IMG/VR virus record: IMGVR_UViG_3300027779_003171 | Location: 7,294-71,293 of that record | Source of the DNA: a virus | Reading direction: 5' to 3' (one strand) | Length of the DNA stretch: 64,000 bases | Part shown: positions 1-64,000 of the stretch, piece after piece | Position numbering within the stretch: position 1 is the first letter of the stretch | Layout of the letters: every line of letters starts with the position of its first letter | Program-made: the position numbers and the translations under genes | The notes under the pieces: model-generated | The model's database searches: none | Told to the model about the DNA's origin: nothing | Seen by the model: only the letters and a program-made list of their open reading frames with translations

Positions 1-1
1 A

Positions 2-3000
2 GTTGATAATCAATTAGAAAAAGATGCAGAACTCCAAGTATACAAGATTGAAGGGGAAATCCATTACGACGAATGGTGGTGGTACAATACCCCCAGTTGC
101 GAAGATGTAGAAGTACCTATAGAAAATCCACAGGGGAAAGTCACGGGGTATATGAACATTGGCCCAATTTCATTTCCATGTGTTGACGAGTCAAAAAACG
201 TGACCCCTATTACGGGCACAGCCTTTAAAAGAACTTTTGTGGAAGCTCCTCCAGTCTCTGGGACTTACGACAAGGTAAACTCGGAATACATACAAGGAAA
301 AACCAAATATTTTTACCCAACGCAGGATTACGGGGGTGACTTAACTTACGGGTTAGAGGATTACTACGAGCCAGCTGATTGTAGATGGATAACAACCATG
401 GGCCGAGTTGGGTCTGCTGCAAATCACGTCATAACAGACTCTTCTAATTATGAACCGTATTATTTCATAAATAATCTGGAAAACGGTGAAGGGTCTCCCT
501 TCCCAGGTTGGCATTGTAAGCTCAGTTTGGACGAAGGTTGGTGTCGGTCAAATGATCTTCATCTTATCGAAGGGGACTGTACTAGTCATGGACATGAGTG
601 GGTCAAACCTGCGGCTTCCTGTATTCACCCAGCCCCTCCTCCACCGTCAGCCTTCCCGAATGAGGGTCCAGTAAGGGACATGAGCTTAAGACACAGTTTA
701 CGGATGGAAGACCATGACGCTTCTGTAAATTATTGGGACGATTTGAGATCATGGGAATGGACCGGATTCGTAATGGCTCCATTACAATTTACAGACCTGA
801 GGTATAACACCCTTTATAAAGATCACTACTCCAACCCCGTGCTAAACGGCCCAAACTTAGGTAGAAGGGCGTTCTCTTTCAAAAATGCTTCCACCGCCCA
901 AGTCGTTGATGGAACATGCGGGCCTCCTCAACAATTTTCAAACCCTAACGATTCAAACCAATCGTACAACTTCAATGGCGGGCCGATGGTCTACGCCCAA
1001 GTGTGGACGCAGAACAGAACCAAGCGACAACAAACAAAGATTGGCTTATTCGTTGGAAATCCTTACAGGTATTGGGAAGACCCTTATGGAACTTTTGATC
1101 TCCACAGGACTGGCGGTTGGAATTTCCCGATAATAAAAGAAGCATATGGGCAAGGCTGGGCCGAGACGGTTGGTGGTTTCGTTAATATAGATTTTCATGG
1201 CACTAAAATTTCACCCAACTATAACGAGGGGGGAGACAGGCAATACAAATACCAAGGAGAAGAAGAGTCCTTTTTCGTTGGAACGGGGATAGACCCTCAA
1301 ACAAACGAAAGATACTCTGGCTTATGGAAAGGGGGGGGCGAATACGGGCCTTCATCTACGCCTTGGTTGCCCTATGACCCTGATCCCCCCGACCCATTTC
1401 ATTACAATCAAGAACTGATTACTCCTCATAAGTTCTTTGGTATGGGGGATGGGTGTGTAGGCATACCAACGGAAACAGAGTGGTCGTTGAATGCGGGACA
1501 AAGATATTCTTACCATAGCATAAACCTAACGGGGATAACTCACCCGTATCTAAAAACAATTACAGGTGTCATAGCTGAAGAGGTTAATAAGTATACAAAT
1601 GGCGTAGAAGAATTCTTTAAACCAGGCATACTGGGGCAGCATGGAGACAATTACTGGGATGATTTTGTCACTGGATGGATAAATACGGGAGACTACGCGG
1701 GGGAATCCGTCCACTGCTTGCACCTAAGAACTGGATACTCAACAACCCCAGGCTCACCCAAAACGAAGGTATACCATTGGTTGGGTACAGGTCAGTTCGA
1801 TGTCCATTATAATTTTCCGTATAAAGGCGTAGATTGCCTAATAAACCACGGACCAATATCTCCATACCCAAACATGAGTAAATGTTGCGATCTCTTTGCC
1901 CCGCCTTTTAACGGGTGGACGGGCAATGCGATTTGTTACCCGACTACGACAACGACGATTGACCCATCAGCGACTACCACAACTTGCGATCCTTACGAGA
2001 TGTGCACGACCACGACACTGGACCCGATGGCTCAGTACGAATGCGATGACGGAATAAAGGTAACTTGCCCAGACGGCCTAGCACCAACTGAGTTCTACAA
2101 TTCGGAAATCGGGCTCTGTGATTGGGATATGTGCACAATGGCCGGTTGCTATACCAAAGCCGATTGGTGGGATGACGTTATCATGTGGGACTCTGGCATC
2201 TTCCCTCACGAAAGAGATTGGGCGGAGCGAAAGCACAGACAAAGGAATGAAAATCCACCCAGGTATTGGTACGGACCCTACGCAAGCACCCATTTCACGT
2301 TTTTATATCCCAACGCTCAAGCTGTGTTGGACATCCACTACCCTTCGGGGTTACGGGATGAATTCCCCGTGACGGGTTTCCCAGAAAAAATAACATTTGA
2401 CGTAGAAATAGAAGAATATCTAGTAAAAGACGTGGTTTCTGGTGGGTATATAGATGAAGATGGGGCAATCGTTTGGGATGAAATTTTAAAAAGCGAAGAA
2501 GGCGGACCTGCGCCATCTTTTACAACTGGAAACTCGGGACAGCACGGTATCCCGTGGAATTTGGTTGATGAAAATTACGTACCGCTAATTGAAAGATCAT
2601 CAGACTGGCCGCCTCTACCAGGGGAAACCACCCCACCGTACACGAAGGTTCCTGGGATAGGCGAATGGCACGATCAGGTAGTAAACTACGCCCTTGCGAA
2701 TGGGAGAAATTTTTCAACCTACGATCACCCGACTCGATTTGATAGGGGTAACCAATACGCTACTGGAGTAACTTACGGGTACGGAACGACGACCTCTAAT
2801 GCTTCCTATGGTCAATTGCATTTTCCAGTTGGGGGATTTAATCTTTACTCGAAATATTCGTTCTCACAGGAAACCACTTACGCTAGACCCACATTTACTC
2901 TTAACACCCTTGAGAATAATACGACTAGCTTGTTGAAGTCTTTGAGTCTCGGCAATGAAGTATTCTATGACTGTGGGGGCAACGGGCTTAAGATATTCGA

Positions 3001-4954
3001 TCCAAACCTGCCTCTGGACGAGTGGGGCGGTGGCGATCAGATGAGGCATGCTTATGATTACTATGACCCTATCTACTTCATGCCCATGCAAAGTAATCTG
3101 AGGGAAACGGGCGTATATAATCAGGGCGGTCTTGCTCGGGAAAATGAGCCCTTCACGGGAACACTGGTTCACCCAAAGCAAATATACGGTGACCGTTGGA
3201 TGGGTTTAAGACCACAGTCAGTGTTTAGTAAATTTACTTACGAACTTGAGTCAGGCTATAATGACGCGAGCGTCAACTCTTACGTTGCGGGAAGCCCAGG
3301 TGACCTAATCACAGCTGAGACTGGCCGACACGGGACTCACGAAATCCTTTACAACAGCGAATATGATCCGACTTGTGCAGAGATAATTGGCGGATGGGAT
3401 GAAACTGCGGGTATGGGGGGAGGCATGTGGTGCGGAAATATCTCCGAGTGCTATGATACGTGTACCGGGGTTTCAGGTCCACCACGTCCCCACGAAGTAA
3501 GGCTTACGGAACATCCCTGTCTGAATTTCGAATTAGGCGATGAGGATGGCTCTTTCATCACGAGCAAGGATAATAGGGTTTGGCTGTTTAATTTAGACGC
3601 ATCAGGAGTAGACATGCACGTCAGAGCACCCGATTGCCTTTCGGGGTATCTCTTTAACGTTGGGGATAATCCTGGGGGCGGTGCATTGATGGGCGGCACG
3701 ATGTCTACTCCAGGAGACCTCCTTGATGACCTGGGATTTGGTGGCGGCTCCCTCAACTCCCATGCGGCTACCGCAGCCCTAGGGTTCCGCATAACAGGAA
3801 CAAGCATGTTATGGAGCCTTGAGGAGGGAGCAGCCGTTCCAACGGAAGGAAATAAACAGATAGACTTCTTCAAGCCTGGGTGGGTGCAGGACCATAAAGT
3901 GGTTAGTTATAATGGGGCTATTTACGAAAAAGAGGGGATACTTTACGAAAAACCATCCGACGAAGGGTGGAAAATGGGAGAAGATGCCCAAGGAAATGTC
4001 ACGGGATACGAAACTCTACTCCGGTACGGGACTAGAATGGCAGTTAGTGCTGGTTCATCTGGACCTCAAAACAAATTAAGGGTATCTGGCTGGAAAGAAA
4101 CATCTAGGGTCGCGATCAAGCTTTCGAATTTTGAAATCGCAAATTACGGGGCGTTCCCTCACGATTCTTATTTTTCGATGGAGGAAAGTGGTAACGCCAT
4201 GGTAACGGGCCGGTTGGATCATGTATGCGCGGCTGAAGCGTCCATTTATTCAGAAGGTATAGTGCTGGAAGACAAAAGTGATGACCCGTTGAGGGATGTA
4301 TTGGACTACCCTCATTACGCCTCGCCGACAATCAAGAGGCCGGGGGTTGAGCTTCCTTCGGGGAACTATATATATGGCGAGTATACCCCTGACGAAGAAG
4401 TAGTACCAATGAAACATATTTCCTTGGCTCCATCTAGAATGATGGTAAGAAAGCTTGAATGGTTCATTATGGGCACAGGCCAAGAGAATTACTTTGAGTT
4501 ATTTAAGGGAGAACCTCACTTCTACAACAGGTACATCTGGCCCACTCGAAGCGACATGTCTCAGTGGAACGGGGGAACGTTATCGTGGGAAAGTTCACCC
4601 CCGGTAGATGCCGTAACGTACCCGCTTACTGAACTGATGATCTCCGCTCAAGCAGGTCAACCGACCCCCGACAAGGCTCAAAGCGAATTTATCCAAAGAA
4701 ACTATGCATTAACGCAACATATCGCTTTCTATGACGGTGTTGTGCTAGACCCGACGATAAATAAGGAGTGGCGGGTAGATTTGGACATTAAGTTCTCCGT
4801 CCAGCCGAAGACTTCCTACTTTGTTGCCCAGGGTACATCCGTATTGGATGTTATGAACGAGATTGTCCCTGCCGCCAAACAAACGCTATGGGAAGATGGT
4901 TCTGACTCTAGCGAAGGGGGCGAAGAAGGGGTGGTCGGGATAATTAGTGATTAA
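2..4954 (+). CDS. Giant virion/tail-associated protein, 5'-partial (>1650 aa)
   Basis: Frame is open from position 2 through the ORF 152..4954. Rich in G/T/Y/W/P/D with Cys patches and a Thr-rich linker (PTTTTTIDPSATTTTCDP). The structural role is inferred from size and composition only. Confidence 0.55.
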   Translation, partial: VDNQLEKDAELQVYKIEGEIHYDEWWWYNTPSCEDVEVPIENPQGKVTGYMNIGPISFPCVDESKNVTPITGTAFKRTFVEAPPVSGTYDKVNSEYIQGKTKYFYPTQDYGGDLTYGLEDYYEPADCRWITTMGRVGSAANHVITDSSNYEPYYFINNLENGEGSPFPGWHCKLSLDEGWCRSNDLHLIEGDCTSHGHEWVKPAASCIHPAPPPPSAFPNEGPVRDMSLRHSLRMEDHDASVNYWDDLRSWEWTGFVMAPLQFTDLRYNTLYKDHYSNPVLNGPNLGRRAFSFKNASTAQVVDGTCGPPQQFSNPNDSNQSYNFNGGPMVYAQVWTQNRTKRQQTKIGLFVGNPYRYWEDPYGTFDLHRTGGWNFPIIKEAYGQGWAETVGGFVNIDFHGTKISPNYNEGGDRQYKYQGEEESFFVGTGIDPQTNERYSGLWKGGGEYGPSSTPWLPYDPDPPDPFHYNQELITPHKFFGMGDGCVGIPTETEWSLNAGQRYSYHSINLTGITHPYLKTITGVIAEEVNKYTNGVEEFFKPGILGQHGDNYWDDFVTGWINTGDYAGESVHCLHLRTGYSTTPGSPKTKVYHWLGTGQFDVHYNFPYKGVDCLINHGPISPYPNMSKCCDLFAPPFNGWTGNAICYPTTTTTIDPSATTTTCDPYEMCTTTTLDPMAQYECDDGIKVTCPDGLAPTEFYNSEIGLCDWDMCTMAGCYTKADWWDDVIMWDSGIFPHERDWAERKHRQRNENPPRYWYGPYASTHFTFLYPNAQAVLDIHYPSGLRDEFPVTGFPEKITFDVEIEEYLVKDVVSGGYIDEDGAIVWDEILKSEEGGPAPSFTTGNSGQHGIPWNLVDENYVPLIERSSDWPPLPGETTPPYTKVPGIGEWHDQVVNYALANGRNFSTYDHPTRFDRGNQYATGVTYGYGTTTSNASYGQLHFPVGGFNLYSKYSFSQETTYARPTFTLNTLENNTTSLLKSLSLGNEVFYDCGGNGLKIFDPNLPLDEWGGGDQMRHAYDYYDPIYFMPMQSNLRETGVYNQGGLARENEPFTGTLVHPKQIYGDRWMGLRPQSVFSKFTYELESGYNDASVNSYVAGSPGDLITAETGRHGTHEILYNSEYDPTCAEIIGGWDETAGMGGGMWCGNISECYDTCTGVSGPPRPHEVRLTEHPCLNFELGDEDGSFITSKDNRVWLFNLDASGVDMHVRAPDCLSGYLFNVGDNPGGGALMGGTMSTPGDLLDDLGFGGGSLNSHAATAALGFRITGTSMLWSLEEGAAVPTEGNKQIDFFKPGWVQDHKVVSYNGAIYEKEGILYEKPSDEGWKMGEDAQGNVTGYETLLRYGTRMAVSAGSSGPQNKLRVSGWKETSRVAIKLSNFEIANYGAFPHDSYFSMEESGNAMVTGRLDHVCAAEASIYSEGIVLEDKSDDPLRDVLDYPHYASPTIKRPGVELPSGNYIYGEYTPDEEVVPMKHISLAPSRMMVRKLEWFIMGTGQENYFELFKGEPHFYNRYIWPTRSDMSQWNGGTLSWESSPPVDAVTYPLTELMISAQAGQPTPDKAQSEFIQRNYALTQHIAFYDGVVLDPTINKEWRVDLDIKFSVQPKTSYFVAQGTSVLDVMNEIVPAAKQTLWEDGSDSSEGGEEGVVGIISD

Positions 4955-7545
4955 CTTGATTTTTTCTTTGCTGATTTCATGTCAGAATACTTTGTGTAGA
5001 TTTTGTTTGTCTGCACAATAATTCTGTCAGCAAATATGGTATTATCATCCTGCTTCTGTCCCACCACTACTACAATATTTTTATCTTCTGGAAGAACTCC
5101 GTTATTCTCATCTTCGCACATCTCAACCTTATCATTGAAAAGCATGACCTTGACTCTCCCTGTTTCGTCGTCTACCTCCGTGATAAGGTAGCGGTTCCCA
5201 TTCTTTGATGTCCTTAGTGCTGGCTTGCTGACCACAGTGCCTATGAAGGTAACCTTGCGACCCTTTCTTTGCTCGTTTACCTCACCCAGCCCCATTAAAT
5301 CGGGGCTTTTTTCTATGAAAATATCTTTTAGGGCTTTGCCGTATGTATATCCCAGTAAGTGTTTTTCATAATACCAATTCGCGAAGCTTTCTGACTTGCT
5401 GTTTTGGTCGTAAATAGCTTTATATGGAAGAGACTTTTTCTTAATGGTCTCGTGACGAGATTCTTTAACGCACGGCTTCACCACCCCTTTTTGTGTGACC
5501 TCGGTTTTAGATAGTAGGGTTTTAAATATTTGAACCAAGTCGTCCCTGTGTTGTCCAGCCAGCCCCAAACATAATCTCTTCTCCCTCTCTGTTAAGACGT
5601 TCCAAAGTTGCGCCTCGTACGCTACCTTTGATCGAGATTGCTTAAACCCCTGCAAAGCTCCCGAGTGAATCAGAGCGCATAAGATGCTTACCGTAAGTCC
5701 AGCCTCCTTGGCTGCTTCAAATACTTCTAGTTTCGTCGAGCTATCTTTTTTGAAGTCATTTAATTTCTGAATAGACTTATCGGAAATCCCTTTTATAGAT
5801 ATAAGGCCAAACCTAATGTCTTCCCCTTCCATGGAGAAATCCATTTTAGATTTGATGATGTTCGGCGGCAGCAAGGTTATGTTAAAGCTCGCCATCTCCT
5901 TTTGGATTTTTGAAATTTCGCTTATAGAGTCTCCCTCGTGGCGGGTCATCTTAAGTAAACTAAGAAAAAATTGCTGTGGATACTTGAACTTTAGATAGAT
6001 CGTCGAGGCTGACAAGGCAGCATAAGAAATTGAGTGCGACTTATTGAAGGAGTAATTCGCCGAGTCTTCGAGAATCTTCCAGAGAATGTCTCCGATGTCG
6101 GGGTCGAGATTTTGTTCTTTAACCCTGTCCTTGATTTTCTTTTTCCATTTTTTTACTTCCGCTCTTTTCTTTTTACCGACAATACGACGCAACAGTTCAG
6201 CCTCGTCGAGAGTGAAGCCGATCTTGTTCGCCATCTGCATCATCTGCTCCTGATACAAGCAGACACCACCTGTTGATGCCAAAATGTCATCAAAGAATGG
6301 GTGTATGGATTCTTTCACCCCATTGTTTGAGTAGTTAGCATACTGGTCAACAAAAGCTAACGCACCTGGGCGAGCCAAAGCCAGCACAGCACTTAGCTCT
6401 TCTAGATTTTTAGGCATTACCTTTCGGCAAACCTTGTAATTAGTGTCAGCTTCAATCTGAAATAAACCGTGAGGGGTTTTTAGGTCTTGAAGGTTCCGAT
6501 AGATTTCCTTTTCATTGAAATCAACATCTTCAACTTCGATACCAAGGCTTTTGCATACGTCATCTATGACTGATACAGACCTTAGGCCCAGTAAGTCCAA
6601 CTTGACATTGGTCAAGGAGGTCCAATTCATGTCGTAAGAAGAGATAGATGCCTTCTCTGAGGAAAGTTCTGTTGGGCAGCTATCGTCCATATCTTCAAAT
6701 GACAAGGACAAGGCGGAAGCGTGGACCCCTTTGTTTTTAATTAAGCCCCTCAGTTTTAGGGCGATATCATAAGACCGTCTATTCTCATCGCACCATTCTT
6801 GTAGCTCGCTTACCTCGTCATAAGCTTCTGAAATGTCCATAACCTTACCAAAAACCTTTGGTATCATAGATGAGACAAGGTTCATCTCCTGCTCCGTTTT
6901 ACTCCCTACGATTTTACCACACTCTTTTACACAGAGTTTTCCGCTAAGAGTGTTGAATGTAATGATTTTGGATGTCCGACCTTGAAATTTGTCTTCCAGA
7001 TACTTAATTACGTTTTGTCGGTTGTAGTAACAAATATCCAAATCAACGTCGCACATTAGGGAGCCATCAAGATAAGTTATACCCTTCACCACCTTCTTTT
7101 TTGCTCGAATCTTCGAGATAAACCTCTCGAAATAAAGACCGTACTTAATCGGGTCAACCTTGGTCACCCCAATCAGGTAAAGTATAAGGCTCCCCGCTGC
7201 ACTGCCACGGCCAAGGCCCGTTGGTATATCGTTTCGTTCGCAGTAATTAATTACATCCCAAACTAAAAGTATATAATCAACAAAACCTAAATCTTTTAAA
7301 GTAGATAACTCATACTTAGCCCTATCAACATACTCATTAAAATTAGGGTCTTTTTTATTTATTTTTAAATTTTTAAATCCAGTGTTAGCTAATGAACGCA
7401 AGAAATCGTAATTGCTAATGTCTTCACTGACACCAATCTCTCTTTTGTACTTATCCTCTATCTCGAAAGTAGGTAAACGTACCCCGTGCAAGGGGAGGTC
7501 TATGCCTTTAAAGTGAGACTTAAAATCTATATCTCTATTTCCCAT
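4951..7545 (-). CDS. dnaE: DNA polymerase III alpha (DnaE-type) catalytic part, lacking PHP domain
   Basis: Motifs GRGSAAGSL, LYFERFIS, DVDLD, KLDLLGL, GLFQ, LYQEQ and YSFNKSHS, plus a C-terminal OB fold. Start chosen at ATG 7545. Confidence 0.95.
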   Translation of the reverse strand: MGNRDIDFKSHFKGIDLPLHGVRLPTFEIEDKYKREIGVSEDISNYDFLRSLANTGFKNLKINKKDPNFNEYVDRAKYELSTLKDLGFVDYILLVWDVINYCERNDIPTGLGRGSAAGSLILYLIGVTKVDPIKYGLYFERFISKIRAKKKVVKGITYLDGSLMCDVDLDICYYNRQNVIKYLEDKFQGRTSKIITFNTLSGKLCVKECGKIVGSKTEQEMNLVSSMIPKVFGKVMDISEAYDEVSELQEWCDENRRSYDIALKLRGLIKNKGVHASALSLSFEDMDDSCPTELSSEKASISSYDMNWTSLTNVKLDLLGLRSVSVIDDVCKSLGIEVEDVDFNEKEIYRNLQDLKTPHGLFQIEADTNYKVCRKVMPKNLEELSAVLALARPGALAFVDQYANYSNNGVKESIHPFFDDILASTGGVCLYQEQMMQMANKIGFTLDEAELLRRIVGKKKRAEVKKWKKKIKDRVKEQNLDPDIGDILWKILEDSANYSFNKSHSISYAALSASTIYLKFKYPQQFFLSLLKMTRHEGDSISEISKIQKEMASFNITLLPPNIIKSKMDFSMEGEDIRFGLISIKGISDKSIQKLNDFKKDSSTKLEVFEAAKEAGLTVSILCALIHSGALQGFKQSRSKVAYEAQLWNVLTEREKRLCLGLAGQHRDDLVQIFKTLLSKTEVTQKGVVKPCVKESRHETIKKKSLPYKAIYDQNSKSESFANWYYEKHLLGYTYGKALKDIFIEKSPDLMGLGEVNEQRKGRKVTFIGTVVSKPALRTSKNGNRYLITEVDDETGRVKVMLFNDKVEMCEDENNGVLPEDKNIVVVVGQKQDDNTIFADRIIVQTNKIYTKYSDMKSAKKKSS

Positions 7546-8168
7546 TTTAACTTGTTCCATACTTTTAGGTTTAGCTCTAAATCAACAATAGCATTATGCA
7601 GACTATCGTAGTCGTGGTCGAGCTTGTACCCCTTCGCTAAGGCCATCAGGTTCGTTCTAACGCCCTTTTTACGTGTATTGGCCATTCGGTACTGGTACTC
7701 CAGTAAAGTGCCCTCACCCTCATTGTAGGGCATCCCCATCTTTAACCCTCTGGCTAGGGCATTTGTATCTAAAATCTTAGGCATTATACTCTTATAATCG
7801 CAGTTATTAAGCCTGTAATAATCTCGGAGTAAGTAAAGGTCGAAGTGGAGCATGTTATGTGCAATGATCCAATCAGCTTTATCAAGCCAATCCTTGATGG
7901 TCGGGAAGGCTTGTTCAGGGGGGATACCCTTCTTCTCCATCGTTCTTTCGCTGTATTTGGTGATCCTAGCTGCCGCCTCACCGATTTTAAGGTCTGTATC
8001 CCACTTAATGTAAAAGTCTTTCTCGGCAGTTTTCTTGCCGTCCACAGCCTTAATCATGGCAATCTGCCAAGGGAGATTGAAGGAACTACTTAAGCACAAA
8101 TTAAAGGTCTCGCAATCTATGAGAACATAAGTCTTAGACTTATCGAATCGGAGGAGGTGTTCACGCAT
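7527..8168 (-). CDS. DEDDh 3'-5' exonuclease (DnaQ/epsilon-like proofreading subunit)
   Basis: ExoI IDCET, ExoII AHNMLHFD and ExoIII HNAIVD motifs. Lies between the PHP and polymerase genes. Confidence 0.9.
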   Translation of the reverse strand: MREHLLRFDKSKTYVLIDCETFNLCLSSSFNLPWQIAMIKAVDGKKTAEKDFYIKWDTDLKIGEAAARITKYSERTMEKKGIPPEQAFPTIKDWLDKADWIIAHNMLHFDLYLLRDYYRLNNCDYKSIMPKILDTNALARGLKMGMPYNEGEGTLLEYQYRMANTRKKGVRTNLMALAKGYKLDHDYDSLHNAIVDLELNLKVWNKLKWEIEI

Positions 8169-8937
8169 GGGAACCCCCTGTTTCCCCCATCCAGCTTTCG
8201 AAGCAGAATTCATCGCTGCACATGTGGTCTATATTCGGTTTCTCTAGGCTGGACCTATTGTTAATGCATCTAAAGGTAAGGTAAGCTAAAAAATCATCCC
8301 TGTTCTTGTAGAAAATGCTTTTAATTTTTTGTACGGAATGACCAGAGGACTCGATATAATTTAAAACCCTGTCTCTAATGAGGTCATCGAATGGGACATC
8401 GTTGTCTTCTAGCAGAAACACGGGGTCGCAAAAGTCGAACTCGGGTATGCATGTTGCACCCTCTAGGGAATTTCGATGCAAGAAAGAATCATAAAATGGC
8501 ACACACAACATCAGGTCATCATTATTCCAAAATGTTTTTAGGGTTTTGAAGTCCATGTTTGGCACGTAGTAGAACCCCTCTTTGGCAGCGAAGCTCCAAA
8601 TTTTTATCAATCTTTTATAACCCTCCGTATTCTTGGCAAAAATGATATACTTACAACGAGACTTAAGGGCTTCCTCGTCTTTTTCTCCAATATCACACAA
8701 GAAGCTCAACCTAAGTCCAAAGTTAAGTTTTACTTTGTTGTCTTTGCTGTTTTGGTAAGCCTCCAAAAAGCCGCCGAAAGAATCCTCCACAAGGAAAAGC
8801 TCGTCTATATTATTTTCTAGAAGGATATCGAAAATAGAGGCGGGCGCGTCTGAGGCTTGCCCACCAGGAGCACCCAAGGTCAGTATAGACCTACCCAAAG
8901 AGTAATGAGACTTGAATACTGGAATTGTTGCGGTCAC
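8161..8937 (-). CDS. PHP domain of DNA polymerase III alpha (stand-alone N-terminal part)
   Basis: KSHYSLGRSIL and FAKNTEGYKRLIKIWS match the DnaE N-terminus. GTG start lies 7 nt below a -10 box. Confidence 0.88.
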   Translation of the reverse strand: MTATIPVFKSHYSLGRSILTLGAPGGQASDAPASIFDILLENNIDELFLVEDSFGGFLEAYQNSKDNKVKLNFGLRLSFLCDIGEKDEEALKSRCKYIIFAKNTEGYKRLIKIWSFAAKEGFYYVPNMDFKTLKTFWNNDDLMLCVPFYDSFLHRNSLEGATCIPEFDFCDPVFLLEDNDVPFDDLIRDRVLNYIESSGHSVQKIKSIFYKNRDDFLAYLTFRCINNRSSLEKPNIDHMCSDEFCFESWMGETGGSHA

Positions 8938-8944
8938 GGAGAAT

Positions 8945-8972
8945 AGTATACCATATACTCGTTTTTTGTCAA
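8945..8972 (-). promoter_or_regulatory. Sigma70-type promoter for the polymerase genes
   Basis: TTGACA-N16-TATACT with extended TG on the minus strand. Confidence 0.7.
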
Positions 8973-9952
8973 GCAAATTTTGGACAGCCCTTATAGGTCA
9001 TCTTAACTAACTTCTCTCCCTTTTTCGGTTTCAAGTCTTCTTGATTCAGGCTGGTTTTCCTGACCTTATCCTTCGGGTCTTTTATCGCGTAGTAGACTCG
9101 ACCGAACTTGTACGGACAGGCCCACATTTCAGTCCCGTCTTTTTTGAGGTGACCCTCGTACTTAGCAAAGCCGCAGTTGAGACAACCACCCCACCCGCCA
9201 TCAGATGGTTTTGGTTTGTCGGCTGCAAAATTGGAAACCGCAGAATCTTCATTGTAGTTTATGAGCTTCTTGTAAAATTCTTCAAGGTAGGCTTCAAACC
9301 CCTTGAGGGCATCATCGCTAAATTCTAATTTTTGTAAGGTAGCTTTCGGGAAACGCAAGAAAACGAATTTGACTATGGGTTTGAGTTTTGGCCAAAGTTT
9401 TTTTGCCGCCAAGCTATACATCATGGCTTGGACATTTGAATCTAGATCATCGCCTTTGAATTTTTTCTTGCTGGTTTTATAGTCGTGGATTTCAACTATC
9501 TTTTCTTTTTTAAAGACAGCTATCTTGTCCATTAGGCCATAAACTCTATAGTCGTAATCCTCGCCCGTGATATCAAAATTAAATTCTGGCTCTAGGAGCT
9601 CGGAGCATCCATCAACGTAGAAATCCTCATTAAGACCAACGAGAATCATCTTGTTCATTAGGAGATATTGGTCTTCGTTCAGTCCGTACTTTTTAATTCC
9701 ATCGAGCATATGCTTCTCGGCTAGTGTAGATGCCTCAAAGGTTTTGTTCGCGACTATTAGATCGTAATGTTCTTTGTTCTCTGGAAGTTGGAGTATTTCA
9801 AAAAGCTCGTGACATATGCTACCCATCGCTAAGGCATCACTGGGTGGTTGGGGAATTTTGAGGTGATAGTTACACCAATAAGCCCAAGAGCAAGACTCCA
9901 TGGACTTGATCCGTGACGCGGATAAATAATCTCCTTTGGGTTTATTACGCAT
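8969..9952 (-). CDS. PD-(D/E)XK exonuclease, RecB/AddB/Cas4-like
   Basis: LSASRI..C, GSICHE, GLMDKI, HDYKTS and QAMMY motifs, plus C-terminal CLNC..CPYK cysteines. Confidence 0.85.
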   Translation of the reverse strand: MRNKPKGDYLSASRIKSMESCSWAYWCNYHLKIPQPPSDALAMGSICHELFEILQLPENKEHYDLIVANKTFEASTLAEKHMLDGIKKYGLNEDQYLLMNKMILVGLNEDFYVDGCSELLEPEFNFDITGEDYDYRVYGLMDKIAVFKKEKIVEIHDYKTSKKKFKGDDLDSNVQAMMYSLAAKKLWPKLKPIVKFVFLRFPKATLQKLEFSDDALKGFEAYLEEFYKKLINYNEDSAVSNFAADKPKPSDGGWGGCLNCGFAKYEGHLKKDGTEMWACPYKFGRVYYAIKDPKDKVRKTSLNQEDLKPKKGEKLVKMTYKGCPKFA

Positions 9953-10877
9953 AGTTAAAAAGGGAAGAGTGCCACTGTCTGATTTCGGCCTCAGTCATGT
10001 CACCGAAATCATTTTTACTAGGTAACGCTACTTGAATTTGGCTAGGGTCGAAATGGAGATATAATTTTTGAGAGGCTTCTTTGGCCGCCCTGTTGCCAGC
10101 TCCGTTTACTGTGTCGTCATTGTTAAATGAAATAAAAATTTTCTTTACGTCTAGCTTAATTAAGAGGGTCGTTATCGACTTACTTACGGTAAGGCCAAAA
10201 GTAACAATCGTGTTTTCGACCCCAGCGTCCCACAGAGCGAGCATATCTCCAATGCTTTCGACAAGGATTACTTCTTTTTTAGATTGTATTTGTTTTAGGT
10301 TGTACTTAACGGGAAAGCACCAATTAGATACTGACCCTATGTGTTTCCATTTCGCGATTTTGAAATCTTCAGGTATTTTGTTCACGTATCTACCGCTAAA
10401 TCCGACTATCTCATCTCTGGAATTAAAAATAGGAAAGACATATCGATTTTTCATCTGGCCTTCTGATGCCACGCCCCCATTGAAGGTCTCCGTGGCTTCA
10501 ATTGAAACGCCTCTCGACTCCCAGTAAGAATGGTCTTTACTTAGCTTAAGTAGTAGCTCCTTCGGGTATTTTTTGACAGAATCTACTTTCGGTTTTGGTC
10601 GGTTGCTGGTATGGGGCGAACCGTCCGGTAGCCTAGACTTAATCCATTCTTTTGTTTCTGTTATATCTTCTTGGCTTAACGAAATTCGTACAAGTTCTTC
10701 AAATTTTCCGCCACGTCTTTCTTTGTGGTCGTACCAAACGCCAGAATCTTTATCAATAGAAAGGACATCGGGGCTGTCTGAGTCGCGGTAAAGGGGTCTT
10801 GCCCTGAAGCTGTCGCCTCTATCAAGCAGTTCATAGCCGATTTCTACCAGAATTTCTTCTATTTTTTCACTTATCAT
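9945..10877 (-). CDS. dnaG: DNA primase (DnaG/TOPRIM)
   Basis: RYVFPI..IVGFSGR, VILVESIGD and FNND TOPRIM motifs. Confidence 0.9.
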   Translation of the reverse strand: MISEKIEEILVEIGYELLDRGDSFRARPLYRDSDSPDVLSIDKDSGVWYDHKERRGGKFEELVRISLSQEDITETKEWIKSRLPDGSPHTSNRPKPKVDSVKKYPKELLLKLSKDHSYWESRGVSIEATETFNGGVASEGQMKNRYVFPIFNSRDEIVGFSGRYVNKIPEDFKIAKWKHIGSVSNWCFPVKYNLKQIQSKKEVILVESIGDMLALWDAGVENTIVTFGLTVSKSITTLLIKLDVKKIFISFNNDDTVNGAGNRAAKEASQKLYLHFDPSQIQVALPSKNDFGDMTEAEIRQWHSSLFNYA

Positions 10878-12364
10878 AGTAGCTCCCCATCGTTGGCGTT
10901 CCTGTCTTCTGAGCTTAGTTGCATCCTCTCTTCGTCTGCTATGTCGTGAAGGGTTCCTCTTTCTTCAACGTTGAAGTTCTCAATTTCAAGGTTGATGTAA
11001 TTGTTGTAAAATTTTTCGTTACCATTCGGGTCTCTTCTTCTAACTAAATCTTGATGACCCATCGCGTGTCGCCCCTGGTATCTTGCTTTTAGGTTAACGA
11101 GCATGTGAGTCCCCCTTTCTTCCCCGTCCCACTGGATTTCTTCTCTAGTTTTTTGGGCTAAGAAAAATGTAAAATCTGAAAACCATTGAACGCGATCAGA
11201 CGAAGCGATTACAGAAGAGTCAATATTATCTCCAAGCTTCCTTCCTTCCCCTCCTCGGTTAGATTGCATGGCTATAACCACGGGAACTTTAAGTTCTATG
11301 GCAAGGCGTTTGAGCTTCTTGACTTTTTCACCCATGATCTGCCACTCAGCCCAGTTATTCGATGTCTTGTCGCTGCCTATCTCAAGAAAATCAAAAGCTA
11401 TAACACAAGGCTTGTCTCTGCCAATCTCGGATAGCTTCCATTTCCTTGCGATTGAGCAAATTTCATCAATATTTTTATCCCCTACGTGGTAGTGGTGAAC
11501 TAGTTTTTTTTCTAGATACTTTTTGACCTTTTCAAAACCCTCGTTGGTTTTCTTGTAGAGCTCCTTGTTCTTGCTCCATTGACCAGTTTCAAGATACCAC
11601 ATGGGGACTTTACTAATGGAAGCAAACATCCGCATCTCCACATCCAGTGTCGGCATCTCTGTGTCTAGCACGAGAGTCTTGGTCCCGTTTAGTTCTCCAG
11701 TTTTTCTGGCTAGGTCACTAAGGAAGGTAGTTTTGCCATTCCCAGCGCGAGCGACTATTGTGTAGAGGCACTTCGGCCTCAAGCCCCCGAACAATCTGTT
11801 AAAATTTTCATAAGGAATCTGAAGCCCCACCTCTTGTGTCGGCTCGTTCCCCCTTAGCTCAATCTCTTCGATGATACCCTCTAGCAGGGGTCTTGGTTTT
11901 GTGTCTAGGGAATAAAATTCGTTTACATTCTCAGCATATAGCTCGTCACATTCAGCTATCACTGATGAAATGGGCTTATCTAGGGTTTTACCAAGGTGGC
12001 TGATAATTTTACCAGCATTCCTTTCCACATCTCTTCTTATTTTTTTGTCCTTTAGATCACACGCAGCTTGCACCGTGGCTTTAGGGGATATTTGGGTAAA
12101 CGAAATAGAATCTATGTAATCAAAGATGTTGATGTCGTCTTTAAAGGAAATCCCGAGGTTCTTAATCTTCTGGGCGACGGTAACGTTTGCGATTTCCCCA
12201 CCTTCAAAAACGGTGCTCTTAATGCACGAGAAAATTGTAGAATGAACGTCTGAATAAAAATCTTTTTCCGAAATAATTACATCAATATCTGCAAAAATCC
12301 GAGGGTTATTGATTAAGCCCCCCAACACATGCTTCTCTGTCTGGTACGAGTATAGTTTTGTCAT
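10874..12364 (-). CDS. dnaB: Replicative DNA helicase
   Basis: N-terminal EKHVLGGL..DFYSDVH, Walker A ARAGNGKT, and MQSNR motif. Confidence 0.93.
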   Translation of the reverse strand: MTKLYSYQTEKHVLGGLINNPRIFADIDVIISEKDFYSDVHSTIFSCIKSTVFEGGEIANVTVAQKIKNLGISFKDDINIFDYIDSISFTQISPKATVQAACDLKDKKIRRDVERNAGKIISHLGKTLDKPISSVIAECDELYAENVNEFYSLDTKPRPLLEGIIEEIELRGNEPTQEVGLQIPYENFNRLFGGLRPKCLYTIVARAGNGKTTFLSDLARKTGELNGTKTLVLDTEMPTLDVEMRMFASISKVPMWYLETGQWSKNKELYKKTNEGFEKVKKYLEKKLVHHYHVGDKNIDEICSIARKWKLSEIGRDKPCVIAFDFLEIGSDKTSNNWAEWQIMGEKVKKLKRLAIELKVPVVIAMQSNRGGEGRKLGDNIDSSVIASSDRVQWFSDFTFFLAQKTREEIQWDGEERGTHMLVNLKARYQGRHAMGHQDLVRRRDPNGNEKFYNNYINLEIENFNVEERGTLHDIADEERMQLSSEDRNANDGELL

Positions 12365-12777
12365 ATTTTAATTCCGCATTTTGCCTCTATCAACTGATAA
12401 CTAAGCTGGGGCACTTCATCTTGCTCTATTTCTATTACTTCGAAGTCATTCGACTCTAGCCAGTCGAGTTTTTTACAGTCCCTCTTTATGGACTGTAGGA
12501 ATTTCTGCCTAGAGCCGCCATGGAAGAACTTGTTAAAGGTCGAATGCTGCTTCCCGTTCACTTCAACCGCGATCTTCTTGGTTGCGTTAAGTATATCCAC
12601 CTTCAGTCTTGTTCCGTACACTGGGAACTCTTCGTAGACAATGTGATTCTTCCAGTACTCTTTTAGAAATTGTTTTGTTGCAAATTGTATCTTTGATCTC
12701 GATTTTTTATCCCAATCAATGAGGTACTTACTTACGTTTCGGCTCATTAGTCTACCTGTCACGCTGTGTAGCCTCAT
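12361..12777 (-). CDS. Vsr/DUF559-like endonuclease
   Basis: EEFPV..VDI..IAVEVNGKQH..RD..K pattern. Confidence 0.7.
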   Translation of the reverse strand: MRLHSVTGRLMSRNVSKYLIDWDKKSRSKIQFATKQFLKEYWKNHIVYEEFPVYGTRLKVDILNATKKIAVEVNGKQHSTFNKFFHGGSRQKFLQSIKRDCKKLDWLESNDFEVIEIEQDEVPQLSYQLIEAKCGIKI

Positions 12778-13850
12778 AAAAGTTTTTTAAATTTATCCAC
12801 CAGAAATTCGGTGACCTTTTCTTTATCTTCAAGGTAGGAGACTAAGTTGCTCATCCCTTGGTGCTTCGGCTTTAGGTCGGTGTCTCCTATTTCTTCGACA
12901 AGCTCCTTGTCAAACTCAAACCACCCAGCGGCCTTTTTCTTGATGAATTCGAACTGAAGACAAAGGTTTATTAGCTCGTACTCGGTCCAGATGGAGCCGC
13001 CCATTTCTCCATATTTTATGGGCACGTCTACAATTTGGCCTGTCTTTTCATTCCTAGTCTTGGTAAATCTTAGCGAGCAATAGTGACCGATTCTTTTACC
13101 TTTCGCATCTATCGATGCTCCACTTGGGTTCTCCCATATATAAAGATTAGTCCACAAGGGCTTAATCTCCGCGATTAAAGAGCTATAAAAATTTAAGGCT
13201 TTCCCTCCCGACTGAGTGGTTCCTCCCGACGGAGCCATTGACCCCATGTTCATCTTGTAACGAGTTTGAGAGAGCACGATCAAGGCGTGACCGTTCTTTG
13301 TCAGTGGCAAGGTCGTGGCTTTTCCTACATGAGAAAAAACTACCGCTGATCCAGCTACCTTTTGGCCTTCGTCAAATTTCTTACCGAGGTCTGCTTTTTT
13401 AATTAAGGCATCGGTAGAGTCGATAACGAACAAATACCTATACGTTTCCTTATCTTCTCCCTTGCTGTTCTCGGTGATGAGCTCCTTAATCATCCCCATT
13501 GATGTCTCTAGTATGTTTGAATCAAAGCAGCACCATTTATTTTCGCTTTGGTCAATCCCTGAGCGTTCAACAAGCTCTGGGGTAAGTCGTCCCTCGGCAT
13601 TTATATAAAAAACGAAACCGTTCGGGATTGTTTCTTGGAAAACTTTAGCCAAGTTCAGGGCGAAGCTGGTCTTCCCGCTCTCTGGCTCTCCCGACATCCT
13701 AAATATACCTGGACGTATCCCCCCGTCTAAGAAAAGGTCTAGCTGTAAGCTTCCTGTGCTGCACTTCCAATCAACCCTTTCGAGGTCGTTGTAGTGGTCT
13801 CCCTTGAACCTCTTGTCTTGGAGGAGCGAATTAATTCTTTTTTGACTCAT
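12774..13850 (-). CDS. recA: RecA-like recombinase
   Basis: STGSLQLDLFLDGG, GEPESGKT, VIDS and SGGKALNFYSS motifs. Confidence 0.92.
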   Translation of the reverse strand: MSQKRINSLLQDKRFKGDHYNDLERVDWKCSTGSLQLDLFLDGGIRPGIFRMSGEPESGKTSFALNLAKVFQETIPNGFVFYINAEGRLTPELVERSGIDQSENKWCCFDSNILETSMGMIKELITENSKGEDKETYRYLFVIDSTDALIKKADLGKKFDEGQKVAGSAVVFSHVGKATTLPLTKNGHALIVLSQTRYKMNMGSMAPSGGTTQSGGKALNFYSSLIAEIKPLWTNLYIWENPSGASIDAKGKRIGHYCSLRFTKTRNEKTGQIVDVPIKYGEMGGSIWTEYELINLCLQFEFIKKKAAGWFEFDKELVEEIGDTDLKPKHQGMSNLVSYLEDKEKVTEFLVDKFKKLL

Positions 13851-14199
13851 TTAAAATTTCTATTAGGGTTTTCTTTCTTTTCGCGTAGCTCTTTTTCCCG
13901 ATCCTTCTCTCTTGCGTCTTGTATTCTTTCGGTTTTTTAGGGGAATACTTCATCATTTTCCCCCTAACTCTCAATGCATACTTCCCTTCGTCGCTTAGGA
14001 GCCATGCTAGAGAATTCAATTTGAAATCAAGCTCTACTTGATTCCAGAAACGTACATCAGGACAGGAATTAAAAAGTTTTTTTGCTAATTTAATTTCCTT
14101 TGCCCACTTACCCTTTGTGAAGCCGTCTACATTCTTGAGGAATTTGTTTACCATGAAATGATAAAATCCTTTGGGGGCAGATGTACCTTTCTCTCTCAT
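13831..14199 (-). CDS. Hypothetical protein (replication module)
   Basis: ATG-start ORF that overlaps recA in operon orientation. Confidence 0.65.
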   Translation of the reverse strand: MREKGTSAPKGFYHFMVNKFLKNVDGFTKGKWAKEIKLAKKLFNSCPDVRFWNQVELDFKLNSLAWLLSDEGKYALRVRGKMMKYSPKKPKEYKTQERRIGKKSYAKRKKTLIEILNESKKN

Positions 14200-14237
14200 A
14201 AATCACAATAAGAGTGTAACGGAGACCTAGAAAAAAG

Positions 14238-15302
14238 TCAAGGTTTTTTTATGTCGTGCTTTACCATCTTTTGAACGAGCCCCTTAAAGTTCGTTTTGGG
14301 TTTCCATTTTAACTCCTTTCTAATCGGAGCGGAATCGCCCACCAAAAGTTCCACCTCTGCTGGCCTGTAGAACTCTGGGTTAACTTTTACTAAGGGAATT
14401 GAGTCTTTCTGGTAGGAGTGAAGAAAGACTGAGCTTTGATCCTTGCCAACCCACTTAGCGTCTATGCCAGCACAGCCAAAAGCCTCCTCAACGAACTCTC
14501 TGATTGAATGAGCTTCTCCGCTGGCGAGAATATAATCTTTGGGCTTTTTTTGCCTTAGCATTAACCATACCCCCCTTACGAAATCCTCACTATCACTCCA
14601 GTCTCTTTTGGCATCAAGATTCCCGAGCTCTATCGGGTCAAATTCAGGAAGTGTACCGTGACGGCTCCTCCACTTATCCACATCTTTCATTTCGTGGTAA
14701 ATGCGAGCGACTCCTTTCGTGATCTTTCTTGTAACGAATTCTTCCCCCCGCCTGATGCCTTCGTGATTAAATAATATCCCGTGGACAGCAAAGATTCCGT
14801 AGCTTTCCCTGTAGACTTTAACCACATGTCTTGCCGTGCATTTTGAGGCTCCGTATGGGCTCCTAGGTTTTAGTGGGTGCAAGATGTCTTGAGGACAGTA
14901 GTCAACATTCCCAAACTCTTCGCTGCTCCCCGCGCTATAAAATCTACAATTTGGCTTATATATTTTTATGGCCTCCAAGCATCTTATCACCCCAAGAGCA
15001 TTCGTCTCAAAAATTTGGAGCGGCATATCCCAGCTGCACCCGACAAAAGAATTAGCACCAAAATTAATAAAATACTGAGGCTTTATCTTTTTCACTAATC
15101 TGTTTATGGAAATTTCATCAGTAAGGTCTCCATCAACCAACTCGAAGCGGGAAGATTTGGAAAATGTTTCTATGTTTCTGAAATTCGGCGTAGCACTTCG
15201 GCGCATCATGCCGTATATCTTGTGCCTGGAATTCTTCAACAAGAACTCGGCCATGTTCGAGCCGTCTTGCCCAAGAATACCCGTGATAATAACGTTCGCC
15301 AT
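14238..15302 (-). CDS. gmd: GDP-mannose 4,6-dehydratase
   Basis: ITGILGQDGS, SPYGASK, GILFNHE, FVTRKIT, LGNLDAKRDW and RPAEV motifs. Confidence 0.95.
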   Translation of the reverse strand: MANVIITGILGQDGSNMAEFLLKNSRHKIYGMMRRSATPNFRNIETFSKSSRFELVDGDLTDEISINRLVKKIKPQYFINFGANSFVGCSWDMPLQIFETNALGVIRCLEAIKIYKPNCRFYSAGSSEEFGNVDYCPQDILHPLKPRSPYGASKCTARHVVKVYRESYGIFAVHGILFNHEGIRRGEEFVTRKITKGVARIYHEMKDVDKWRSRHGTLPEFDPIELGNLDAKRDWSDSEDFVRGVWLMLRQKKPKDYILASGEAHSIREFVEEAFGCAGIDAKWVGKDQSSVFLHSYQKDSIPLVKVNPEFYRPAEVELLVGDSAPIRKELKWKPKTNFKGLVQKMVKHDIKKP

Positions 15303-15935
15303 TTAGCCTTTCTTAAAAACAGCAGTTAGATAGCTTGCGTACCCGACTTTTTCTCCCCTTATAGTGTCTTCTATGTTCGAGTAATGGATTACGGTGTACC
15401 CTTGTCTCAGCATAAACCTAGTAAGTGTTTCGTCGTTAAAATGCCAGATGTGTTCGTTGGGTTTTCTGTGTTTCCAATTTTCGAACCACTCTTCTGAAAA
15501 GTAATGACACCAAGGGGTCGTTATAAGTAGGTATTTACACTGTATCTTCTCAAGAAAATCTAAATCAGTCATGTGTTCCAGACTGTTGTGGAAAGTAACA
15601 ACGTCATAGTATGCGCCCGTAGCATTACTCACAGATTTGATATTCGATTTCGGTGGCAAGGGGTAGGCTGGGCCGATATCAAAACCATAGCAGTCTTTAA
15701 CGACTGTGGAGCATCTTTCTAAAAAATTACCCACGCCGTAGCCTACATCCAAAAGCTTAACTATCGGTTGGTTGATGACCCCTAAAAGGAGACCCAATCG
15801 CAGACAAGATAGTTCATCCTCTTGCCCTCCAAGACTATTGCTGTACCTTACAGCGTATTCCTCGTCGTAAGTTGGGGGGGTGGGCTCTGTCTGCTTAATG
15901 ACTCCAGACCTGAATTTTTCGTAACCGTCTATCAT
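15303..15935 (-). CDS. Class I SAM-dependent methyltransferase
   Basis: LLDVGYGVG and SLEH motifs. Confidence 0.8.
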   Translation of the reverse strand: MIDGYEKFRSGVIKQTEPTPPTYDEEYAVRYSNSLGGQEDELSCLRLGLLLGVINQPIVKLLDVGYGVGNFLERCSTVVKDCYGFDIGPAYPLPPKSNIKSVSNATGAYYDVVTFHNSLEHMTDLDFLEKIQCKYLLITTPWCHYFSEEWFENWKHRKPNEHIWHFNDETLTRFMLRQGYTVIHYSNIEDTIRGEKVGYASYLTAVFKKG

Positions 15936-16339
15936 GCTTGTTCCTTCGATAATAAATTTGTAGTTGAGTATCCCTCTTTGTAATTAAAAATTTTCACCTC
16001 ACAGAGGTCATTCCCCACTACGTCTTCTTTTTTATAGTCTCCACCCTTGACTACTATGTCTGGTTTGACTTTTTTTATCAACTCATAAGGAGTATCTTCT
16101 TCAAAGATCAAGACTTCATCCACGAATTTCAAGCTTTGAAGAACGTATTTCCTATCCTTTTGGCTGTTTATGGGCCTATTCTTGCCCTTAAGTTTCCTGA
16201 CGCTACTGTCTGAATTTAAGCCTACAACAACCTTTCCGCCAAGGTAGCAGCCGCTACAAACTAGACTATCGCAATATTTCAAGAGTTCTATGTGACCCCT
16301 GTGCAAAATATCAAAGCAGCCATTCGTGAAGACTGTCAT
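15932..16339 (-). CDS. RfaE domain II-like nucleotidyltransferase (heptose-1-P adenylyltransferase family)
   Basis: VFTNGCFDILHRGH, VGLNSD, KGKNRP, KGGDY and YSTT motifs. Confidence 0.9.
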   Translation of the reverse strand: MTVFTNGCFDILHRGHIELLKYCDSLVCSGCYLGGKVVVGLNSDSSVRKLKGKNRPINSQKDRKYVLQSLKFVDEVLIFEEDTPYELIKKVKPDIVVKGGDYKKEDVVGNDLCEVKIFNYKEGYSTTNLLSKEQA

Positions 16340-16920
16340 TTTTTTCTAACTACAAAATCAATTTGGCATATCGCCAAACCGAGAGTCTGGTCTTGATGAA
16401 AGTTGCGGAAACTAAAATTTTCCAAGACCGTCTCTGCCAATACTTTTTCAACGAGCCCCTCTTGCTCGAACTTCTCGATAAACTTTAAGACGTTTACGCT
16501 TTTTGGTAAGTCAGATTCCCATTCGAGAGTCCATGAAGAGTAATGCGGGGCAAATTGACTCGGCCACATACATTTTTCGTAAAGGATTTCGTGAGGGACA
16601 CTGGTGAAAAGTATCCCCCCCGGCTTGCAAACCCTGATCCAGTGCCTGAAGGAGCCATATGGATCGTCCATGTGTTCCAGGCAGTGGGAGCTATACACGA
16701 AGTCAAAAGAGTCATCTTCTAGGTTGGAGCAGGTGTTGCCGTCGTTTATAAGCTCGGTCCCCTCTTCGTTGTCGTACTCAACCAGTTCGGTTATCCCGTT
16801 AAAAATTGTTTGAGAAAGGGGGGCTTTCCCGCAACCTATGTCCAGGCCTCGACCCTGGAAAAAGTTGCCGTATCCCTTTTTTACCCTGTATTCGTATGAT
16901 TTATTTGTTTCGTTTCCCAT
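16336..16920 (-). CDS. Class I SAM-dependent methyltransferase
   Basis: GLDIGCG, FDFVYSSHCLEH and KPGG motifs. Confidence 0.85.
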   Translation of the reverse strand: MGNETNKSYEYRVKKGYGNFFQGRGLDIGCGKAPLSQTIFNGITELVEYDNEEGTELINDGNTCSNLEDDSFDFVYSSHCLEHMDDPYGSFRHWIRVCKPGGILFTSVPHEILYEKCMWPSQFAPHYSSWTLEWESDLPKSVNVLKFIEKFEQEGLVEKVLAETVLENFSFRNFHQDQTLGLAICQIDFVVRKK

Positions 16921-16922
16921 GG

Positions 16923-17771
16923 TTAGCAAAATAGTTTGGTGTATTTATCTTTATTGTTTCTCACATATTCTGGTAATACGTTTTCGTCTTCTATTTTTTT
17001 TACTTTAACTGAGTTGTCGTCCGGGTGGTTTATGTTCCAAAACCCCTCCTCGAAGACTCTTCTATTAAAAATCTTTTCCATTTCTTCTTCGGATGGTACG
17101 TCTGATTTGTCGAAGGGCTCGATGCAGGACAGTGATTTTTCTCTTACTTTTTCGGGGCCACCCATAAAGCTGAAGTGCCAGCCCCTTGGTGTGGAGTGGT
17201 TGGATGTGGTGTTTCTTACGCTCCACAGCTCTTGCGGAGAGTACATTCTTAGGGCTGCCCTTGTTACCCCTAAGCTATGTCTTGATGTTTTTTTCACCTC
17301 AGTCTCCTCTTTCACGTCATAGCATTGCATGTTCAGGAAATAAGAAAATGTATTTTGGGTGAAGGAGGTTATTGTCTCGTGTTTTATTTTTTTCGTATTT
17401 GCTTCTAGCTCTGTCAAATTTGGTATCTCGTCTAAGTCTGATATAAGTATAACATCATCGCCTTTCAAGTTCAAGGACTCAACCCCTATGGTCGCTCCGT
17501 TCCTTTGAAAATTCTCCATTCCCCAGTCATCATTAACTTGTCGGAAATCACCCACAGGGCAAGAGTCCTTTTCTAGTTTAACGTGAACTATTTTATTTAA
17601 AAACTTATTAAATTTTTCTTTATTCTCTTCAAATACGAAGGGCTTATCTTTTAGGGTCTGGGTTTTAGCTGCTTCCACTAAGACAAAATTATCCACGTAA
17701 GGGTCAAGGATGTTAAGTCTTATTTCTAAAAGCTCCAGCTCGTTAAAGAATGAGAAACAATCGACAATCAT
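16923..17771 (-). CDS. GT17-like glycosyltransferase
   Basis: DCFSFFNELELLEIRL, ENFQRN, ISDLDEIP and GWHFSF motifs. Confidence 0.85.
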   Translation of the reverse strand: MIVDCFSFFNELELLEIRLNILDPYVDNFVLVEAAKTQTLKDKPFVFEENKEKFNKFLNKIVHVKLEKDSCPVGDFRQVNDDWGMENFQRNGATIGVESLNLKGDDVILISDLDEIPNLTELEANTKKIKHETITSFTQNTFSYFLNMQCYDVKEETEVKKTSRHSLGVTRAALRMYSPQELWSVRNTTSNHSTPRGWHFSFMGGPEKVREKSLSCIEPFDKSDVPSEEEMEKIFNRRVFEEGFWNINHPDDNSVKVKKIEDENVLPEYVRNNKDKYTKLFC

Positions 17772-18505
17772 ATCTTGTGCAGTGCGTTTGTTATTCCAAT
17801 GTCGTAATCAAACTCGTTAAAGTACTCAGAATCAAAATCAATCCAATCGTCAAAGCCCTCCCTAAATGGGTGGAACTTCTTTAACTGATCTTTATCGAAG
17901 TGGCTGTCTTGGATAATGACCTTTTTTCTGACCCGTGGATAGCACCTTGCCACATGATACATGGCTGAGTCAAGGCCAATAAAAATTTGACTGCTCGCAA
18001 TCACTTTAGCACTTTCCCAAAAGTTCGCCCCCCTAAAATCTATAAATGGTGTCGCTTTATCTGACGAGCCGCCGACTTGCATGATGGTCCATTTCTCGTA
18101 TTTCTGACGGATAGTTTCTATAATTTCGTCAGACAAGCTCCCCCTGCTTTTGCCGGTGCAGTGAACTGTCACCATCGGTGGTTTAAAATCTTGCGGGATA
18201 TCTTCGTAGATATACAATCGGGGGTGGCGTAGGAACATCTTCATGTCCAAGGCGGCACACCATCTCTCTGATTTTGATAAGAAGGGGTCACTCCAGTCTG
18301 GGTTGTGCGGGAAATCATAGTTCCAAAGGTCTATAATTTTGTCTGCCTGTTTGTCTCGTACAACAAATGGATTATGATCCCAGACAAAACTTTTCGAAAC
18401 ATCCACGAGTTTCTCACCGTGCGTTCGGTAAAAATTCTCCGGTATACAGGCGAACTGGAGAGCGTCTCCGCTAACGTTGTTTGGGGTTATGATGCCTAAG
18501 CTCAT
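17768..18505 (-). CDS. GT9-like (GT-B) glycosyltransferase
   Basis: N-terminal GD motif and C-terminal FIGLDSAMYHVA. Confidence 0.7.
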   Translation of the reverse strand: MSLGIITPNNVSGDALQFACIPENFYRTHGEKLVDVSKSFVWDHNPFVVRDKQADKIIDLWNYDFPHNPDWSDPFLSKSERWCAALDMKMFLRHPRLYIYEDIPQDFKPPMVTVHCTGKSRGSLSDEIIETIRQKYEKWTIMQVGGSSDKATPFIDFRGANFWESAKVIASSQIFIGLDSAMYHVARCYPRVRKKVIIQDSHFDKDQLKKFHPFREGFDDWIDFDSEYFNEFDYDIGITNALHKI

Positions 18506-18510
18506 GCGGC

Positions 18511-19452
18511 TTACCGTTTGGTTTTTTCTTCGTTGACCGTGTATTTTCTTCTCACTAGTTGGGTGTCTATATCTGTAATGTAAGGCAGCAGGGAGTAACC
18601 TCCGTCTTTAAGGATTCTCTCCGCTACTTGAGCCACGTAAACAGCATCAAAATTTAAAGGGAAAGAATGGTGAGGAAAAGGCAGCCACCTTATTTGATGA
18701 GAAGGGATTGATTGGTGCGGTTTGTCGGAGTGAGACGAGAAAGTCAGCGTCGGCACATTAGCTCCATAGGCCAGACACCGAAAACCAGAGTCGGTGGAAA
18801 CCATTAATTTTGATTTAGTTATTATGTCGAAAGCTTTGCTAACGGTTGTGTTAATTAGCTTAACGTTGTCGCTTAAACATTTTTCATAAAAGTGATTTGT
18901 TTCAGGGGTCGAAATGATAACGCAGGGAAGAGTCTTGGATAACTCGCCGACAAGGCGGGTCACGTACCAGTCTTCCAGCCTGTGTCCAACGGAGGTTTCA
19001 GAAACGAGGTGGAGCGTAATGAATTCGTCCGGTAAATTCTCCTCGTATGTTTCTGATATCTTTGGCTTAGGGAAGAAATAAAAATACCTCAACCAATCAT
19101 AATCATGCTGCATCCATTTTAGGGAGTCTATATGAAGATCGTAGAATTTGTCATAGGATTTCATCTCCTTGACGATTTCGTCTGGGACATTTTCTAGAGC
19201 ACCGTAGTAATTGTCTTCACCAAATTGACAGTCTACCCAGAACTCTTTGTGTTTTTTATTTTGTATTACCTTTATATCTTCGTAAAGATAATGGTAAGCA
19301 CAAAGGATTCCTTCTTTTTGAAAGGTGTTACCTTCCGTGTCGGAGTAAGCCGTTATTTTGGCCGACGGGTACTTGTCTAGTATCGCTGGAACAAATCTGT
19401 TAGCAAGCAAATGATCGCCTAGCCCACCTTCTAGTCTGACGCTTATGTTCAT
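18511..19452 (-). CDS. GT9-like (GT-B) glycosyltransferase
   Basis: GGLGDHL and MVSTDSG..LAYG..VPTL motifs. Confidence 0.7.
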   Translation of the reverse strand: MNISVRLEGGLGDHLLANRFVPAILDKYPSAKITAYSDTEGNTFQKEGILCAYHYLYEDIKVIQNKKHKEFWVDCQFGEDNYYGALENVPDEIVKEMKSYDKFYDLHIDSLKWMQHDYDWLRYFYFFPKPKISETYEENLPDEFITLHLVSETSVGHRLEDWYVTRLVGELSKTLPCVIISTPETNHFYEKCLSDNVKLINTTVSKAFDIITKSKLMVSTDSGFRCLAYGANVPTLTFSSHSDKPHQSIPSHQIRWLPFPHHSFPLNFDAVYVAQVAERILKDGGYSLLPYITDIDTQLVRRKYTVNEEKTKR

Positions 19453-20507
19453 TAGCCATTATGGTTCACGAATAACACATCTTTTTCTACCTCTTTCTTC
19501 GTCTTGATATCAACGTAGCTAATTTTAAACTTAATCGTATTAAACCTAGTCTGCTTGAACTCCTTCAATTTCATGAAAGTGAACTTCAGGCCGAATCCCG
19601 CTGATGGCTCTGGAAAATCGAAGGAGTGCTTTTCCTCTCCGTCGTCGATAACTGATATTCGTTTGATCTTTATCCTTCCGTGGGAAGCCTGAAGGCTTTC
19701 GAGGATTTGTACTACCCCAGCCTCCTTATAGCGCATGGTTTTTTCTGCTTCAGTGGCGAACCTAAGATTTCTTAAAAGTATTCCGAGTTGCCCGCTTTCG
19801 CCTATGGCTGCATACTCCAGACCAAAACCGAACACTTCATCAGTGTTAAAGGTTTCCCCAGTTTCGCAAACCATGTAGCCATAGAAGGTGAAGATTTCAT
19901 CCTCTGGTTCGATGTCTGTTAACGCCCTAAAGAGCATCGTCTTTTCCTTGACCTCCCATGAGGCGTTATTTAATCCGTTTGCTGAATTGTATATGGGACC
20001 ATAGCCGAGAGGTAGGCATTGATAACTGTTGCCTGTCCTCTTTTCTGCGGGGGTGTTGGGCGGAAACCACTTAAAGTAATACTTACTTGGGTGCTTAAAA
20101 CCAAACATTTGCTTTACTTCTTCGCGGTGTAATTCCTCTTCGGATATAAAGCTTTCGTCCTTTAGAATGTGGTACAACTTGTCGGTTACGCCCTGTATCC
20201 GAGGCCATAAAATAACAGGCACTTCCTCCAAGATTTCCCCATGCTTTATCGACTCAGTTGCAAAAACACCGAACCCTTCCAGCGGAGATTGTCTTACCTC
20301 CATTTTATCGTAGCAATTAGGCAAGGACGTGGATGCGCCAAGCGGGCGGCTAGGGTCACCGATAAGGGGTTTAGGCTCAAGGGCTCCTATCATGCGGTGG
20401 GTTCCGGGTGGGACCGTGGGGGGGATGTAGGGCTCGTTAGGTTTTTCTTGGGGTAAGATTTTTCCCAGCGGCTCGGACTCCTCCTTTTTCTGTTCTTCAG
20501 TTTGCAT
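19452..20507 (-). CDS. SET-domain protein
   Basis: SPLEGFGVFATESI..GE, GPIYNS and ALTDIEPEDEIFTFYG motifs. Start taken at ATG 20507. Confidence 0.75.
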   Translation of the reverse strand: MQTEEQKKEESEPLGKILPQEKPNEPYIPPTVPPGTHRMIGALEPKPLIGDPSRPLGASTSLPNCYDKMEVRQSPLEGFGVFATESIKHGEILEEVPVILWPRIQGVTDKLYHILKDESFISEEELHREEVKQMFGFKHPSKYYFKWFPPNTPAEKRTGNSYQCLPLGYGPIYNSANGLNNASWEVKEKTMLFRALTDIEPEDEIFTFYGYMVCETGETFNTDEVFGFGLEYAAIGESGQLGILLRNLRFATEAEKTMRYKEAGVVQILESLQASHGRIKIKRISVIDDGEEKHSFDFPEPSAGFGLKFTFMKLKEFKQTRFNTIKFKISYVDIKTKKEVEKDVLFVNHNG

Positions 20508-20844
20508 GGGGGTGTCCCTTTCCTTTACATTTTTTTGAGTATGTTTTCTTTGCTTCTTCTTTGACATGATCTACTCCTCTTGTCCTTTTTCTTTTCTCGC
20601 TAAGTTGCGCGGACAAGTCCCACATCTCTCCTAGATTATAGTTTTTATCCTTCGTCTTTCTTACGAAATCTTCACAAGTTGTGTCAGCGTCGATAAGGCT
20701 ATTGTTTACGGCCATATTTGGGTTTGACCAAACCCTAACCCACTCGATACCGTCTTCACCCACAAAAGAGTGGGGCTCGTTCATTCGCTGAACAACCTCC
20801 ATTAGCTCCTCTGTTTTTGGGTGTCGAAAGACGTAGACGGGCAT
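20497..20844 (-). CDS. FmdB-like small regulatory protein
   Basis: MPVYVF..EVVQRMNEPH N-terminus; cysteines are absent. Confidence 0.55.
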   Translation of the reverse strand: MPVYVFRHPKTEELMEVVQRMNEPHSFVGEDGIEWVRVWSNPNMAVNNSLIDADTTCEDFVRKTKDKNYNLGEMWDLSAQLSEKRKRTRGVDHVKEEAKKTYSKKCKGKGHPHAN

Positions 20845-20846
20845 GG

Positions 20847-21641
20847 TTACGGTGTCGGGTTATTCGCTTCTCGAATGTCTGGGTTACCTTCAGGGAATTG
20901 GGTCATCACTGACATCTGTTGCTCTTCCTCTTTATCGCCTTCTGGTGTTCCAGTAACGTACAAGTTAAATAATTCTTCACATTTTGTTTTAGCAAATAAT
21001 AGAAGAAATGATCCCTCGACTTCTTTTGACTCGGCAAAGAACGAGTCTTGAAAACCCGCGCTCTTCATGTGTTCGACTAGTTGGCTTAATTTGTCTTCCT
21101 TGATCTTGGTTTCAAGGCATACAAAGTTGCATTTGTTAACTCTTTCAGAGGACATTAGTATCTCTGCCTCCGCGTACCCGATGCTCATTTTCATTAAGTC
21201 TATTTCAGTTTCGGGAATTGATGTTAGCAACTCATCTAGGGTCACAAAAAAACTCAAATCCGAAGGAGCACCATCCTCATCTGAACGAAGCCCTACGTGA
21301 GCAAGGTAAAAGAAATTGTTTTCGTTTTTTGGGTATTCGAGTTGAGCGAATCTTGTTTCAGTGTAAACCCCCAGCCTTAACAGGGAAGCCTTGTCACTGA
21401 AAGCTTCGAGATTTTTACTCATTACCCTGTAGCTGTCACCGAAAGGCTCCACCGAGTAAACCTTGTCGGCCCCGCGCATCAAACAAAGAAGGGAGAAGGT
21501 TCCTATGTGAGCACCAATATCCAGAACAGTAACTTTTTCTTTTTCGGGTAACGTTTTTAGCCTGTAGTTGTTGGCGTAAAACACCTTATCTAAGATGTAC
21601 TGGTCGTCGGTAAATGTTCTTATTGATATTTCTGGTGTCAT
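20847..21641 (-). CDS. FkbM-family methyltransferase
   Basis: VLDIGAHIGTFS, VEP and IDLMK..AE motifs. Confidence 0.85.
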   Translation of the reverse strand: MTPEISIRTFTDDQYILDKVFYANNYRLKTLPEKEKVTVLDIGAHIGTFSLLCLMRGADKVYSVEPFGDSYRVMSKNLEAFSDKASLLRLGVYTETRFAQLEYPKNENNFFYLAHVGLRSDEDGAPSDLSFFVTLDELLTSIPETEIDLMKMSIGYAEAEILMSSERVNKCNFVCLETKIKEDKLSQLVEHMKSAGFQDSFFAESKEVEGSFLLLFAKTKCEELFNLYVTGTPEGDKEEEQQMSVMTQFPEGNPDIREANNPTP

Positions 21642-22735
21642 AGCTTGGATAGGATATTATTTAATAGTTTTTCTTTTGTGAATTCTTCTTGCAGCTTCAC
21701 GCCCTCCTCGTTTAGGGGGTTGCTTTCAACTTTCTTAATAGTCTCTTCACAGGCGGAGATGAAATCGTCCTCATCAAAATCAAAGATTTGCCCTTGGTTA
21801 TGGTTTCCGCCTTTGTGGAAGAACACGCCGTCCGTGGAGTCTATTTTCCCGCTGGGCTCTACCAGTGTTGCGTTCTTTTCGTTCGCCCACCCCTTGTATC
21901 CATGAGCATTCATTATTACTCCGTGTTTCCCGATCCCAATGGAGTGGAATTCTGGTAACCCCCACCCCTCTCCACCTGACATACCTATAACAATGTGGGC
22001 GGAATTCAGGAAGTCGTTATATACTTCGTTTTCACCCATGTAATTTAGGAAGTTGATATTGAAATAGTTTTCCCCATCAAGAGCGTTATGAACGAAGCCG
22101 TTGTTTTGTTCGGGGTTTAGGAAGTGATTATAAAGCGCACAGTGCAGGGTATACTTTTTGTTGTTGCCCCATTTTTTAGCCCAAGCCTTCAAGACCTTAT
22201 CGTGTCTCTTGCGCTTTTCCATTTTGCCCACCAAGCTGAAGACTATCCTGTCATCATCGAAATATTTTTTATCTGTAGCCTTAAAATTAAAGTCATCAAA
22301 AGCTAAGGGGATATATTCGCAATCCGCACCAGAGCTTCTAAAAACATCGCAGGTATATTTTGAAGTAAAAAAGGTTTTATTATTTTTAGCTATGTTTAAT
22401 TCTGTTTTCGTGGGCGAATCTAATTCGTAAAAGGACAGGAGGGACTGGTCCTTTGAGAAGGACTCCATTGAGCCCATTAAATGCCACAGTTTAAGGATGG
22501 GGGTGTCTCTCGAATGATTCTCTAATGCGTCAGCCGTCCTTTTCTGAAGCCATAACTCGAATAGGTCATCTTTTTGCTGGGTAGAAAGATCAACCTGACC
22601 GCCAAGGGGAAACAGCTTCAAGTCAGGCAAATCCTCCCCTGACAAGACTTTTTTATGATAAGTCTTGAGCAGGAGAGTTGAGATTTGCCCGAATGAAACG
22701 GAGTTTATAGGTACGTTAAACGCTATGGAACTCAT
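21638..22735 (-). CDS. GT4-like glycosyltransferase
   Basis: VGKMEKRK and GEGWGLPEF motifs. Confidence 0.8.
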   Translation of the reverse strand: MSSIAFNVPINSVSFGQISTLLLKTYHKKVLSGEDLPDLKLFPLGGQVDLSTQQKDDLFELWLQKRTADALENHSRDTPILKLWHLMGSMESFSKDQSLLSFYELDSPTKTELNIAKNNKTFFTSKYTCDVFRSSGADCEYIPLAFDDFNFKATDKKYFDDDRIVFSLVGKMEKRKRHDKVLKAWAKKWGNNKKYTLHCALYNHFLNPEQNNGFVHNALDGENYFNINFLNYMGENEVYNDFLNSAHIVIGMSGGEGWGLPEFHSIGIGKHGVIMNAHGYKGWANEKNATLVEPSGKIDSTDGVFFHKGGNHNQGQIFDFDEDDFISACEETIKKVESNPLNEEGVKLQEEFTKEKLLNNILSKL

Positions 22736-22755
22736 TTAATAGGTCGTTAGGGGCG

Positions 22756-23043
22756 TTAGATTAACTCTTCTTCCACAACGGTGGTTGCTTCTATCACGGG
22801 CTGCTTAACCGTCTCGTTTTGCGTATTGTTTGAGTTGGTGGGGTCAGTAGACTTGTAGACCCTGTAGTCGGGATGAGTATCCTTTTTCTTATGTTTGTTG
22901 GTGAAGATAACCACCTTCACTTTGTTGTCATCACCATCAGTGAAGTGACCAGAAAAATATTTCTGGTTCGGACTCTCTTTTACCCACAAAGCACCTATTT
23001 CGCGCTTTGCCCATTCGTTTTGTTCTGAGTTTTGTTCAGTCAT
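22756..23043 (-). CDS. DUF736-like protein (possible ssDNA-binding)
   Basis: IGALW..KYFSG..KVVIF.N..HPDYRVY pattern with an acidic tail. Confidence 0.55.
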   Translation of the reverse strand: MTEQNSEQNEWAKREIGALWVKESPNQKYFSGHFTDGDDNKVKVVIFTNKHKKKDTHPDYRVYKSTDPTNSNNTQNETVKQPVIEATTVVEEELI

Positions 23044-23058
23044 ATCGTAGGGATAATA

Positions 23059-23688
23059 CTATTGTTCTGGAAACGTGTCAATGTTTATTTTTCCTTTAAG
23101 TCTATTTTTTAAGATACCGAGCCCCTTCTTGTGTAGGTTGATCGCGGTTTGTATGCTCATACTGAGGCTTTCTGATATGTTTTTCCAAGTTCCATCTTTT
23201 TTTGTATCGTAAAAATATCTCATGCGAAAGATTTTTTTTATCCTAGAGTCTTTCAGATCATCTAGTGTCGATAGCATTATCTCAAACTCTTCTGACAGGT
23301 TATTGGTGTGGTCGGGGGCAAATTGGCTATCTTCTATGAAATCGTGAAGCTCTTCTGTGTCAGCGTTAAATATATATTTTTTTGAATTTACATAGTTCAA
23401 GCACGTAAATTTAGCATAATTACCTAGCCACGTTGAAAATTTTGTTTTCCTTGATGGATCGAATGACTGAGCACACTTTAATACTATTAAATCTTTTTCA
23501 GCGTACACATCTTCTGGCTGTACGCCTGACTTTATCAGGGCGTATTTGTATTTTTGGCAGATTTTGTAGTATACATTCTCATATCTTCGGCAAAGCTCCA
23601 GAAAACTATCTTCACACCCGTGTATTTTCAGCCTTTTCGTAAGCTGAGAGTCCGTTTTCTTTTCTATTGAGCCACGTAATGAAGGCAT
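23059..23688 (-). CDS. Phage sigma70-family sigma factor
   Basis: Region 2 FDPSRKTKFSTWL and region 4 HTH TWKNISESLSMS. Confidence 0.8.
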   Translation of the reverse strand: MPSLRGSIEKKTDSQLTKRLKIHGCEDSFLELCRRYENVYYKICQKYKYALIKSGVQPEDVYAEKDLIVLKCAQSFDPSRKTKFSTWLGNYAKFTCLNYVNSKKYIFNADTEELHDFIEDSQFAPDHTNNLSEEFEIMLSTLDDLKDSRIKKIFRMRYFYDTKKDGTWKNISESLSMSIQTAINLHKKGLGILKNRLKGKINIDTFPEQ

Positions 23689-24241
23689 CTATATGGGGGT
23701 CAAGTTGTCTGTCTATATCTCCTTTAGCTCTTTCCCACTCAACAGTGTAGTCCGCCTGAGCTTCTATCAAGGGGTCGTTCCTTCGCTCCTCTTCGTTTAT
23801 TGGCTTTCTGTAGTGGTTGTAGCTAGTGAAGCCACGGTCAATGTGTTCATACATAGAAATATGAACAAGGAGCCCGCCCAGCTCCTCCTTCAGCCAGTAA
23901 ACCTCGTCTTTGGGAAAGTCGTCATATCTTATATCTGTAATTACGACGACTGAACTAGCTAGATTATTTTTTATTTCTTTATTTAATTTATTAATCCAGT
24001 GGCGACCCTCAGAAAGGTTTCTCTTAAATGCTCCGTGGAACACCAGAAGGGGGCGAATCGAATCCTTTTCTTCGCGAGTACAGGTTAGTGGGTTGACACC
24101 ATATTGATCCTCTAAAAACGGAGCAACCTCTTCTTTCAGCGCGTCCGCGAGGGAGAACTTTTGACAATTCAATTTTTCGGAAAGCAAACTGAAGAATAAA
24201 TCTTTTCCTGCTCCCGCAACACCAGATAAGCCTATGATCAT
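23612..24241 (-). CDS. Deoxynucleoside monophosphate kinase
   Basis: IIGLSGVAGAGKD, LADALKE and VITDIRY motifs. Confidence 0.8.
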   Translation of the reverse strand: MIIGLSGVAGAGKDLFFSLLSEKLNCQKFSLADALKEEVAPFLEDQYGVNPLTCTREEKDSIRPLLVFHGAFKRNLSEGRHWINKLNKEIKNNLASSVVVITDIRYDDFPKDEVYWLKEELGGLLVHISMYEHIDRGFTSYNHYRKPINEEERRNDPLIEAQADYTVEWERAKGDIDRQLDPHIDAFITWLNRKENGLSAYEKAENTRV

Positions 24242-24315
24242 CTTAAGTATACTATTACGGTTACGGGATTAGTTAAAGCTAAAAGATGGTGTGGTAATTT
24301 TTTCTTTAAGCATAA

Positions 24316-24350
24316 ACACAACACCCCCCACCGAAGGGGGGATGCTGTGT
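24316..24350 (-). terminator. Intrinsic terminator closing the candidate ncRNA
   Basis: ACACAGCATCCCCCC-TTCG-GTGGGGGGTGTTGTGT followed by TT on the minus strand. Confidence 0.65.
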
Positions 24351-24693
24351 AGCGTGTGCTGCTTTTTCTTTGAAGCCCTATGTTTTTAAAATGGATGGGT
24401 TGTTCCACGACACGCTGCAAATCAGTTTAAAACTGAGCCTAACTACCGTTTTTTTGGCGGGAGAGACCGTACCACAGAAAACTCCGCTTACGTTAGGCCA
24501 CCTAGCTTTCGCTAACGATGGGGTAAACCTTGGCACTTAACCAAGTGTCTTTTGATTACATGCAGTTTGTAATCAGCCGTCCCTTGATTCGGCAGTAGGC
24601 TAACTGCCACGCTTACTTTGCTTCAGCTATCTTAGGAAAACTCTTCAGATTTCTCTCCGCGAGCTTAAAGAGGGCCACCCTCTTTTTGGACGG
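24316..24693 (-). ncRNA. Candidate large structured ncRNA (~380 nt), family unknown
   Basis: Gap with no credible ORF, bounded by a promoter (24698-24725) and a terminator. Contains many hairpins and long-range complementary segments. Confidence 0.65.
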
Positions 24694-24697
24694 ACTA

Positions 24698-24725
24698 AGG
24701 ATAACAGCATCTTGATTGTCGTCAA
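24698..24725 (-). promoter_or_regulatory. Sigma70-type promoter for candidate ncRNA
   Basis: TTGACG-N16-TATCCT with TG extension. Confidence 0.6.
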
Positions 24726-25213
24726 CTATTTTTTTCATCGTCGTCCAAGCCAGCCTCTTCCTTGTATTTTTCCTTGTAGAAGTTCAGGATGTGAAGGACG
24801 TTAAGTACGTCTTTTGAGTTAAGGTCGGCGGGGTCGCTCCAATCGCTTTTATCTTCAATGAGTTCGCAGAAACAGTTGATTTCTCTTGATATGTAGCTTG
24901 CCATTTGAGCGGTGACATCAATGCTTTGCGAGTTGGAATCCAAAGGCTTCTTTAGTATGTAAATTACCTTAGTCTCGCTGTCTTTCAACTCCTTGTTCCA
25001 AGTCGTCTGTTGCTGGCGAGTGAGAAGCTCACTTTTGCACCAATCGTCTAACGCACACTGGACCGCCCCCTTGTCTCTCGCTGGAAACTCTGTTATGAGT
25101 GTGATCTTTCGGAAGTCTTCCTCCATAATAAAGGAATCGCTTTCCTTGAAAAATTCCCAGAGTTTACTGTAAGCTTCGAAAACTGTCATATTTATTGTAT
25201 TGAGAATTGTCAT
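24722..25213 (-). CDS. Hypothetical protein
   Basis: 163-aa ORF with plausible composition. Confidence 0.65.
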   Translation of the reverse strand: MTILNTINMTVFEAYSKLWEFFKESDSFIMEEDFRKITLITEFPARDKGAVQCALDDWCKSELLTRQQQTTWNKELKDSETKVIYILKKPLDSNSQSIDVTAQMASYISREINCFCELIEDKSDWSDPADLNSKDVLNVLHILNFYKEKYKEEAGLDDDEKNS

Positions 25214-25267
25214 TTTTTCGTAAAGAAAGTTGACTTTTGGGCATAAGTTTAATATTGTGCTTCCACG

Positions 25268-25687
25268 ATGTCAGAAGAAGAGAGAATAGATTGGTACGAA
25301 TACTCCATGCTTCTGGCTTTTGCAGCGGCGAAGAGAAGCGAAGACCCCTATAGGAAGGTGGGTGCTTGTGCCCTTAATAAAGACAAAATGGTAGTTGGCC
25401 TTGGCTACAACGGGCTGGCTTCAGGCAGGGATGCGCCAGAGGGCTTCTGGAGGGACAGAGACTCTCGTCGGCAATACATGATCCACGCGGAGACGAACTG
25501 CCTTTCTTTGTGTAAGAGGGGTGAGGTCGAGTTGCTGACTGTCACGCTTTTGCCTTGCTCTTATTGCGCCACCATGATAGCAGCTTACGGAGTTAAGGAG
25601 GTCCTATATCATGAAGAGTACGAAAATGACCAAGCGGCTAAAGATATTTTTAGTTTCTACAATATAGATATGCTAAAGTTTGATTGA
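25268..25687 (+). CDS. dCMP deaminase
   Basis: RSEDP..KVGA, GYNG, HAETN and PCSYC motifs. Confidence 0.92.
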   Translation: MSEEERIDWYEYSMLLAFAAAKRSEDPYRKVGACALNKDKMVVGLGYNGLASGRDAPEGFWRDRDSRRQYMIHAETNCLSLCKRGEVELLTVTLLPCSYCATMIAAYGVKEVLYHEEYENDQAAKDIFSFYNIDMLKFD

Positions 25688-26054
25688 TATGGAAATACTA
25701 CACCCCACCTTCATAACGGTTGTCTTGATGTACATTTGGTTTGAGACGGAGGCTTTTGTTGATTATTGCGACACCTTTAATTTAGGGGGGGTGATGTTTG
25801 GCCTAGCTAAATACAAGGAGAAAAAAGAGCGGATGCCCATGGTTGACTATCATACCTTTTTACTAATGGATGCCCCCGGCTCGTTCTTCATCAAGCTGAT
25901 AACTTGCCCAGTGTGCTTAATCGTATGGATTGCTCCGTTGACTTCTTTTTTGTATAATGAAACCATGTCTTTCCCTATAATATTCATGGAGATACTGTTC
26001 TCGTGGACGGCATTCTTCGCGTTAAAGACCCTAGTTAAAACATCGGACGGATAA
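25680..26054 (+). CDS. Hypothetical membrane protein
   Basis: Hydrophobic segments and a LITCPVCL..W motif. Confidence 0.6.
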   Translation: MIDMEILHPTFITVVLMYIWFETEAFVDYCDTFNLGGVMFGLAKYKEKKERMPMVDYHTFLLMDAPGSFFIKLITCPVCLIVWIAPLTSFLYNETMSFPIIFMEILFSWTAFFALKTLVKTSDG

Positions 26055-26055
26055 A

Positions 26056-26724
26056 ATGGCCAATCACCCAGCTATAGATAGAATTCTAAGACAAATAAAC
26101 GCAGAGGACATGAAGGAGGAGCTTATGGCTCCCGAGAATTCTCTGGGAAGAATTATGGAGGAGGAGTCGGAGGCGGCTGCCGAGCGACCCGAGCCCCTAA
26201 AAGATGTCAGCGAGGTTTTTTCAGATGAAATTTTACAAGAGACAAAGGAGGGCATAGATATTATTGAGGAAGAGCGGAAGAAGAAAGAAGAAGAGGGAGC
26301 CAAAGAATCTCGGGAGATTATGGAAAAAATAGAAGCCGGGGCCGAGCTTGCTGATTTCGCCCCGCCAGAGACCAAGGAAACGTTAGGTCAAAATATATCG
26401 CCCGACGTGAAAGAGTATCTTGATTCCGAGAAAGAGGAATATGCGTTTCATTCTTGCTTTGACTTAAGGGACTTCTTCCGTGATAATAGAGACAGCTTTG
26501 ATGAGTGGGCTCACCCAGCGATAGACTCGGTGCTTTCTGCCGTGGACACGATTACCTCTGGTTGCAGATGCAAGCTTAAAGAGAGAAGAAAGATGGTTGA
26601 GGACTACTACGTTACATTCATCACGCAAAACCAGCACAACTCACTGATCGGCACAATGAAAGAAGTTTTAAAAACCAAAAAAATCAAATTCTTCTCTGAA
26701 GAGAAACTATTTCTTGATATATGA
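26056..26724 (+). CDS. Hypothetical protein
   Basis: Acidic 222-aa ORF in operon. Confidence 0.65.
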   Translation: MANHPAIDRILRQINAEDMKEELMAPENSLGRIMEEESEAAAERPEPLKDVSEVFSDEILQETKEGIDIIEEERKKKEEEGAKESREIMEKIEAGAELADFAPPETKETLGQNISPDVKEYLDSEKEEYAFHSCFDLRDFFRDNRDSFDEWAHPAIDSVLSAVDTITSGCRCKLKERRKMVEDYYVTFITQNQHNSLIGTMKEVLKTKKIKFFSEEKLFLDI

Positions 26725-27008
26725 GACTTGAAGATGTCAAACAACGCTTGCTCGGGCTCCTAAAAGACCACTACGCTTTTGAAGATCACGAGCTTAACGA
26801 TGCTTTCGGGGGCTCGGTGCTGAAGGAGCTGGACGTGGACTCCATTGCCCTGCTTGAGCTTTTTCTCGTCATCGAGGAGGGGTTCAACCTTGATCAGAGG
26901 CTGTCCGATAGGCTTGACATGAAATCATTAATGGACAGTAAGGCGGACGACCTAATCGATACCGTCTCTATGGAGATTCTTAAGATGTGGAAGGAAGGCT
27001 TAAAATAA
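26721..27008 (+). CDS. Acyl carrier protein-like
   Basis: Small and acidic, with LDVDSIALLELFLVIEEGF matching the phosphopantetheine attachment motif. Confidence 0.7.
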   Translation: MRLEDVKQRLLGLLKDHYAFEDHELNDAFGGSVLKELDVDSIALLELFLVIEEGFNLDQRLSDRLDMKSLMDSKADDLIDTVSMEILKMWKEGLK

Positions 27009-27071
27009 AAGAGACTCATCGGGCTTTTTTTCTTCTCTTTGAGTAAGGTTGTGATATGATTCTTCCAACAA

Positions 27072-28034
27072 ATGGAAGAACCTATCCTTACAAACAACCC
27101 GAACCGTTTCGTTGTTTTCCCAATTAAACACCCAGACATCTGGGATTTTTATAAAAAAGCAGAGGCGAGCTTCTGGACAGCGGAAGAGGTTGACCTTTCG
27201 GACGACCTAGAACAATACGACTCGCTAGAGCCCGGGGAGAAACATTTCATCAATAACGTGCTCGCTTTTTTCGCTGCTTCCGACGGGATAGTTAATGAAA
27301 ATCTTGCAGAAAATTTTGTTAACGAGGTTCAGTATCCAGAAGCTAAATTTTTTTACGGCTTCCAAATCATGATGGAGAATATCCACAGCGAGATGTACTC
27401 TTTATTGATCGACACTTACGTAAAAGACCCCGCCGAGCAGCATAAATATTTCAATGCGGTAGATGAGATTCCCTGCGTAAAGAAAAAGGCAGTGTGGGCC
27501 TTGGACTGGATTCACTCCGCGAGTTTCGCTGAAAGGTTGATTGCGTTTGCTGCGGTAGAAGGGATTTTTTTTAGTGGCAGCTTCTGTTCTATTTTTTGGC
27601 TAAAGAAAAGGGGGCTGCTTCCTGGTTTTAGTTTCTCAAACGAGCTTATTAGTAGGGACGAGGGGTTGCATTGTGATTTCGCCTGTCACCTCCACAACCA
27701 TCATGTGGTTAACAAGGTTCCAAAAGAAAGGATTCAGGAAATTATTTCCTTAGCGTTAGATATCGAGAAAGAGTTCATCACCGACTCGTTGCCCGTTGAC
27801 CTAATTGGAATGAATTGCAACTTGATGAAACAATATCTTGAGTTCGTAGCCGACAGACTTTTGGTGGACCTGAAATGTAAAAAAATATACGGGACTCAAA
27901 ACCCATTCGACTTTATGCAAAATATTGCGTTGCAAAACAAAACAAACTTTTTTGAGAAAAGGGTGGCTGAATATGCAAAGGCAAACGTCGGAGGAAAAGC
28001 GAGTGCAGAATTAAACTTTGATGCGGAATTTTAA
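27072..28034 (+). CDS. nrdB: Ribonucleotide reductase class Ia beta subunit
   Basis: [37 protein letters not shown] and ISRDEGLH motifs. Confidence 0.97.
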
Positions 28035-28036
28035 AA

Positions 28037-30391
28037 ATGGAAGTCTTAAAACGTAACGGCAGCACAGAGCCCGTAAAATTAGATAAAATAACGGCCAGGA
28101 TAAAGAAGCAGACCTATGACCTTAATCAAGACCACGTAGACTACATGGAGGTGGTTAAAAAAACCATCTCTGGCCTGTACGACGGCATAACCACCACAGA
28201 GTTAGACAGTCTTGCGGCGGAGACAGCGGCAAGCCTATCGTCTACCCACCCAGACTATTCTTTTTTAGCGTCCAGGATTGCTTTAACGAGGCTTTACAAG
28301 TCCTTGGTTAAGCCTTTCTCGAAGAATGCGAAAAGAATTTATGAGGATGGATTTATTTCTGAAGAGGTTTACGAGGTTATCAAGAATAATGCTCGAAAAA
28401 TCAACTCTCTGATCGTCGGGGATAGAGACTTTAATATAGACTATTTTGGCTTCAAGACGCTGGAGAGGAGCTACCTTTTAAAGGTCGGTGGAGAAATAGC
28501 TGAATGCCCACAATACATGTACATGAGGGTAGCTTTGGGTATTTGGGGCGACGATTGGGACAACGTACAAAAAACATACGACATGCTTTCAGAGGGGATG
28601 TTCACACACGCAACCCCTACCTTGTTTAATTCTGGAACCCCATGCAACCAGCTTGCTTCGTGCTTCCTTATAGGGAATAAGTCGGACAGTATTGATGGAT
28701 TATTTGATACGCTTAAGGACGTTGCTCATATATCAAAATGGGCTGGAGGGATCGGTTTGCATGTTCACAATGTGAGAGCTAAGGGCAGCTTCATTAAAGG
28801 CACAGGAGGGCAATCTGACGGCCTTATACCCATGATGAGAACCTATAACGAGGTTGCTCGATGGATAAATCAAGGAGGCAAACGCAAGGGGTCTTTTGCC
28901 ATATACCTTGAGCCGTGGCATTCGGATATTTTTGAGTTCGTAGAGCTTAGAAAAAACCACGGGAAAGAAGAGATGAGGGCTAGGGATTTATTTTTGGCAC
29001 TTTGGATTCCCGACTTGTTCATGGAAAGAGTCAAGAACGATGAGGAGTGGAGTCTATTTTGCCCCAACGAGGCCCCGAATCTTTCGGACATGTTTGACAC
29101 CCCGAAAGGGAAGAAATTTACAAAGCTATACCTTAAGTACGAGGAAGAAGGGTTAGCCAAAAAGAAAGTTAAGGCGCGAGACTTGTGGACGGAGATTTTA
29201 AAAGCTCAAATGGAGACAGGAACGCCGTACATTTTATATAAAGATGCAGCAAATAATAAATCGAACCAGAAAAACGTAGGGACAATAAAGTCTAGCAATT
29301 TATGTACCGAGATAATTGAGTTCTCTGACCACAAAGAGCAAGCTGTTTGTAACCTAGCGAGCATTGTCCTTAATAAATTAGTGGAGGTTCCAAGCGGGCA
29401 GGTTCGGTCTCAAGACAAGTCTAAGAGAACCTTTAATTTTGAAGAGCTAGAGGGCGTAGCCTATCAAGTTGCCCTAAATTTGAACAGGGTGATTGACGTT
29501 ACCTTTTACCCGACGAAAGAAGCAGAAAAATCGAACCTTCGTCATAGACCAATTGGGATCGGGGTTCAAGGTCTGGCGGATACGTTTGCCATGCTAGGTT
29601 ACCCATTCGAATCTGATGAGGCCGCGAGTTTAAATAAAGAAATTTTTGCAGCCATTTACCACGGGGCAATGCGAGCGTCTATTGACTTAGCTAAAAAACA
29701 TGGCCCCTACGATTCTTTTAAGGGGTCACCCCTTTCCGAGGGCAAGTTTCAATTTGATCTATGGAAGCAAGAACCTTCCGAAAGCTGGGACTGGGAGGCT
29801 TTGAAAAAAAAGCTACTCAAACACGGAGCAAGAAACTCACTCCTGTTAGCTCCAATGCCGACAGCATCAACGGCCCAGATACTAGGGAATAACGAATGCT
29901 TCGAGCCGTTTACAAGCAACCTTTACAAAAGGAATACTCTTGGCGGGGAATTCGTCGTGATTAACAAGCATCTAATCCAAGATTTGATTAACTTGGAATT
30001 ATGGGACGAATCCATGAAGCTTAAGCTTTACGAAAGTGATGGCTCCGTCCAGAACATTGACGAGATACCAGAGGAGATAAAGTCCCTTTACAAAACTGTG
30101 TGGGAAATTTCCCAAAAACACATCATTGATATGTCGGCTTCACGAGGTATATACGTTTGTCAGTCACAGTCAATGAACTTGTTTATGGCAGACCCCAGCA
30201 TAGGTAAATTAAATTCGGCTCATTTTTACGGGTGGGAAAAGGGCTTAAAGACTGGCATGTACTATCTAAGGACTCAGCCAAAAGCGTTCGCCTTAAAGGG
30301 GTTAGGGGTAAGTTCCGACAAGGGGGAGGAGGAAGCGGCCCTAAGCTGTTCCATAGAAACACCAGAAAATTGTGAATCTTGTAGTTCTTGA
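28037..30391 (+). CDS. nrdA: Ribonucleotide reductase class Ia alpha subunit with ATP cone
   Basis: ATPTLFNSG, SNLCTEI, CNLAS, APMPTAST and KTGMYYLR motifs, plus C-terminal CESC. Confidence 0.97.
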   Translation: MEVLKRNGSTEPVKLDKITARIKKQTYDLNQDHVDYMEVVKKTISGLYDGITTTELDSLAAETAASLSSTHPDYSFLASRIALTRLYKSLVKPFSKNAKRIYEDGFISEEVYEVIKNNARKINSLIVGDRDFNIDYFGFKTLERSYLLKVGGEIAECPQYMYMRVALGIWGDDWDNVQKTYDMLSEGMFTHATPTLFNSGTPCNQLASCFLIGNKSDSIDGLFDTLKDVAHISKWAGGIGLHVHNVRAKGSFIKGTGGQSDGLIPMMRTYNEVARWINQGGKRKGSFAIYLEPWHSDIFEFVELRKNHGKEEMRARDLFLALWIPDLFMERVKNDEEWSLFCPNEAPNLSDMFDTPKGKKFTKLYLKYEEEGLAKKKVKARDLWTEILKAQMETGTPYILYKDAANNKSNQKNVGTIKSSNLCTEIIEFSDHKEQAVCNLASIVLNKLVEVPSGQVRSQDKSKRTFNFEELEGVAYQVALNLNRVIDVTFYPTKEAEKSNLRHRPIGIGVQGLADTFAMLGYPFESDEAASLNKEIFAAIYHGAMRASIDLAKKHGPYDSFKGSPLSEGKFQFDLWKQEPSESWDWEALKKKLLKHGARNSLLLAPMPTASTAQILGNNECFEPFTSNLYKRNTLGGEFVVINKHLIQDLINLELWDESMKLKLYESDGSVQNIDEIPEEIKSLYKTVWEISQKHIIDMSASRGIYVCQSQSMNLFMADPSIGKLNSAHFYGWEKGLKTGMYYLRTQPKAFALKGLGVSSDKGEEEAALSCSIETPENCESCSS

Positions 30392-30495
30392 GTGTAATAT
30401 AGAGTACAGAAGGTAGATGAAAGAAACAGGTCTTAATACGAGACAACTTTATCTGAGTAAGAAACTGGATTTTATACTTCTTATTTTTTAATTGA

Positions 30496-30608
30496 TGCCA
30501 TTTTGACGCATTTAAGTATCACTTTAAAAGCGTCATAAAGACACTCCCCTATGCTTTTCTTTAAAAAACCCCAAGAAAACCTAGCTTTTTAAGTGGCATA
30601 GTTCTTGC
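30496..30608 (+). promoter_or_regulatory. Sigma54 (-24/-12) promoter with two upstream palindromic sites
   Basis: TGGCATAGTTCTTGC at 30594-30608. Imperfect palindromes TGCCATTTTGACG (30496) and CGTCATAAAGACA (30531) lie upstream. Confidence 0.7.
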
Positions 30609-30616
30609 GGAAGTAA

Positions 30617-30994
30617 GTGACTATGCATATACTACCAATACTAAGCAGAATGAACGAACTAATGACCGAAGACGAGGATTCCAACAACTACCGGAGGAGC
30701 TCCAGCTATTGCAGAGACGATAGTTTAAATAGATTTGTAGAGGATAAAAACTTTTTCAAATTAAAATTAAATATCGCAGGAGCAGACAAAGAAAGTATAG
30801 ACATCTCCCACGACGACAATACGTTGGTAGTTTTAGCCAGATGTGATGACGGAGTTGACTATCATTACAGATGCCACCTCTCAAATGAGAGGGCTGAAGT
30901 TAAAAAAACGGAAGCAAAATACGAGAACGGAATCCTTAATCTGATTATCCCGAAGCATGAAAAGGCCAAGCCGCTGTCCATTAAGGTTGACTGA
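30617..30994 (+). CDS. Small heat-shock protein (Hsp20/alpha-crystallin)
   Basis: IAGADKESIDI and AKYENGILNLIIPK motifs. Confidence 0.9.
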   Translation: MTMHILPILSRMNELMTEDEDSNNYRRSSSYCRDDSLNRFVEDKNFFKLKLNIAGADKESIDISHDDNTLVVLARCDDGVDYHYRCHLSNERAEVKKTEAKYENGILNLIIPKHEKAKPLSIKVD

Positions 30995-31025
30995 AGATAA
31001 GGTTAAGCTATGATTGCGGTCCGTT

Positions 31026-31099
31026 GCGGGTGTCGTATAATGGTATTACTCCAGCCTTCCAAGCTGATAACGCGAGTTCGATTCTCGCCACCCGCTCCA
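31026..31099 (+). tRNA. tRNA-Gly(TCC)
   Basis: Cloverleaf with acceptor stem GCGGGTG/CACCCGC, TTCGA T-loop and encoded CCA. Confidence 0.95.
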
Positions 31100-31102
31100 G
31101 TC

Positions 31103-31179
31103 GCTCTTGTAGCTCAATTGGATAGAGCATCGGTTTTCTAAACCGAGGGTTCTGGGTTCGAGTCCCAGCGGGAGTACCA
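31103..31179 (+). tRNA. tRNA-Arg(TCT)
   Basis: Anticodon arm TCGGT-TTTCTAA-ACCGA; encoded CCA. Confidence 0.95.
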
Positions 31180-31192
31180 CCTTGGGAAAGAT

Positions 31193-31435
31193 ATGAGTGA
31201 AAGAACTAAAAAATACTTTGAGACGGGAAAGGGGAAGAAAGCTTTGAATAAAGCGAGGAAGGCATACGACCAAAGAGACCCCGAGAAAAGAAGGAAACAA
31301 AAGAGGGACTACATGCGTCGGAAAAGGGCAGAAGACCCTGATGCTTGGAAATATAAAAATTTACAACCATCCGTTGTGAAACAAGAGAAAAAAACAGACC
31401 AAAATGAAAAACAAAAATACAAGCGAAAGCTGTGA
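31193..31435 (+). CDS. Small basic hypothetical protein
   Basis: K/R-rich ORF between tRNAs. Confidence 0.5.
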   Translation: MSERTKKYFETGKGKKALNKARKAYDQRDPEKRRKQKRDYMRRKRAEDPDAWKYKNLQPSVVKQEKKTDQNEKQKYKRKL

Positions 31436-31727
31436 TACCCAAACGGAGACTTGCAGCACGACAAAAGAAAATAGATTAACAACGGTTAAGACTGTTTATG
31501 CTAGGGCTGCTGTAGTTCTGCTGGCTCTCAACTTCGGCCTTACTGGTTACGTGGTTTACAATATGAACCAAAACACACAGGCTCAAATTGATGGTCTTAC
31601 AGAGGGTGCGTCCATGAGGGGGGCGACGACTCCGGGAACGACCACGACGGATCAAACCCCCCAAACCGCTGGCACTCAAACAGAGCAGGGAACAACACCT
31701 TCTCCTGTCACCACGAGAGACCAATAG
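31404..31727 (+). CDS. Hypothetical single-pass membrane protein
   Basis: One TM segment and a Thr-rich tail. Confidence 0.6.
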   Translation: MKNKNTSESCDTQTETCSTTKENRLTTVKTVYARAAVVLLALNFGLTGYVVYNMNQNTQAQIDGLTEGASMRGATTPGTTTTDQTPQTAGTQTEQGTTPSPVTTRDQ

Positions 31728-31728
31728 A

Positions 31729-31803
31729 GCGAGCATAGCTCAGTGGAAGAGCAACTGGTTTACACCCAGTAGGTCGTAGGTTCGAATCCTTCTGCTCGTA
31801 CCA
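31729..31803 (+). tRNA. tRNA-Val(TAC)
   Basis: Anticodon arm ACTGG-TTTACAC-CCAGT; encoded CCA. Confidence 0.95.
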
Positions 31804-31852
31804 CCTCTATTTTGGTGTAATAACAACACGCCCTTTGGTGGGCGTTTTTATT

Positions 31853-32119
31853 ATGAAAACCAAAAAAACAAGGAAAAAAGGTAAAAAGAGCTCAAAACTT
31901 TCTTTTTTAAGGAAGTCTTGGGACAAACTAAAACATGGTGGAGAGTCTCTTTTGGGCTGGCTAGAGTGGCATACACGTCTAGTGGGAGCATTAGGACTTA
32001 TTGTTGCTGGTTGGGTGCTATTATGCCCAGCGGTTTCTCTTGAAGCTACTCTGGCTTGGGGGGCAATTGTTGTTGGTGGGTATCACCTACTAATGGAGCT
32101 GAAAGACAGGCTCCTATAA
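31853..32119 (+). CDS. Small membrane protein (2 TM, basic N-terminus)
   Basis: ATG at 31853 and two hydrophobic helices. Confidence 0.6.
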   Translation: MKTKKTRKKGKKSSKLSFLRKSWDKLKHGGESLLGWLEWHTRLVGALGLIVAGWVLLCPAVSLEATLAWGAIVVGGYHLLMELKDRLL

Positions 32120-32145
32120 GCCGCAAGACACCAATTATTAAACTT

Positions 32146-32174
32146 AAGCCCTACTTCGGTGGGGCTTTTTTTTT
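32146..32174 (+). terminator. Intrinsic terminator
   Basis: AAGCCCTAC-TTCG-GTGGGGCTT followed by a T run. Confidence 0.85.
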
Positions 32175-32200
32175 GACTCAGAATAAGGTTATGGTAAAAT
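32173..32200 (+). promoter_or_regulatory. Sigma70-type promoter for tRNA cluster
   Basis: TTGACT-N16-TAAAAT with TG extension. Confidence 0.65.
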
Positions 32201-32208
32201 ATCTTGAG

Positions 32209-32284
32209 GCTTGAGTAGCTTTAATGGTAGAGCACGGGTCTTGTAAACCTGAGGTTATCGGTTCGAGTCCGGTCTCAAGCTCCA
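32209..32284 (+). tRNA. tRNA-Thr(TGT)
   Basis: Acceptor stem GCTTGAG/CTCAAGC, anticodon TGT, CCA end. Confidence 0.95.
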
Positions 32285-32285
32285 C

Positions 32286-32361
<76 letters not shown>

Positions 32362-32367
32362 AATTTT

Positions 32368-32454
32368 GGCGAAGTGGTGGAATTGGTATACACAACAGAC
32401 TTAAAATCTGTCGGCGGTATCGCTATGCGGGTTCGAGTCCCGCCTTCGCTACCA
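32368..32454 (+). tRNA. tRNA-Leu(TAA)
   Basis: Long variable arm, anticodon TAA, CCA end. Confidence 0.95.
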
Positions 32455-32464
32455 GAAAATTATT

Positions 32465-32920
32465 ATGACAAAACAACGAAATAGAGAAGATACCGAAGAT
32501 CGAACGACTCTTTACAGGGATGCTCGGTGGAAGCAGGGATGGCCAGCACGATGTTGCCAAGACGTGGATCAGGTCGAGTATTCTATAGTAGATGGCAAGG
32601 TAGTTCACGTTGCTGTCCTCGAATTAACCAGAAGAGACCCGCACCCCAAGTTTAAAACACCGCCGCAAAGTTATTTTGATTCTATTTTGGATAGATTTAA
32701 TTCTGATTTTCAAGGGAGGTTTGCCGCGCAAACAGCCGAGAAGCTGGGTGTGGAAGCGTACATAATCCTTTTCGATGATGACGTGGAGAGATTATGGGTA
32801 TACAATCTCTCCAGAGAGAAAGGATTTCTGGAGTTCTCAAAAGAAGAATACTTTCAATGGCTAAGGGGTAAACATGATAGGAAAATAAATGAAGTTTTAC
32901 GAAGTGCAAGAGTAGACTAG
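32465..32920 (+). CDS. Hypothetical protein, possible PD-(D/E)XK-like fold
   Basis: DVDQVEY..VLELTR pattern; weak support. Confidence 0.45.
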   Translation: MTKQRNREDTEDRTTLYRDARWKQGWPARCCQDVDQVEYSIVDGKVVHVAVLELTRRDPHPKFKTPPQSYFDSILDRFNSDFQGRFAAQTAEKLGVEAYIILFDDDVERLWVYNLSREKGFLEFSKEEYFQWLRGKHDRKINEVLRSARVD

Positions 32921-33121
32921 GAGAATAAAATTATGGGACACAAAATACTAGACGTTAAAGCGGACATTCACGAAGATGTTGAAGCGTATTTTAATAAGAG
33001 GGAGCAGGAGCATCGTTGTTGGAGTACGTTAGCAGAAATCAGAGAAGATGTACTCGACATTGTAGACAAACATTTTGAAAAGATAGAAAGATAAATTACG
33101 CTACGGGGTGTAATCTAGTGT

Positions 33122-33748
33122 GTGAGACTAGGGAACATTCTTTTCATTCATATTCCTAGAACTGGGGGAACTCATTTTGAGAAACTCTTAGGCTTCAAGG
33201 GGCACGACTCCCCGCCTCGTTGCGGCAACGCAGATTACCCCACAAACCATAAGGAAATCATGGGGTGGGACAAGCATCTAGGCATTATGTTGCAACATGC
33301 GACGTATCCAGAGATGGTCAAACACGGCCTTTACAAACCTGAAGAAGAACTAGTTACAGTCTCCATAATTAGAGACCCATACCAAAGAGCGGTTTCTTTA
33401 TTCAAATATTACGGGGGGGACAAAAAGTGGAAATCTTTTAATAATTTTTTGAAGATTTTATCCTCCAGCCTTCATACTCGGTACTTTTACTATCCACAGT
33501 GCGAATATTTAATTCAGGAAGAGGAGGTAGTCATTAAAAATCTAATTAGATTCGAGAACTACCAAGAGGACATGGAGAGATTCAGTGATGAAAACAATCT
33601 TGATCTACAAGTCACTTTCGATTCGGCGATGCAAAAAGAAAAAACAGAAAAGAATTTAAAAAAATATTACATCAACCCAGAACATACGAAAACAGTGGAG
33701 AGGGTTTATGCTAGGGATTTCGAGCTGCTTGGCTACCCTCACCTGTAA
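33122..33748 (+). CDS. Sulfotransferase family 2 protein
   Basis: FIHIPRTGGT, RDPYQRAVS, IRFEN and YARDFELLGY motifs. Confidence 0.88.
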   Translation: MRLGNILFIHIPRTGGTHFEKLLGFKGHDSPPRCGNADYPTNHKEIMGWDKHLGIMLQHATYPEMVKHGLYKPEEELVTVSIIRDPYQRAVSLFKYYGGDKKWKSFNNFLKILSSSLHTRYFYYPQCEYLIQEEEVVIKNLIRFENYQEDMERFSDENNLDLQVTFDSAMQKEKTEKNLKKYYINPEHTKTVERVYARDFELLGYPHL

Positions 33749-33750
33749 GC

Positions 33751-34323
33751 CTAGTGAGACTTGCTGAACTTATACCCGAAATACTTGATATCTTTTGCGT
33801 ATTTTTCCGCAACGATTTGTTTTGTTTCATCATCGTAATATTCGGTATAGTGTTTGTGTTCTGTTTTGTTTTCGTGGGGAAGTTCTTGTTGGGGGATTCC
33901 AATTTTGTCGCAGATTATGTTGAAATCTTCTTGAAGGTTTTCGAACCTTCCTATGAAGTCTACAAGTTGTACGCCATCTAAAAACAACTGATCATACTGA
34001 GGGTTTCCTTTATCTTCCAATGAACCTTCCCCTTCAATATTATTTTCAAATTGCAAAACCCAACATCTAAATGATAAATCATCTCCTTTTAAAGTGTCGC
34101 CCGCGATTTGCTTACGCCACATATAATGACCAAGCATTTTATTCCACGGATTTCTTACAAACGAAAAAGTAAAATACTCATTCCACACATCCGCGCCGAA
34201 CTGCTTAATGTAGCGAGAACATTTTCTGTGGTCATACCTTCGATGATTAAAATGTGACTCAATAGACGTACCTGCGGTACGATTTATATGAACAAAAATA
34301 AATTTATGATTATGATCAATCAT
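33751..34323 (-). CDS. Sulfotransferase family 2 protein
   Basis: FVHINRTAGTS, FVRNPW, GRFENL and KDIKYFGY motifs. Confidence 0.9.
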   Translation of the reverse strand: MIDHNHKFIFVHINRTAGTSIESHFNHRRYDHRKCSRYIKQFGADVWNEYFTFSFVRNPWNKMLGHYMWRKQIAGDTLKGDDLSFRCWVLQFENNIEGEGSLEDKGNPQYDQLFLDGVQLVDFIGRFENLQEDFNIICDKIGIPQQELPHENKTEHKHYTEYYDDETKQIVAEKYAKDIKYFGYKFSKSH

Positions 34324-34356
34324 TTTCTTTGCTCTCTAAATTTATAACCGAAATAC

Positions 34357-34572
34357 TTACCCGTCTTTGATCTTTCTTTTTTGATCTTTTAAAAATTTTT
34401 TAGTAACAGTAAACGCCGCTTTGCATTCTTTACATTCCATTACTTCTTTGCATTTGTGCTCATCTTCGCAGGTATCTTCCTTATTATACTTACACCCTAC
34501 TTCTGGCATTGTCGTTTTGATAAGCCTAGCTTTTTCGCTCGGGACACAGTATGGACAGGCGTAGTAGTACAT
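34357..34572 (-). CDS. Small Cys-rich (zinc-finger-like) protein
   Basis: CPYC and CKEC motifs. ATG 34572 lies 7 nt after a GTGTAAT motif. Confidence 0.55.
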   Translation of the reverse strand: MYYYACPYCVPSEKARLIKTTMPEVGCKYNKEDTCEDEHKCKEVMECKECKAAFTVTKKFLKDQKRKIKDG

Positions 34573-34647
34573 GTAAAGTATTACACTTTTTTTGATTTTT
34601 CTTGAGTTTTTTCGAGAAAATTGGTACACTTTTAGTGGATTCAAAAA

Positions 34648-35031
34648 ATGATCATAGGAGTAGGAACAGATGCAATAAGCATACCCCGAGTAAGGGGGAT
34701 GAAGAAAAGGTGGGGTAATAAATTCTTAAATAGAGTCTTTACCTCCTCAGAGAAGAAGTACTGTAATCAATTCAGCGACCCCTCTCAACATTACGCCGTT
34801 CGCTTCGCAGCCAAAGAAGCCGCCTCGAAAGCTCTAGGGGTCGGCTTTGGCGGAGAGTTAGACTGGAAAGATATCGTAGTGAGCAACAACAAGGAAGGGA
34901 AGCCCTTCATTAAGTTTAGAAATGCTGTGGCAAAAAAAATAAAAAAGAATGGGTACAAATGTCACCTTTCGATGTCTCACTGCACTGATTACGCGGTAGC
35001 CGTTACCATACTTGAGTTAGAGCCAAATTAA
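34648..35031 (+). CDS. acpS: Holo-[acyl-carrier-protein] synthase
   Basis: GVGTD, RFAAKEAASKALG, GKP and SMSH..YAVA motifs. Confidence 0.93.
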   Translation: MIIGVGTDAISIPRVRGMKKRWGNKFLNRVFTSSEKKYCNQFSDPSQHYAVRFAAKEAASKALGVGFGGELDWKDIVVSNNKEGKPFIKFRNAVAKKIKKNGYKCHLSMSHCTDYAVAVTILELEPN

Positions 35032-35068
35032 TCCCCAACATGCCCTTGTTTTGCGTGTAAATAAGGGT

Positions 35069-35353
35069 ATGGATTACCAAATACTTGTTAATATAGCCGT
35101 AGGTATCGTTACGCTTATGGGGGGGTGGGTTTTCAAGATGATTCTTGGGCACGTAAACGAAATTAAAGAGGAGCATCACGACCTAATGATAAGACATCAC
35201 GCTGATGTTGACAAAATCAGAGAGAAGCACAACGACTTAGCCCTTTCGCTTCCAGACAAGTACGTTAGCAAGGATGACTTTAGGATGTTTTCTGAGCGGA
35301 TGAACGATAGGTTTGATAGGATCGAGGAGAAGCTCGACAATCTTAAAAAGTGA
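35069..35353 (+). CDS. Membrane-anchored coiled-coil protein
   Basis: N-terminal TM segment and LPDKYVSKDDF..RIEEKLD. Confidence 0.6.
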   Translation: MDYQILVNIAVGIVTLMGGWVFKMILGHVNEIKEEHHDLMIRHHADVDKIREKHNDLALSLPDKYVSKDDFRMFSERMNDRFDRIEEKLDNLKK

Positions 35354-35675
35354 TTTCCCTTAAAGACTTTAACTGACCTAGTAGGTTCGTCGTGTTTTCG
35401 CATCTAATGTGTCTTGTCAGGATCGTCCTGGGGTAAGATAACGACGTGTCTATTCTTACTCCTTCTTCGTTTTCTTCTGGTGTAATGATGTCGTCCACGA
35501 AGTCGTACCAGCCTCTTTTCTTCAAAAAATGATAATAGAAGTCTATTAGCTCCTTATCTGCCTCTAGGGCGATATCGTAGCCTAGGTCTTTTTGAGCAAT
35601 CATTGTAAGCAAACGGAAGTATAACCCTTCGGAAGGGGGGTCTGTGCTCAGGCTGGCGGATATAATTAGATTCAC
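35343..35675 (-). CDS. Hypothetical protein
   Basis: 110-aa ORF downstream of a GTGTAAT motif. Confidence 0.55.
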   Translation of the reverse strand: MNLIISASLSTDPPSEGLYFRLLTMIAQKDLGYDIALEADKELIDFYYHFLKKRGWYDFVDDIITPEENEEGVRIDTSLSYPRTILTRHIRCENTTNLLGQLKSLREITF

Positions 35676-35749
35676 CTCAATAAAAATTACACTTCTTTAG
35701 GCAGATTTTTTAGAACTTTTAAGTGGGGAAATCTACAATAAAGCAGGTT

Positions 35750-36715
35750 ATGAGAACTATCAACCTTTTCACACTAACTTTGGTTTTTGCCTTGAGCTCT
35801 TTCTCGGCAGAAAAAAAGCAATCTACGGCAGAACATCTTCAGAATGTATCTGTGACAATTAGATCAGAAGGCGCATATAGCGCGGGCGAAGGCTCGGGGG
35901 TAATCTTCACCAGGAAGGACTCTAATGGGAATTTGGTGAACTTCGTTTGGACCGCCGCGCATGTCGTGGATAACTTAAGAAAGGAAAGAAAAGTGCTGGT
36001 TGACGGTAAGCCTGAGACCATTGTGGAATTCAAAGACCCCGTAATTATTAAGGAGATTAGGCAAAATGGCAGAACCGTTGGTCGTCTTCAGATGGATGCA
36101 GAAGTACTAAAGTATAGTGACGCTACGGACGGACACGATTTAGCACTGTTACGAGTTCGTAAGTATAATTTTGTAACTGGTAGCGTTGTATTCTATCTTG
36201 AGAAAGAGATTCCGAAATTAGGAACAGACCTCCTGCACGTCGGCTCCCTGCTTGGTCAATTAGGCGCGAACAGTATGACGGACGGGATTTATTCGCAGCA
36301 CGGTAGAATTTTAAAACAAATAAACAAACACGTATTTGACCAAACAACCTGCGTAGCGTTCCCAGGTTCTAGTGGGGGTGGAGTATTCTTGAAGCATGAC
36401 GGTAACGTTAGGTACGTGGGAATGCTTGTTCGGGGTGCTGGAGAAGGGTTTAACCTTATCGTTCCCATTCGTCGCATGATTACCTACTGCGAGAAACACA
36501 AGATCGAATGGGCTATAGACGCTAAGGTGGCAATGCCTAGTGAAGACGATCTTAAAAAAACGCCCATTGAGCACGGCCCAAAGGAGGTAAAGGAAGATGG
36601 AGAAACAAAGGATGAAAAAAAGAGTCTGACCGAAAAGCAGTTTCCATTCAGGCTAAGAGTTTTAGATTTAAAAACCAACAACCCTATTAAAATTGAAGAC
36701 AGGCTTAAAAGATGA
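35750..36715 (+). CDS. Secreted trypsin-like serine protease
   Basis: Signal peptide and catalytic triad motifs TAAHV, DLALL and PGSSGGG. Confidence 0.88.
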   Translation: MRTINLFTLTLVFALSSFSAEKKQSTAEHLQNVSVTIRSEGAYSAGEGSGVIFTRKDSNGNLVNFVWTAAHVVDNLRKERKVLVDGKPETIVEFKDPVIIKEIRQNGRTVGRLQMDAEVLKYSDATDGHDLALLRVRKYNFVTGSVVFYLEKEIPKLGTDLLHVGSLLGQLGANSMTDGIYSQHGRILKQINKHVFDQTTCVAFPGSSGGGVFLKHDGNVRYVGMLVRGAGEGFNLIVPIRRMITYCEKHKIEWAIDAKVAMPSEDDLKKTPIEHGPKEVKEDGETKDEKKSLTEKQFPFRLRVLDLKTNNPIKIEDRLKR

Positions 36716-36864
36716 AAAAATTAATAACTTTACTATTCGTTTCAGCATTTGCTATTGGCTGCAACTGGGGGGGCTCAGGCTGTCCCAACTGTGACTGCGA
36801 CTCTCTTTGTTGTGAGTCGGGTGTTTGTTCGACGGCTGAGTGTGGGTGTTCTTGTAAGAAGTAA
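36712..36864 (+). CDS. Small Cys-rich lipoprotein (metallothionein-like), 50 aa
   Basis: Sequence MKKLITLLFVSAFAIGCNWGGSGCPNCDCDSLCCESGVCSTAECGCSCKK. ATGA overlap with the protease stop codon. Confidence 0.7.
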   Translation: MKKLITLLFVSAFAIGCNWGGSGCPNCDCDSLCCESGVCSTAECGCSCKK

Positions 36865-36915
36865 TTTCAGGTCATTGTTACCACCAATATAGGCCCGAAA
36901 GTAGGCGAGTAGTTA

Positions 36916-36953
36916 AAGGGGGCGTGGCACGAAAGTGTTGCGCCTTCTTTTTA
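36916..36953 (+). terminator. Intrinsic terminator
   Basis: GGGGGCGTGGCAC-GAAA-GTGTTGCGCCTTC followed by a T run. Confidence 0.75.
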
Positions 36954-36957
36954 AATT

Positions 36958-37146
36958 ATGAATGAAAATAAGAAAACATGGCTGACACCTGTAGACCCTT
37001 ACTACACCATAGAGATAGATTTTTCTGACGATATTGAGTCGATCAGAGAACAAATAGAGGAGCTTAAAGATCAGCACAAAAAAAGAGCCAGCCCCAACGA
37101 GGAGGCTGACCCCAGTGAAGAAGCCAACACAAGCACAAAAGAGTAA
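36958..37146 (+). CDS. Hypothetical protein
   Basis: 62-aa ATG-start ORF. Confidence 0.45.
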   Translation: MNENKKTWLTPVDPYYTIEIDFSDDIESIREQIEELKDQHKKRASPNEEADPSEEANTSTKE

Positions 37147-37147
37147 A

Positions 37148-37876
37148 TTACCTCTTCATTTCGGGCATCATGCCCTTAATCTCATCAACTAGCCCATACT
37201 GGAGACACTGATCTGCGTCTATCCACCAGTCTTTTCGGTCCCAGTTTCTTTTAATTTTGAGTCTAGTTAATTTAGACCTTGAAACAAAAATATCCACACA
37301 GCGTTCTTCAATTCTTTTGACAAGTTTAACCTCGTCTTCCACCTCGTACGTTTTCCCGATGGCTCCGAAAGCGGCCCTGTGAATCATCATCCAACACTGG
37401 TGGCCTATCCATCGGCGGTCCCCAGCTTGCAGCAAAATTCCAGCCATCGAAGCTGCCATGCCCAAGGAGCCGGTTGTTATCTTGTGCTTTCGGCTCCTCA
37501 AGTCTTGAATAAAGTCGAACAACTCAAAACCATCAATGATGCTTCCCCCGGGGGACGAAAAAACAATTTCCATATCACATTTTGGGGATAACCTTGACCA
37601 CTCCGTTAGCTTGCTCATACATTTTCTTACAGAAGTTTCCCCGACAGACCCAGAGAACCTGTAAAGGTGATTCATCTCGTCGTCAGCTGATGCCCTGTCG
37701 AACTTTCTCCTTGCGTCAAGATATTTTAGCTCTGATTCGTGAGCGTCGAACTGGGCCTTCTTCGCCTCTGCATTGACCTTGACTGCTTCGGCTGCTTTTA
37801 GTGCCGTTTCAGCTTCTTTCAGTTCGATGTCAGCCGCGATCTCCTTTTTCGTTCTGGTATCTATTTCTTCACTCAT
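37148..37876 (-). CDS. clpP: ClpP-family protease subunit with N-terminal coiled extension
   Basis: SSPGGSIIDG, GMAASMAGILLQAG, MIHR and YGLVDEI motifs. Confidence 0.9.
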   Translation of the reverse strand: MSEEIDTRTKKEIAADIELKEAETALKAAEAVKVNAEAKKAQFDAHESELKYLDARRKFDRASADDEMNHLYRFSGSVGETSVRKCMSKLTEWSRLSPKCDMEIVFSSPGGSIIDGFELFDFIQDLRSRKHKITTGSLGMAASMAGILLQAGDRRWIGHQCWMMIHRAAFGAIGKTYEVEDEVKLVKRIEERCVDIFVSRSKLTRLKIKRNWDRKDWWIDADQCLQYGLVDEIKGMMPEMKR

Positions 37877-38307
37877 AATTTATTCCTCTCTTCAATGTGC
37901 GCCGCCTCTGAGCGACCTGGGTTTGGTCTCGGCTCTTTGGGCGGCCAATGGCCAATCTTTTTTAAGTAGTTTATTAAGTCGTTAATTAAGCTACTTTGGT
38001 CATTTAACGCTCCCTTTACCTGATCAAGGGTTTCATCGTACTTGTTAATGGTTTGTCCTTGGATGTTGATTACCTCGAATTGATCTTCAATAGCTCTTTC
38101 GCAGTCGTCTATCGCCAAGTTTAGTAAGGTATTTTCTCTTTTTACTTGGAGAATTTTTTTAGCGTGGGACACTTCCTGAGAAACCCAAAAGGTAACGAAG
38201 ATGACTGTTAGAATTATTGAAAAATAGACAGTTACCTCGTGATGAGTGAGGAAATCGCCTGTCTTTCGTGTAAGATTCTTAAGTTTGAAGCCAATATCTT
38301 TCATCAC
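37873..38307 (-). CDS. Membrane-anchored coiled-coil protein
   Basis: One TM segment followed by a heptad-rich region. Confidence 0.6.
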   Translation of the reverse strand: MMKDIGFKLKNLTRKTGDFLTHHEVTVYFSIILTVIFVTFWVSQEVSHAKKILQVKRENTLLNLAIDDCERAIEDQFEVINIQGQTINKYDETLDQVKGALNDQSSLINDLINYLKKIGHWPPKEPRPNPGRSEAAHIEERNKL

Positions 38308-38329
38308 AAACTTAATTACACGTAAATAG

Positions 38330-38358
38330 AAAAAAACCCCGCTCGGAAAAGCGAGGTT
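38330..38358 (-). terminator. Intrinsic terminator
   Basis: Minus-strand AACCTCGCT-TTTCCG-AGCGGGGTT followed by a T run. Confidence 0.7.
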
Positions 38359-38386
38359 GTGTTTAATTAAATTAATTTAAATTAAT

Positions 38387-38584
38387 TTACTTTTTCTTGG
38401 TCTTGGTAGTCGTGGTCGTACCCACCGAAGCCTTAATGAGGGGCAGGGTCACGCTTGCTCCCTCCGCGTCGGCTGATGCCCCTAAGACTGTGCTGTCGTT
38501 GGCTTTGGGGCCAAGGGTTACGGTGCTTGTACAACCCGCTCCGAAGAGCATGATTGCTGCTGCTGTAGCTACTAGTGTTTTCAT
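38387..38584 (-). CDS. Small lipoprotein
   Basis: Signal peptide with lipobox GAGC. Has its own promoter (TTGACG-N16-TATAAT at about 38632-38660, minus strand) and terminator. Confidence 0.7.
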   Translation of the reverse strand: MKTLVATAAAIMLFGAGCTSTVTLGPKANDSTVLGASADAEGASVTLPLIKASVGTTTTTKTKKK

Positions 38585-38675
38585 GTGTGTTTTTTTATGT
38601 TAACAACTGACTATTTTTAGTCAGGATCACAAATTATACATAAACCTTTCCCCACGTCAAGTGTAATATAAACAT

Positions 38676-40078
38676 ATGGCTCCTCAAGTGATAGTTAATG
38701 GCTTAATTGTCGAAATACTTTCCGAGAAAGTGAAAATTTTCGATATTGCTGGGGACTTAACGAAGGCGGAGGCTTTGCTAATTGCGAAATATCTTCATGC
38801 CGAAGCGTTTATTTCGGGGGACAGTATCGTGCTTGAGATAGTGACAGATAAGAATATTTAATTGATTTTTTTAAATTTAAAAAGTATCATAATATACAGA
38901 GATGGGAAAAAAGACTCCAATTATAGAATTGCACTTGATACACCCCCATCATACCAGAAAAAGGAAGTTTGCTTGCTCTGAGTGTGGGATGGTGTATAAT
39001 TTGAAAGATTACAGAGTGCTATTCGACAGCCATAAGATTAGCTACTTTTCTGAAGAGGATGGGAAGTTTAAGATTTGCCACGATTGTGTCATGAGTTTTT
39101 CAACGGACGAAAAAAAAAGACTGAAAGTGCCAAAGCTCATAGTTAAACTGATTTTACCAGAAGAAGAGGTGATTTTGAAATTCCAATGAAAGACAAGCTA
39201 AAATTCAAACAAGCGATGTTCCAGTACTCTATGCTGGAGGGCAGTGTAAGCTGGTGGGAAAAACGGCTGAACATACTTTTGACCGAAATAGAGAGACTAC
39301 CACACAATCACCCGTCGATTCCCAAAAAGAGGGGACAAATAGCATTCGTCTTACAAAGACTTTCCTTGGAAGAAAAGAATATAGCAACCTATTTTAAAGA
39401 CAATGAAGAAACCAGCTAAAAGAAAATCCTCAAAAAAATGTTACGTTGTAGTATCCAAGAAGAAAAAACACATTTACGGAGCCTTCCCCTTCACGGAAGA
39501 GGGACTTAAAAAAGCTAAAGAATATTCCAAAACTCTTAAAAAGGAGAACAAGGAAGAGTTCCTTGTCGTAGAGCCGTGAGAAAAGAATACCATAAGTTGC
39601 TTGATCAAATCATTGAGAACGCTGAAATCATGGACAAAAGAGAGAAGGGAGAGTCCATGAAGACTCACAAAGGAGATCAAGCGATTGGCGAAAGCTGGAT
39701 GGTTCACCATCTTAAATTGTTAAAAGAACTTTCTGAAGAATAATGATTACCGTGGGAGCAGTCAGGGAACTTGCCTACATGTCACAACATTTAGGTGTCC
39801 CCTTGTATATAGCCATCGACGCTGGGGGTAAACACCTAAGCTTAAAAGTCGAAGAAAATAGCGTACACATTAGTTACCAAGGACAAAGGATTTGGGAGGA
39901 GAACATATACGGGGAAGGTAATTGGTTCGGTATAGAATCCTGCGATTCGGTTGCAAAAATAATAAACTGCATAAACGACGGAGAACCTTGGGCGGAAAAA
40001 TACGGTTGGGAAAAAACCGACACTACGATAAAACATGTGCCCTTTGACGAGGCTCTTCAGAACGCGGAGGAGTCATGA
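38676..40078 (+). CDS. Run of small hypothetical ORFs (38676-38861, 38902-39189, 39186-39419, 39403-39579, 39576-39743, 39743-40078)
   Basis: Tightly packed co-directional ORFs with overlapping start/stop codons. ORF 38902 has CxxC pairs. Confidence 0.55.
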
Positions 40079-40755
40079 ATGACGTAGTTCTAATAGGTAA
40101 CGGGCCATCGGTTAAAAAATACGAATACGGTGACCTTATTGATTCTTACAAAACCGTGGTTCGATTTAATTGGTATCATATAGATGGGTACGAAAAACAC
40201 GTTGGCACTAAAACAGATATTTGGTTTACTTCGATTTATGACCCTATCAGGGCGAAGAAAAAATACGACCATGTTATTGAGCATTCTTGGGAGTGGAAAC
40301 ATAGAAATGATAAAGTTTACCAGAAGCTCAAGGACGCGGAAATCCCCGCAGCCAAGACCTTTCATAAATTAATCTTTGATATCAAACAGTACATGGATGC
40401 GAAGATAGGGCTCCGAAGAAGCGTGATGGTCCCCGGGGGAGAGTATAATGTTTGGTCAACGGGGGCACTGGCGGCGTGGTGGATGTTAAGTCATCCGCAA
40501 CACAACTATGAAAAACTTCTTCTGTGCGAGGTCAGCAAACGAATCCCTTCCTTTGACAAAATCGATATGTTTGGTTTTGATTGGTGGGATATGACTAAGG
40601 GCGATTACTACCACCACGGAGATTCTCAAGCGGTAGGTCAGAACCACAAGCCCAAATTCGAACTAGAATTTTTCAGGTTTCTCTGGGAAGATGACAGAAT
40701 CCATGACTTGAATCCTGAGTCTGATTTCCATCACGCTCCCCTTTCCAATGACTAA
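40075..40755 (+). CDS. GT29 (sialyltransferase-like) family protein
   Basis: VVLIGNGPS..IDSYKTVVRFN..VGTKTDIW, STG and MFGFD motifs. Confidence 0.75.
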   Translation: MNDVVLIGNGPSVKKYEYGDLIDSYKTVVRFNWYHIDGYEKHVGTKTDIWFTSIYDPIRAKKKYDHVIEHSWEWKHRNDKVYQKLKDAEIPAAKTFHKLIFDIKQYMDAKIGLRRSVMVPGGEYNVWSTGALAAWWMLSHPQHNYEKLLLCEVSKRIPSFDKIDMFGFDWWDMTKGDYYHHGDSQAVGQNHKPKFELEFFRFLWEDDRIHDLNPESDFHHAPLSND

Positions 40756-41006
40756 ATGTCTCGTAACTGGCGGGTCCCTGTTGTGGGTCTTTTTTAAAAG
40801 CCAAGAGAAACAACGAACCCCTAAAGGTGTACGGGGACGGGCCTCAGGAGAGGGGTTTCGTCCGCATTGACGACGTGGTTAAGTGTAATATTTTAAGTGC
40901 TTTTTCCAAGAATAAAGGAGCCTTAGGCTCTATAATAGATGTGGGGACAGGCAACGAGACCAAATCATGGGTTACAAACCAAAATGAACCCGAAACAATC
41001 AGATAA
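40748..41006 (+). pseudogene. Collapsed NAD-dependent epimerase/dehydratase remnant
   Basis: MTKCLVTGG, then in a shifted frame EPLKVYGDGPQERGFVRIDDVVKCN..IDVGTG, then MGYKPK in another frame. Confidence 0.75.
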
Positions 41007-41354
41007 AAAGATTGATAAGATAGTGGGATTAATAGAAACCCTAGATTACAGTTTCTTTTCGTCCGACAACGAAGACTCGGCCATGCGCTCCCTTACCACC
41101 TCCATCATTGGCCTCGAAGAGTATCAGTCAATCATCGAACGAGACGATGCTATTAAACAACTTAAGAAAGGATAAAATTTGAGAGCAAATAAGCTCTCTT
41201 TCTGCCCATGTCCCTTGGTATCCCTAGACATATCGTTGCGCCACAAATCTGCACGATAGGGTTGTTACGCAGACTTGAGTCGTTTGTAGGCGATGGACAA
41301 CGGGGGCATGGGTTTTCCTTGACCTGAGGTAAGGTTACAGTACAATTGGTGACA

Positions 41355-42283
41355 ATGAGCACGTTTAAATTCAACACCGAAGACACGAAGAGGGAAAGGG
41401 AAGATAAATTCGTCTTCCCTCCCGAACTAGCTGAAGAAGATCGTTTCTTGGCGGAAATTTTAGCGGAGCTTGCCCCTTATGTAAGGGCAATGCAAACGTC
41501 GGAAGGAAAGCTCTCCGAAGAGAGAAGGACGTACCTTCTCAGCGAGGTTAAAAAAGTTTTTGAAACAGAAAAAAAATAAATTTTTCCCCCGAAAAAGAAT
41601 AAGCTTTATGGTGGACGATATACAATGAAAAGCGAGCTCAGACAAATCGTAAAAGGTGTCCTCGAATCTGAATCGGAGAGACAGGCGAACCTAGCTTCAG
41701 AAGCTTGTCGGGAAAAGCTGGCCTTGGAAATAGAGGAAAAAATAAAAAGCAAGTTCCACGTCTTTAGGATAAACAGGGCACTGAAGGGGGGCGGAGGCTT
41801 ATGAGCGAGAAAAAAGAAAAACAGCAGGAGATGAAGCTGAAGGTCAACAATGCCGTGGAAGAATCCAGACGGACCGGCAAGAAGGTTGAAGTTCCCATCG
41901 GGCAAATCAAGCAGGAGGAGAGAAAAAAACTTAAAGGCAAAAAGGTAGACAGAGAAAAGCTAGACGGCTCAAACCTTGAGACCTGTCTCAAAGAGAGGGC
42001 CGAAAAACAGGAGGAGGGTAACTGTGGGAATTTTAAAATTACAAACAAAGAATTAAACAAAGACGGAGAGTACGACTACGAATTTAAGTGTGACGAAACC
42101 TTCGTGGCTTTCGCCCAGCATAGTCTGGGTTTAGAGGACGGCATCTCACCCGCAGAATTGAAGAAGTTTTGTATGAATATTTTATTGGCCAAAGAATCCG
42201 ACCAGCTTGGAGAAGGGTACAAAGTAAGAGAGCTCGAAAAAAACAAGGTCAAGGAGCCCAAATTCTACAAGAAATATAAATGA
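41355..42283 (+). CDS. Three hypothetical ORFs (41355-41579, 41625-41804, 41801-42283)
   Basis: ATG-start ORFs in operon orientation. Confidence 0.55.
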
Positions 42284-42624
42284 GTGAAGAAGTAACAACT
42301 CCAAGTGGGCTGAAGTATACTGTCAGCGAAACAGGCGAAGGCGAAAAAGTCGGCGCGAATAAAAAAGTAAAAGTACATTACACTGGCTCCTTTACCGATG
42401 GCACAGTATTTGATAGTTCTGTGCAGAGAGGCGTACCATTCGAGTTCGTGGTCGGCGTTGGGCAGGTTATCAAAGGCTGGGATGAGGCACTGTCTGACAT
42501 GAAAAAAGGAGAGAAGCGGACCTTGACTATCCCCCCTGACTTGGGGTACGGAGCGAGTGGGCATCCACCAGTTATCCCTCCTAGTTCTGTTTTGATGTTC
42601 GATGTGGAACTGTTAGATTTTTAG
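42280..42624 (+). CDS. FKBP-type peptidyl-prolyl isomerase
   Basis: VHYTG, FDSS, VIKGWDE, LGYG and FDVELL motifs. Confidence 0.95.
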
Positions 42625-42626
42625 CA

Positions 42627-43142
42627 ATGAACAGAAGAGATTTCATTAAAGCAGCGGTTCCCGTGGCGGCTATACCAGCCATTGCAATTACTTGTAAATA
42701 CGAGGACGACGAAAAGGGGCCAGAGAAGGAGTCCATGTGGAAGAACTGGGACTATAGAGTCTATTGTTACGAGCGTGGGCAAGGCGAGTGGTTGTTTAGC
42801 GAGAATACTAGGGGCAGCTTTGCTCACCAAAGAGAGTATATGACTTTCGATGAGGAAAATGACCTTACTTGGAATAGCTATGCTGGCTGGATGGACGGTG
42901 GCAAATTACATTTTTCATCTTTCGATGATGCTACTGATTTTGTTGACTGTCACGTTAGAGCTAAAGACGATACTAATCTTATAGACTCTATTTATGACGT
43001 TTATTTCATCAGCAGAAGAGACCCAGAAAGAGCAGTGGAAATAAAAGTAGCCCACTACTGGTTTAACGGAGACTCAGGCAGGGCTGTCGTGTGGGAGCAA
43101 AATGGATTTAATGGAAATTTTAACAAAGTAGAAAGTGCTTAG
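42627..43142 (+). CDS. Protein with Tat-like (twin-arginine) signal
   Basis: N-terminus MNRRDFIKAAVPVAA. Confidence 0.6.
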   Translation: MNRRDFIKAAVPVAAIPAIAITCKYEDDEKGPEKESMWKNWDYRVYCYERGQGEWLFSENTRGSFAHQREYMTFDEENDLTWNSYAGWMDGGKLHFSSFDDATDFVDCHVRAKDDTNLIDSIYDVYFISRRDPERAVEIKVAHYWFNGDSGRAVVWEQNGFNGNFNKVESA

Positions 43143-43301
43143 AGATTATGCCGAATGAAGCCAAAGAGTTAAAAGCAGTAAAAAAACACCTAGAAGACGC
43201 AGCCATATACAACTTGGAGTCCGAGATAGTCTGGGCCGCAGTAAAGATAGCAAAAGAGAAGCCAAAAGAGGACTTCCATCAAATATTTAAAGAAGCACGA
43301 G

Positions 43302-43577
43302 ATGAGTGGGACATATAAAGGAAAAGAAGAACCGAGAAAACAGTACGACTACCTTAAATGCATTGAGGAGTTGAATGAACTTGCGACAGTATTAATGCAG
43401 CAGTTCAACAAACCTCACAAAGATTTATCGGGGGGCGTTGTCGAAGAGCTTGGAGATGTTTACTACAGGTTAGACAACATAATGGACTACTATGATGGGG
43501 ATTTAGTTTCAGCTAGAAAATTATACAAAGCTGATAAATGTGATCCAGTTAGATCACGAAAGACAGATGCATGTTAA
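43302..43577 (+). CDS. MazG-like NTP pyrophosphohydrolase
   Basis: EELNEL..EELGDV pattern. Confidence 0.65.
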   Translation: MSGTYKGKEEPRKQYDYLKCIEELNELATVLMQQFNKPHKDLSGGVVEELGDVYYRLDNIMDYYDGDLVSARKLYKADKCDPVRSRKTDAC

Positions 43578-44232
43578 ACTGGTATCGCTTACACAACCTC
43601 ACGTAAAGGGGTATGATGATAAGCTCATGAGCGCGGAGGATATAATCGCCTACTGTGCTAGAGTTTCTAACCCGAGCAATCAGCAAAACGTAAAGACTGC
43701 TCCCAAGCTTCTAAAATTCTTAATTAAACACGGGCATTGGTCGCCCTTTGAACTCGCGAACATGTGTGTTGAAATTAGAACGAGTAGAGGAATCGCGGCC
43801 CAGATTTTGCGTCACCGTAGTTTTAGTTTTCAGGAATTCAGCCAACGATACAGTGAAGCTCAACAACTTGAAGAATTAGAGCTTCGTTCCCCCGCTGAGA
43901 AAAACAGGCAAAGCAGTAGCGATGCCTTAGATAAGAAGCACGAAGCTTACAAAATTGCGAATGCTTCCATGGAGGCGGCGATGAATTCGTACAAGCACCT
44001 ACTTGAGATTGGGGTGGCAAAAGAATGCGCGAGGGGCATTCTCCCCTTAGCTACGGAAACTACGATGTATATGAATGGCACGGTTCGTAGCTGGATTCAT
44101 TATATTGGACTAAGATCAAAGGAAAACACCCAAAAAGAGCACAGAGACATCGCGGACGAAATAAAAAGTATATTCACCCAACAATTCCCTAATATAAGTG
44201 AGGCGTTGGAGTGGACGAAGAAAGAGTCGTGA
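43567..44232 (+). CDS. thyX: FAD-dependent thymidylate synthase
   Basis: ARVSN, HWSPFE, QILRHRSFSFQEFSQRY and TQKEHR motifs. Confidence 0.96.
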   Translation: MHVKLVSLTQPHVKGYDDKLMSAEDIIAYCARVSNPSNQQNVKTAPKLLKFLIKHGHWSPFELANMCVEIRTSRGIAAQILRHRSFSFQEFSQRYSEAQQLEELELRSPAEKNRQSSSDALDKKHEAYKIANASMEAAMNSYKHLLEIGVAKECARGILPLATETTMYMNGTVRSWIHYIGLRSKENTQKEHRDIADEIKSIFTQQFPNISEALEWTKKES

Positions 44233-44570
44233 AATATCGAATTAAAAAAATACCAGCACTACAGGCAAGCAAGGTTGTAGCGGTAGTCTACGCACCCTTC
44301 GGGCTTTTTTATACCGTGGCTGGAGCAATCAGCCTTTACAACCAGCCTTATTACAACTTCGTCGGTGAGGCTCTTTTATTCGGCCCAGTTCTTCTTGCCC
44401 CATTTACATTTATCGCGACACTCTTCACTTGCTGGTTTTATAATCACGTAGCAAACTTGATTGGGGGCATAGACGTGGAACTAGGAGAAAGTCCATCCAT
44501 TACAGTGAAACAGATGAAAAAAGATTTAGCAGCGGCAGAAAGACGAAAGGGAAAGGCTAGGGGTGAGTAA
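44229..44570 (+). CDS. Membrane protein (DUF3566-like)
   Basis: Two TM segments and YN..A..IGGI.VEL. Confidence 0.5.
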   Translation: MKYRIKKIPALQASKVVAVVYAPFGLFYTVAGAISLYNQPYYNFVGEALLFGPVLLAPFTFIATLFTCWFYNHVANLIGGIDVELGESPSITVKQMKKDLAAAERRKGKARGE

Positions 44571-44710
44571 AAAAAATTGGAGAGATTTGCTTGCTGGTTT
44601 GTCAATCATGGTCGTGTCTACTTTTTTATTTTTTAATGATCAGTATACCGTTGAAATCGCGTTGATAATAGCGGTATTAACTTTGTGGTGGTTGAATTAG
44701 TTAATGATCT

Positions 44711-45154
44711 ATGATCTATTCTCTATACGGGCAACCAGGGTCAGGTAAGACGACCTTGGGAAAGTTGATGGCAGGGTATCTTGACACACCGTTCATTATA
44801 GACGGCGATGAGTTTAGGGGGATGTTCGCAAATAAAAATTACGGGAAAGAGGGCCGAGAGAAAAACATTAGGAATGCAAACGCCGTAGCAACCTACTTAA
44901 ATAAAAGAGGCAAACCCGCCGACAAAGAAACCCATGCGGTCATGAGTCTAGTAAATCCTTACAAATACTTGCGAGATGAATTGCGAGAAAATAATGAAGG
45001 TCAGGTTATTGAAATTTTATTGAAATCAAATAGAGAGTTAAGAAAAGAATATCATGTAGAAGATTTTGAAGAAGGCATCCCAGATTACGCAATGGACACA
45101 GACCGAAGCGTCGGGGATAGTTGGAGTGAATTAAAAGAGATGCTAAAAGCATGA
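44711..45154 (+). CDS. Adenylyl-sulfate (APS) kinase-like P-loop kinase
   Basis: GQPGSGKTT, DGDEFR, GREKNIR and SLVNPY motifs. Confidence 0.78.
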   Translation: MIYSLYGQPGSGKTTLGKLMAGYLDTPFIIDGDEFRGMFANKNYGKEGREKNIRNANAVATYLNKRGKPADKETHAVMSLVNPYKYLRDELRENNEGQVIEILLKSNRELRKEYHVEDFEEGIPDYAMDTDRSVGDSWSELKEMLKA

Positions 45155-45762
45155 CACCGAGACAGTACGAGAATAGTGAAAGAGTTACGAGAGAATGGGC
45201 GAAAGCAAAAGCTCAGATACTTTCCGAAAAATGGCATATTCGCTTAGGTAGGCAAATTACACTGGGAGAAGCAAGGAGCAGCATGAAGCCCTTTGCGTTG
45301 GCTCAAGAAGATATCCCCCTAATAATTAAACTCGTAGAAAATCCAAAATATGATATCGGACTATTTGCTGGATACGTTGATCTTTTTACTCATGATTGCG
45401 TACATATTCTCTTAGGCAGAGGACTTCTCCTTAAGGATGAGGCTTTTGTGATTGGGTACACCATGGGAACTTCTAAAAAGATGTTCAGGTGGCGGCGAAA
45501 CCTTTTCATGTTTTGCGCGAAGTATCTTTACCCAGAAGAGTATGGTTTCGGAGAGGACGAGAGATTTGTTTTCAACTTAGGGGTAATGGTTGGCTCTAGA
45601 TGCCCCACGGACTTATCAAAGACTGATTTTAAAAAACTTTTAAATAAAGATGTCGCGGAGATAAGAAATGAGTTAAAAATGGACTCCGACCTATTAAGGT
45701 CATGTTATCTTGCGGAAAAGAATCTTTTCAAGGATAGTAGGGAGAGCTTGAGATTGGTATGA
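45151..45762 (+). CDS. Coq4-like HDxxH..E protein
   Basis: HDCVHILLG....DEAFV motif. Confidence 0.5.
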   Translation: MTPRQYENSERVTREWAKAKAQILSEKWHIRLGRQITLGEARSSMKPFALAQEDIPLIIKLVENPKYDIGLFAGYVDLFTHDCVHILLGRGLLLKDEAFVIGYTMGTSKKMFRWRRNLFMFCAKYLYPEEYGFGEDERFVFNLGVMVGSRCPTDLSKTDFKKLLNKDVAEIRNELKMDSDLLRSCYLAEKNLFKDSRESLRLV

Positions 45763-45864
45763 AAACGTGCGGCGGCTGTGGCAACAAAAAGATGAGGTAC
45801 TGCCTGTGCCTTTCTTGCGGGTGGATGGACCCTAAAGTCAAAAAACGAGACAAAAAACTAAAAC

Positions 45865-46122
45865 TTGAAATCGAAAAGGACAATTCTAAAAGACCACCCC
45901 GAGTCGGAGTTAAGACCATTAGGGTGGATTGGAGCAAGCTTGGTGGTCCTCGGATACTACCTTAACGCTAATTATATCCTTTATTGTTGGCCGTGCTGGA
46001 TACTCGGCAATGCAATGGTCGGAGCCTATTGTCTTAGAGCTAAGGCTTATCCTGCGGCAGCTATGTCCTTCGCCTTGGTGTTAATGAATATCTACGGTCT
46101 AATTTCTTGGCTTGACAAGTAG
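45865..46122 (+). CDS. PnuC-like small membrane protein (start uncertain)
   Basis: GWIG..GYYLNA..WILGN..NIYG..W with three TM segments. Confidence 0.5.
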   Translation: MKSKRTILKDHPESELRPLGWIGASLVVLGYYLNANYILYCWPCWILGNAMVGAYCLRAKAYPAAAMSFALVLMNIYGLISWLDK

Positions 46123-46357
46123 GGGTAATCATGTTATTGTTTTCACATGACGGAGAAGAAAAAAGGAGCAAAACTTCGGAAAAAAGCAGGTACGGCAACC
46201 CCTGACAAGTACGAGAATACCCCCACTTGGGTAAAGAAGGCGGAGTTTAAGCTGGATCGGTACAACCATTTGATGGAATTTTTACGCACTTTCTTGGGCT
46301 TCTGTACCCTGACTCTTCAAGTTATAATTTTATTAAAGTTATTTAACGTCATCTAGG

Positions 46358-47455
46358 ATGAAGATGGTAAAAGATAACGAGATAAGCATTTCTCCCGTCA
46401 ATTGGCAAAAGCTTAATAAGTCTCACACTAAAGACGAGATTAAACAACTAATTTCTGACGCTATTGGAGAAAACGACCTTCCCATGCCTACGCGGAAGAT
46501 AACGAAGGCTGACGCAAAGAAATCGTTTAAAGAACTCCAGTCCTTCTACCATTTGAGGGCCATGACGCAGGAGAACTGGTATACTCGGTACGATTACAAA
46601 TACCCCTTGACCGACGTGCTTTTTGGCTGCTCCACTGTTGGCAACAAGGCTTCAGACTTTTACCAGCAGTACAATCGTTGGTTGTGCGATTCAATCAATG
46701 CGCCGAGCCCGTATAGGTCGTGGACGACAGAGAAATTCAGGCTAACGCTTTTAAATGCCCTGTGGAGCCTCAAAATGGAAGAGGTGAACTCCAAAGTCTT
46801 GCGGAGTTGTATCGGCTTGAGAAAGTATATCGCGAGTCAGTTCAGGCCATCGACAGCGAAGACAGTCTACGATTATTTCGGCGCGGAGGATGTTCTGGAT
46901 TTTAGTTCTGGTTGGGGTGACCGTTTGTGTGGGTTCCTCGCCAGCGATGCGAAGTCTTACGTGGGGATAGACCCAAACGAAAGGCTATTCGATAATTACA
47001 CGAGGATGATTGATGATTTTAATGTCCCAAATAAAAAGGTGGAATTATTTAACTGTTGCGCTGAAAACGCCGTGTTGGGTAAGAGAGAGTTTGATTTAGT
47101 TTTTACCTCTCCCCCTTATTTTAACATTGAGAGATATACACAAGAAGAAAACCAATCATTCAAGAAATACAGAAAACTGGAAAATTGGTTAAATGAATTT
47201 CTTTTTAAAGCCATTGATTTGTCTTGGGGTCACCTAAAAACTGACGGGCATCTTGTCCTCAACATAAGTGATGTATACTCAAATCACACAATCAATAAAA
47301 TTTGTGACCCGATGAATGATTATATTAAATCTCTCAAGGGTGCGGAATATGTTGGGTGTTACGGATACCAAATGAGAACCAGACCCAACTCAGGTGCGTT
47401 AAAAGGGAAAACTGGGAAATTTGCGGAACCCATGTGGGTTTGGAAAAAAACGTAA
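46358..47455 (+). CDS. Amino-DNA methyltransferase (N4-C/N6-A type)
   Basis: VLDFSSGWGDR SAM-binding motif and FTSPPYF catalytic motif. Confidence 0.8.
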   Translation: MKMVKDNEISISPVNWQKLNKSHTKDEIKQLISDAIGENDLPMPTRKITKADAKKSFKELQSFYHLRAMTQENWYTRYDYKYPLTDVLFGCSTVGNKASDFYQQYNRWLCDSINAPSPYRSWTTEKFRLTLLNALWSLKMEEVNSKVLRSCIGLRKYIASQFRPSTAKTVYDYFGAEDVLDFSSGWGDRLCGFLASDAKSYVGIDPNERLFDNYTRMIDDFNVPNKKVELFNCCAENAVLGKREFDLVFTSPPYFNIERYTQEENQSFKKYRKLENWLNEFLFKAIDLSWGHLKTDGHLVLNISDVYSNHTINKICDPMNDYIKSLKGAEYVGCYGYQMRTRPNSGALKGKTGKFAEPMWVWKKT

Positions 47456-47484
47456 TTTTTCCCCCAAACTGAAATAACTATATA

Positions 47485-48150
47485 GTGGACGATATACAGC
47501 ACAAGAAAAAGAAGGCCGCTTACCACAAGGCATGGGCAGCGCGTCCCGCGAACAAGAAAAAGTTAGCCGCTTACTACGAGGTTTACTGCGAGGTCAACAA
47601 AGAAGAGATAGCCGCTCAGAGAAAAGCTTATCGCCACGCCAACAAAGAAGAAAAGGCCGCTTATGACAGAGTCTACCGCGAAACCGAGAAGGAAGCAATC
47701 ACTGCTCGGCAGAAGGCATACTATGAAGGCCGAAGGCAGGAAATAAGAGCGCGAACAAGTGCTTACTACTACGCCAACAAGGAAGCAATCGCTATTACAG
47801 TAAAGGCTTATAAACTCGCCCACAAAGAAGACCTTGCCCCGGGTCTCGCGGCTAGACAGTCAAAGAGGCGTGGCCTTAAGAGAGGCGCAGTTTTACCCAC
47901 AACTGATCAGGAATTAATTAAAAATTTCTACAAGCAAAGAGTCGATATGACAGAGAAACACGGTGAACTATATCATGTAGACCATATTATTCCACTATCT
48001 ATTGGTGGTGCTCATCATCAAGATAATCTGAGGGTAATTACAGCCGAGGAAAATAGGGAAAAACATAATAAATATATCCCAGAACTAGGCGGCGTTTGGG
48101 CTGATAACGACCTCGCAAGAGAATACAAAAAGAAACACGGTATTGGATGA
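47485..48150 (+). CDS. HNH homing-type endonuclease with N-terminal helical repeats
   Basis: About 15-aa KAYY..NKE repeats, then [19 protein letters not shown]. Confidence 0.88.
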
Positions 48151-49301
48151 GAATCGAATCTGACACTAAACTAGACTTTAAGGACGTTCTCCTACGCCCT
48201 AAACGCTCTGAGTTAACATCTCGCAAGGATGTCGACCTCATGCGTGAGTTTACGTTTAAGAACGCTGGCGGCGAAGGCTCTGACCCAAAAGCGTATGGCT
48301 GGAAAGGTATTCCTATCGTTGCCTCGAACATGGACACTGTTGGGACTTTCGAAACCGCCCAAACTCTCGCCAGATATCATATGCTAACTTGCATTAACAA
48401 GCATTACGATTTAAAAAAATGGCTACATAAATTAAATGGCTATGGAGTCTATAAAAGCCCAGAACAAAGGAAGGGCACTGTTTGGAAGCATGACCCAAAC
48501 TCAAGGTCTTCGCAAAATAGAATTTACGAGCATATTTCCCCTTCTATTGGTATTAAATATAATGAAAAAAAATACGATGATGTAGATTACCTTCGTGACA
48601 TTACATGGAATTTTTATCACACGCAATTCGTATGTATCGACGCGGCTAACGGATACACATCAAGATTTTGCGACTTCATAAAAAAAGTTAGAGAAGAACA
48701 CCCCGCACTTATAATAATTGCTGGCAACGTCGTTACGGGCGAAATGACAGAGGAGATATTATTAAGTGGAGCAGATATTGTTAAAGTGGGCATTGGCTCT
48801 GGGTCTGTCTGCACTACTCGTGTACAAACTGGTGTCGGTTACCCTCAACTCAGCGCAATCATTGAATGCGCGGATGCTGCTCATGGGATTGGTGGGCATA
48901 TTATGGCTGACGGTGGGTGCGTATGTGCTGGCGATGTGGCCAAAGCCTTTTGTGCTGGTGCTGATTTTGTTATGTTGGGCGGGATGCTGGCAGGTCATAC
49001 TGAGTCGGCGGGGCAAGAAGAAATAGTGGACGAAGAAAAGTATAAGACCTTTTACGGAATGAGTTCTGAGACCGCCATGAACAAGTATGATGGCGGGGTT
49101 GCCAGCTACCGTGCTTCAGAGGGTAAAACTGTGAGGATCAAACATCGTGGACTGCTTAGAAACACCGTAGAGGGCATCCTGGGCGGATTACGGTCCACTT
49201 GTACCTATATTGGTGCTAGAAGGATAAAAGATATGCCAAAATGTGCTACTTTCGTTAAAGTAACGCAGCAGTCAAATGAGGTTTTCGGAAAGAACGTGTG
49301 A
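48147..49301 (+). CDS. guaC: GMP reductase
   Basis: [33 protein letters not shown] and YRASEGK motifs. Confidence 0.95.
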
Positions 49302-49349
49302 TTATGGAAAAACATCGACACGTCCAAGTAATATGTCGATAGGATAAAC

Positions 49350-52300
49350 ATGAGAATAGAATTTGAAGAATGGTGTGAGAAAAACGAAGAAGAGCTATCT
49401 ATAATGTTTGCCGAGACAGGTATGGATAGGGAACTAGACTTTAATGTAGAAAATGAGTTGGAAAGATGTTATCAAAAATATTTAGAAACTAATAAAAGTA
49501 ATTTAGACGAACTACCCCCAGAAGGAGGTCAGGGAGGCCATTATTAACTACAAAGAATGGTTGAAGTGGAGGGAAGAATATTATAAAGAAAACTCGCTTA
49601 TGCTTTTTAATAAAAAAGGATTGACTGAAGAACAACAGATGGAAGCTTGGGAAAAATCTCTCAAGGAGTCAGACTCAGGCCACAGGCCGTGTTAAAATGA
49701 AAGACACTGGAGAACATAAAAATTTAGGAGTAGGCATGGTGGGTAGCCTAAAGAAAAAAGAGCCCGCCAAGACCAAGAAGAAGCCCAAGGCTAAAAAAAC
49801 GACGGAAAAGAAATTAAAAGAAGGAATAGTAAATAAGGGATTAAGGACAATCAAGATAGAGTATTTGAGACACAGCACCAAGACAGTAGGAATTATAAAC
49901 GAGAAGGGCGAATACACGGTAGTACCAACCAAACAGTGTGGAGAAGGGGACGTGGTTTGGGTGGTGGAAAACGACGGAACCTTTACAAAAACCAAAATAT
50001 ACTAATAAGCTTGACACGTCCGAGAAATCCTGCTATGGTCCTAACCTAAATGGCTGATAAACAAAAATTCATAAAATGTGATTGTCATAGCGAAGGTATG
50101 CTCATCACCAAGTTTGACGATGAGGAAGAACTGTACTTTAGCTACTGGCGTGAGGGCATCAACCCTATCAAATTATCTTGGTGGATGCGACTAAGACTGT
50201 GCTGGATGGTGCTGACGAAAGGCAATGCCTATGATGACCAAGTTATTCTAAATAAAGAAAAAGCCATAGAACTTGCGTCGTGGATTCTGCTCAATGTAGT
50301 CGAGCCAGCAGACAAGGAGCCCGAAATGGACGAGGCTAAATCAAAGGATGAAGCTGCCATGCTCAAAGCCGTGTTCCTCGACCCAGCTTTAGGACAGGAC
50401 ATAACCTCCGAACACGGAGGAGTATAAATGAAAATAACAATTGAACCAACCGAAGACCAGTCTGGTGAAAGCACGGACACTATGCACTCAACGGTAAGCG
50501 TAAGTATTGCCAGTGACGACTTGGACATTACCGAGATAATGGGACAAGTAGTTAAGGCCCTGCAAGCGTGGGGATTTCACAACGAGAATATCGCGAAAGA
50601 GCTCGATTATGAACTCGCGTATGAGCTTGGACTGAAGAAGGAGCCCCCCGAAGAAACCGTTAGGGTTATGAGAGAGGCCGTGGAACGAGCCAGTGACGCA
50701 ATGAAAAATGATCCAGCCCTAGAGTAAGATCAGGTTACAAAATGAGTAAAGAAAGGACAATCGTAAAAGAAGAGATTGTTGAGCGATTCATGGAAGACAT
50801 CGGCGATAGGTCAAAAATTCCTTGGTACACGCTGGTTTGGTGGCGATTCAAATGGAAATATGAAGCGGTTGAGTATTGGTGGCGCAATAAACGTCAGACT
50901 TGGCAAACAGGCTTCCCACATGAACAGGCATGGAACTTTCAGAGTTGGCATTCAAAGGAGGTACTACCTCGCTTGAAGCATCTCCGAAATAACCTTAATG
51001 GTTGTCCTACCGAGATGTTTGAAGAGGATTACGATCACAACGCCGACTCTGAATTAACCAAACAGGAGAGAGAATTAGCTATGGACAGGGCTATACGTAG
51101 CTGGGAGAAGACTTTGGATAAAATGATCTGGTCGTTTGAGCATTGGCAAGATTCGACTAGCCCAATTAAGCCTAAAGACTACGACCCAAGGCACAAGAAG
51201 ACCACCTACAGTGATGGGAGCGTTGGGTACGAGGGCTTGGATGAGAGAAAATGGGACTGGACACCGTGCGAAAAACATAGCGAGAGAGTCCAAGAAGGGC
51301 TGGACTTGTTTGCTAAATATTATTTGAATTTATGGGATTAGCAATGGGATTAGCAATGGGATTAGCAACTGACAAGGATTCCTTTACAGTTGAAACAGAT
51401 ATGGATGCTTTGATGACATTATTTTCACAAGTTGAAGGGGCAATTCGTGAAAAAATTTAGGGGGAAACGAAATGGAAATACTAGAAAAATACCCCAGCCT
51501 CTATCGGGAGAAAGACCTTCCGATGGAAGAGTCTTGTATGCCCTGGGGCTTGGACGTACCCGAAGATTGGTGCCAGTAATTGATAAACTAAGTCACGTCC
51601 TAACTAACCCATATAGAGTAGGTCTCGGCGGTGGTCGGATAATCAAACCCAAATTCACAGCAAAACAAGTAAAACAAAAATTTGGAGACTTACGATTCTA
51701 CTATGAGGTAGATATTGAAGTTGAAGGTAAGGAGCTAACTAAAGAAGAAAGGGCAATCGAAGTAAGGCTCGCAAGAAAATACGCTGATGGAGCGATTGCA
51801 ATGGCGACAGAACTTTGTGAGGGAGAACCATATTAAAATGAAATATTTATTAATAATTATAGCGGCGGCCCTATCAACAGCTTGTCCCACGACAAAAGTT
51901 CTTCCTTGTGGAAGTGATGTTTGTATCGTGTCGGGAAATAAATTGGGTTCGATGGGAACGCCCGTAAGCATTGTTTACAAGGGGAAAAAGATTAAGTTCT
52001 GCTGTAGCCCCTGTATTAAAAAATTTAATAAAAGTCCTGAAAAATATTTAAAATGAGACTTTATAGAAAAGAAAAACACTGGAGCGACTATTGGGAAGTT
52101 CATTTAAATTTTCCGTGGGTGGGAAAAAGACCCAAAAATTCAGGTCAGTTTTTTCATAACCTTTTTGGGATAGAATATGGCTTCAGTTTTCCTACGAAAT
52201 GTTGCTTGTATGTAGAAGATGATTATTATTGGCACTTTACTTTGAAATTTTTAGGATTTGGGATGACAATAATAAGACAGAATGGATATTAATTATGGGG

Positions 52301-53587
52301 ATGTTTGATTATATAAGCTGCGAAATGCCACTACCACGAGGCGGCGCAAATACTATACCTACTTTTAGGTACGACCACCTCTTCCAGACCAAGGACTTGG
52401 ATAACGCTCTTATAGAGTACAAGATTGGTAAAGACAGAATCTTATACCAGAGAAAGGTAGAGTACGAGCGAAGGGAACTAGACGAAGAAGAGAAGAAGGA
52501 TAGAGACAGCGGAGCATTTTGGCACCCTGGGTGGGCCATGGAAGAAAAGAGCCATGAGTGGGTAAGGGGCAACTTTACAGGTTATATTAACTTCTATGAC
52601 GCTCTTAATGATGTAGACAGTACGCATGATGCTTGGGTAGACTACCGCGTTCACGTAAAGAATGGAGAAGTGCAAGGGGATGTGGAACTGGAAACGTACA
52701 GGCTTGAAGATAACACAGAGCACAAAGCCAACACTAAGAAGTGGGGTGAAGAAGCAAAAGCTCGTAAAGAATACGAACAGAAATGGAGATACAAATATTG
52801 CTTCAAGCATTGGAATAGACTAGTAGGTTGGGTATTTCGTGGGGGCAGAAGGATTCACGATTGGACAGACAAACTCGTCTCGTGGAAGGTTGAGCGTTGG
52901 TTAAAATTTTAATATGAAGAAAAAAAATGAAGTCAAATTAAACGATGGAACTCTTGAAGAGGTCATGTCGAGCGACTTCCCGAGAATCTATATTCACAGC
53001 ATGAAGGATCAACCAGACGGTGATTGCACAATGACCTTCGATGCGAATAAAGCGTTTGGCGAGTCGTACAAAAAAGCAAAGGGTCGCAAGCGCGTTAGCA
53101 AGAAGGGGCTCGGCAATTATGTTTTAGAACTTTTTACGAAGGGACTCACTAAGGAATACGGGCATGATTTAAAGACATTAAATGAAAATTAAAATAATAA
53201 GAGAGATGGATGCTGGGTACGACAGACGAGAGCTTCTTTTAGAGGTAGACGACGAACTGCTGAGTATTTACATGGCGGCGATGAACGTGGAAGAGTTTGA
53301 TCAGGATTCCTTTAATCTGTGGTTGGAAGGACTAGTACACTACTCTTCAGATGGGGAGGGTTGGAAGTATGAGTAAAAATATTTTTTATGAAGTCGTGCA
53401 AAACAACAATGGCGTGGGCTTTTTCAGAAAAAAATCCAATGCCGAAGGATATATTAAGGAATTCAACACCAAGGTAGAAATTGCCCCATTAAAAATCGTT
53501 AAAAGGTATTTTCTTGATGATGATTTTGAAAAAGGTTCGAGCGATGACTTCTACGACAGTGACATTAATTGGGATGCGTGGAAATAA
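49350..53587 (+). CDS. Run of hypothetical ORFs (49350, 49697, 50050, 50428, 50742, 52053, 52295, 52914, 53182, 53369)
   Basis: Co-directional packed ORFs with typical phage accessory composition. ORF 52295 begins MGMFDY..C..P..FQTKDL. Confidence 0.55.
51332..51367 (+). repeat. 3 x 12-nt tandem repeat ATGGGATTAGCA
   Basis: Direct reading of the sequence. Confidence 0.95.
51472..51836 (+). pseudogene. Frameshifted phage protein (KYP..SCMPWG..W / QVKQKFG.LRFY type)
   Basis: The N-terminal half ends at TAA 51579. The C-terminal half continues in the -1 frame from about 51570. Confidence 0.65.
51838..52056 (+). CDS. Secreted/lipoprotein YHS(TRASH)-domain metal-binding protein
   Basis: Signal peptide followed by CIVSGNKLGSMG..YKGKKIKFCC..C.KKF..PEKY. 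Confidence 0.8.
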   Translation: MKYLLIIIAAALSTACPTTKVLPCGSDVCIVSGNKLGSMGTPVSIVYKGKKIKFCCSPCIKKFNKSPEKYLK

Positions 53588-53591
53588 GTTC

Positions 53592-53619
53592 TTGACAGAA
53601 AGCAAGCTTCTGCTATACT
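53592..53619 (+). promoter_or_regulatory. Strong sigma70-type promoter upstream of RNA leader and tnpB-like gene
   Basis: TTGACA-N16-TATACT with TG extension. Confidence 0.85.
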
Positions 53620-53624
53620 GTTTC

Positions 53625-53829
53625 TAGTTCCGAGAGGAGCTCTACCGTCGGTTGGACGGAAAGTTACGACTGTCAGATACGATAATTAGATTTTTAAATA
53701 GCTCGCCTACTTAAAGGTCGTCCATCGGGGCAGTAAAATCCTCTAGGGGGTGGGAGTGAATTAATCCTCCCTCCCGCCCCCGCTTTTTAAAAGGATTCCG
53801 ACGCAAGCATGAAATGAATAGCGGATTTT
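53625..53829 (+). ncRNA. Candidate tracrRNA/omega-like scaffold RNA upstream of TnpB-like nuclease
   Basis: GAGA-tetraloop hairpin at 53626-41. Stems 53653-58/53719-24 and 53646-51/53798-803. Anti-repeat AATCCTCTA at 53737-45. GC hairpin 53746-81 followed by a T run. Confidence 0.65.
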
Positions 53830-55311
53830 ATGAAAAAAGAAGCAACCCCAAACATTATCTTCGCCGTAAAGTATCGTATTAACGCGAACAAAAGCGGCAC
53901 TCACTTCCTCAACAAAAGCTTTGCAGCTTCTCGCAAATACTGGAACTGGCAGGTGGCGAGGCAAATGGAAAACTGGAACACCAGAAACGAACGAACTGAG
54001 GAATGGAAAAAGTCTGGGGGTGAAAAATACCTTCAAGACCTCAAGGACAAAATGAAAAAAGACCTTGCTGACGGGGTATACGAAGAGAAGTCAGACGAGC
54101 ACAAGGCAATCCAGAAAGAAATTAGATGTTCTGGATTCCCATTACTGGACGTTGCCCAAGCCGATAAAGATTTTCGGAAGATGAGAAGTGGTGACGACGA
54201 AGAGTATAACTGGATTGGGGAAACCCCAAGTCGCCTCATTGGTGGTCAGTACAAGAGAATGGCGGTTGCCTTTAGGGAAGGATTCAAGAAGAGAAAAGTC
54301 AAGGGCTTTTGGAAAAGCAAAAAAGATTTTGCGAAAAAACCAAACAAAGGATTCCCCCGTTTCAGAAGTTACGTAGACAACCAATATTTCGATTGTGAAG
54401 CAAATCAAATGAAGTGGGATTGGGAAACCAATCGCCTCAAGTTACCATTGTGTGACACTTGGATTAAGTTCAAGCAGCATATTGACATGAAGGGACTTCT
54501 TGAAGAGTACCCGAACGCCAAGCTTGGTACGTGCGTATTCACTCGCACCCCCACTAATAAGCTCTATGTGTTTATTCCAGTGGACACTGGCGTACCCATG
54601 CCCGAGAAAAAAGAATACGATGAGTCCAATACCGTTGGGATCGATGTCGGAATTAGGAATTACATAACGCTTTCGGATGAGTCGAAAATTGAAAACTCTA
54701 CTTTTTTAGAAAAGTTTGGGCTTGATTTCTCAGACGAGAAACTATCCCCGTACAAAACTGACCCGAAGTTGACGCGCCAAAAAAAGATAAGGCAACGACG
54801 GCTTGGTAGGAAAAAGTTTAAGAGTAAGAATTATGCCAAGCAAAAAACAGCTTGCGCGAAGGTTGACGAGAAAATCAAAAACAAGCGAGACGACTTTACC
54901 CATGAACTGAGTAGGTCTTTGGCCAATATGCCGTTCGACGCTTTTGGTGTCGAAGACTTAGACATCAACCAAATGAAAGCGAAGAAGGCTCCCGTAAAGG
55001 GGAAGAAAAAGGGGTCATACGAGCGTAACGGGCAAGCCCAAAAACGTAATTTAAATCGACGAATAAATGACGTTGCTTGGGGTAGTTTCTTTACCAAATT
55101 TAAATACAAGCTGGATCACTGTGGTAAGAGTATGATTAGAATTGACCAGTATGAGCCTAGTTCCAAAAAGTGCACTTGTGGGTATATCAACCGCGATTTA
55201 AAGCTCTCCCAGAGCTTTTGGGACTGCCCCGATTGTGGGTCGAAAAATGACCGAGATAAGCTTGCAGCGTTCAATATAAAGAACTACGCTCTAGGAGGCT
55301 TAAATGACTGA
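53830..55311 (+). CDS. tnpB: TnpB/Cas12f-like RNA-guided RuvC endonuclease (493 aa)
   Basis: RuvC-I GIDVG, RuvC-II VEDL, zinc ribbon CTCG..CPDCG and RuvC-III DRDKLAAFNI; also KGFPRFRS. No adjacent transposase. Confidence 0.92.
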   Translation: MKKEATPNIIFAVKYRINANKSGTHFLNKSFAASRKYWNWQVARQMENWNTRNERTEEWKKSGGEKYLQDLKDKMKKDLADGVYEEKSDEHKAIQKEIRCSGFPLLDVAQADKDFRKMRSGDDEEYNWIGETPSRLIGGQYKRMAVAFREGFKKRKVKGFWKSKKDFAKKPNKGFPRFRSYVDNQYFDCEANQMKWDWETNRLKLPLCDTWIKFKQHIDMKGLLEEYPNAKLGTCVFTRTPTNKLYVFIPVDTGVPMPEKKEYDESNTVGIDVGIRNYITLSDESKIENSTFLEKFGLDFSDEKLSPYKTDPKLTRQKKIRQRRLGRKKFKSKNYAKQKTACAKVDEKIKNKRDDFTHELSRSLANMPFDAFGVEDLDINQMKAKKAPVKGKKKGSYERNGQAQKRNLNRRINDVAWGSFFTKFKYKLDHCGKSMIRIDQYEPSSKKCTCGYINRDLKLSQSFWDCPDCGSKNDRDKLAAFNIKNYALGGLND

Positions 55312-55555
55312 AGAAGAGCGTCAGAGGACCATTTTGGAGCTAGAAAGGGCCACCTGTAGGTTCCCTTCGACAGCAGAAGATTTAGGATTACAACAACTCA
55401 TGAACGAGGAGCAAAAAGGATTACAACAACACATGAACGAGCCTAAGTGCGAGTGTTGTGGCGAGTCCCTGATAGAGGGGAGTTGCCCAGACCACGCCAC
55501 CTATATGAGAAGTCATCAGGCGGCACTAGACGTGCTTAGAGGACAATACAAATGA
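55304..55555 (+). CDS. Small hypothetical protein with internal duplication and CECC..C..H motif
   Basis: Overlaps the tnpB stop codon and the next start codon. Confidence 0.5.
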   Translation: MTEEERQRTILELERATCRFPSTAEDLGLQQLMNEEQKGLQQHMNEPKCECCGESLIEGSCPDHATYMRSHQAALDVLRGQYK

Positions 55556-56085
55556 AAGTATGGGAAATAGGAGTAGGCGAAGGCCACCAAGTCAGGACTG
55601 AGGAGTTCGTAGGCTCGGACGTTGAATGTTATTTATTTGAACCAAACCCGATCTCCTTTGAAGAGGTGAAGGAGAAATTCAAAGACCAAGACAATTTCAA
55701 ATTATTTAATTTCGCGCTAGGCAGCGAGAATAAAACGGTAGATTTTTACTTGGCGAAAGGCTCATCTTTTATAGACGGATACGATTGCCCAGAGCTTTGT
55801 GGAAACCCAAATGCCAAATTCGAAAAACAAAAGGTACAAGTTGAATTGAGAGATGTCAGAGACCTTGACGACGGAGACATAAATACATTATACATAGATA
55901 CAGAGGGGTCTGAATATGATATAATTAAATCCATGGTTAGTAGACCTGAAAAAATCGTGGTAGAAATGCACAGCTTCGGTGTCGGATATAAAAACCCCTA
56001 CTATGACGAAATAAGCGAATGGATGATGGAAAATAATTATGGCATCGTTAGCAGGGGGGAAGATTATGAATTTGAAAAATTGTAA
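55552..56085 (+). CDS. FkbM-family methyltransferase
   Basis: FEPNP, NFALG and IDTEGSEY motifs. Confidence 0.8.
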   Translation: MKVWEIGVGEGHQVRTEEFVGSDVECYLFEPNPISFEEVKEKFKDQDNFKLFNFALGSENKTVDFYLAKGSSFIDGYDCPELCGNPNAKFEKQKVQVELRDVRDLDDGDINTLYIDTEGSEYDIIKSMVSRPEKIVVEMHSFGVGYKNPYYDEISEWMMENNYGIVSRGEDYEFEKL

Positions 56086-56218
56086 GAGGATAACAACACC
56101 GGAGAATCGCACTTGAGAGGATTAAAACATGAGCACAAAAAGTTTTTACGAGGACACAACATCACGTACTACCATTGTAGAATTTAAGAGGATTAGAATA
56201 CGCGCAAAGGTCTAGAGT
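56085..56218 (+). CRISPR. CRISPR-like mini-array: four 12-13 nt repeats with 18/20/26/19-nt spacers
   Basis: AGAGGATAACAAC (56085), AGAGGATTAAAAC (56116), CGAGGACACAAC (56149) and AGAGGATTAGAAT (56187) fill the whole intergenic gap. Confidence 0.55.
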
Positions 56219-56536
56219 ATGAAAAACGTTTGGACGAAGGAAGAAACGGAAGCCCTTAAGAGTCACTGGTTAGAGCACAACCAACGAGAACTTCACGAGA
56301 AGTTTCTCCCTAATAAAACCCCAATACAAATTTGCCAGAAAAAAATGCACATGGGACTGAAGAAACCCCCAGTTTGGACTAATGAAGAGAGAGCTACCCT
56401 ACTTGAACATGGAGCGAATTACTCCCAAACCGAGATGGTTGAAAGATTCTTCCCAAATAAAACTGTTCAGCAGGTTCATGGCATGAGGAAATATTTAGGA
56501 ATCAGGAGAAGAGGCACAGATACAAAGCTAAATTAG
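56219..56536 (+). CDS. Tandem Myb/SANT-like HTH DNA-binding protein
   Basis: Two repeats of WT.EE...L....(FL/FF)PNKT..Q.....(M/L)G. Confidence 0.7.
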   Translation: MKNVWTKEETEALKSHWLEHNQRELHEKFLPNKTPIQICQKKMHMGLKKPPVWTNEERATLLEHGANYSQTEMVERFFPNKTVQQVHGMRKYLGIRRRGTDTKLN

Positions 56537-56586
56537 TTCGAGTAGTCGATGGAGATACCCCAGACGTGAAAGTACCAAAACTATGA
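56521..56586 (+). pseudogene. Thermonuclease (SNase) N-terminal remnant
   Basis: Translates as YKAKLVRVVDGDTPDV followed soon by a stop. Confidence 0.55.
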
Positions 56587-57052
56587 CATCACAAGAAGTT
56601 TTAGACGCTTATTTATCTTTTTTATGGGGACAGTTCCAATACGATTGGGGTTGGCTATCAAACCCATGGCTACTTGTAATAGGGAACATTCTATACTTGA
56701 TGTTCTTTACGATTAAGTGGACGGTCCTTTTGTTTCCCATAACGATACCCATTGTATCTTGGAGGGGCAGTTGGACGCTTAACAACGCTCCTATGAAAAA
56801 TAATGATGTATATAAAAATAATTAAATTTTAAAATGAAACGGAAGAAGAAAGAAGAAACGTTGGACGACACCCTAAAAGATATGGCGACAGCTTGCGAAG
56901 AGAGCGGGGAAAATAGTCTTGCCATAGTATTATATACATATTTAGGGTCTAGAAAAATCGGACTAGATGGTTACTTCGCCAAACATTGCCAAGAGTTTGC
57001 CAGAAAAGGCGACGAAGAGATCAGAAAGCATCTAAAAAAAGGGAATAACTAA
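56583..57052 (+). CDS. Two small hypothetical ORFs (56583-56825 membrane; 56834-57052)
   Basis: ATG-start ORFs. Confidence 0.55.
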
Positions 57053-57072
57053 TTACCCCCCCCACAAGCCAT

Positions 57073-57921
57073 ATGCAATGGAGAATTCCGAATTGTCGCA
57101 CTTACGCTGGCTTTAATCAAGGCCAGTACGGGGATATTTTCATAGGTCTTACTGCGGCGAGGGTTTTAAAAAGAGTAGACCCTGAGTGTAATTTTCTATT
57201 ATCCATAAATAAAAGATACCAAGACTGTAAAGAAATATTCAAACTCAGCAAAGATATCGATGATATAATTATATGGGACACCTACAACGACTTTCCAGGG
57301 GAAAATGACTTGAAGGATATCGAAAGACTGAATGGAACGTACGCAGACTTCAATCTTTTCGATCCTATGCCACAGCATGTGACACTGGACTGGTACAACC
57401 ACAGACACCAAACAGAAGAGTTTTGCTTGATGCATGACTTGCCTAGACCTACGGAAGAAGAAATGAATTTTCAGTTACCAAAACCAGAGGTCGAGCGGGG
57501 AAATTATATTTGTATTTGCCCAGCTACGAGCTTCGGGCAAAACAAGAATCTTACACCAGAAATAATAAATGAAATAAAAAGTTTTTGTTCAGGAACAGGC
57601 TTGGAATTAATTCAGGTCAGCGGTCCCGAAGACCCGTTGGTTGACGGGGCTGAGAGGTTTGTTGGCAGCTTCTACGAGTCGATACTCAAGGTGTTAAGTA
57701 GCAGGTTTTTAGTTTCAGCAGACACGGGAATGATCTGGGCTATTTCCGCTTTCAGTCACCCGACAATCGGCTTTTACTCCTACAGATTTTACGGTGGCGC
57801 AGAAACATCAATCAACTGGAGGCCCAAAAACGCCAATCAAATATCTTTAGAATCGGACTTTATAGAGAACATCGACATAAAAGAGGTTGCAAATTCTCTG
57901 GAAAGGTTATATGATGTGTAA
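57073..57921 (+). CDS. GT9-like glycosyltransferase
   Basis: GQYGDI and VSADTGMIWAISAF..PTIG motifs. Confidence 0.78.
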   Translation: MQWRIPNCRTYAGFNQGQYGDIFIGLTAARVLKRVDPECNFLLSINKRYQDCKEIFKLSKDIDDIIIWDTYNDFPGENDLKDIERLNGTYADFNLFDPMPQHVTLDWYNHRHQTEEFCLMHDLPRPTEEEMNFQLPKPEVERGNYICICPATSFGQNKNLTPEIINEIKSFCSGTGLELIQVSGPEDPLVDGAERFVGSFYESILKVLSSRFLVSADTGMIWAISAFSHPTIGFYSYRFYGGAETSINWRPKNANQISLESDFIENIDIKEVANSLERLYDV

Positions 57922-57929
57922 TATTTTGT

Positions 57930-58331
57930 GGGGGCGTACTGGATTCGATTTAGATTCTTACGCCAGATTGCAAGCGGAGGATAATGGTTGGCCTCTTTAA
58001 ACTTCCATTAAAAACATATATGCCAATAGTAATATTGACATGGCTCCTTCGGTAGCAGAAGCGGACGATATTCTCGCCCGTTTCGGTTTCCAAGAAGCCG
58101 CGCTGGCAGCTTAAGTCCTGCCCCGTCCTACTCTGGATGCTCGTTAAGGAGCTAGGGCGACGATAGCGAGCAAAAAACTAGGGTGAGCAGCACTAGGATA
58201 AAAGGCGGCTCGAAACTCGCGTAGGCCGTTTGTCGGTGACATGCCAAGCGAGTATTAACACCGACTAAGCTTGTAGTATATCTGAGCCGATGGCTCTGAA
58301 GACGTGGGTTCGATTCCCACCGCCTCCACCA
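57930..58331 (+). ncRNA. ssrA: tmRNA (one-piece)
   Basis: 5' GGGGGCG..GGATTCGA and 3' GGGTTCGATTCCC..CGCCTCCACCA with a G3-U pair. Tag ORF 58022-58114 ends ALAA-stop. Confidence 0.95.
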
Positions 58332-58342
58332 AAAATTTTGCT

Positions 58343-59017
58343 ATGATAAGAGAAGACACAGTAGAAAATTTTTACAAGTATCAGGAGGTGGAAGACTACG
58401 AAGGCGGTCACTCACCCAGGTATGACTTTCTGGTAGAAGACTTAAAGCTAGACGGAATAGAAAACAGCAAAGTGGCTGATTTCGGATGTGGTCTCGGCAG
58501 CGTATTCGGTAGACTCCCCAAAGACAAAGGAAATGAATTCCACGGATTTGACGGCTCTAACCCGGAGGACGTATTAAAGTATAAGTTTGCAGATAGCTTT
58601 ACTTACCACCAGCAAGACTTAAACTTGCCTTTCGCAGATAAATTCTTAGAAAAAAACGATTTTCGATTTGACATCGGTATGTCTTTTGAGACATGGGAAC
58701 ATATACCGAACTTGTATCAGTGTATTATAGAAATGAAAAAACTAGTAAAAGAAGGGGGGACTATCTACGCGAGCATCCCACACGAATGCGTAACACATAA
58801 TACTTTTTACCCGGGGCTTCTTTACCCAGTGGAAAACTTTGCAACTTTTTTGGCTCAGATGGCTTTAGAAATTAAAGACCATGCCGTACACCGGAAAGCT
58901 CACACCCAGCACGTTTTTACTTTGGTAAATCATGGGTGGGATAAGTGTAGGATGCGTTTCCCGAAGGCTGAAGAAAAGTTCAGAAATATCCCCCCATTAA
59001 CCGCGATCAATCTTTAG
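58343..59017 (+). CDS. Class I SAM-dependent methyltransferase
   Basis: VADFGCGLG, FETWEHI and GG..YASIP motifs. Confidence 0.85.
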   Translation: MIREDTVENFYKYQEVEDYEGGHSPRYDFLVEDLKLDGIENSKVADFGCGLGSVFGRLPKDKGNEFHGFDGSNPEDVLKYKFADSFTYHQQDLNLPFADKFLEKNDFRFDIGMSFETWEHIPNLYQCIIEMKKLVKEGGTIYASIPHECVTHNTFYPGLLYPVENFATFLAQMALEIKDHAVHRKAHTQHVFTLVNHGWDKCRMRFPKAEEKFRNIPPLTAINL

Positions 59018-59047
59018 AGGATTACAACATTCGCCGTAGCTCAAGTC
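59016..59047 (+). repeat. Solitary repeat (AGAGGATTACAAC) + 19-nt spacer unit
   Basis: Same motif as the 56.1-kb array; fills the intergenic gap. Confidence 0.65.
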
Positions 59048-59683
59048 ATGGGTAAAAAAATAATACTTTCCAGCCTTGGAGACGGGGAGCTAGTAAAGAG
59101 AAGCCAGAAAGGCAATGAGAAGGCTTTCGAGGTTTTGATATATCGTCATGCCGCGCTAGTTCGCTCGTCTTTGTACAAGACGGGGATATCTGAAGCTGAC
59201 GCAAACGACATCCTCCAACAGACCTACATTAAGTCTTGGAGGAGAATTAAAACTTTTAAATTTAAAAGTAATTTTTCTACGTGGTTTTACAGGGTTTGCC
59301 GCAACTCCCTTTACGACTTTTCTAGGCAGAAAACCCGACGAAAATCGAAGGAAATCCCTTGGGAAGATTTATGTTTAGAAAATGATAAAAATCCCCTTGA
59401 CTTTCTACAAGGTAGTGGTATACTATTTGGTAGTGAAGAGGAAAGCCCGAGTGAGCTGGTCGTTGGAAAAGAAAACTCTGACCACTATAAGGCGACTATA
59501 GAAAAGATTAAAAAATCTTTAAAACCTCACCACAGAAGAGTAATTGAGCTTGTAGTGGAAGAAGAGCTAACTTACGCAGAAGCGGCGAAAGTAATGAAGT
59601 GTCCACTGGGGACGGTTATGAGCAGACTACATTTAGCTAGACGAGAAGCTCAAAAAATAATAAGAAGAAGAAAGCTTTTATGA
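59048..59683 (+). CDS. ECF-type sigma70 factor
   Basis: D.ELV.R...G..AFE.L, F...SNFSTWFYR and TYAEAA..CPLGTVMSRLHLAR motifs. Confidence 0.92.
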   Translation: MGKKIILSSLGDGELVKRSQKGNEKAFEVLIYRHAALVRSSLYKTGISEADANDILQQTYIKSWRRIKTFKFKSNFSTWFYRVCRNSLYDFSRQKTRRKSKEIPWEDLCLENDKNPLDFLQGSGILFGSEEESPSELVVGKENSDHYKATIEKIKKSLKPHHRRVIELVVEEELTYAEAAKVMKCPLGTVMSRLHLARREAQKIIRRRKLL

Positions 59684-60512
59684 AAAAAGATGAACTTTTA
59701 GGGATGGAGGTCTTCTACGAAGACAATCCGCAACGATGCGAACCTCGTGGGCACAAAGGCGTGGAAGGGGTAGAGGGGATTCCCGCTCCAAAACCAGTGG
59801 ATGTTTGGGCTTTTGGCGATTCAGACGAAGAAGACGATTTTGATGATGTCTACGGGGAGTGTGACAATTACGACGTTTACGAGCAAGAGCAGCCCCGCGA
59901 TACTCTCATCACCGTCCCGATAAAGGGAAGAATTTATTCTGTGGAGGGGTTGGATATCACGGCGAAATTAAAAGAGATTAGACCCCTAACGAAAACCGCT
60001 GGCATTCTTGAGATGTCCCATCACGGTAACACTTTTTATATAAATCCGAGTGATTTAAAGAGAGCGTCATCCGAGGAGGTGACGCAATATTTAGAAGAGA
60101 GCGATTACAACAATACCCCTTAGCTGATTTATAGAGGATTAGAACATAATAACTAGCAACACCCATGCAAGTCGTAGTTTATTACAACCCGAAAAAGAAG
60201 TGCCTAGAAATTAAAGGGCGCAAGGATGAGAATCGTTATCCCGCGAAAAAGCAGCTTGACGTTCTTAAACGAACTCATGCTCTAGACTTGGGAGAGGTGT
60301 CGCTTAAGAGGAGAACCTTTTCTGGCAAGGTGGATTTAGATACAATCCATTCCTTGGAAGAGAAAAAGTCTCCACGTCCGAAGTGGAAGCAGCAAGTCGA
60401 AATAAAGAAAACGGACGGCGGTAATAGATTTTTTGATGTTAAAACAGGCAAGAAGCTAGAAGCTTACGCTCCTAGGCTCTTCCTAGAAGATTGTAAAATT
60501 TTTGTTCTTTAA
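59680..60512 (+). CDS. Two hypothetical ORFs (59680-60123, 60165-60512)
   Basis: ATG-start ORFs. Confidence 0.55.
60133..60164 (+). repeat. Solitary repeat (AGAGGATTAGAAC) + 19-nt spacer unit
   Basis: Same motif as the array, with the same distance to the next ATG. Confidence 0.65.
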
Positions 60513-60518
60513 AATAAT

Positions 60519-60782
60519 TTTACTGGTTGATCGCCAGTAAAGGGTGTGACCGAATAAACTGCTGTCGCGGCAGTTAAGGTACAGGGCTTGTTTGCAGGAG
60601 ATTACCGTCTCTAGGGGCTTACAAGGGCTGGTTCAAAGTAGGGTTTCTCACTGAAACTCAAGCTGTGACTCCGAAACGATGGAGGTAAATGAGAATCCTC
60701 CCACCCATAATTTACGCGCAGGAAACTGTGCCTTAAAGCAGGAGGTAAGGCTCTTACTTACCTTTCGACCTTGCCTCTTGCT
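60519..60782 (+). ncRNA. Structured RNA, core 60542-60706 resembling the manA RNA motif
   Basis: Closing GGGTG/CACCC pair, TGACCGAATAA 5' motif, terminal GGAGG-TAAATGAGAAT-CCTCC hairpin and flanking hairpins. Confidence 0.55.
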
Positions 60783-60798
60783 AAAATTTAAAAAAATC

Positions 60799-61443
60799 AT
60801 GAAAACACTGAAACTGAATAAGTATAAAACTAACGTGCACGGGACACTCCGAGCAGCCACCGAACAACTAGCTGTCAGAGTTGACAAAATCATCGAGTAC
60901 TACTCTTTCGCGGGGCAAGCCAATGGGCAGCAGACCGATAAAGAAGGGACAGTCGTCGTTACCGAGGGTGGGGAGCATTACGTTAAAGAGCTTTTCGCTA
61001 AGGTAACTACCGATATCAAAAAGGCTCGCTAATGGAGGATGAGCTAAGAAAGAAGGTTAAGACCTTGAGGATATTTATTTGTGTCCTCTTGGTCCTAACC
61101 TCATTTCAGTCAGCTTTCCTTTACCTGCTGTCGAAGGGGATAGTCCCTTCATCCTTGGTGGTGGTTAAAGAAGTTGTAATTAAAGAGGACAACAACACAG
61201 TAACAAGTATGAAGGATATTATAAAGGAGGAGAATGGTGAAAAATAATAAATTATTATATAATGCTTTAAAATCGAGGTACGAAGCACAGAAGGCAGAAG
61301 CTCTCGCTACTCTGGATGTCTACTACAGAAATGCTGCTGGCATCGGGGAGCATCCGCAAGTTGTGGAGGAGATGGCTAAACAATTGGAGTCACTAGCCAA
61401 CGCCGAGGATTGTCTAGAGTCGCTAAAGAAGAATTGCGCTTGA
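60799..61443 (+). CDS. Three small hypothetical ORFs (60799-61032, 61032-61247, 61234-61443)
   Basis: Coupled ORFs; the last has a GIGEHP motif common in phage proteins. Confidence 0.55.
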
Positions 61444-61468
61444 CATTTATCCTTGGGGATGGTATAGT
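61440..61468 (+). promoter_or_regulatory. Sigma70-type promoter
   Basis: TTGACA-N17-TATAGT with TG extension. Similar promoters at 25230, 46112 and 50011. Confidence 0.75.
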
Positions 61469-61480
61469 GTTCGTAGCCCT

Positions 61481-62020
61481 ATGGAAAACGCCTTATTCAG
61501 AACGAGAACTTACCTTGTAGGTCACATGCAATACGCCAATGGCCGCGATTGGAGAGATCATGTTGAGGAGGAGTTAGAAAAATTAAACATTGTCACTTTC
61601 AATCCTTACAAAAAACCCTTTGTTAAGGACGTAGACGAAGGTGAAGATGCTCGCCTCTCGCTAGAGCATTGCCAGAAACATGGATATTTTAATGACGTGG
61701 CAGAGAGGATGAGCCTCGTAAGGAGTTACGATCTCAACCTCGTTGATAGGTCAGATTTTATCATTGCACATCTTTTGCCAGACGTTGCAAGTTGGGGGAG
61801 CGCGGAGGAGCTTGTAACCGCAGTAAGAATGAAGAAGCCGATCTTCATTTCGATGGAGGGCGGAAAACACAAGACTCCTCTTTGGATTATGGGGATGTTG
61901 CCCCATCACTATATTTACGACAACATTGAAGAGGTAGTATCTATGCTGAAAAGTATCGACAGTGGTGAAAAAAAGATAGATAGCGATAGGTGGAGACTAT
62001 TAAAAAAGGAATTAAGGTAA
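61481..62020 (+). CDS. Nucleoside 2-deoxyribosyltransferase-like protein
   Basis: YLVGHM, FNP, DL..VDRSD and SWGSAEEL motifs. Confidence 0.75.
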   Translation: MENALFRTRTYLVGHMQYANGRDWRDHVEEELEKLNIVTFNPYKKPFVKDVDEGEDARLSLEHCQKHGYFNDVAERMSLVRSYDLNLVDRSDFIIAHLLPDVASWGSAEELVTAVRMKKPIFISMEGGKHKTPLWIMGMLPHHYIYDNIEEVVSMLKSIDSGEKKIDSDRWRLLKKELR

Positions 62021-62977
62021 TTGAAAAAAACAAAAACAACCAAAAAGAGAGAGCCAATCGAGAGCTTAAGCGAGTCTCGCGATTTGATGGTGATGTATTC
62101 CCGACAAGCCCTGAACAACCCGCTTTTAACCAGGGAAGAGGAACAAGTCCTTGCAACCAAAATTCAAAAATGGAAACTAGCTAAAAGAGCTGGCCAAGGA
62201 ACCCGCAAGGCTGGTGAAGAAGCAAGAGAGAAAATGATCTTATCTAACTTGCGCCTCGTGGTGAATGTCGCAAGGAAATACCAAGGCCGAATGGATAATA
62301 TTGATTTAATAAGCGAGGGTAACATTGGCCTTGCTACGGCGGCAGACAAATTCAAACCTGGGGTAATAGCTAAAAACGGAAACATCGTTAAGTTCTCTAC
62401 GTACGCCGTATGGTGGATTAAGCAGGGTATCTTGCGAGCTCTCGCGAATAAGGCCAACATAATTAGACTACCAGCCCATTACCAAGGGAAGGTTAGAAAG
62501 GTATTCGAATTTATTGAAAAATACAAAGAGGAGAACAACGACTACAAGCCCTCCGTAGCGGAAATCGCCAAAGCACTTAAGATGACTTTGTTAACAGCAG
62601 AGAACATTGTTTATACTCGTGAGGGAATAGTTTCCCTAGATAAGAAAATCGGAGAGAGTGAAGATCAAGAAATAGGAGAGTTAATTCCTGATACGTCTTT
62701 CGCTCGCCCAGACGAAGCATTAGCTGACCAAGACAGGTACGAGCAACTCCACAAATTAATGGAGGAGAGATTGAGCCCTAGAGAAGTGGACATACTAAAG
62801 TTACGTTTTGGTTTTGGTGTTAGAGACAGAAGCACCCTAGAGACAATCGGCGCAAAACATAACGTAACGAGGGAACGAATTCGCCAGATTGAAATGAAAG
62901 CTTTTCGTAAATTACGATTTATTTTGGAAAAAAGGAAAAAGGACTTTAAAAAAATAATGGACTCAAGCGAGGTATAG
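62021..62977 (+). CDS. RpoD/RpoS-like sigma70 factor
   Basis: LLTREEE, SNLRLVV..A, DLISEGNIGL, KFSTYAVWWIKQ and TRERIRQIE motifs. Confidence 0.93.
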   Translation: MKKTKTTKKREPIESLSESRDLMVMYSRQALNNPLLTREEEQVLATKIQKWKLAKRAGQGTRKAGEEAREKMILSNLRLVVNVARKYQGRMDNIDLISEGNIGLATAADKFKPGVIAKNGNIVKFSTYAVWWIKQGILRALANKANIIRLPAHYQGKVRKVFEFIEKYKEENNDYKPSVAEIAKALKMTLLTAENIVYTREGIVSLDKKIGESEDQEIGELIPDTSFARPDEALADQDRYEQLHKLMEERLSPREVDILKLRFGFGVRDRSTLETIGAKHNVTRERIRQIEMKAFRKLRFILEKRKKDFKKIMDSSEV

Positions 62978-62978
62978 G

Positions 62979-63799
62979 ATGCCGTTCAAAAAGAAGCCTT
63001 ATAAAAAAGTCGGAGACATTTACCTGCCTCGCCCACCTATGGGAGCGACACATATCCTTTTCGAAACTGCTGAGAACAAAAGAGCTACAGTAGCAATCAA
63101 AAGCGTGGATACCCTTTTAGGTTCCGTGGGGACAATAAAATATTTAAAATTAAATAACAGAAATAAACTTGTCGAAAGATTCGATAAAGAGTACTCATGG
63201 ACCGGCAAAAAAATCAAGGGCTTAAAGATATGACCGTATATGAGGAAAAACTACTGGATAAGAATGACTATATAGTGCATCCCGCGACCATTAGAGAACA
63301 GGAAACAGCCACCGAAGTAGCGCGAAGAAGGCGGGATTTCCATAGGGGTTACGGTTCTCAAAGACATTGGGATGATAAAGAGAAGGGCGAATACGCAGAC
63401 GAATATTGGGGGGCGTTAGGAGAAATAGTTTTTAGAAAGCACCTTGCTCACCGTATTCTCGATGAATCTCTCGATTTCCCGCCCTTATTTACCGAAGATC
63501 AAACGAATACCCCGAAATATGATGCTAAAATTGGAGCCAAAAAAATAGAAATAAAAGCCATCCCACCCGACAGCAATGGTAAGAAAAGAATTAGACTAAT
63601 GATAAAAGAGTCAGAGTTTCATGACGACGACTATTTCGTGGCTATAAAATTTTGGGACGAAGAAACTTACTCTTTTTGCGGCTACCTTACTCGATCAGAA
63701 GTTCTGGAGAGTGACATTATTGACTTGCCATATTCGAGAGGGTACTGTTTCTTCCTGAGTGAGTTGCGAAAGATGACAATAAATTTTTACAGGAGTTGA
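62979..63799 (+). CDS. Two ORFs (62979-63233 hypothetical; 63230-63799 PD-(D/E)XK-like nuclease)
   Basis: The second has GALGE..YD....IEIK. Confidence 0.55.
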
Positions 63800-63802
63800 G
63801 AC

Positions 63803-64000
63803 ATGAAAAAGAAAGAGTCTTTAGGTGTTGGCCAGCAGGAACAAGAGCAAGTTGAACAGCAACAGATTCAGCAGCAACAGATGGAGCAGCAACAGATGCA
63901 GCAGCAACAGATGCAGCAGCAACAGATGCAGCAGCAACAGATGCAGCAGCAAGAGATGGAGCAGCAAGAGATGGAGCAGCAGCAAATGGAGCAGCAGCAA
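63803..64000 (+). CDS. Polyglutamine protein, 3'-partial; 15-nt tandem repeat (CAGCAGCAACAGATG)n
   Basis: MKKKESLGVG followed by QQQQM/EQQQM repeats running to the window end. Confidence 0.75.
   Translation, partial: MKKKESLGVGQQEQEQVEQQQIQQQQMEQQQMQQQQMQQQQMQQQQMQQQEMEQQEMEQQQMEQQQ

What the first reader, a model, noticed from the sequence alone, without database searches (positions are those of the whole stretch)
24316..24725. Ornate ~380-nt non-coding RNA with its own promoter and terminator
Seen: a ~480-bp gap with no credible ORF in a dense genome, with a minus-strand promoter at one end and a TTCG-loop terminator at the other. Local hairpins include AAAGAGGG/CCCTCTTT, GGCAGT/ACTGCC, TGATTACA/TGTAATCA, TAGC-GAAA-GCTA and TCAGTTT/AAACTGA. 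Long-range pairs are 24688-93/24577-82, 24652-60/24457-66 (crossing the first, i.e. a pseudoknot), 24492-98/24437-43 and 24410-16/24351-57. I do not recognise it as RNase P RNA, tmRNA, 6S RNA or an intron. Large phage ncRNAs (GOLLD, ROOL) exist but are longer.
Basis: partly seen in the sequence, partly recalled or inferred. Interest (0 to 1): 0.75.

Follow-up and report, generated by a model that had tools for sequence, protein, structure and literature searches.

The report
New structured RNA gene in marine phages
The gap holds a real gene for a roughly 380-base folded RNA that matches no described RNA family, is shared by a clade of uncultured marine phages, and has part of its end repeated just behind its own terminator.

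Summary
The observation largely holds. Window 24242-24721 is a non-coding gap on an uncultured marine phage contig. It carries a minus-strand sigma-70-type promoter (24725-24698) and a 14-bp terminator hairpin (24350-16). No Rfam family matches it, in the window or in 19 homologous loci.

I found 44 distinct homologues. Most lie at the same place, between ORF163 and a dNMP-kinase/sigma-factor operon.

Covariation supports these helices: P2, P3, P5, Pa, Hb, He and Hx. It also supports an H-type pseudoknot at 24408-24376.

- two are supported (24492-98/24437-43 and 24410-16/24351-57);
- one exists only in the window;
- the proposed pseudoknot shows no covariation and conflicts with a covarying helix.

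One new feature emerged. The 23 nt before the terminator (24376-54) recur just after it (24311-24289), and the two copies change together across lineages.

Best reading: a stand-alone structured ncRNA of a new family. It probably binds a protein, and the post-terminator "echo" may couple it to the next operon. Rival readings are a cis attenuator and an origin or primer RNA. Function is inferred, not shown. Expression evidence is one metatranscriptome contig.

The parts
24720..24737 (-). A-tract (UP-like) plus the -35 hexamer TTGACG (24725-24720). The stop codon TGA of ORF163 lies inside the -35.
   Evidence: TTGAC is invariant in A3.
24698..24706 (-). Extended -10, TGTTATCCT. The start of transcription is inferred at about 24691.
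   Evidence: spacer 16, TG present. TTGACn-16/17-TAnnnT is correctly placed in 31 of 43 sequences. The start site is inferred, not mapped.
24667..24685 (-). P1, the 5' hairpin AAAGAGGG/CCCTCTTT.
   Evidence: A hairpin of >=5 bp sits at this place in 36 of 43 sequences with different sequences.
24639..24665 (-). P2, a two-part hairpin (AGCUC...GAGUU around CGG/CUG) with the conserved loop AGAGAAAU.
   Evidence: 91% and 100% of cells pair, and 5 of 8 pairs are compensatory.
24580..24637 (-). P3, long-range helix UCCUAAGAU/AUCAAGGGA (24637-29 with 24588-80). It encloses a variable insert that includes hairpin GGCAGU/ACUGCC (24608-24591).
   Evidence: 6 of 9 pairs are compensatory and 67% pair (there is an internal AA/AA mismatch in the window's group). 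The insert differs between groups.
24553..24575 (-). P4, variable hairpin TGATTACA/TGTAATCA.
   Evidence: A hairpin is present but variable in sequence and length in relatives. It was not counted formally.
24525..24553 (-). Nearly invariant A-rich linker AAAAGAC, then the P5 hairpin CUUGG/CCAAG (24545-24529).
   Evidence: P5 pairs in 98.6% of cells and 5 of 6 pairs are compensatory, with up to 5 pair types.
24499..24524 (-). Invariant CCC(C) and GG flanking an optional GAAA-tetraloop hairpin (UAGC-GAAA-GCUA, 24514-24503).
   Evidence: The hairpin is present only in the window's subgroup. The partner of the invariant C-run is undetermined.
24437..24498 (-). Three-way junction. Pa is GCCUAAC/GUUAGGC (24498-92 with 24443-37). 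It encloses the invariant GUAA, then Hb (GGAG/CUCC, 24485-24460) with a conserved U-rich loop, then hairpin Hd (24459-24445).
   Evidence: Model R1. Pa pairs in 98% of cells with 6 of 7 pairs compensatory. Hb pairs in 100%, and its outer pair has UA, GC, AU and CG. The register of Hd is ambiguous (61.5% paired).
24422..24436 (-). He, hairpin UCAGUU/AACUGA.
   Evidence: 5 of 5 pairs are compensatory and 86% pair.
24351..24416 (-). 3' domain. Helix Hx is AGCGUGU/ACACGCU (24416-10 with 24357-51). It encloses the pseudoknot hairpin (24408-24391), whose loop CCC (24399-97) pairs with GGG (24378-76), and a purine-rich stretch.
24354..24376 (-). Copy 1 of the direct repeat, GCTTCAAAGAAAAAGCAGCACAC. 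It consists of the purine-rich block plus the 3' strand of Hx.
24308..24350 (-). Intrinsic terminator: a 14-bp stem-loop (24350-24316) and a U-rich tail (24315-24308). The RNA 3' end is inferred at about 24310.
   Evidence: The sequence GGGGGUnUUGUGU is nearly invariant. The 3' end is not mapped.
24289..24311 (-). Copy 2 (the 'echo'), GCTTAAAGAAAAAATTACCACAC, directly behind the terminator and 47 nt before the kinase ATG.
   Evidence: It is unique in the 64-kb window.
24241..24254 (-). Neighbouring feature: a -10-like TAGTAT lies 7 nt before the kinase ATG (24241). The kinase may have its own promoter and a leaderless mRNA.
   Evidence: This is inferred from sequence only.

Best explanation
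SHOWN
- The gap is a gene for a conserved, highly structured RNA of about 380 nt (about 24691 to about 24310, minus strand).
- It has a sigma-70-type promoter (A-tract, TTGACG, TG-extended -10) and a long GC-rich hairpin with a U-rich tail.
- The fold has at least nine covarying helices, a three-way junction, an H-type pseudoknot and several invariant single-stranded stretches: AGAGAAAU, AAAAnAC, CCCC, GUAA and GAGUUUU...GUYUCUC.
- It matches none of the 4227 Rfam families.

INFERRED
- It is made early in infection by the host RNA polymerase as a discrete, stable RNA.
- It works in trans as a protein-binding or scaffold RNA, in the manner of 6S, CsrB or the large 'ornate' phage RNAs. It is probably not a leader for one particular gene.
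- Its 3' domain presents a purine-rich stretch closed by helix Hx. The same two blocks recur as DNA, and as read-through RNA, just behind the terminator and about 46 nt ahead of the next gene. They co-vary with the internal copy.
- I therefore propose that one factor recognises both copies. That factor could be a protein, or the RNA's own Hx 5' strand. The level of the RNA would then be coupled to expression of the downstream nucleotide-metabolism/sigma-factor operon.

Confidence that this is a real structured-RNA gene of a new family is about 0.9. Confidence in the trans-acting mechanism with coupling through the echo is about 0.45.
For: NO KNOWN FAMILY
-.

FAMILY
- 49 nhmmer hits gave 44 distinct sequences.
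- Model R1 found 40 matches in 89 sources. Model R2 found 39 in 43.
- The 38 sequences outside group C fall into 23 clusters below 80% identity.

COVARIATION
- score 0.56 against 0.21 for shuffles, 0 of 500 reaching it; 88% of cells paired against 35-52% when the partner is slid.
- 23 of 34 pairs compensatory, 0 of 500.
- the pseudoknot, 8 of 9 pairs compensatory.
- Hx.

STRAND
- G-U pairs are abundant when read on the minus strand.

PROMOTER AND TERMINATOR
- Conserved.

INDEPENDENCE FROM ANY ONE DOWNSTREAM GENE
- The usual order is ORF163, RNA, kinase, sigma.
- In L086, L070, L061, L074, L048 and L023 the RNA has moved to the other arm of the divergent region, ahead of the ORF124/RNR side.
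- In L008, L015, L058, L069 and L057 other genes lie between the RNA and the kinase.

POSSIBLE SEPARATE PROMOTER FOR THE NEXT GENE
- A -10-like element about 7 nt before the next ATG recurs in many lineages.

THE ECHO
- Within-genome alignment score is 12.7. Between genomes it is 8.1, and for shuffles 6.8 +/- 1.5.
- A genome's own copy is strictly the best match in 12 of 23 clusters.

EXPRESSION HINT
- The only piece of the 1.7-kb stretch found in a metatranscriptomic run lies inside the RNA, at 24415-24625.
Against: - No direct evidence exists for the RNA's ends, abundance or stability. The RNA-library contig has depth 2.6 and could be DNA carry-over.
- No partner protein is identified. ORF163 has no Pfam or PHROG family, Atlas scores are below 0.9, and the AlphaFold model is poor at pLDDT 57.
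- The RNA is always co-oriented with a following ORF. In 32 of 41 sequences that ORF starts within 150 nt of the echo, median 46 nt.
- The outer part of Hx can compete with the lower stem of the terminator.
- Both of those points fit a cis-acting attenuator equally well.
- 12 of 43 sequences lack a recognisable TTGAC-type promoter at the usual place. In L079, L092 and L026 the upstream ORF runs into the RNA's 5' end.
- The echo could act purely at the DNA level, as two operator-like sites about 65 bp apart.
Confidence: 0.45

Rival explanations
1. Cis-acting leader or attenuator. The structured RNA would be the 5' leader of the operon behind it (kinase-sigma, or ORF124-RNR in rearranged phages). 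A ligand, protein or RNA that stabilises or opens the 3' domain (Hx plus the pseudoknot) would decide whether the terminator's lower stem forms, and so whether RNA polymerase reads on. The echo would take part in refolding of the read-through transcript, because it can replace copy 1 in pairing with the Hx 5' strand.
For: - A same-strand ORF starts within 150 nt of the echo in 32 of 41 sequences.
- The RNA heads an operon in both gene orders.
- Extended Hx duplexes reach into the 5' strand of the terminator's lower stem, for example in window, L058, L061 and L095.
- The echo keeps complementarity to the Hx 5' strand in several lineages: L084 -9.3, L054 -9.5, L046 -8.0 and L021 -8.6 kcal/mol.
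- The neighbouring genes are nucleotide-metabolism genes. As I recall it, such genes are a frequent target of riboswitches.
Against: - As I recall them, known riboswitch or attenuator leaders are much smaller than 380 nt with nine or more helices.
- The downstream gene is not constant.
- The terminator is long (12-14 bp) and conserved, and looks constitutive.
- A -10-like element 7 nt before the next ATG suggests that gene has its own promoter.
- The echo lies behind the terminator, so it cannot influence the termination decision co-transcriptionally.
- No riboswitch family matched.
Confidence: 0.3
2. Replication element. The locus would be, or would contain, an origin of replication. The transcript would act as a structured pre-primer or R-loop former, as ColE1 RNA II and the T4 origin transcripts do (recalled). 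The two direct repeats about 65 bp apart around a GC-rich palindrome would be initiator-binding iterons, or the site where the RNA re-anneals to the template strand.
For: - The locus sits near the junction of the two divergent arms carrying the replication and nucleotide-metabolism genes: DnaE-type polymerase, DnaB helicase, RNR, dCMP deaminase and dNMP kinase.
- Cumulative GC skew has its minimum near 25.0-25.2 kb.
- Two co-evolving direct repeats flank a palindrome. Lineage-specific co-variation is what iterons do with their initiator protein (recalled).
- The RNA's copy 1 has the sense of the non-template strand at copy 2, so it could hybridise to the template strand there. This is inference.
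Against: - The skew minimum coincides with the switch in gene orientation, so it is not independent evidence.
- There is no AT-rich unwinding region; GC is 0.43-0.45 across the gap, the same as the flanks.
- There are only two repeats and no further copies in 64 kb.
- The bulk of the conservation is compensatory base-pairing with G-U pairs on one strand. That is selection on an RNA, not on duplex DNA.
- A primer role would not obviously need nine helices and a pseudoknot.
Confidence: 0.1
3. No dedicated function. The gap would be a decayed gene or spacer whose hairpins are chance or merely terminator-related, or it would encode small peptides.
For: - Mechanical ORFs of 32-60 aa exist in the gap.
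- Both strands fold better than shuffles, which by itself can reflect composition.
Against: - The element is conserved over lineages whose flanking proteins share only 25-40% identity.
- Compensatory changes occur in more than 30 base pairs.
- The promoter and terminator are conserved.
- 1- and 2-nt indels occur among natural variants and homologues.
Confidence: 0.02

Closest known systems
GOLLD and ROOL (large 'ornate' ncRNAs, often in phages or prophages, function unknown)
   Same: Both are large, multi-helix, pseudoknotted stand-alone RNAs in phage genomes that also carry tRNA genes. Here six tRNAs and a tmRNA lie 6.5 and 33 kb away. Both lack any known function and were recognised only by covariation.
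   Different: There is no sequence or structure homology. Rfam models give no hit at E <= 10 in the gap or E <= 1 in 19 homologues. This RNA is shorter, about 380 nt against about 580-800 nt as I recall. It is not adjacent to the tRNA array, it sits in the replication/nucleotide module, and it has a post-terminator echo. That those RNAs form RNA-only multimers I know only from the listing and the start of the abstract of bioRxiv 10.1101/2024.12.08.627333. I did not test this here.
6S RNA and CsrB-type protein-sequestering RNAs
   Same: These are abundant stand-alone RNAs with a strong promoter and an intrinsic terminator. They act by mimicking the natural nucleic-acid target of a protein. The internal copy and echo here would fit a relation between a mimic and a genuine site.
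   Different: There is no homology. There is no 6S-like central bubble and there are no repeated GGA hairpins. The bound factor is unknown. The comparison is functional analogy only.
Phage P4 CI RNA with seqA/seqC, and P1 c4 RNA
   Same: In those systems a small RNA sits beside direct repeats on the same transcript that are complementary to a segment of the RNA, and pairing controls transcription into downstream genes. Here the Hx 5' strand is complementary both to copy 1 and, in many lineages, to the echo.
   Different: Those RNAs are about 70-80 nt, are processed from a longer transcript, and belong to immunity systems of temperate phages. This RNA is about 380 nt and has its own promoter and terminator. 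Its repeats are one internal and one external copy. No integrase or immunity genes were seen nearby.
ColE1 RNA II and T4 origin transcripts (recalled)
   Same: These are structured transcripts from a sigma-70 or early promoter near replication genes. The RNA segment and the downstream DNA share sequence, so an R-loop is conceivable.
   Different: There is no homology, no AT-rich unwinding element and no RNase H-type processing signal that I could recognise. Nothing was tested experimentally.
Candidate structured RNAs of IMG/VR (Fremin et al. 2023, PMC10690425)
   Same: The same data source (IMG/VR phage contigs) and the same kind of evidence (CMfinder and R-scape covariation). Parts of this RNA may be among their 8495 candidates.
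   Different: The passages I read say their candidates are 29-151 nt long. They highlight tRNA-like structures, terminators and gp32 leaders, not a 380-nt RNA. 'Sigma', 'kinase' and 'ribonucleotide reductase' occur 0 times in the main text.

Membership tests
Any Rfam 15 family (including RNase P RNA, tmRNA, 6S, SRP RNA, group I/II introns, GOLLD, ROOL, OLE, HEARO and the riboswitches) | A covariance-model score at or above the family's gathering score. | tested here: not met
   (whole window, gathering scores) gave no hit in 24242-24721. One search (gap at E <= 10) gave best scores of 11-12 bits against cut-offs of 55-90. One search (19 homologous loci at E <= 1) gave only tRNAs and one 25-bit YrlA hit, all outside the RNA.
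Bacterial sigma-70-type promoter | -35 TTGACA-like and -10 TAnnnT hexamers 16-18 bp apart, conserved in relatives. | tested here: met
   (TTGACG-16-TATCCT with a TG extension); the regex hit 33 of 43 sequences. Two hits (L079, L092) sit at the wrong place, which leaves 31 of 43. Activity was not tested.
Intrinsic (Rho-independent) terminator | A GC-rich stem-loop followed directly by a U-rich tract. | tested here: met
   (14 pairs, 8 of them GC). A hairpin was found in all 41 full-length members. The tail is U-rich but interrupted (UUAUGCUU in the window), so efficiency is unknown.
H-type pseudoknot | A hairpin loop pairs with a downstream single strand, with compensatory changes. | tested here: met
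   pseudoknot helix, 4 of 4 pairs compensatory and 84% paired. Hairpin, 4 of 5 pairs compensatory and 91% paired. 0 of 500 shuffles reach the score.
Riboswitch or transcription attenuator | Lies in the 5' UTR of the regulated gene, with no promoter in between. | tested here: inconclusive
   A same-strand ORF starts within 150 nt in 32 of 41 sequences. However, a -10-like element sits 7 nt before the ATG in many of them, and the downstream gene varies.
Riboswitch or transcription attenuator | Mutually exclusive terminator and anti-terminator pairings. | tested here: inconclusive
   The outer part of Hx overlaps the 5' strand of the terminator's lower stem in several lineages. The GC-rich upper stem has no competitor.
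Riboswitch or transcription attenuator | A specific ligand or effector. | not testable with these tools
   No calls bear on this.
Replication origin | An AT-rich unwinding element and multiple iterons. | tested here: not met
   GC is 0.43-0.45 across the gap, as in the flanks. There are only two repeat copies and none elsewhere in 64 kb.
Protein-coding gene | A conserved open frame, with indels in multiples of three. | tested here: not met
   (1- and 2-nt indels).

The most novel reading that the evidence does not exclude
A clade of uncultured marine phages with a DnaE-type polymerase encodes a new class of large structured RNA that carries a built-in 'self-echo'. A 23-nt two-block segment of its 3' domain is copied just behind its own terminator, and the two copies co-evolve. 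In the boldest reading this is a molecular-mimicry circuit. The abundant RNA would titrate a factor (a protein, or its own antisense strand) that otherwise acts on the echo in front of the operon encoding the phage's sigma factor and nucleotide-supply enzymes. That would set the timing of the switch from host-directed to phage-directed transcription. A second bold reading, not excluded, is that the RNA re-anneals at the echo to prime replication. The divergent group C (L004, L016, L018) also repeats an internal 15-mer, AAGGATAAGCAGTCA, behind its terminator, although from a different part of the RNA. This suggests the echo principle, rather than a particular sequence, is what is conserved.
Probability: 0.2. 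Interest if true: 0.85.

Novelty: new variant of a known kind. Interest (0 to 1): 0.72.

Why it matters
Large, intricately folded non-coding RNAs are rare, and each known class has opened a new piece of biology: RNase P, tmRNA, 6S, and more recently OLE, GOLLD and ROOL.

This one has several features that make it worth pursuing.
- It is about 380 nt long, with at least nine covarying helices, a pseudoknot and several invariant loops.
- It is present in at least 23 sequence clusters of environmental phages.
- It matches nothing in Rfam.
- It sits in the heart of the replication and nucleotide module, next to a phage sigma factor, in a phage lineage with no cultured relative.
- The co-evolving copy behind the terminator is an unusual feature that can be tested directly. 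It offers a handle on function that most orphan RNAs lack.

If the RNA controls the phage's transcriptional or replication programme, it would be a new regulatory principle for large marine phages. If it is an RNA-protein or RNA-only assembly, it is a good target for structure determination.

Tried and rejected
TOOLS AND SEARCHES THAT GAVE NOTHING
- blastn of the gap against 50,697 phage records found no match.
- The search for related loci with the kinase alone found no relatives. The ORF163 alignment worked instead.
- mafft-qinsi is not installed, so structure-aware alignment came from two covariance models (R1, R2).
- A full-length model was not attempted because A5 has 453 columns, over the 400 limit.

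ORF163
- It has no Pfam or PHROG family.
- Atlas hits are at most 0.86, which is chance level.
- The AlphaFold model has pLDDT 57.4, so I did no fold search.

CELLULAR GENOMES
- The family profile found nothing at E <= 10 in all 120.
- R1 on the 80 listed loci gave a best hit of 21 bits. That hit lies in a histidine-kinase coding region and is chance.

THE ECHO AS A GENERAL MOTIF
- Searched as a phage-sigma promoter or regulator site, it has no other copy in the window at up to 3 mismatches.
- The degenerate two-block pattern gave 3 hits against 1.5 expected.
- Read as a sigma-70 promoter, its hexamers fit only in L003 and L002 (by eye).
- Read as a ribosome-binding-site mimic, it fails because only 9 of 51 genes have any Shine-Dalgarno-like sequence.

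OTHER REJECTED READINGS
- Small ORFs run through the terminator in L058 and L023, but they are not conserved.
- RNAalifold paired the invariant central CCCC with the terminator's G-run. Both sides are invariant, so this cannot be tested.
- RNAalifold on group A paired 24670-63 with 24311-04, the start of the echo. This complementarity is not kept in groups B and others (by eye).

SEQUENCING RUNS
- Only contigs were available, so starts, ends and strand could not be read.
- The absence of the RNA-library contig from the flanking genes is no evidence that they are silent.
- I drew no habitat conclusions from DNA runs with small shares.

GROUP C
- L004, L016, L017 and L018 are not found by R1 or R2 at E <= 0.01.
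- They are placed in the family by synteny, promoter and terminator position, and partial sequence similarity only.
Full report
WHAT THE WINDOW IS

The window is part of a 71-kb IMG/VR virus contig estimated to be 41% complete.

Genes on the minus strand run from 4951 to 25213. They include a DnaE-type DNA polymerase, a DnaB-like helicase, a glycosyltransferase, a sigma-70-family sigma factor (23059-23688) and a dNMP kinase (23612-24241).

Genes on the plus strand start at 25268. They include dCMP deaminase and both ribonucleotide-reductase subunits.

The polymerase has no relative above 30% identity among 50,697 deposited phage records. The gap DNA has no match there at all. The same window carries six tRNAs, a tmRNA and a manA RNA.

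CHECKING THE OBSERVATION

The 480-bp gap (24242-24721) contains only short mechanical ORFs.

The consensus scan finds TTGACG-16-TATCCT with a TG extension at 24725-24698 on the minus strand. It also finds a 14-pair hairpin at 24350-24316 followed by a U-rich tail.

The minus strand folds with z = -3.9 and the plus strand with z = -3.4. No shuffle of 100 folds as well on either strand.

Rfam gives nothing. There is no hit at gathering scores, only chance-level scores of 11-12 bits at E <= 10, and nothing in the RNA region of 19 homologous loci at E <= 1.

FINDING RELATIVES

The upstream ORF163 has 30 database relatives at 56-92% identity, none with a Pfam family.

An alignment of 16 of them (A1) retrieved 3 viral and 15 metagenomic loci. 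In these the gap is syntenic and alignable.

I scanned IMG/VR with a motif from the most conserved stretch. It returned 79 loci. A sequence profile recognised the element in 49 of the 98 loci then held, which made 44 distinct sequences.

In 39 of the 49 rows, five of which are duplicates, ORF163 lies directly upstream on the same strand and the kinase or sigma gene lies downstream.

In L086, L070, L061, L074, L048 and L023 (plus its duplicate L096) the RNA has moved to the other arm and precedes the ORF124/RNR side.

In L079 and L092, tblastn found no ORF163 match.

The flanking proteins of the distant members share only 25-45% identity with the window's.

No convincing copy was found in cellular genomes. 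The family profile found nothing in the 120 fetched loci. R1, run on the 80 listed loci, gave only a chance hit.

STRUCTURE AND COVARIATION

A covariance model of the central domain (R1) found 40 matches. On its alignment:
- Helix Pa (24498-92 with 24443-37) pairs in 98% of cells and has compensatory changes in 6 of 7 pairs.
- Hb pairs in 100% of cells, and its outer pair has four pair types.
- He has compensatory changes in all 5 pairs.
- The overall covariation score is 0.56 against 0.21 for shuffles, with 0 of 500 shuffles reaching it. Slid controls pair in only 35-52% of cells.

On a 24-sequence full-length MAFFT alignment (A5), helices P2, P3, P5, Pa and Hb together pair in 87.5% of cells. 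23 of 34 pairs show compensatory change, and 0 of 500 shuffles reach the score.

The 3' domain has two supported elements.
- Helix Hx (24416-10 with 24357-51). A duplex of <= -7.8 kcal/mol forms in 32 of 38 sequences, with quite different sequences. The mean is -9.8 against -6.8 kcal/mol for shuffled partners. On the alignment from model R2, 5 of 7 pairs are compensatory.
- An H-type pseudoknot inside Hx. The hairpin is 24408-24391, and its loop CCC(A) pairs with GGG at 24378-76. Four of four pseudoknot pairs and four of five hairpin pairs show compensatory change, and 0 of 500 shuffles reach the score.

G-U pairs are frequent when the sequence is read on the minus strand. Pa has 44 G-U cells against 5 non-standard cells. 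The selected molecule is therefore the minus-strand transcript, not duplex DNA or the opposite strand.

P1 is a hairpin in 36 of 43 sequences.

Several single-stranded stretches are invariant or nearly so: AGAGAAAU, AAAAnAC, CCCC, GUAA, GAGUUUU and GUYUCUC.

Two are right: Pa and Hx.

24688-93/24577-82 is perfect in the window at -13.9 kcal/mol. Even the closest relatives lose it.

The proposed pseudoknot 24652-60/24457-66 has a conserved complementary core. Its covariation does not exceed the shuffles (383 of 500 reach the score). Its flanking pairs break in 13 and 16 of 24 sequences. It also uses the strand that forms the covarying helix Hb.

PROMOTER, TERMINATOR AND NEIGHBOURS

A correctly placed TTGACn-16/17-TAnnnT is present in 31 of 43 sequences. 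The regex hit 33, and I dropped two misplaced hits, L079 and L092.

In the window and its group, the stop codon of ORF163 lies inside the -35, and an A-tract precedes it.

In the L079/L092/L026 clade, P1 is missing and the upstream ORF ends inside the conserved UUAAGCUC.

A terminator hairpin was found in all 41 full-length members. The sequence after the G-run (UnUUGUGU) is nearly invariant.

A same-strand ORF of at least 70 aa starts within 150 nt of the end of the element in 32 of 41 sequences, at a median of 46 nt. In many it is preceded at about 7 nt by a -10-like TAnnnT. This suggests a separate promoter and a leaderless mRNA. Only 9 of 51 genes in the window have a Shine-Dalgarno-like sequence.

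THE ECHO

The roughly 23 nt just before the terminator consist of a purine-rich block, a 4-5-nt variable spacer, and the 3' strand of Hx. In the window this is 24376-24354. The same segment recurs directly behind the terminator at 24311-24289.

The two copies differ between lineages but stay alike within a genome.
- Among 23 clusters below 80% identity, the within-genome local-alignment score averages 12.7.
- Between genomes it averages 8.1.
- For shuffled sequence it is 6.8 +/- 1.5.
- A genome's own copy is strictly the best match in 12 of 23 clusters, and in the other 11 at least one foreign copy ties or beats it.

The motif occurs nowhere else in the 64-kb window.

The divergent group C repeats a different internal 15-mer behind its terminator.

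I could not establish what the echo does. Because it is a sense copy, the Hx 5' strand is complementary to it as well. It could also be a second binding site for whatever recognises the 3' domain, or a DNA-level site about 45-70 bp upstream of the next gene's putative promoter.

EXPRESSION

Of the 24 runs listed for the 1.7-kb stretch, one is metatranscriptomic. That run contributed a single 213-nt contig with no mismatched bases and one 2-nt insertion relative to the window. It covers 24415-24625, entirely inside the RNA, and nothing over ORF163 or the kinase.

This is a weak hint only. The depth is 2.6, only contigs were available, and DNA carry-over is possible. The DNA runs show natural 1-nt and 2-nt indels in loops.

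INTERPRETATION

It is shown that this is a conserved, strand-specific, intricately folded RNA element with promoter and terminator signals, belonging to no described family.

I infer that it is a discrete trans-acting RNA, confidence about 0.45. The reasons are its size and complexity, its conserved strong signals, its mobility relative to neighbouring genes, and the likely separate promoter of the next gene.

A cis-acting attenuator (about 0.3) is the main rival. The RNA always heads a co-oriented operon, and the outer part of Hx competes with the terminator's lower stem.

An origin or primer role (about 0.1) would explain the location and the repeats. It does not explain the wealth of RNA-level covariation, and there is no AT-rich element.

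Chance or coding is excluded for practical purposes.

LITERATURE

Two full-text searches found no description of this RNA.

The IMG/VR survey of candidate structured RNAs (PMC10690425; I read passages only) reports candidates of 29-151 nt. Its main text does not mention sigma factors, kinases or ribonucleotide reductase. Its supplementary lists were closed, so a sub-motif of this RNA may already be catalogued there.

For GOLLD and ROOL I saw only the listing and the start of the abstract of bioRxiv 10.1101/2024.12.08.627333. Comparisons with P4 CI RNA, P1 c4, ColE1 RNA II and T4 origins rest on recall.

VERDICT

This is a genuine new family of large structured phage RNA. The unexplained co-evolving echo behind the terminator is the most interesting lead.

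Noticed in passing
window 57930-58331 (+): A phage-encoded tmRNA (Rfam 133 bits) with an unusually long predicted tag of 30 residues, ANSNIDMAPSVAEADDILARFGFQEAALAA.
   Followed up: no
window 31026-32454 (+): An array of six tRNA genes (Gly-tcc, Arg-tct, Val-tac, Thr-tgt, Ala-tgc, Leu-taa), all with T at the anticodon's first position.
   Followed up: no
window 60521-60711 (+): A manA RNA motif just above its gathering score (60.4 against 55.2 bits), upstream of ORF 60679-61032.
   Followed up: no
window, all genes: Only 9 of 51 ORF starts have a Shine-Dalgarno-like sequence. Several first genes of operons have a -10-like TAnnnT 7-12 nt before the ATG (kinase 24254-24249, deaminase 25268, ORF 22756-23043). 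This suggests leaderless or SD-independent initiation, and a host that tolerates it.
   Followed up: partly
window 24720-24725 / ORF 24722-25213 (-): The stop codon (TGA) of ORF163 lies inside the RNA's -35 hexamer TTGACG. The same overlap is seen in L002, L003, L005, L007-L009, L013 and L015. ORF163 has an acidic C-terminus and no recognisable family.
   Followed up: partly
window 23612-23688 (-): The mechanical ORFs of the sigma factor (23059-23688) and the kinase (23612-24241) overlap by 77 nt. The true sigma start is probably further downstream.
   Followed up: no
L079, L092, L026 (RNA 5' end): In this clade the P1 hairpin and the TTGAC promoter are missing. The upstream ORF ends with TAA inside the conserved UUAAGCUC of the RNA, so the RNA may be co-transcribed or processed there.
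   Followed up: no
L004:3190-3215 and 3389-3412; likewise L016, L018: The divergent group C elements share the position, promoter and terminator. They repeat a different internal 15-mer (AAGGATAAGCAGTCA) behind the terminator. Models R1 and R2 do not detect them at E <= 0.01.
   Followed up: partly
window 24448 and 24419: Natural populations carry a 2-nt insertion in the A-run loop of hairpin Hd and a 1-nt deletion near the 5' end of the 3' domain (between He and Hx) (DNA and RNA runs).
   Followed up: no
L032:230-380 and 4818-4891; L073:2097-2170: tRNA genes lie within a few kb of the RNA in some relatives, on the opposite strand.
   Followed up: no
window 2-4954 (+): A very large ORF (1650 aa or more, open at the window's 5' end) precedes the replication module. 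I did not examine it.
   Followed up: no

What the first reader, a model, noticed from the sequence alone, without database searches (positions are those of the whole stretch)
53625..53829. Leader RNA looks like a tracr scaffold with a built-in first guide
Seen: a 5' GAGA hairpin, stem 53653-58/53719-24, the anti-repeat at 53737-45, and a GC-rich hairpin + T run (53746-88) whose loop carries a second GAGGATTA complement (53762-69). Just beyond it, AAAGGATTCCGAC (53790-802) resembles a repeat copy: AGGATT can pair with the anti-repeat and CCGACG with CGTCGG (53646-51). This two-part pairing recalls the repeat:anti-repeat plus pseudoknot of Cas12f guides. Inference: termination gives a free tracrRNA, while read-through gives a natural single guide plus the nuclease mRNA, which could allow autoregulation.
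Basis: partly seen in the sequence, partly recalled or inferred. Interest (0 to 1): 0.8.

Follow-up and report, generated by a model that had tools for sequence, protein, structure and literature searches.

The report
Phage TnpB guide-RNA scaffold gene
A small structured RNA with its own promoter sits in front of a phage TnpB nuclease gene and most likely acts as the nuclease's guide-RNA scaffold, pairing with many short repeat-plus-16-base guide units scattered through the phage genome, much like a transposon nuclease turning into a CRISPR-like system.

Summary
The element is real. A conserved sigma-70-type promoter (53592-53619) drives a ~165-nt RNA (about 53626-53789). It lies beside every close relative of the 493-aa TnpB at 53830-55311: 10 of 10 related loci plus the window. 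Helices P1-P4 are supported by covariation. It scores consistently, but below threshold, against Rfam HPnc0580, the ncRNA carried by H. pylori miniIS605.

Its invariant AAAAUCCUC (53735-43) and a loop copy (53761-69) complement a 14-nt repeat, GAGGATTAnRACAY. Each repeat is followed by about 16 information-free bases. There are 4 such units after the TnpB operon in the window and about 50, all on one strand, in a 158-kb relative.

The layout maps onto the published ISDra2 omega-RNA, with a GC hairpin (a terminator in 7 of 9 sequences) in place of the tetraloop of "stem 4".

Two of his pairings are not conserved: the stem 53653-58/53719-24 and the pseudoknot CGTCGG:CCGACG. The "built-in guide" looks degenerate at the repeat positions proposed to form the pseudoknot in most relatives.

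No targets, TAM or firm transcript ends were found.

Closest known kind: TranC and tracrRNA-dependent type V systems. This is a new variant with unusually short repeats, dispersed arrays and an upstream scaffold.

The parts
53592..53619 (+). Promoter: TTGACA, 16 nt, (TG)c TATACT
   Evidence: It is the best sigma-70-type match in 52000-58500 (11 of 12, TG present). Both hexamers are kept while the spacer varies in the 8 relatives whose upstream DNA is held.
53626..53641 (+). P1 hairpin (AGTTCC / GGAGCT, loop GAGA)
   Evidence: 6 pairs, 100% paired in 9 sequences, with one pair changed on both sides. Loop length varies from 4 to 10 nt.
53645..53659 (+). P2 hairpin (CCGTC GGTTG GACGG). The loop GGUUG is invariant.
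   Evidence: The closing pair is C-G in 6 sequences and G-C in 3. It aligns with the first hairpin of Rfam HPnc0580.
53660..53668 (+). Single-stranded AAAGUUACG, candidate 5' strand of a pseudoknot with repeat positions -5 to -3 (RAC)
   Evidence: It is nearly invariant in 9 sequences and shared with the HPnc0580 consensus. L003 has GUC here and GAC in its cis unit. The pseudoknot itself is inferred by analogy to ISDra2 (PMC10097598).
53669..53734 (+). P3 (53669-74/53729-34), P3b (53680-83/53724-27) and the long irregular hairpin P4 (53689-53719)
   Evidence: Pairs changed on both sides: P3 has 2, P3b has 1, P4 has 5.
53735..53743 (+). Anti-repeat 1, AAAAUCCUC. It pairs in cis with AGGAUU 53792-97 (P5) or in trans with (A)GAGGAUU of the repeats.
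   Evidence: It is invariant in 9 of 9 sequences and shared with the 3' end of the HPnc0580 consensus, GUAAAAUCC. Cofolding pairs it with the repeat in 5 of 5 window units.
53746..53788 (+). P6: an 11-bp GC hairpin with a second anti-repeat, TTAATCCTC (53761-69), in its loop, followed by a T run (53784-88)
   Evidence: 100% paired, with no change on both sides. A T run of at least 5 follows in 7 of 9 sequences. It is absent in L163 and weak in L003.
53791..53820 (+). Cis repeat-like unit AAGGATTCCGACGC (53791-804) plus 16 nt, AAGCATGAAATGAATA (53805-20)
   Evidence: A[AG]GG[AG]TT follows the hairpin in 8 of 9 sequences. The window copy departs from the repeat consensus at core positions 0, 7 and 12. 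No match to the 16 nt was found elsewhere.
53830..55311 (+). TnpB, 493 aa
   Evidence: Pfam hits HTH_OrfB_IS605, OrfB_IS605 and Cas12f1-like_TNB. D272, E375 and D474 are invariant in 14 sequences and align with DVGI, E and DRD of ISDra2 TnpB. The closest PDB entry is ISDra2 TnpB.
55304..55555 (+). 83-aa Cys/His-rich ORF overlapping the TnpB stop codon (ATGA)
   Evidence: It is present after TnpB in the window, L002, L082, L083, L084/L088 and L086, but not in L003. It has no Pfam or PHROG hit. The Atlas gave only weak zinc-ribbon leads.
56086..56218 (+). Array of 4 repeat-spacer units. Cores are at 56086-99, 56117-30, 56150-62 (13 nt, degenerate) and 56188-201, each followed by 16 nt.
   Evidence: Units 1, 3 and 4 have counterparts in L083. 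Unit 2 is missing in a DNA contig of run X3 (a joint from 56123 to 56156 that skips 32 nt).
59017..59046 (+). Single unit (core 59017-30, spacer 59031-46) ending 1 nt before the ATG of an ECF-type sigma factor gene
   Evidence: The orthologous unit in G001 differs at 2 of 16 spacer positions.
60100..60163 (+). Two units: a degenerate core at 60100-13 with spacer 60114-29, and a core at 60134-47 with spacer 60148-63

Best explanation
The 'leader' is a separate small-RNA gene. It encodes the guide-RNA scaffold of the adjacent phage TnpB: an omega-RNA of the IS605 type that has moved from the 3' end of tnpB to a promoter of its own upstream.

The proposed correspondence with the omega-RNA is as follows.
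- P1-P4 form the protein-binding scaffold.
- AAAAUCCUC is the 5' strand of the helix that in ISDra2 is 'stem 4' (the counterpart of repeat:anti-repeat).
- The tetraloop that closes that helix in ISDra2 is replaced here by a GC hairpin, which in most relatives is also an intrinsic terminator.

The RNA can therefore exist in two forms:
(a) a free tracr-like RNA ending after the hairpin;
(b) a form continuous with a cis repeat-like unit and the tnpB mRNA.

Guides would be supplied in trans by 30-nt units, each a 14-nt repeat GAGGAUUAnRACAY plus 16 nt. These units are arrayed after the TnpB operon and elsewhere, and are co-transcribed with phage genes. GAGGAUU would pair with the anti-repeat, and RAC at -5 to -3 would probably pair with GUU of AAAGUUACG as the pseudoknot.

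Shown:
- the RNA's conservation, structure and promoter;
- its strict co-occurrence with TnpB;
- the repeat family, its strand bias and its 16-nt minimum spacer;
- the sequence complementarity.

Inferred:
- binding to TnpB;
- trans pairing;
- the pseudoknot;
- processing;
- DNA targeting;
- any autoregulation through the sequestered AAGGAUU, which lies 7 nt before the tnpB ATG in most relatives.
For: (1) Co-occurrence.
- Model R1 finds one copy beside every close TnpB: the window plus 10 of 10 loci, all at E <= 1e-31.
- It finds none in 42 loci of distant TnpBs. I searched 60 of the roughly 166 sources then held.
- A scan of IMG/VR with a leader pattern returns only the two contigs that carry this TnpB.

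(2) Independence from the mRNA.
- In L085 the RNA has its own promoter and a 9-T terminator, and a 469-aa ORF lies between it and tnpB.
- In L082 an ORF is also inserted between the two.

(3) Structure: 51 pairs, 94.5% paired, 10 with changes on both sides against 3.8 in shuffles (0 of 500). Slid controls pair at no more than 54%.

(4) Kinship with an IS605 RNA.
- RF02269 HPnc0580 matches the window at 26.3 bits. E is 0.013 on 231 nt and 9.8e-4 as a single family on the genome.
- It also matches 5 of 8 relatives' loci at 25.9-30.1 bits.
- It gives nothing in 7 distant phage TnpB loci (63 kb).
- HPnc0580 lies in miniIS605 (PMC6531487, passage).

(5) Repeats.
- The pattern GAGGATNNNAAYAY gives 28 hits on the TnpB strand of G001, 0 on the other strand and 0 for the reversed control. 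In G000 it gives 5, 0 and 0.
- 54 non-redundant units have a 15-nt conserved core, and spacer positions carry no more than 0.17 bits.
- Core-to-core spacing is never below 30, that is 14 + 16. This matches the 16-nt guide of ISDra2 (PMC10097598).
- The 17-unit array has no sizeable ORF on its strand.

(6) Complementarity: AAAAUCCUC is invariant in 9 of 9 sequences, and cofolding pairs it with the repeat in 5 of 5 units.

(7) The layout matches ISDra2's 'natural sgRNA'. There, -3C/-2A precede the guide. Here C is found in 53 of 54 units at -3 and A in 54 of 54 at -2.

(8) Array turnover: one unit is lost in a natural variant, and unit content differs between the window, L083 and G001.

(9) In an RNA library, the only contig on this 3-kb stretch is 53589-53799. 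This is weak evidence.
Against: - No target and no TAM were found.
  - Self-matches are not convincingly above chance. 22 of 68 spacers have a match at <= 2 mismatches against 9 of 68 shuffled, and by my reading the excess is orthologous array units between related phages.
  - Three 16-mer scans of IMG/VR gave unrelated hits in numbers I estimate to be those expected by chance.
  - Two candidate target genomes carry no further spacer matches.
- The repeat:anti-repeat pairing is only 7-9 bp and invariant, so covariation cannot test it. Duplex energies are not better than shuffled units: 94, 18, 4, 35 and 36 of 200 shuffles do as well.
- G001, which has the most units, lacks the T run after the hairpin, so a free tracr would need processing there.
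- L003's 14 kb holds only the cis unit.
- Three window genes start exactly 31 nt after a core. This hints at a 5'-UTR or promoter-like role for at least some units.
- The Rfam match is below the gathering score of 37, and 2 of 14 control genomes also give hits at E <= 1.
- Which end of IS605 carries HPnc0580 was not checked.
- The RNA contig has depth 2.8, starts 37 nt before the predicted start site, and could be DNA carried over into the library.
Confidence: 0.6

Rival explanations
1. It is a contiguous omega-RNA only. The scaffold plus the cis unit forms a single-guide RNA for TnpB. The dispersed GAGGATTA units are inert footprints, for example tips of a miniature IS605-like element left after insertions, and not trans guides.
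For: - The cis unit is present in 8 of 9 sequences, and P5 closes around the hairpin as stem 4 does in ISDra2.
- L003 has a full-consensus cis unit followed by 16 non-coding nt, and no other unit in 14 kb.
- TTTAA, the IS605 insertion target (PMC2993954), lies within 14 nt upstream of 13 of 54 cores, against a background of 2%.
- Two units sit in frame inside the small ORF.
Against: - L085 lacks the cis unit altogether.
- In 6 of 9 sequences the cis 'guide' is the tnpB start codon and coding sequence, and positions -3 and -2 depart from the repeat consensus.
- The strict one-strand orientation, the conserved 15-nt core, the 16-nt minimum spacer and orthologous units kept between phages argue for selection on the units.
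Confidence: 0.15
2. It is a cis-regulatory leader. The RNA is a 5' UTR that controls tnpB by termination and by hiding the Shine-Dalgarno-like AAGGAUU in helix P5. It has no guide function.
For: - AAGGRUU lies 7 nt before the tnpB ATG in L002, L083/L089, L084/L088, L086 and L087.
- Most other genes of the phage lack such a motif.
- A hairpin plus T run precedes it in 7 of 9 sequences.
Against: - In L085 and L082 other ORFs separate the RNA from tnpB, and L085 has no AAGGAUU.
- In the window and L003 the motif is 32-36 nt from the ATG.
- A 165-nt, five-helix RNA resembling an IS605 ncRNA is more than an attenuator needs.
- A TnpB still needs a guide RNA, and none other was seen.
Confidence: 0.12
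3. It is an independent phage sRNA that base-pairs with GAGGAUU-containing 5' UTRs to regulate phage genes. The arrays would act as sponges, or as promoter-like elements for one of the two phage sigma factors.
For: - Cores lie exactly 31 nt before three start codons, one of them an ECF-type sigma gene.
- All units share the strand of the surrounding genes.
- The core contains T[ACG]NAAC-like sequences. From recall, these resemble ECF -35 elements.
Against: - No conserved second element follows the core, with no more than 0.17 bits at +14 to +29.
- Seventeen units sit 30-51 nt apart with nothing to express.
- The RNA is found only with this TnpB.
Confidence: 0.08

Closest known systems
IS200/IS605 TnpB with omega-RNA (ISDra2; PMC10097598, sections read)
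   Same: - A TnpB of the same family (PDB 8h1j/8bf8, E about 1e-24 to 1e-31).
- A multi-stem scaffold of about 120-160 nt.
- A helix next to the guide that joins a tracr-like and a crRNA-like part.
- C-A just before the guide.
- A 16-nt guide length.
   Different: - The scaffold is upstream of tnpB with its own promoter, not at the 3' end of the gene or the right end of an element.
- No TnpA was found among the 5 neighbouring ORFs scanned, and no transposon ends were looked for.
- The closing tetraloop is replaced by a GC hairpin or terminator.
- Many extra repeat-guide units lie in trans.
TranC, the transposon-CRISPR intermediates, and tracrRNA-dependent miniature type V systems. Source: Jin et al., Cell 2025, seen only as cited in PMC13565253 and bioRxiv 10.64898/2026.03.27.714800 (passages). 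The original paper is not held.
   Same: - A TnpB-sized nuclease.
- The omega-RNA functionally split into a tracr-like RNA and repeat-guide units.
- Some members are phage-borne (CauTranC9).
- No adaptation genes nearby.
   Different: - Repeats reported there are 32-38 bp in regular CRISPR arrays of 3-20 repeats. Here the conserved repeat is 14-15 nt (up to about 25 with TTTAAGTATAA), spacers are about 16 nt with linkers of 0-13 nt, and arrays are scattered over the genome among genes.
- The scaffold still carries a cis unit.
- The nearest TranC structure is distant (LaTranC 9jfo, E 3e-12 to 3e-19).
Rfam RF02269 HPnc0580, the ncRNA of H. pylori miniIS605 (PMC6531487 passage; PMC2993954 passage)
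   Same: Shared order of elements: UCUA, a hairpin, AAAGUUACG, CAGAUA, then GUAAAAUCC at the 3' end.
   Different: - Scores of 25.9-30.1 bits are below the gathering score of 37.
- The host, the element and the position relative to tnpB all differ.
- Its function in H. pylori is listed as uncharacterised (PMC8322730).
Phage-encoded miniature Cas12 systems: Cas12p 'hacker' (bioRxiv 10.1101/2025.01.20.633832, sections 5 and 7 read) and Cas12r (bioRxiv 10.64898/2026.04.20.719267, abstract read)
   Same: Small RuvC nucleases carried by phages, with guide arrays thought to act against rival elements. Cas12p uses a tracrRNA.
   Different: Those were found through standard CRISPR arrays and are 500-700 aa Cas12 families. 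This protein is only distantly related to Cas12p (9jfs, E 7e-6).

Membership tests
TnpB omega-RNA (OMEGA, IS200/IS605) | The RNA is encoded at or overlapping the 3' end of tnpB and runs to the transposon's right end | tested here: not met
   The RNA lies upstream of tnpB in 11 of 11 loci. The tnpB stop codon overlaps the next ORF.
TnpB omega-RNA (OMEGA, IS200/IS605) | A structured scaffold beside a catalytically intact TnpB | tested here: met
   Covariation in P1-P4. The RuvC residues D, E and D are invariant.
TnpB omega-RNA (OMEGA, IS200/IS605) | A pseudoknot between the nucleotides just 5' of the guide and an upstream strand | tested here: inconclusive
Candidate pairing is RAC with GUU of AAAGUUACG. 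There is one compensatory case, in L003.
TnpB omega-RNA (OMEGA, IS200/IS605) | A single guide of about 16 nt directly 3' of the scaffold | tested here: inconclusive
   A cis unit is present in 8 of 9 sequences but is mostly degenerate and overlaps the tnpB start codon. It is absent in L085.
TnpB omega-RNA (OMEGA, IS200/IS605) | An associated TnpA transposase and transposon ends | tested here: not met
   No transposase domain in the 5 neighbouring ORFs scanned. The flanking genes are syntenic phage genes. Transposon ends were not searched for as such.
Type V CRISPR-Cas / TranC with tracrRNA | An array of direct repeats separated by unique spacers, next to the nuclease gene | tested here: met
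   4 units in the window, 17 directly after the operon in G001, and 4 in L083. They are atypical: a 14-15-nt repeat, 16-nt spacers and variable linkers. Tandem Repeats Finder does not see them.
Type V CRISPR-Cas / TranC with tracrRNA | A tracrRNA with an anti-repeat complementary to the repeat | tested here: met
   7-9 nt of complementarity at 53735-43 and at 53761-69. This holds at the sequence level only.
Type V CRISPR-Cas / TranC with tracrRNA | Spacers match foreign DNA beside a consistent PAM or TAM | tested here: inconclusive
   No convincing protospacers were found. Only 3 of about 65 spacers could be scanned against a public collection.
Type V CRISPR-Cas / TranC with tracrRNA | Mature crRNA and tracrRNA bound to the nuclease | not testable with these tools
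   This needs small-RNA sequencing or RNA immunoprecipitation. There is only one RNA contig over the leader.
Rfam RF02269 HPnc0580 | A score at or above the gathering threshold of 37 bits | tested here: not met
   Scores are 25.9-30.1 bits in 6 of 9 sequences.
Intrinsic terminator / attenuator leader | A GC hairpin followed by a T run before the regulated gene | tested here: inconclusive
   Present in 7 of 9 sequences, absent in L163 and weak in L003. The consensus scan missed it because the loop is 14 nt.

The most novel reading that the evidence does not exclude
This would be a natural TnpB system caught part-way through RNA splitting. One scaffold gene yields two forms: a contiguous omega-RNA whose cis unit doubles as the tnpB ribosome-binding site (feedback), and a free tracr-like RNA. 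The free form loads any of dozens of 30-nt guide units embedded in phage operons.

If so, a lytic marine phage would carry a CRISPR-like arsenal of 50 or more guides, with no cas1/cas2 seen near it, that standard CRISPR finders cannot see. The units that end 1 nt before start codons would couple guide processing to the making of leaderless mRNAs.
Probability: 0.25. Interest if true: 0.88.

Novelty: new variant of a known kind. Interest (0 to 1): 0.72.

Why it matters
If the reading holds, it matters in three ways.

1. **Evolution of type V systems.** TnpB can run a multi-guide, CRISPR-like system with only a 14-nt repeat and 16-nt guides. That gives a living example of the omega-RNA to tracrRNA + crRNA split that has been proposed as the origin of type V systems.

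2. **Hidden guide arrays.** Arrays with repeats this short are missed by ordinary repeat finders, as they were here by Tandem Repeats Finder. Other viral genomes may hold similar arrays unnoticed.

3. **A small, testable system.** A 493-aa nuclease, a 165-nt scaffold and 30-nt guide units are enough to study how guides are processed from mRNAs and what a lytic phage uses about 50 guides for.

Tried and rejected
**Targets**
- I searched for self-targets and cross-targets of 57-68 spacers in G000, G001 and the related loci. 22 of 68 spacers had a hit at <= 2 mismatches against 9 of 68 shuffled, and by my reading the excess is orthologous units.
- The cis guides and the in-ORF units had no second match.
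- Three spacers were scanned against IMG/VR.
  - The first gave 33 hits, mostly in high-GC phages.
  - The second gave 3 unrelated hits.
  - The third gave 19 hits.
- A 256-kb phage (G002) that matched one spacer shows no enrichment for the others.
- Four near-identical proviruses (G004-G007) match 19 of 19 nt after window unit 2. G004 has no other spacer match, and I estimate the 3-nt extension has about a 1-in-5 chance among the 12 distinct hit groups I counted. I rejected this as evidence.

**Homologues and known families**
- Phage BLAST of the locus gave nothing.
- The single-protein locus search in IMG/VR gave nothing.
- The genome-contig scan found no TnpB above 31% identity, so it gave no host clue.
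- Rfam at gathering thresholds finds nothing at the leader.
- No HPnc0580-like RNA was found at distant phage TnpB loci.
- Tandem Repeats Finder does not detect the arrays.

**Other tests**
- Duplex energies do not separate real from shuffled units.
- The promoter reading of the repeat was rejected for lack of a second conserved element.
- The small ORF has no informative relatives.
- The RNA run gave one contig of depth 2.8, and contigs cannot give transcript ends.
- The parts of the stretch without RNA cover are not evidence of silence.

**Literature**
- Searches found no description of a TnpB with an upstream scaffold and 14-nt repeat units.
- The TranC paper itself and all supplements could not be read. 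They may hold such cases.
Full report
**Setting.** The window is part of a 71-kb IMG/VR phage record, estimated 41% complete. It carries ribonucleotide reductase, a DnaB-like helicase, DNA polymerase, six tRNAs, a tmRNA and two sigma factors. The ORF at 53830-55311 is a 493-aa TnpB with Pfam domains HTH_OrfB_IS605, OrfB_IS605 and Cas12f1-like_TNB.
- It has about 18 close relatives at 60-88% identity, followed by a gap down to 30%.
- In a 14-sequence alignment D272, E375 and D474 are invariant. They align with the DVGI, E and DRD motifs of ISDra2 TnpB, the closest natural solved structure.
- No relative above 31% identity was found in the collection of 185,579 species' genomes, so the clade is known only from phage or metagenome contigs.

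**Checking the observation.**
- The strongest sigma-70-type match in 6.5 kb lies just upstream: TTGACA, 16 nt, TG-c-TATACT (11 of 12 positions).
- Both hexamers are kept, while the spacer between them varies, in all 8 relatives with upstream DNA.
- A covariance model built from 8 sequences found exactly one copy beside each close TnpB: the window and 10 of 10 loci. It found none in 42 distant-TnpB loci, with 60 sources searched.
- A scan of IMG/VR starting from the RNA returned only the two contigs that carry this TnpB.

**Structure.** I used 9 non-duplicate sequences. L089 (identical to L083) and L084 (a truncated copy of L088) were left out. My structure has 51 pairs.
- 94.5% of cells pair.
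- 10 pairs show changes on both sides, against 3.8 in shuffles (0 of 500 shuffles reach this).
- Slid controls pair at no more than 54%.
- P1, P2, P3, P3b and P4 covary.
- P5 (AAUCCU with AGGAUU) and the GC hairpin P6 do not vary, so they can be neither supported nor refuted this way.
- His pseudoknot CGTCGG:CCGACG is specific to the window.

**The repeats.** Downstream of TnpB lies a small Cys/His-rich ORF that overlaps its stop codon. In the window an FkbM-type methyltransferase gene follows, and then come short repeats.
- The 158-kb relative G001 (91% complete) has 28 exact matches to GAGGATNNNAAYAY, all on the TnpB strand. There are none on the other strand and none for the reversed control.
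- With a looser pattern G001 has about 50 units. Seventeen sit directly after the TnpB operon, and further groups lie up to 38 kb away.
- That pattern gave 60 hits in G000, G001, L083, L084 and L086. I dropped 5 that lie in coding regions away from arrays, plus 1 duplicate.
- The remaining 54 show a 15-nt core, A-GAGGATTA-N-R-A-C-A-Y. The next 16 positions carry no more than 0.17 bits each.
- Core-to-core spacing is never below 30, that is 14 + 16, with a mode at 35.
- The linkers are A/T-rich, often TTTAAGTATAA.
- The 17-unit array has no sizeable ORF on its strand.
- The window has four units at 56086-56218, one at 59017 and two at 60100-60163.
- Units are gained and lost. Window unit 2 is absent from L083 and from a DNA contig of an independent run, which shows a joint skipping 32 nt. 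Other units are orthologous between phages.

**What the RNA is related to.** At a relaxed threshold the only Rfam family that matches the leader is RF02269 HPnc0580.
- The window scores 26.3 bits, with E 0.013 on 231 nt and E 9.8e-4 as a single family on the genome.
- Five of 8 relatives' loci score 25.9-30.1 bits.
- Seven distant phage TnpB loci give nothing.
- All scores are below the gathering score of 37. Two of 14 control genomes also give hits at E <= 1. The relatives are not independent of one another.
- The alignment shares UCUA, a hairpin, AAAGUUACG, CAGAUA and a terminal GUAAAAUCC.
- HPnc0580 is the ncRNA carried by miniIS605 (PMC6531487, passage). That element keeps 100-150 bp of each IS605 end (PMC2993954, passage).
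- That HPnc0580 is the IS605 omega-RNA is my inference.

**Mapping onto the solved omega-RNA.** In ISDra2 (PMC10097598, the omega-RNA sections) a 116-nt scaffold of four stems and a pseudoknot precedes a 16-nt guide.
- Nucleotides -5 to -3 pair with an upstream strand.
- Stem 4 joins a tracr-like part and a crRNA-like part through a UUUA tetraloop.
- Here P5 takes the place of stem 4, and the GC hairpin takes the place of the tetraloop.
- The repeat splits into a stem strand (GAGGAUU) and a pre-guide strand (A-N-R-A-C-A-Y).
- R-A-C could pair with GUU of the invariant AAAGUUACG, or with the invariant P2 loop GGUUG.
- L003 has GUC in the former and GAC in its cis unit, a single compensatory case.
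- Cofolding pairs the repeat with AAAAUCCUC in 5 of 5 window units, but duplex energies do not beat shuffled units.

**Free or fused.**
- In L085 the RNA has its own promoter and a 9-T terminator and no cis unit. A second promoter and a 469-aa ORF then precede tnpB. This is a free tracr-like gene.
- L082 also has an inserted ORF.
- In 7 of 9 sequences a T run follows the hairpin. G001 has none and L003 has a weak one.
- The cis unit is present in 8 of 9 sequences. In six of them its last bases are the tnpB start codon, and its -3 and -2 positions depart from the consensus. It fits the repeat consensus best in L003 and departs at three core positions in the window, and in both it is followed by 16 non-coding nt.
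- I therefore read the cis unit as a relic of the contiguous omega-RNA. It now mostly serves as a sequestered ribosome-binding site. Feedback on tnpB is plausible but was not tested.

**Expression.** One metatranscriptome run holds a single 211-nt contig on the 3-kb stretch. It covers 53589-53799 with no mismatch. It fits a discrete abundant RNA. However, its depth is 2.8, contigs give no transcript ends, it starts 37 nt before the predicted start site, and DNA carry-over cannot be excluded.

**What speaks against the guide reading.**
- No protospacers or TAM were found.
- Three window genes start exactly 31 nt after a core. That is unexplained and leaves room for a 5'-UTR role.
- Rival readings are listed with odds in the Rival explanations section: a contiguous omega-RNA only, a cis-regulatory leader, or an independent sRNA with promoter-like repeats.

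**Comparison and novelty.** The concept matches TranC and tracrRNA-dependent type V systems (passages in PMC13565253 and bioRxiv 10.64898/2026.03.27.714800; the original paper is not held). Those have 32-38-bp repeats in regular arrays. Four features differ here:
- the 14-15-nt repeat;
- the 16-nt guides;
- arrays dispersed within operons;
- an upstream scaffold that retains a cis unit.

My literature searches found no such case, but supplements and the TranC paper were not readable. I rate it a new variant of a known kind.

Noticed in passing
window 56219, 59048, 60165: Three genes have their ATG exactly 31 nt after the start of a repeat core, that is 14-nt core, 16 nt, then 1 nt. One of them is an ECF-type sigma factor. 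Guide processing might leave near-leaderless mRNAs, or the unit may have a 5'-UTR role.
   Followed up: partly
window 55383-55445: Two repeat-like units (TAGGATTACAACAA and AAGGATTACAACAA, each followed by 16 nt, with a 33-nt period) lie in frame inside the 83-aa ORF that follows TnpB. L002 has one at the same place. L082, L083, L084 and L086 have none.
   Followed up: partly
54 units in G000, G001, L083, L084 and L086: TTTAA lies within 14 nt upstream of 13 of 54 cores, against a background of 2%. TTTAA is the reported insertion target of H. pylori IS605 (PMC2993954). It might be a TAM relic, or simply part of a longer repeat, TTTAAGTATAA.
   Followed up: partly
window 56131-56149; G004-G007: The 19 nt between window unit 2 and unit 3 match four near-identical proviruses exactly. 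The 5' flank there is ...GGTATTAC. No other spacer matches G004, so this may be chance.
   Followed up: yes
window 55347-56086 and 56123-56156: DNA contigs from other seawater runs carry two variants. One replaces 738 nt (the methyltransferase region) with 147 other letters. The other lacks 32 nt, which is one repeat-spacer unit.
   Followed up: no
window 57930-58331: A phage-encoded tmRNA (133 bits) with a long tag peptide ending in ALAA. Relatives L082 and G001 carry one too.
   Followed up: no
window 60521-60711: A manA RNA motif (RF01745, 60.4 bits, above its threshold) lies just after the units at 60100-60163 and the ORF at 60165-60512.
   Followed up: no
window 59048-59683 and 62021-62977: Two sigma factor genes, one ECF-like and one with regions 1.2 to 4. 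Several genes have TTGACA/TATnnT promoters with leaders of only 10-12 nt, and most genes lack a Shine-Dalgarno motif.
   Followed up: no
L085 1595-3004: A 469-aa ORF with its own promoter and no Pfam hit is inserted between the scaffold RNA gene and tnpB.
   Followed up: no
window 55304-55555: A small Cys/His-rich ORF (CxCC...C..H) is translationally coupled to TnpB and conserved in 6 distinct relatives. It could be an accessory protein of the system.
   Followed up: partly
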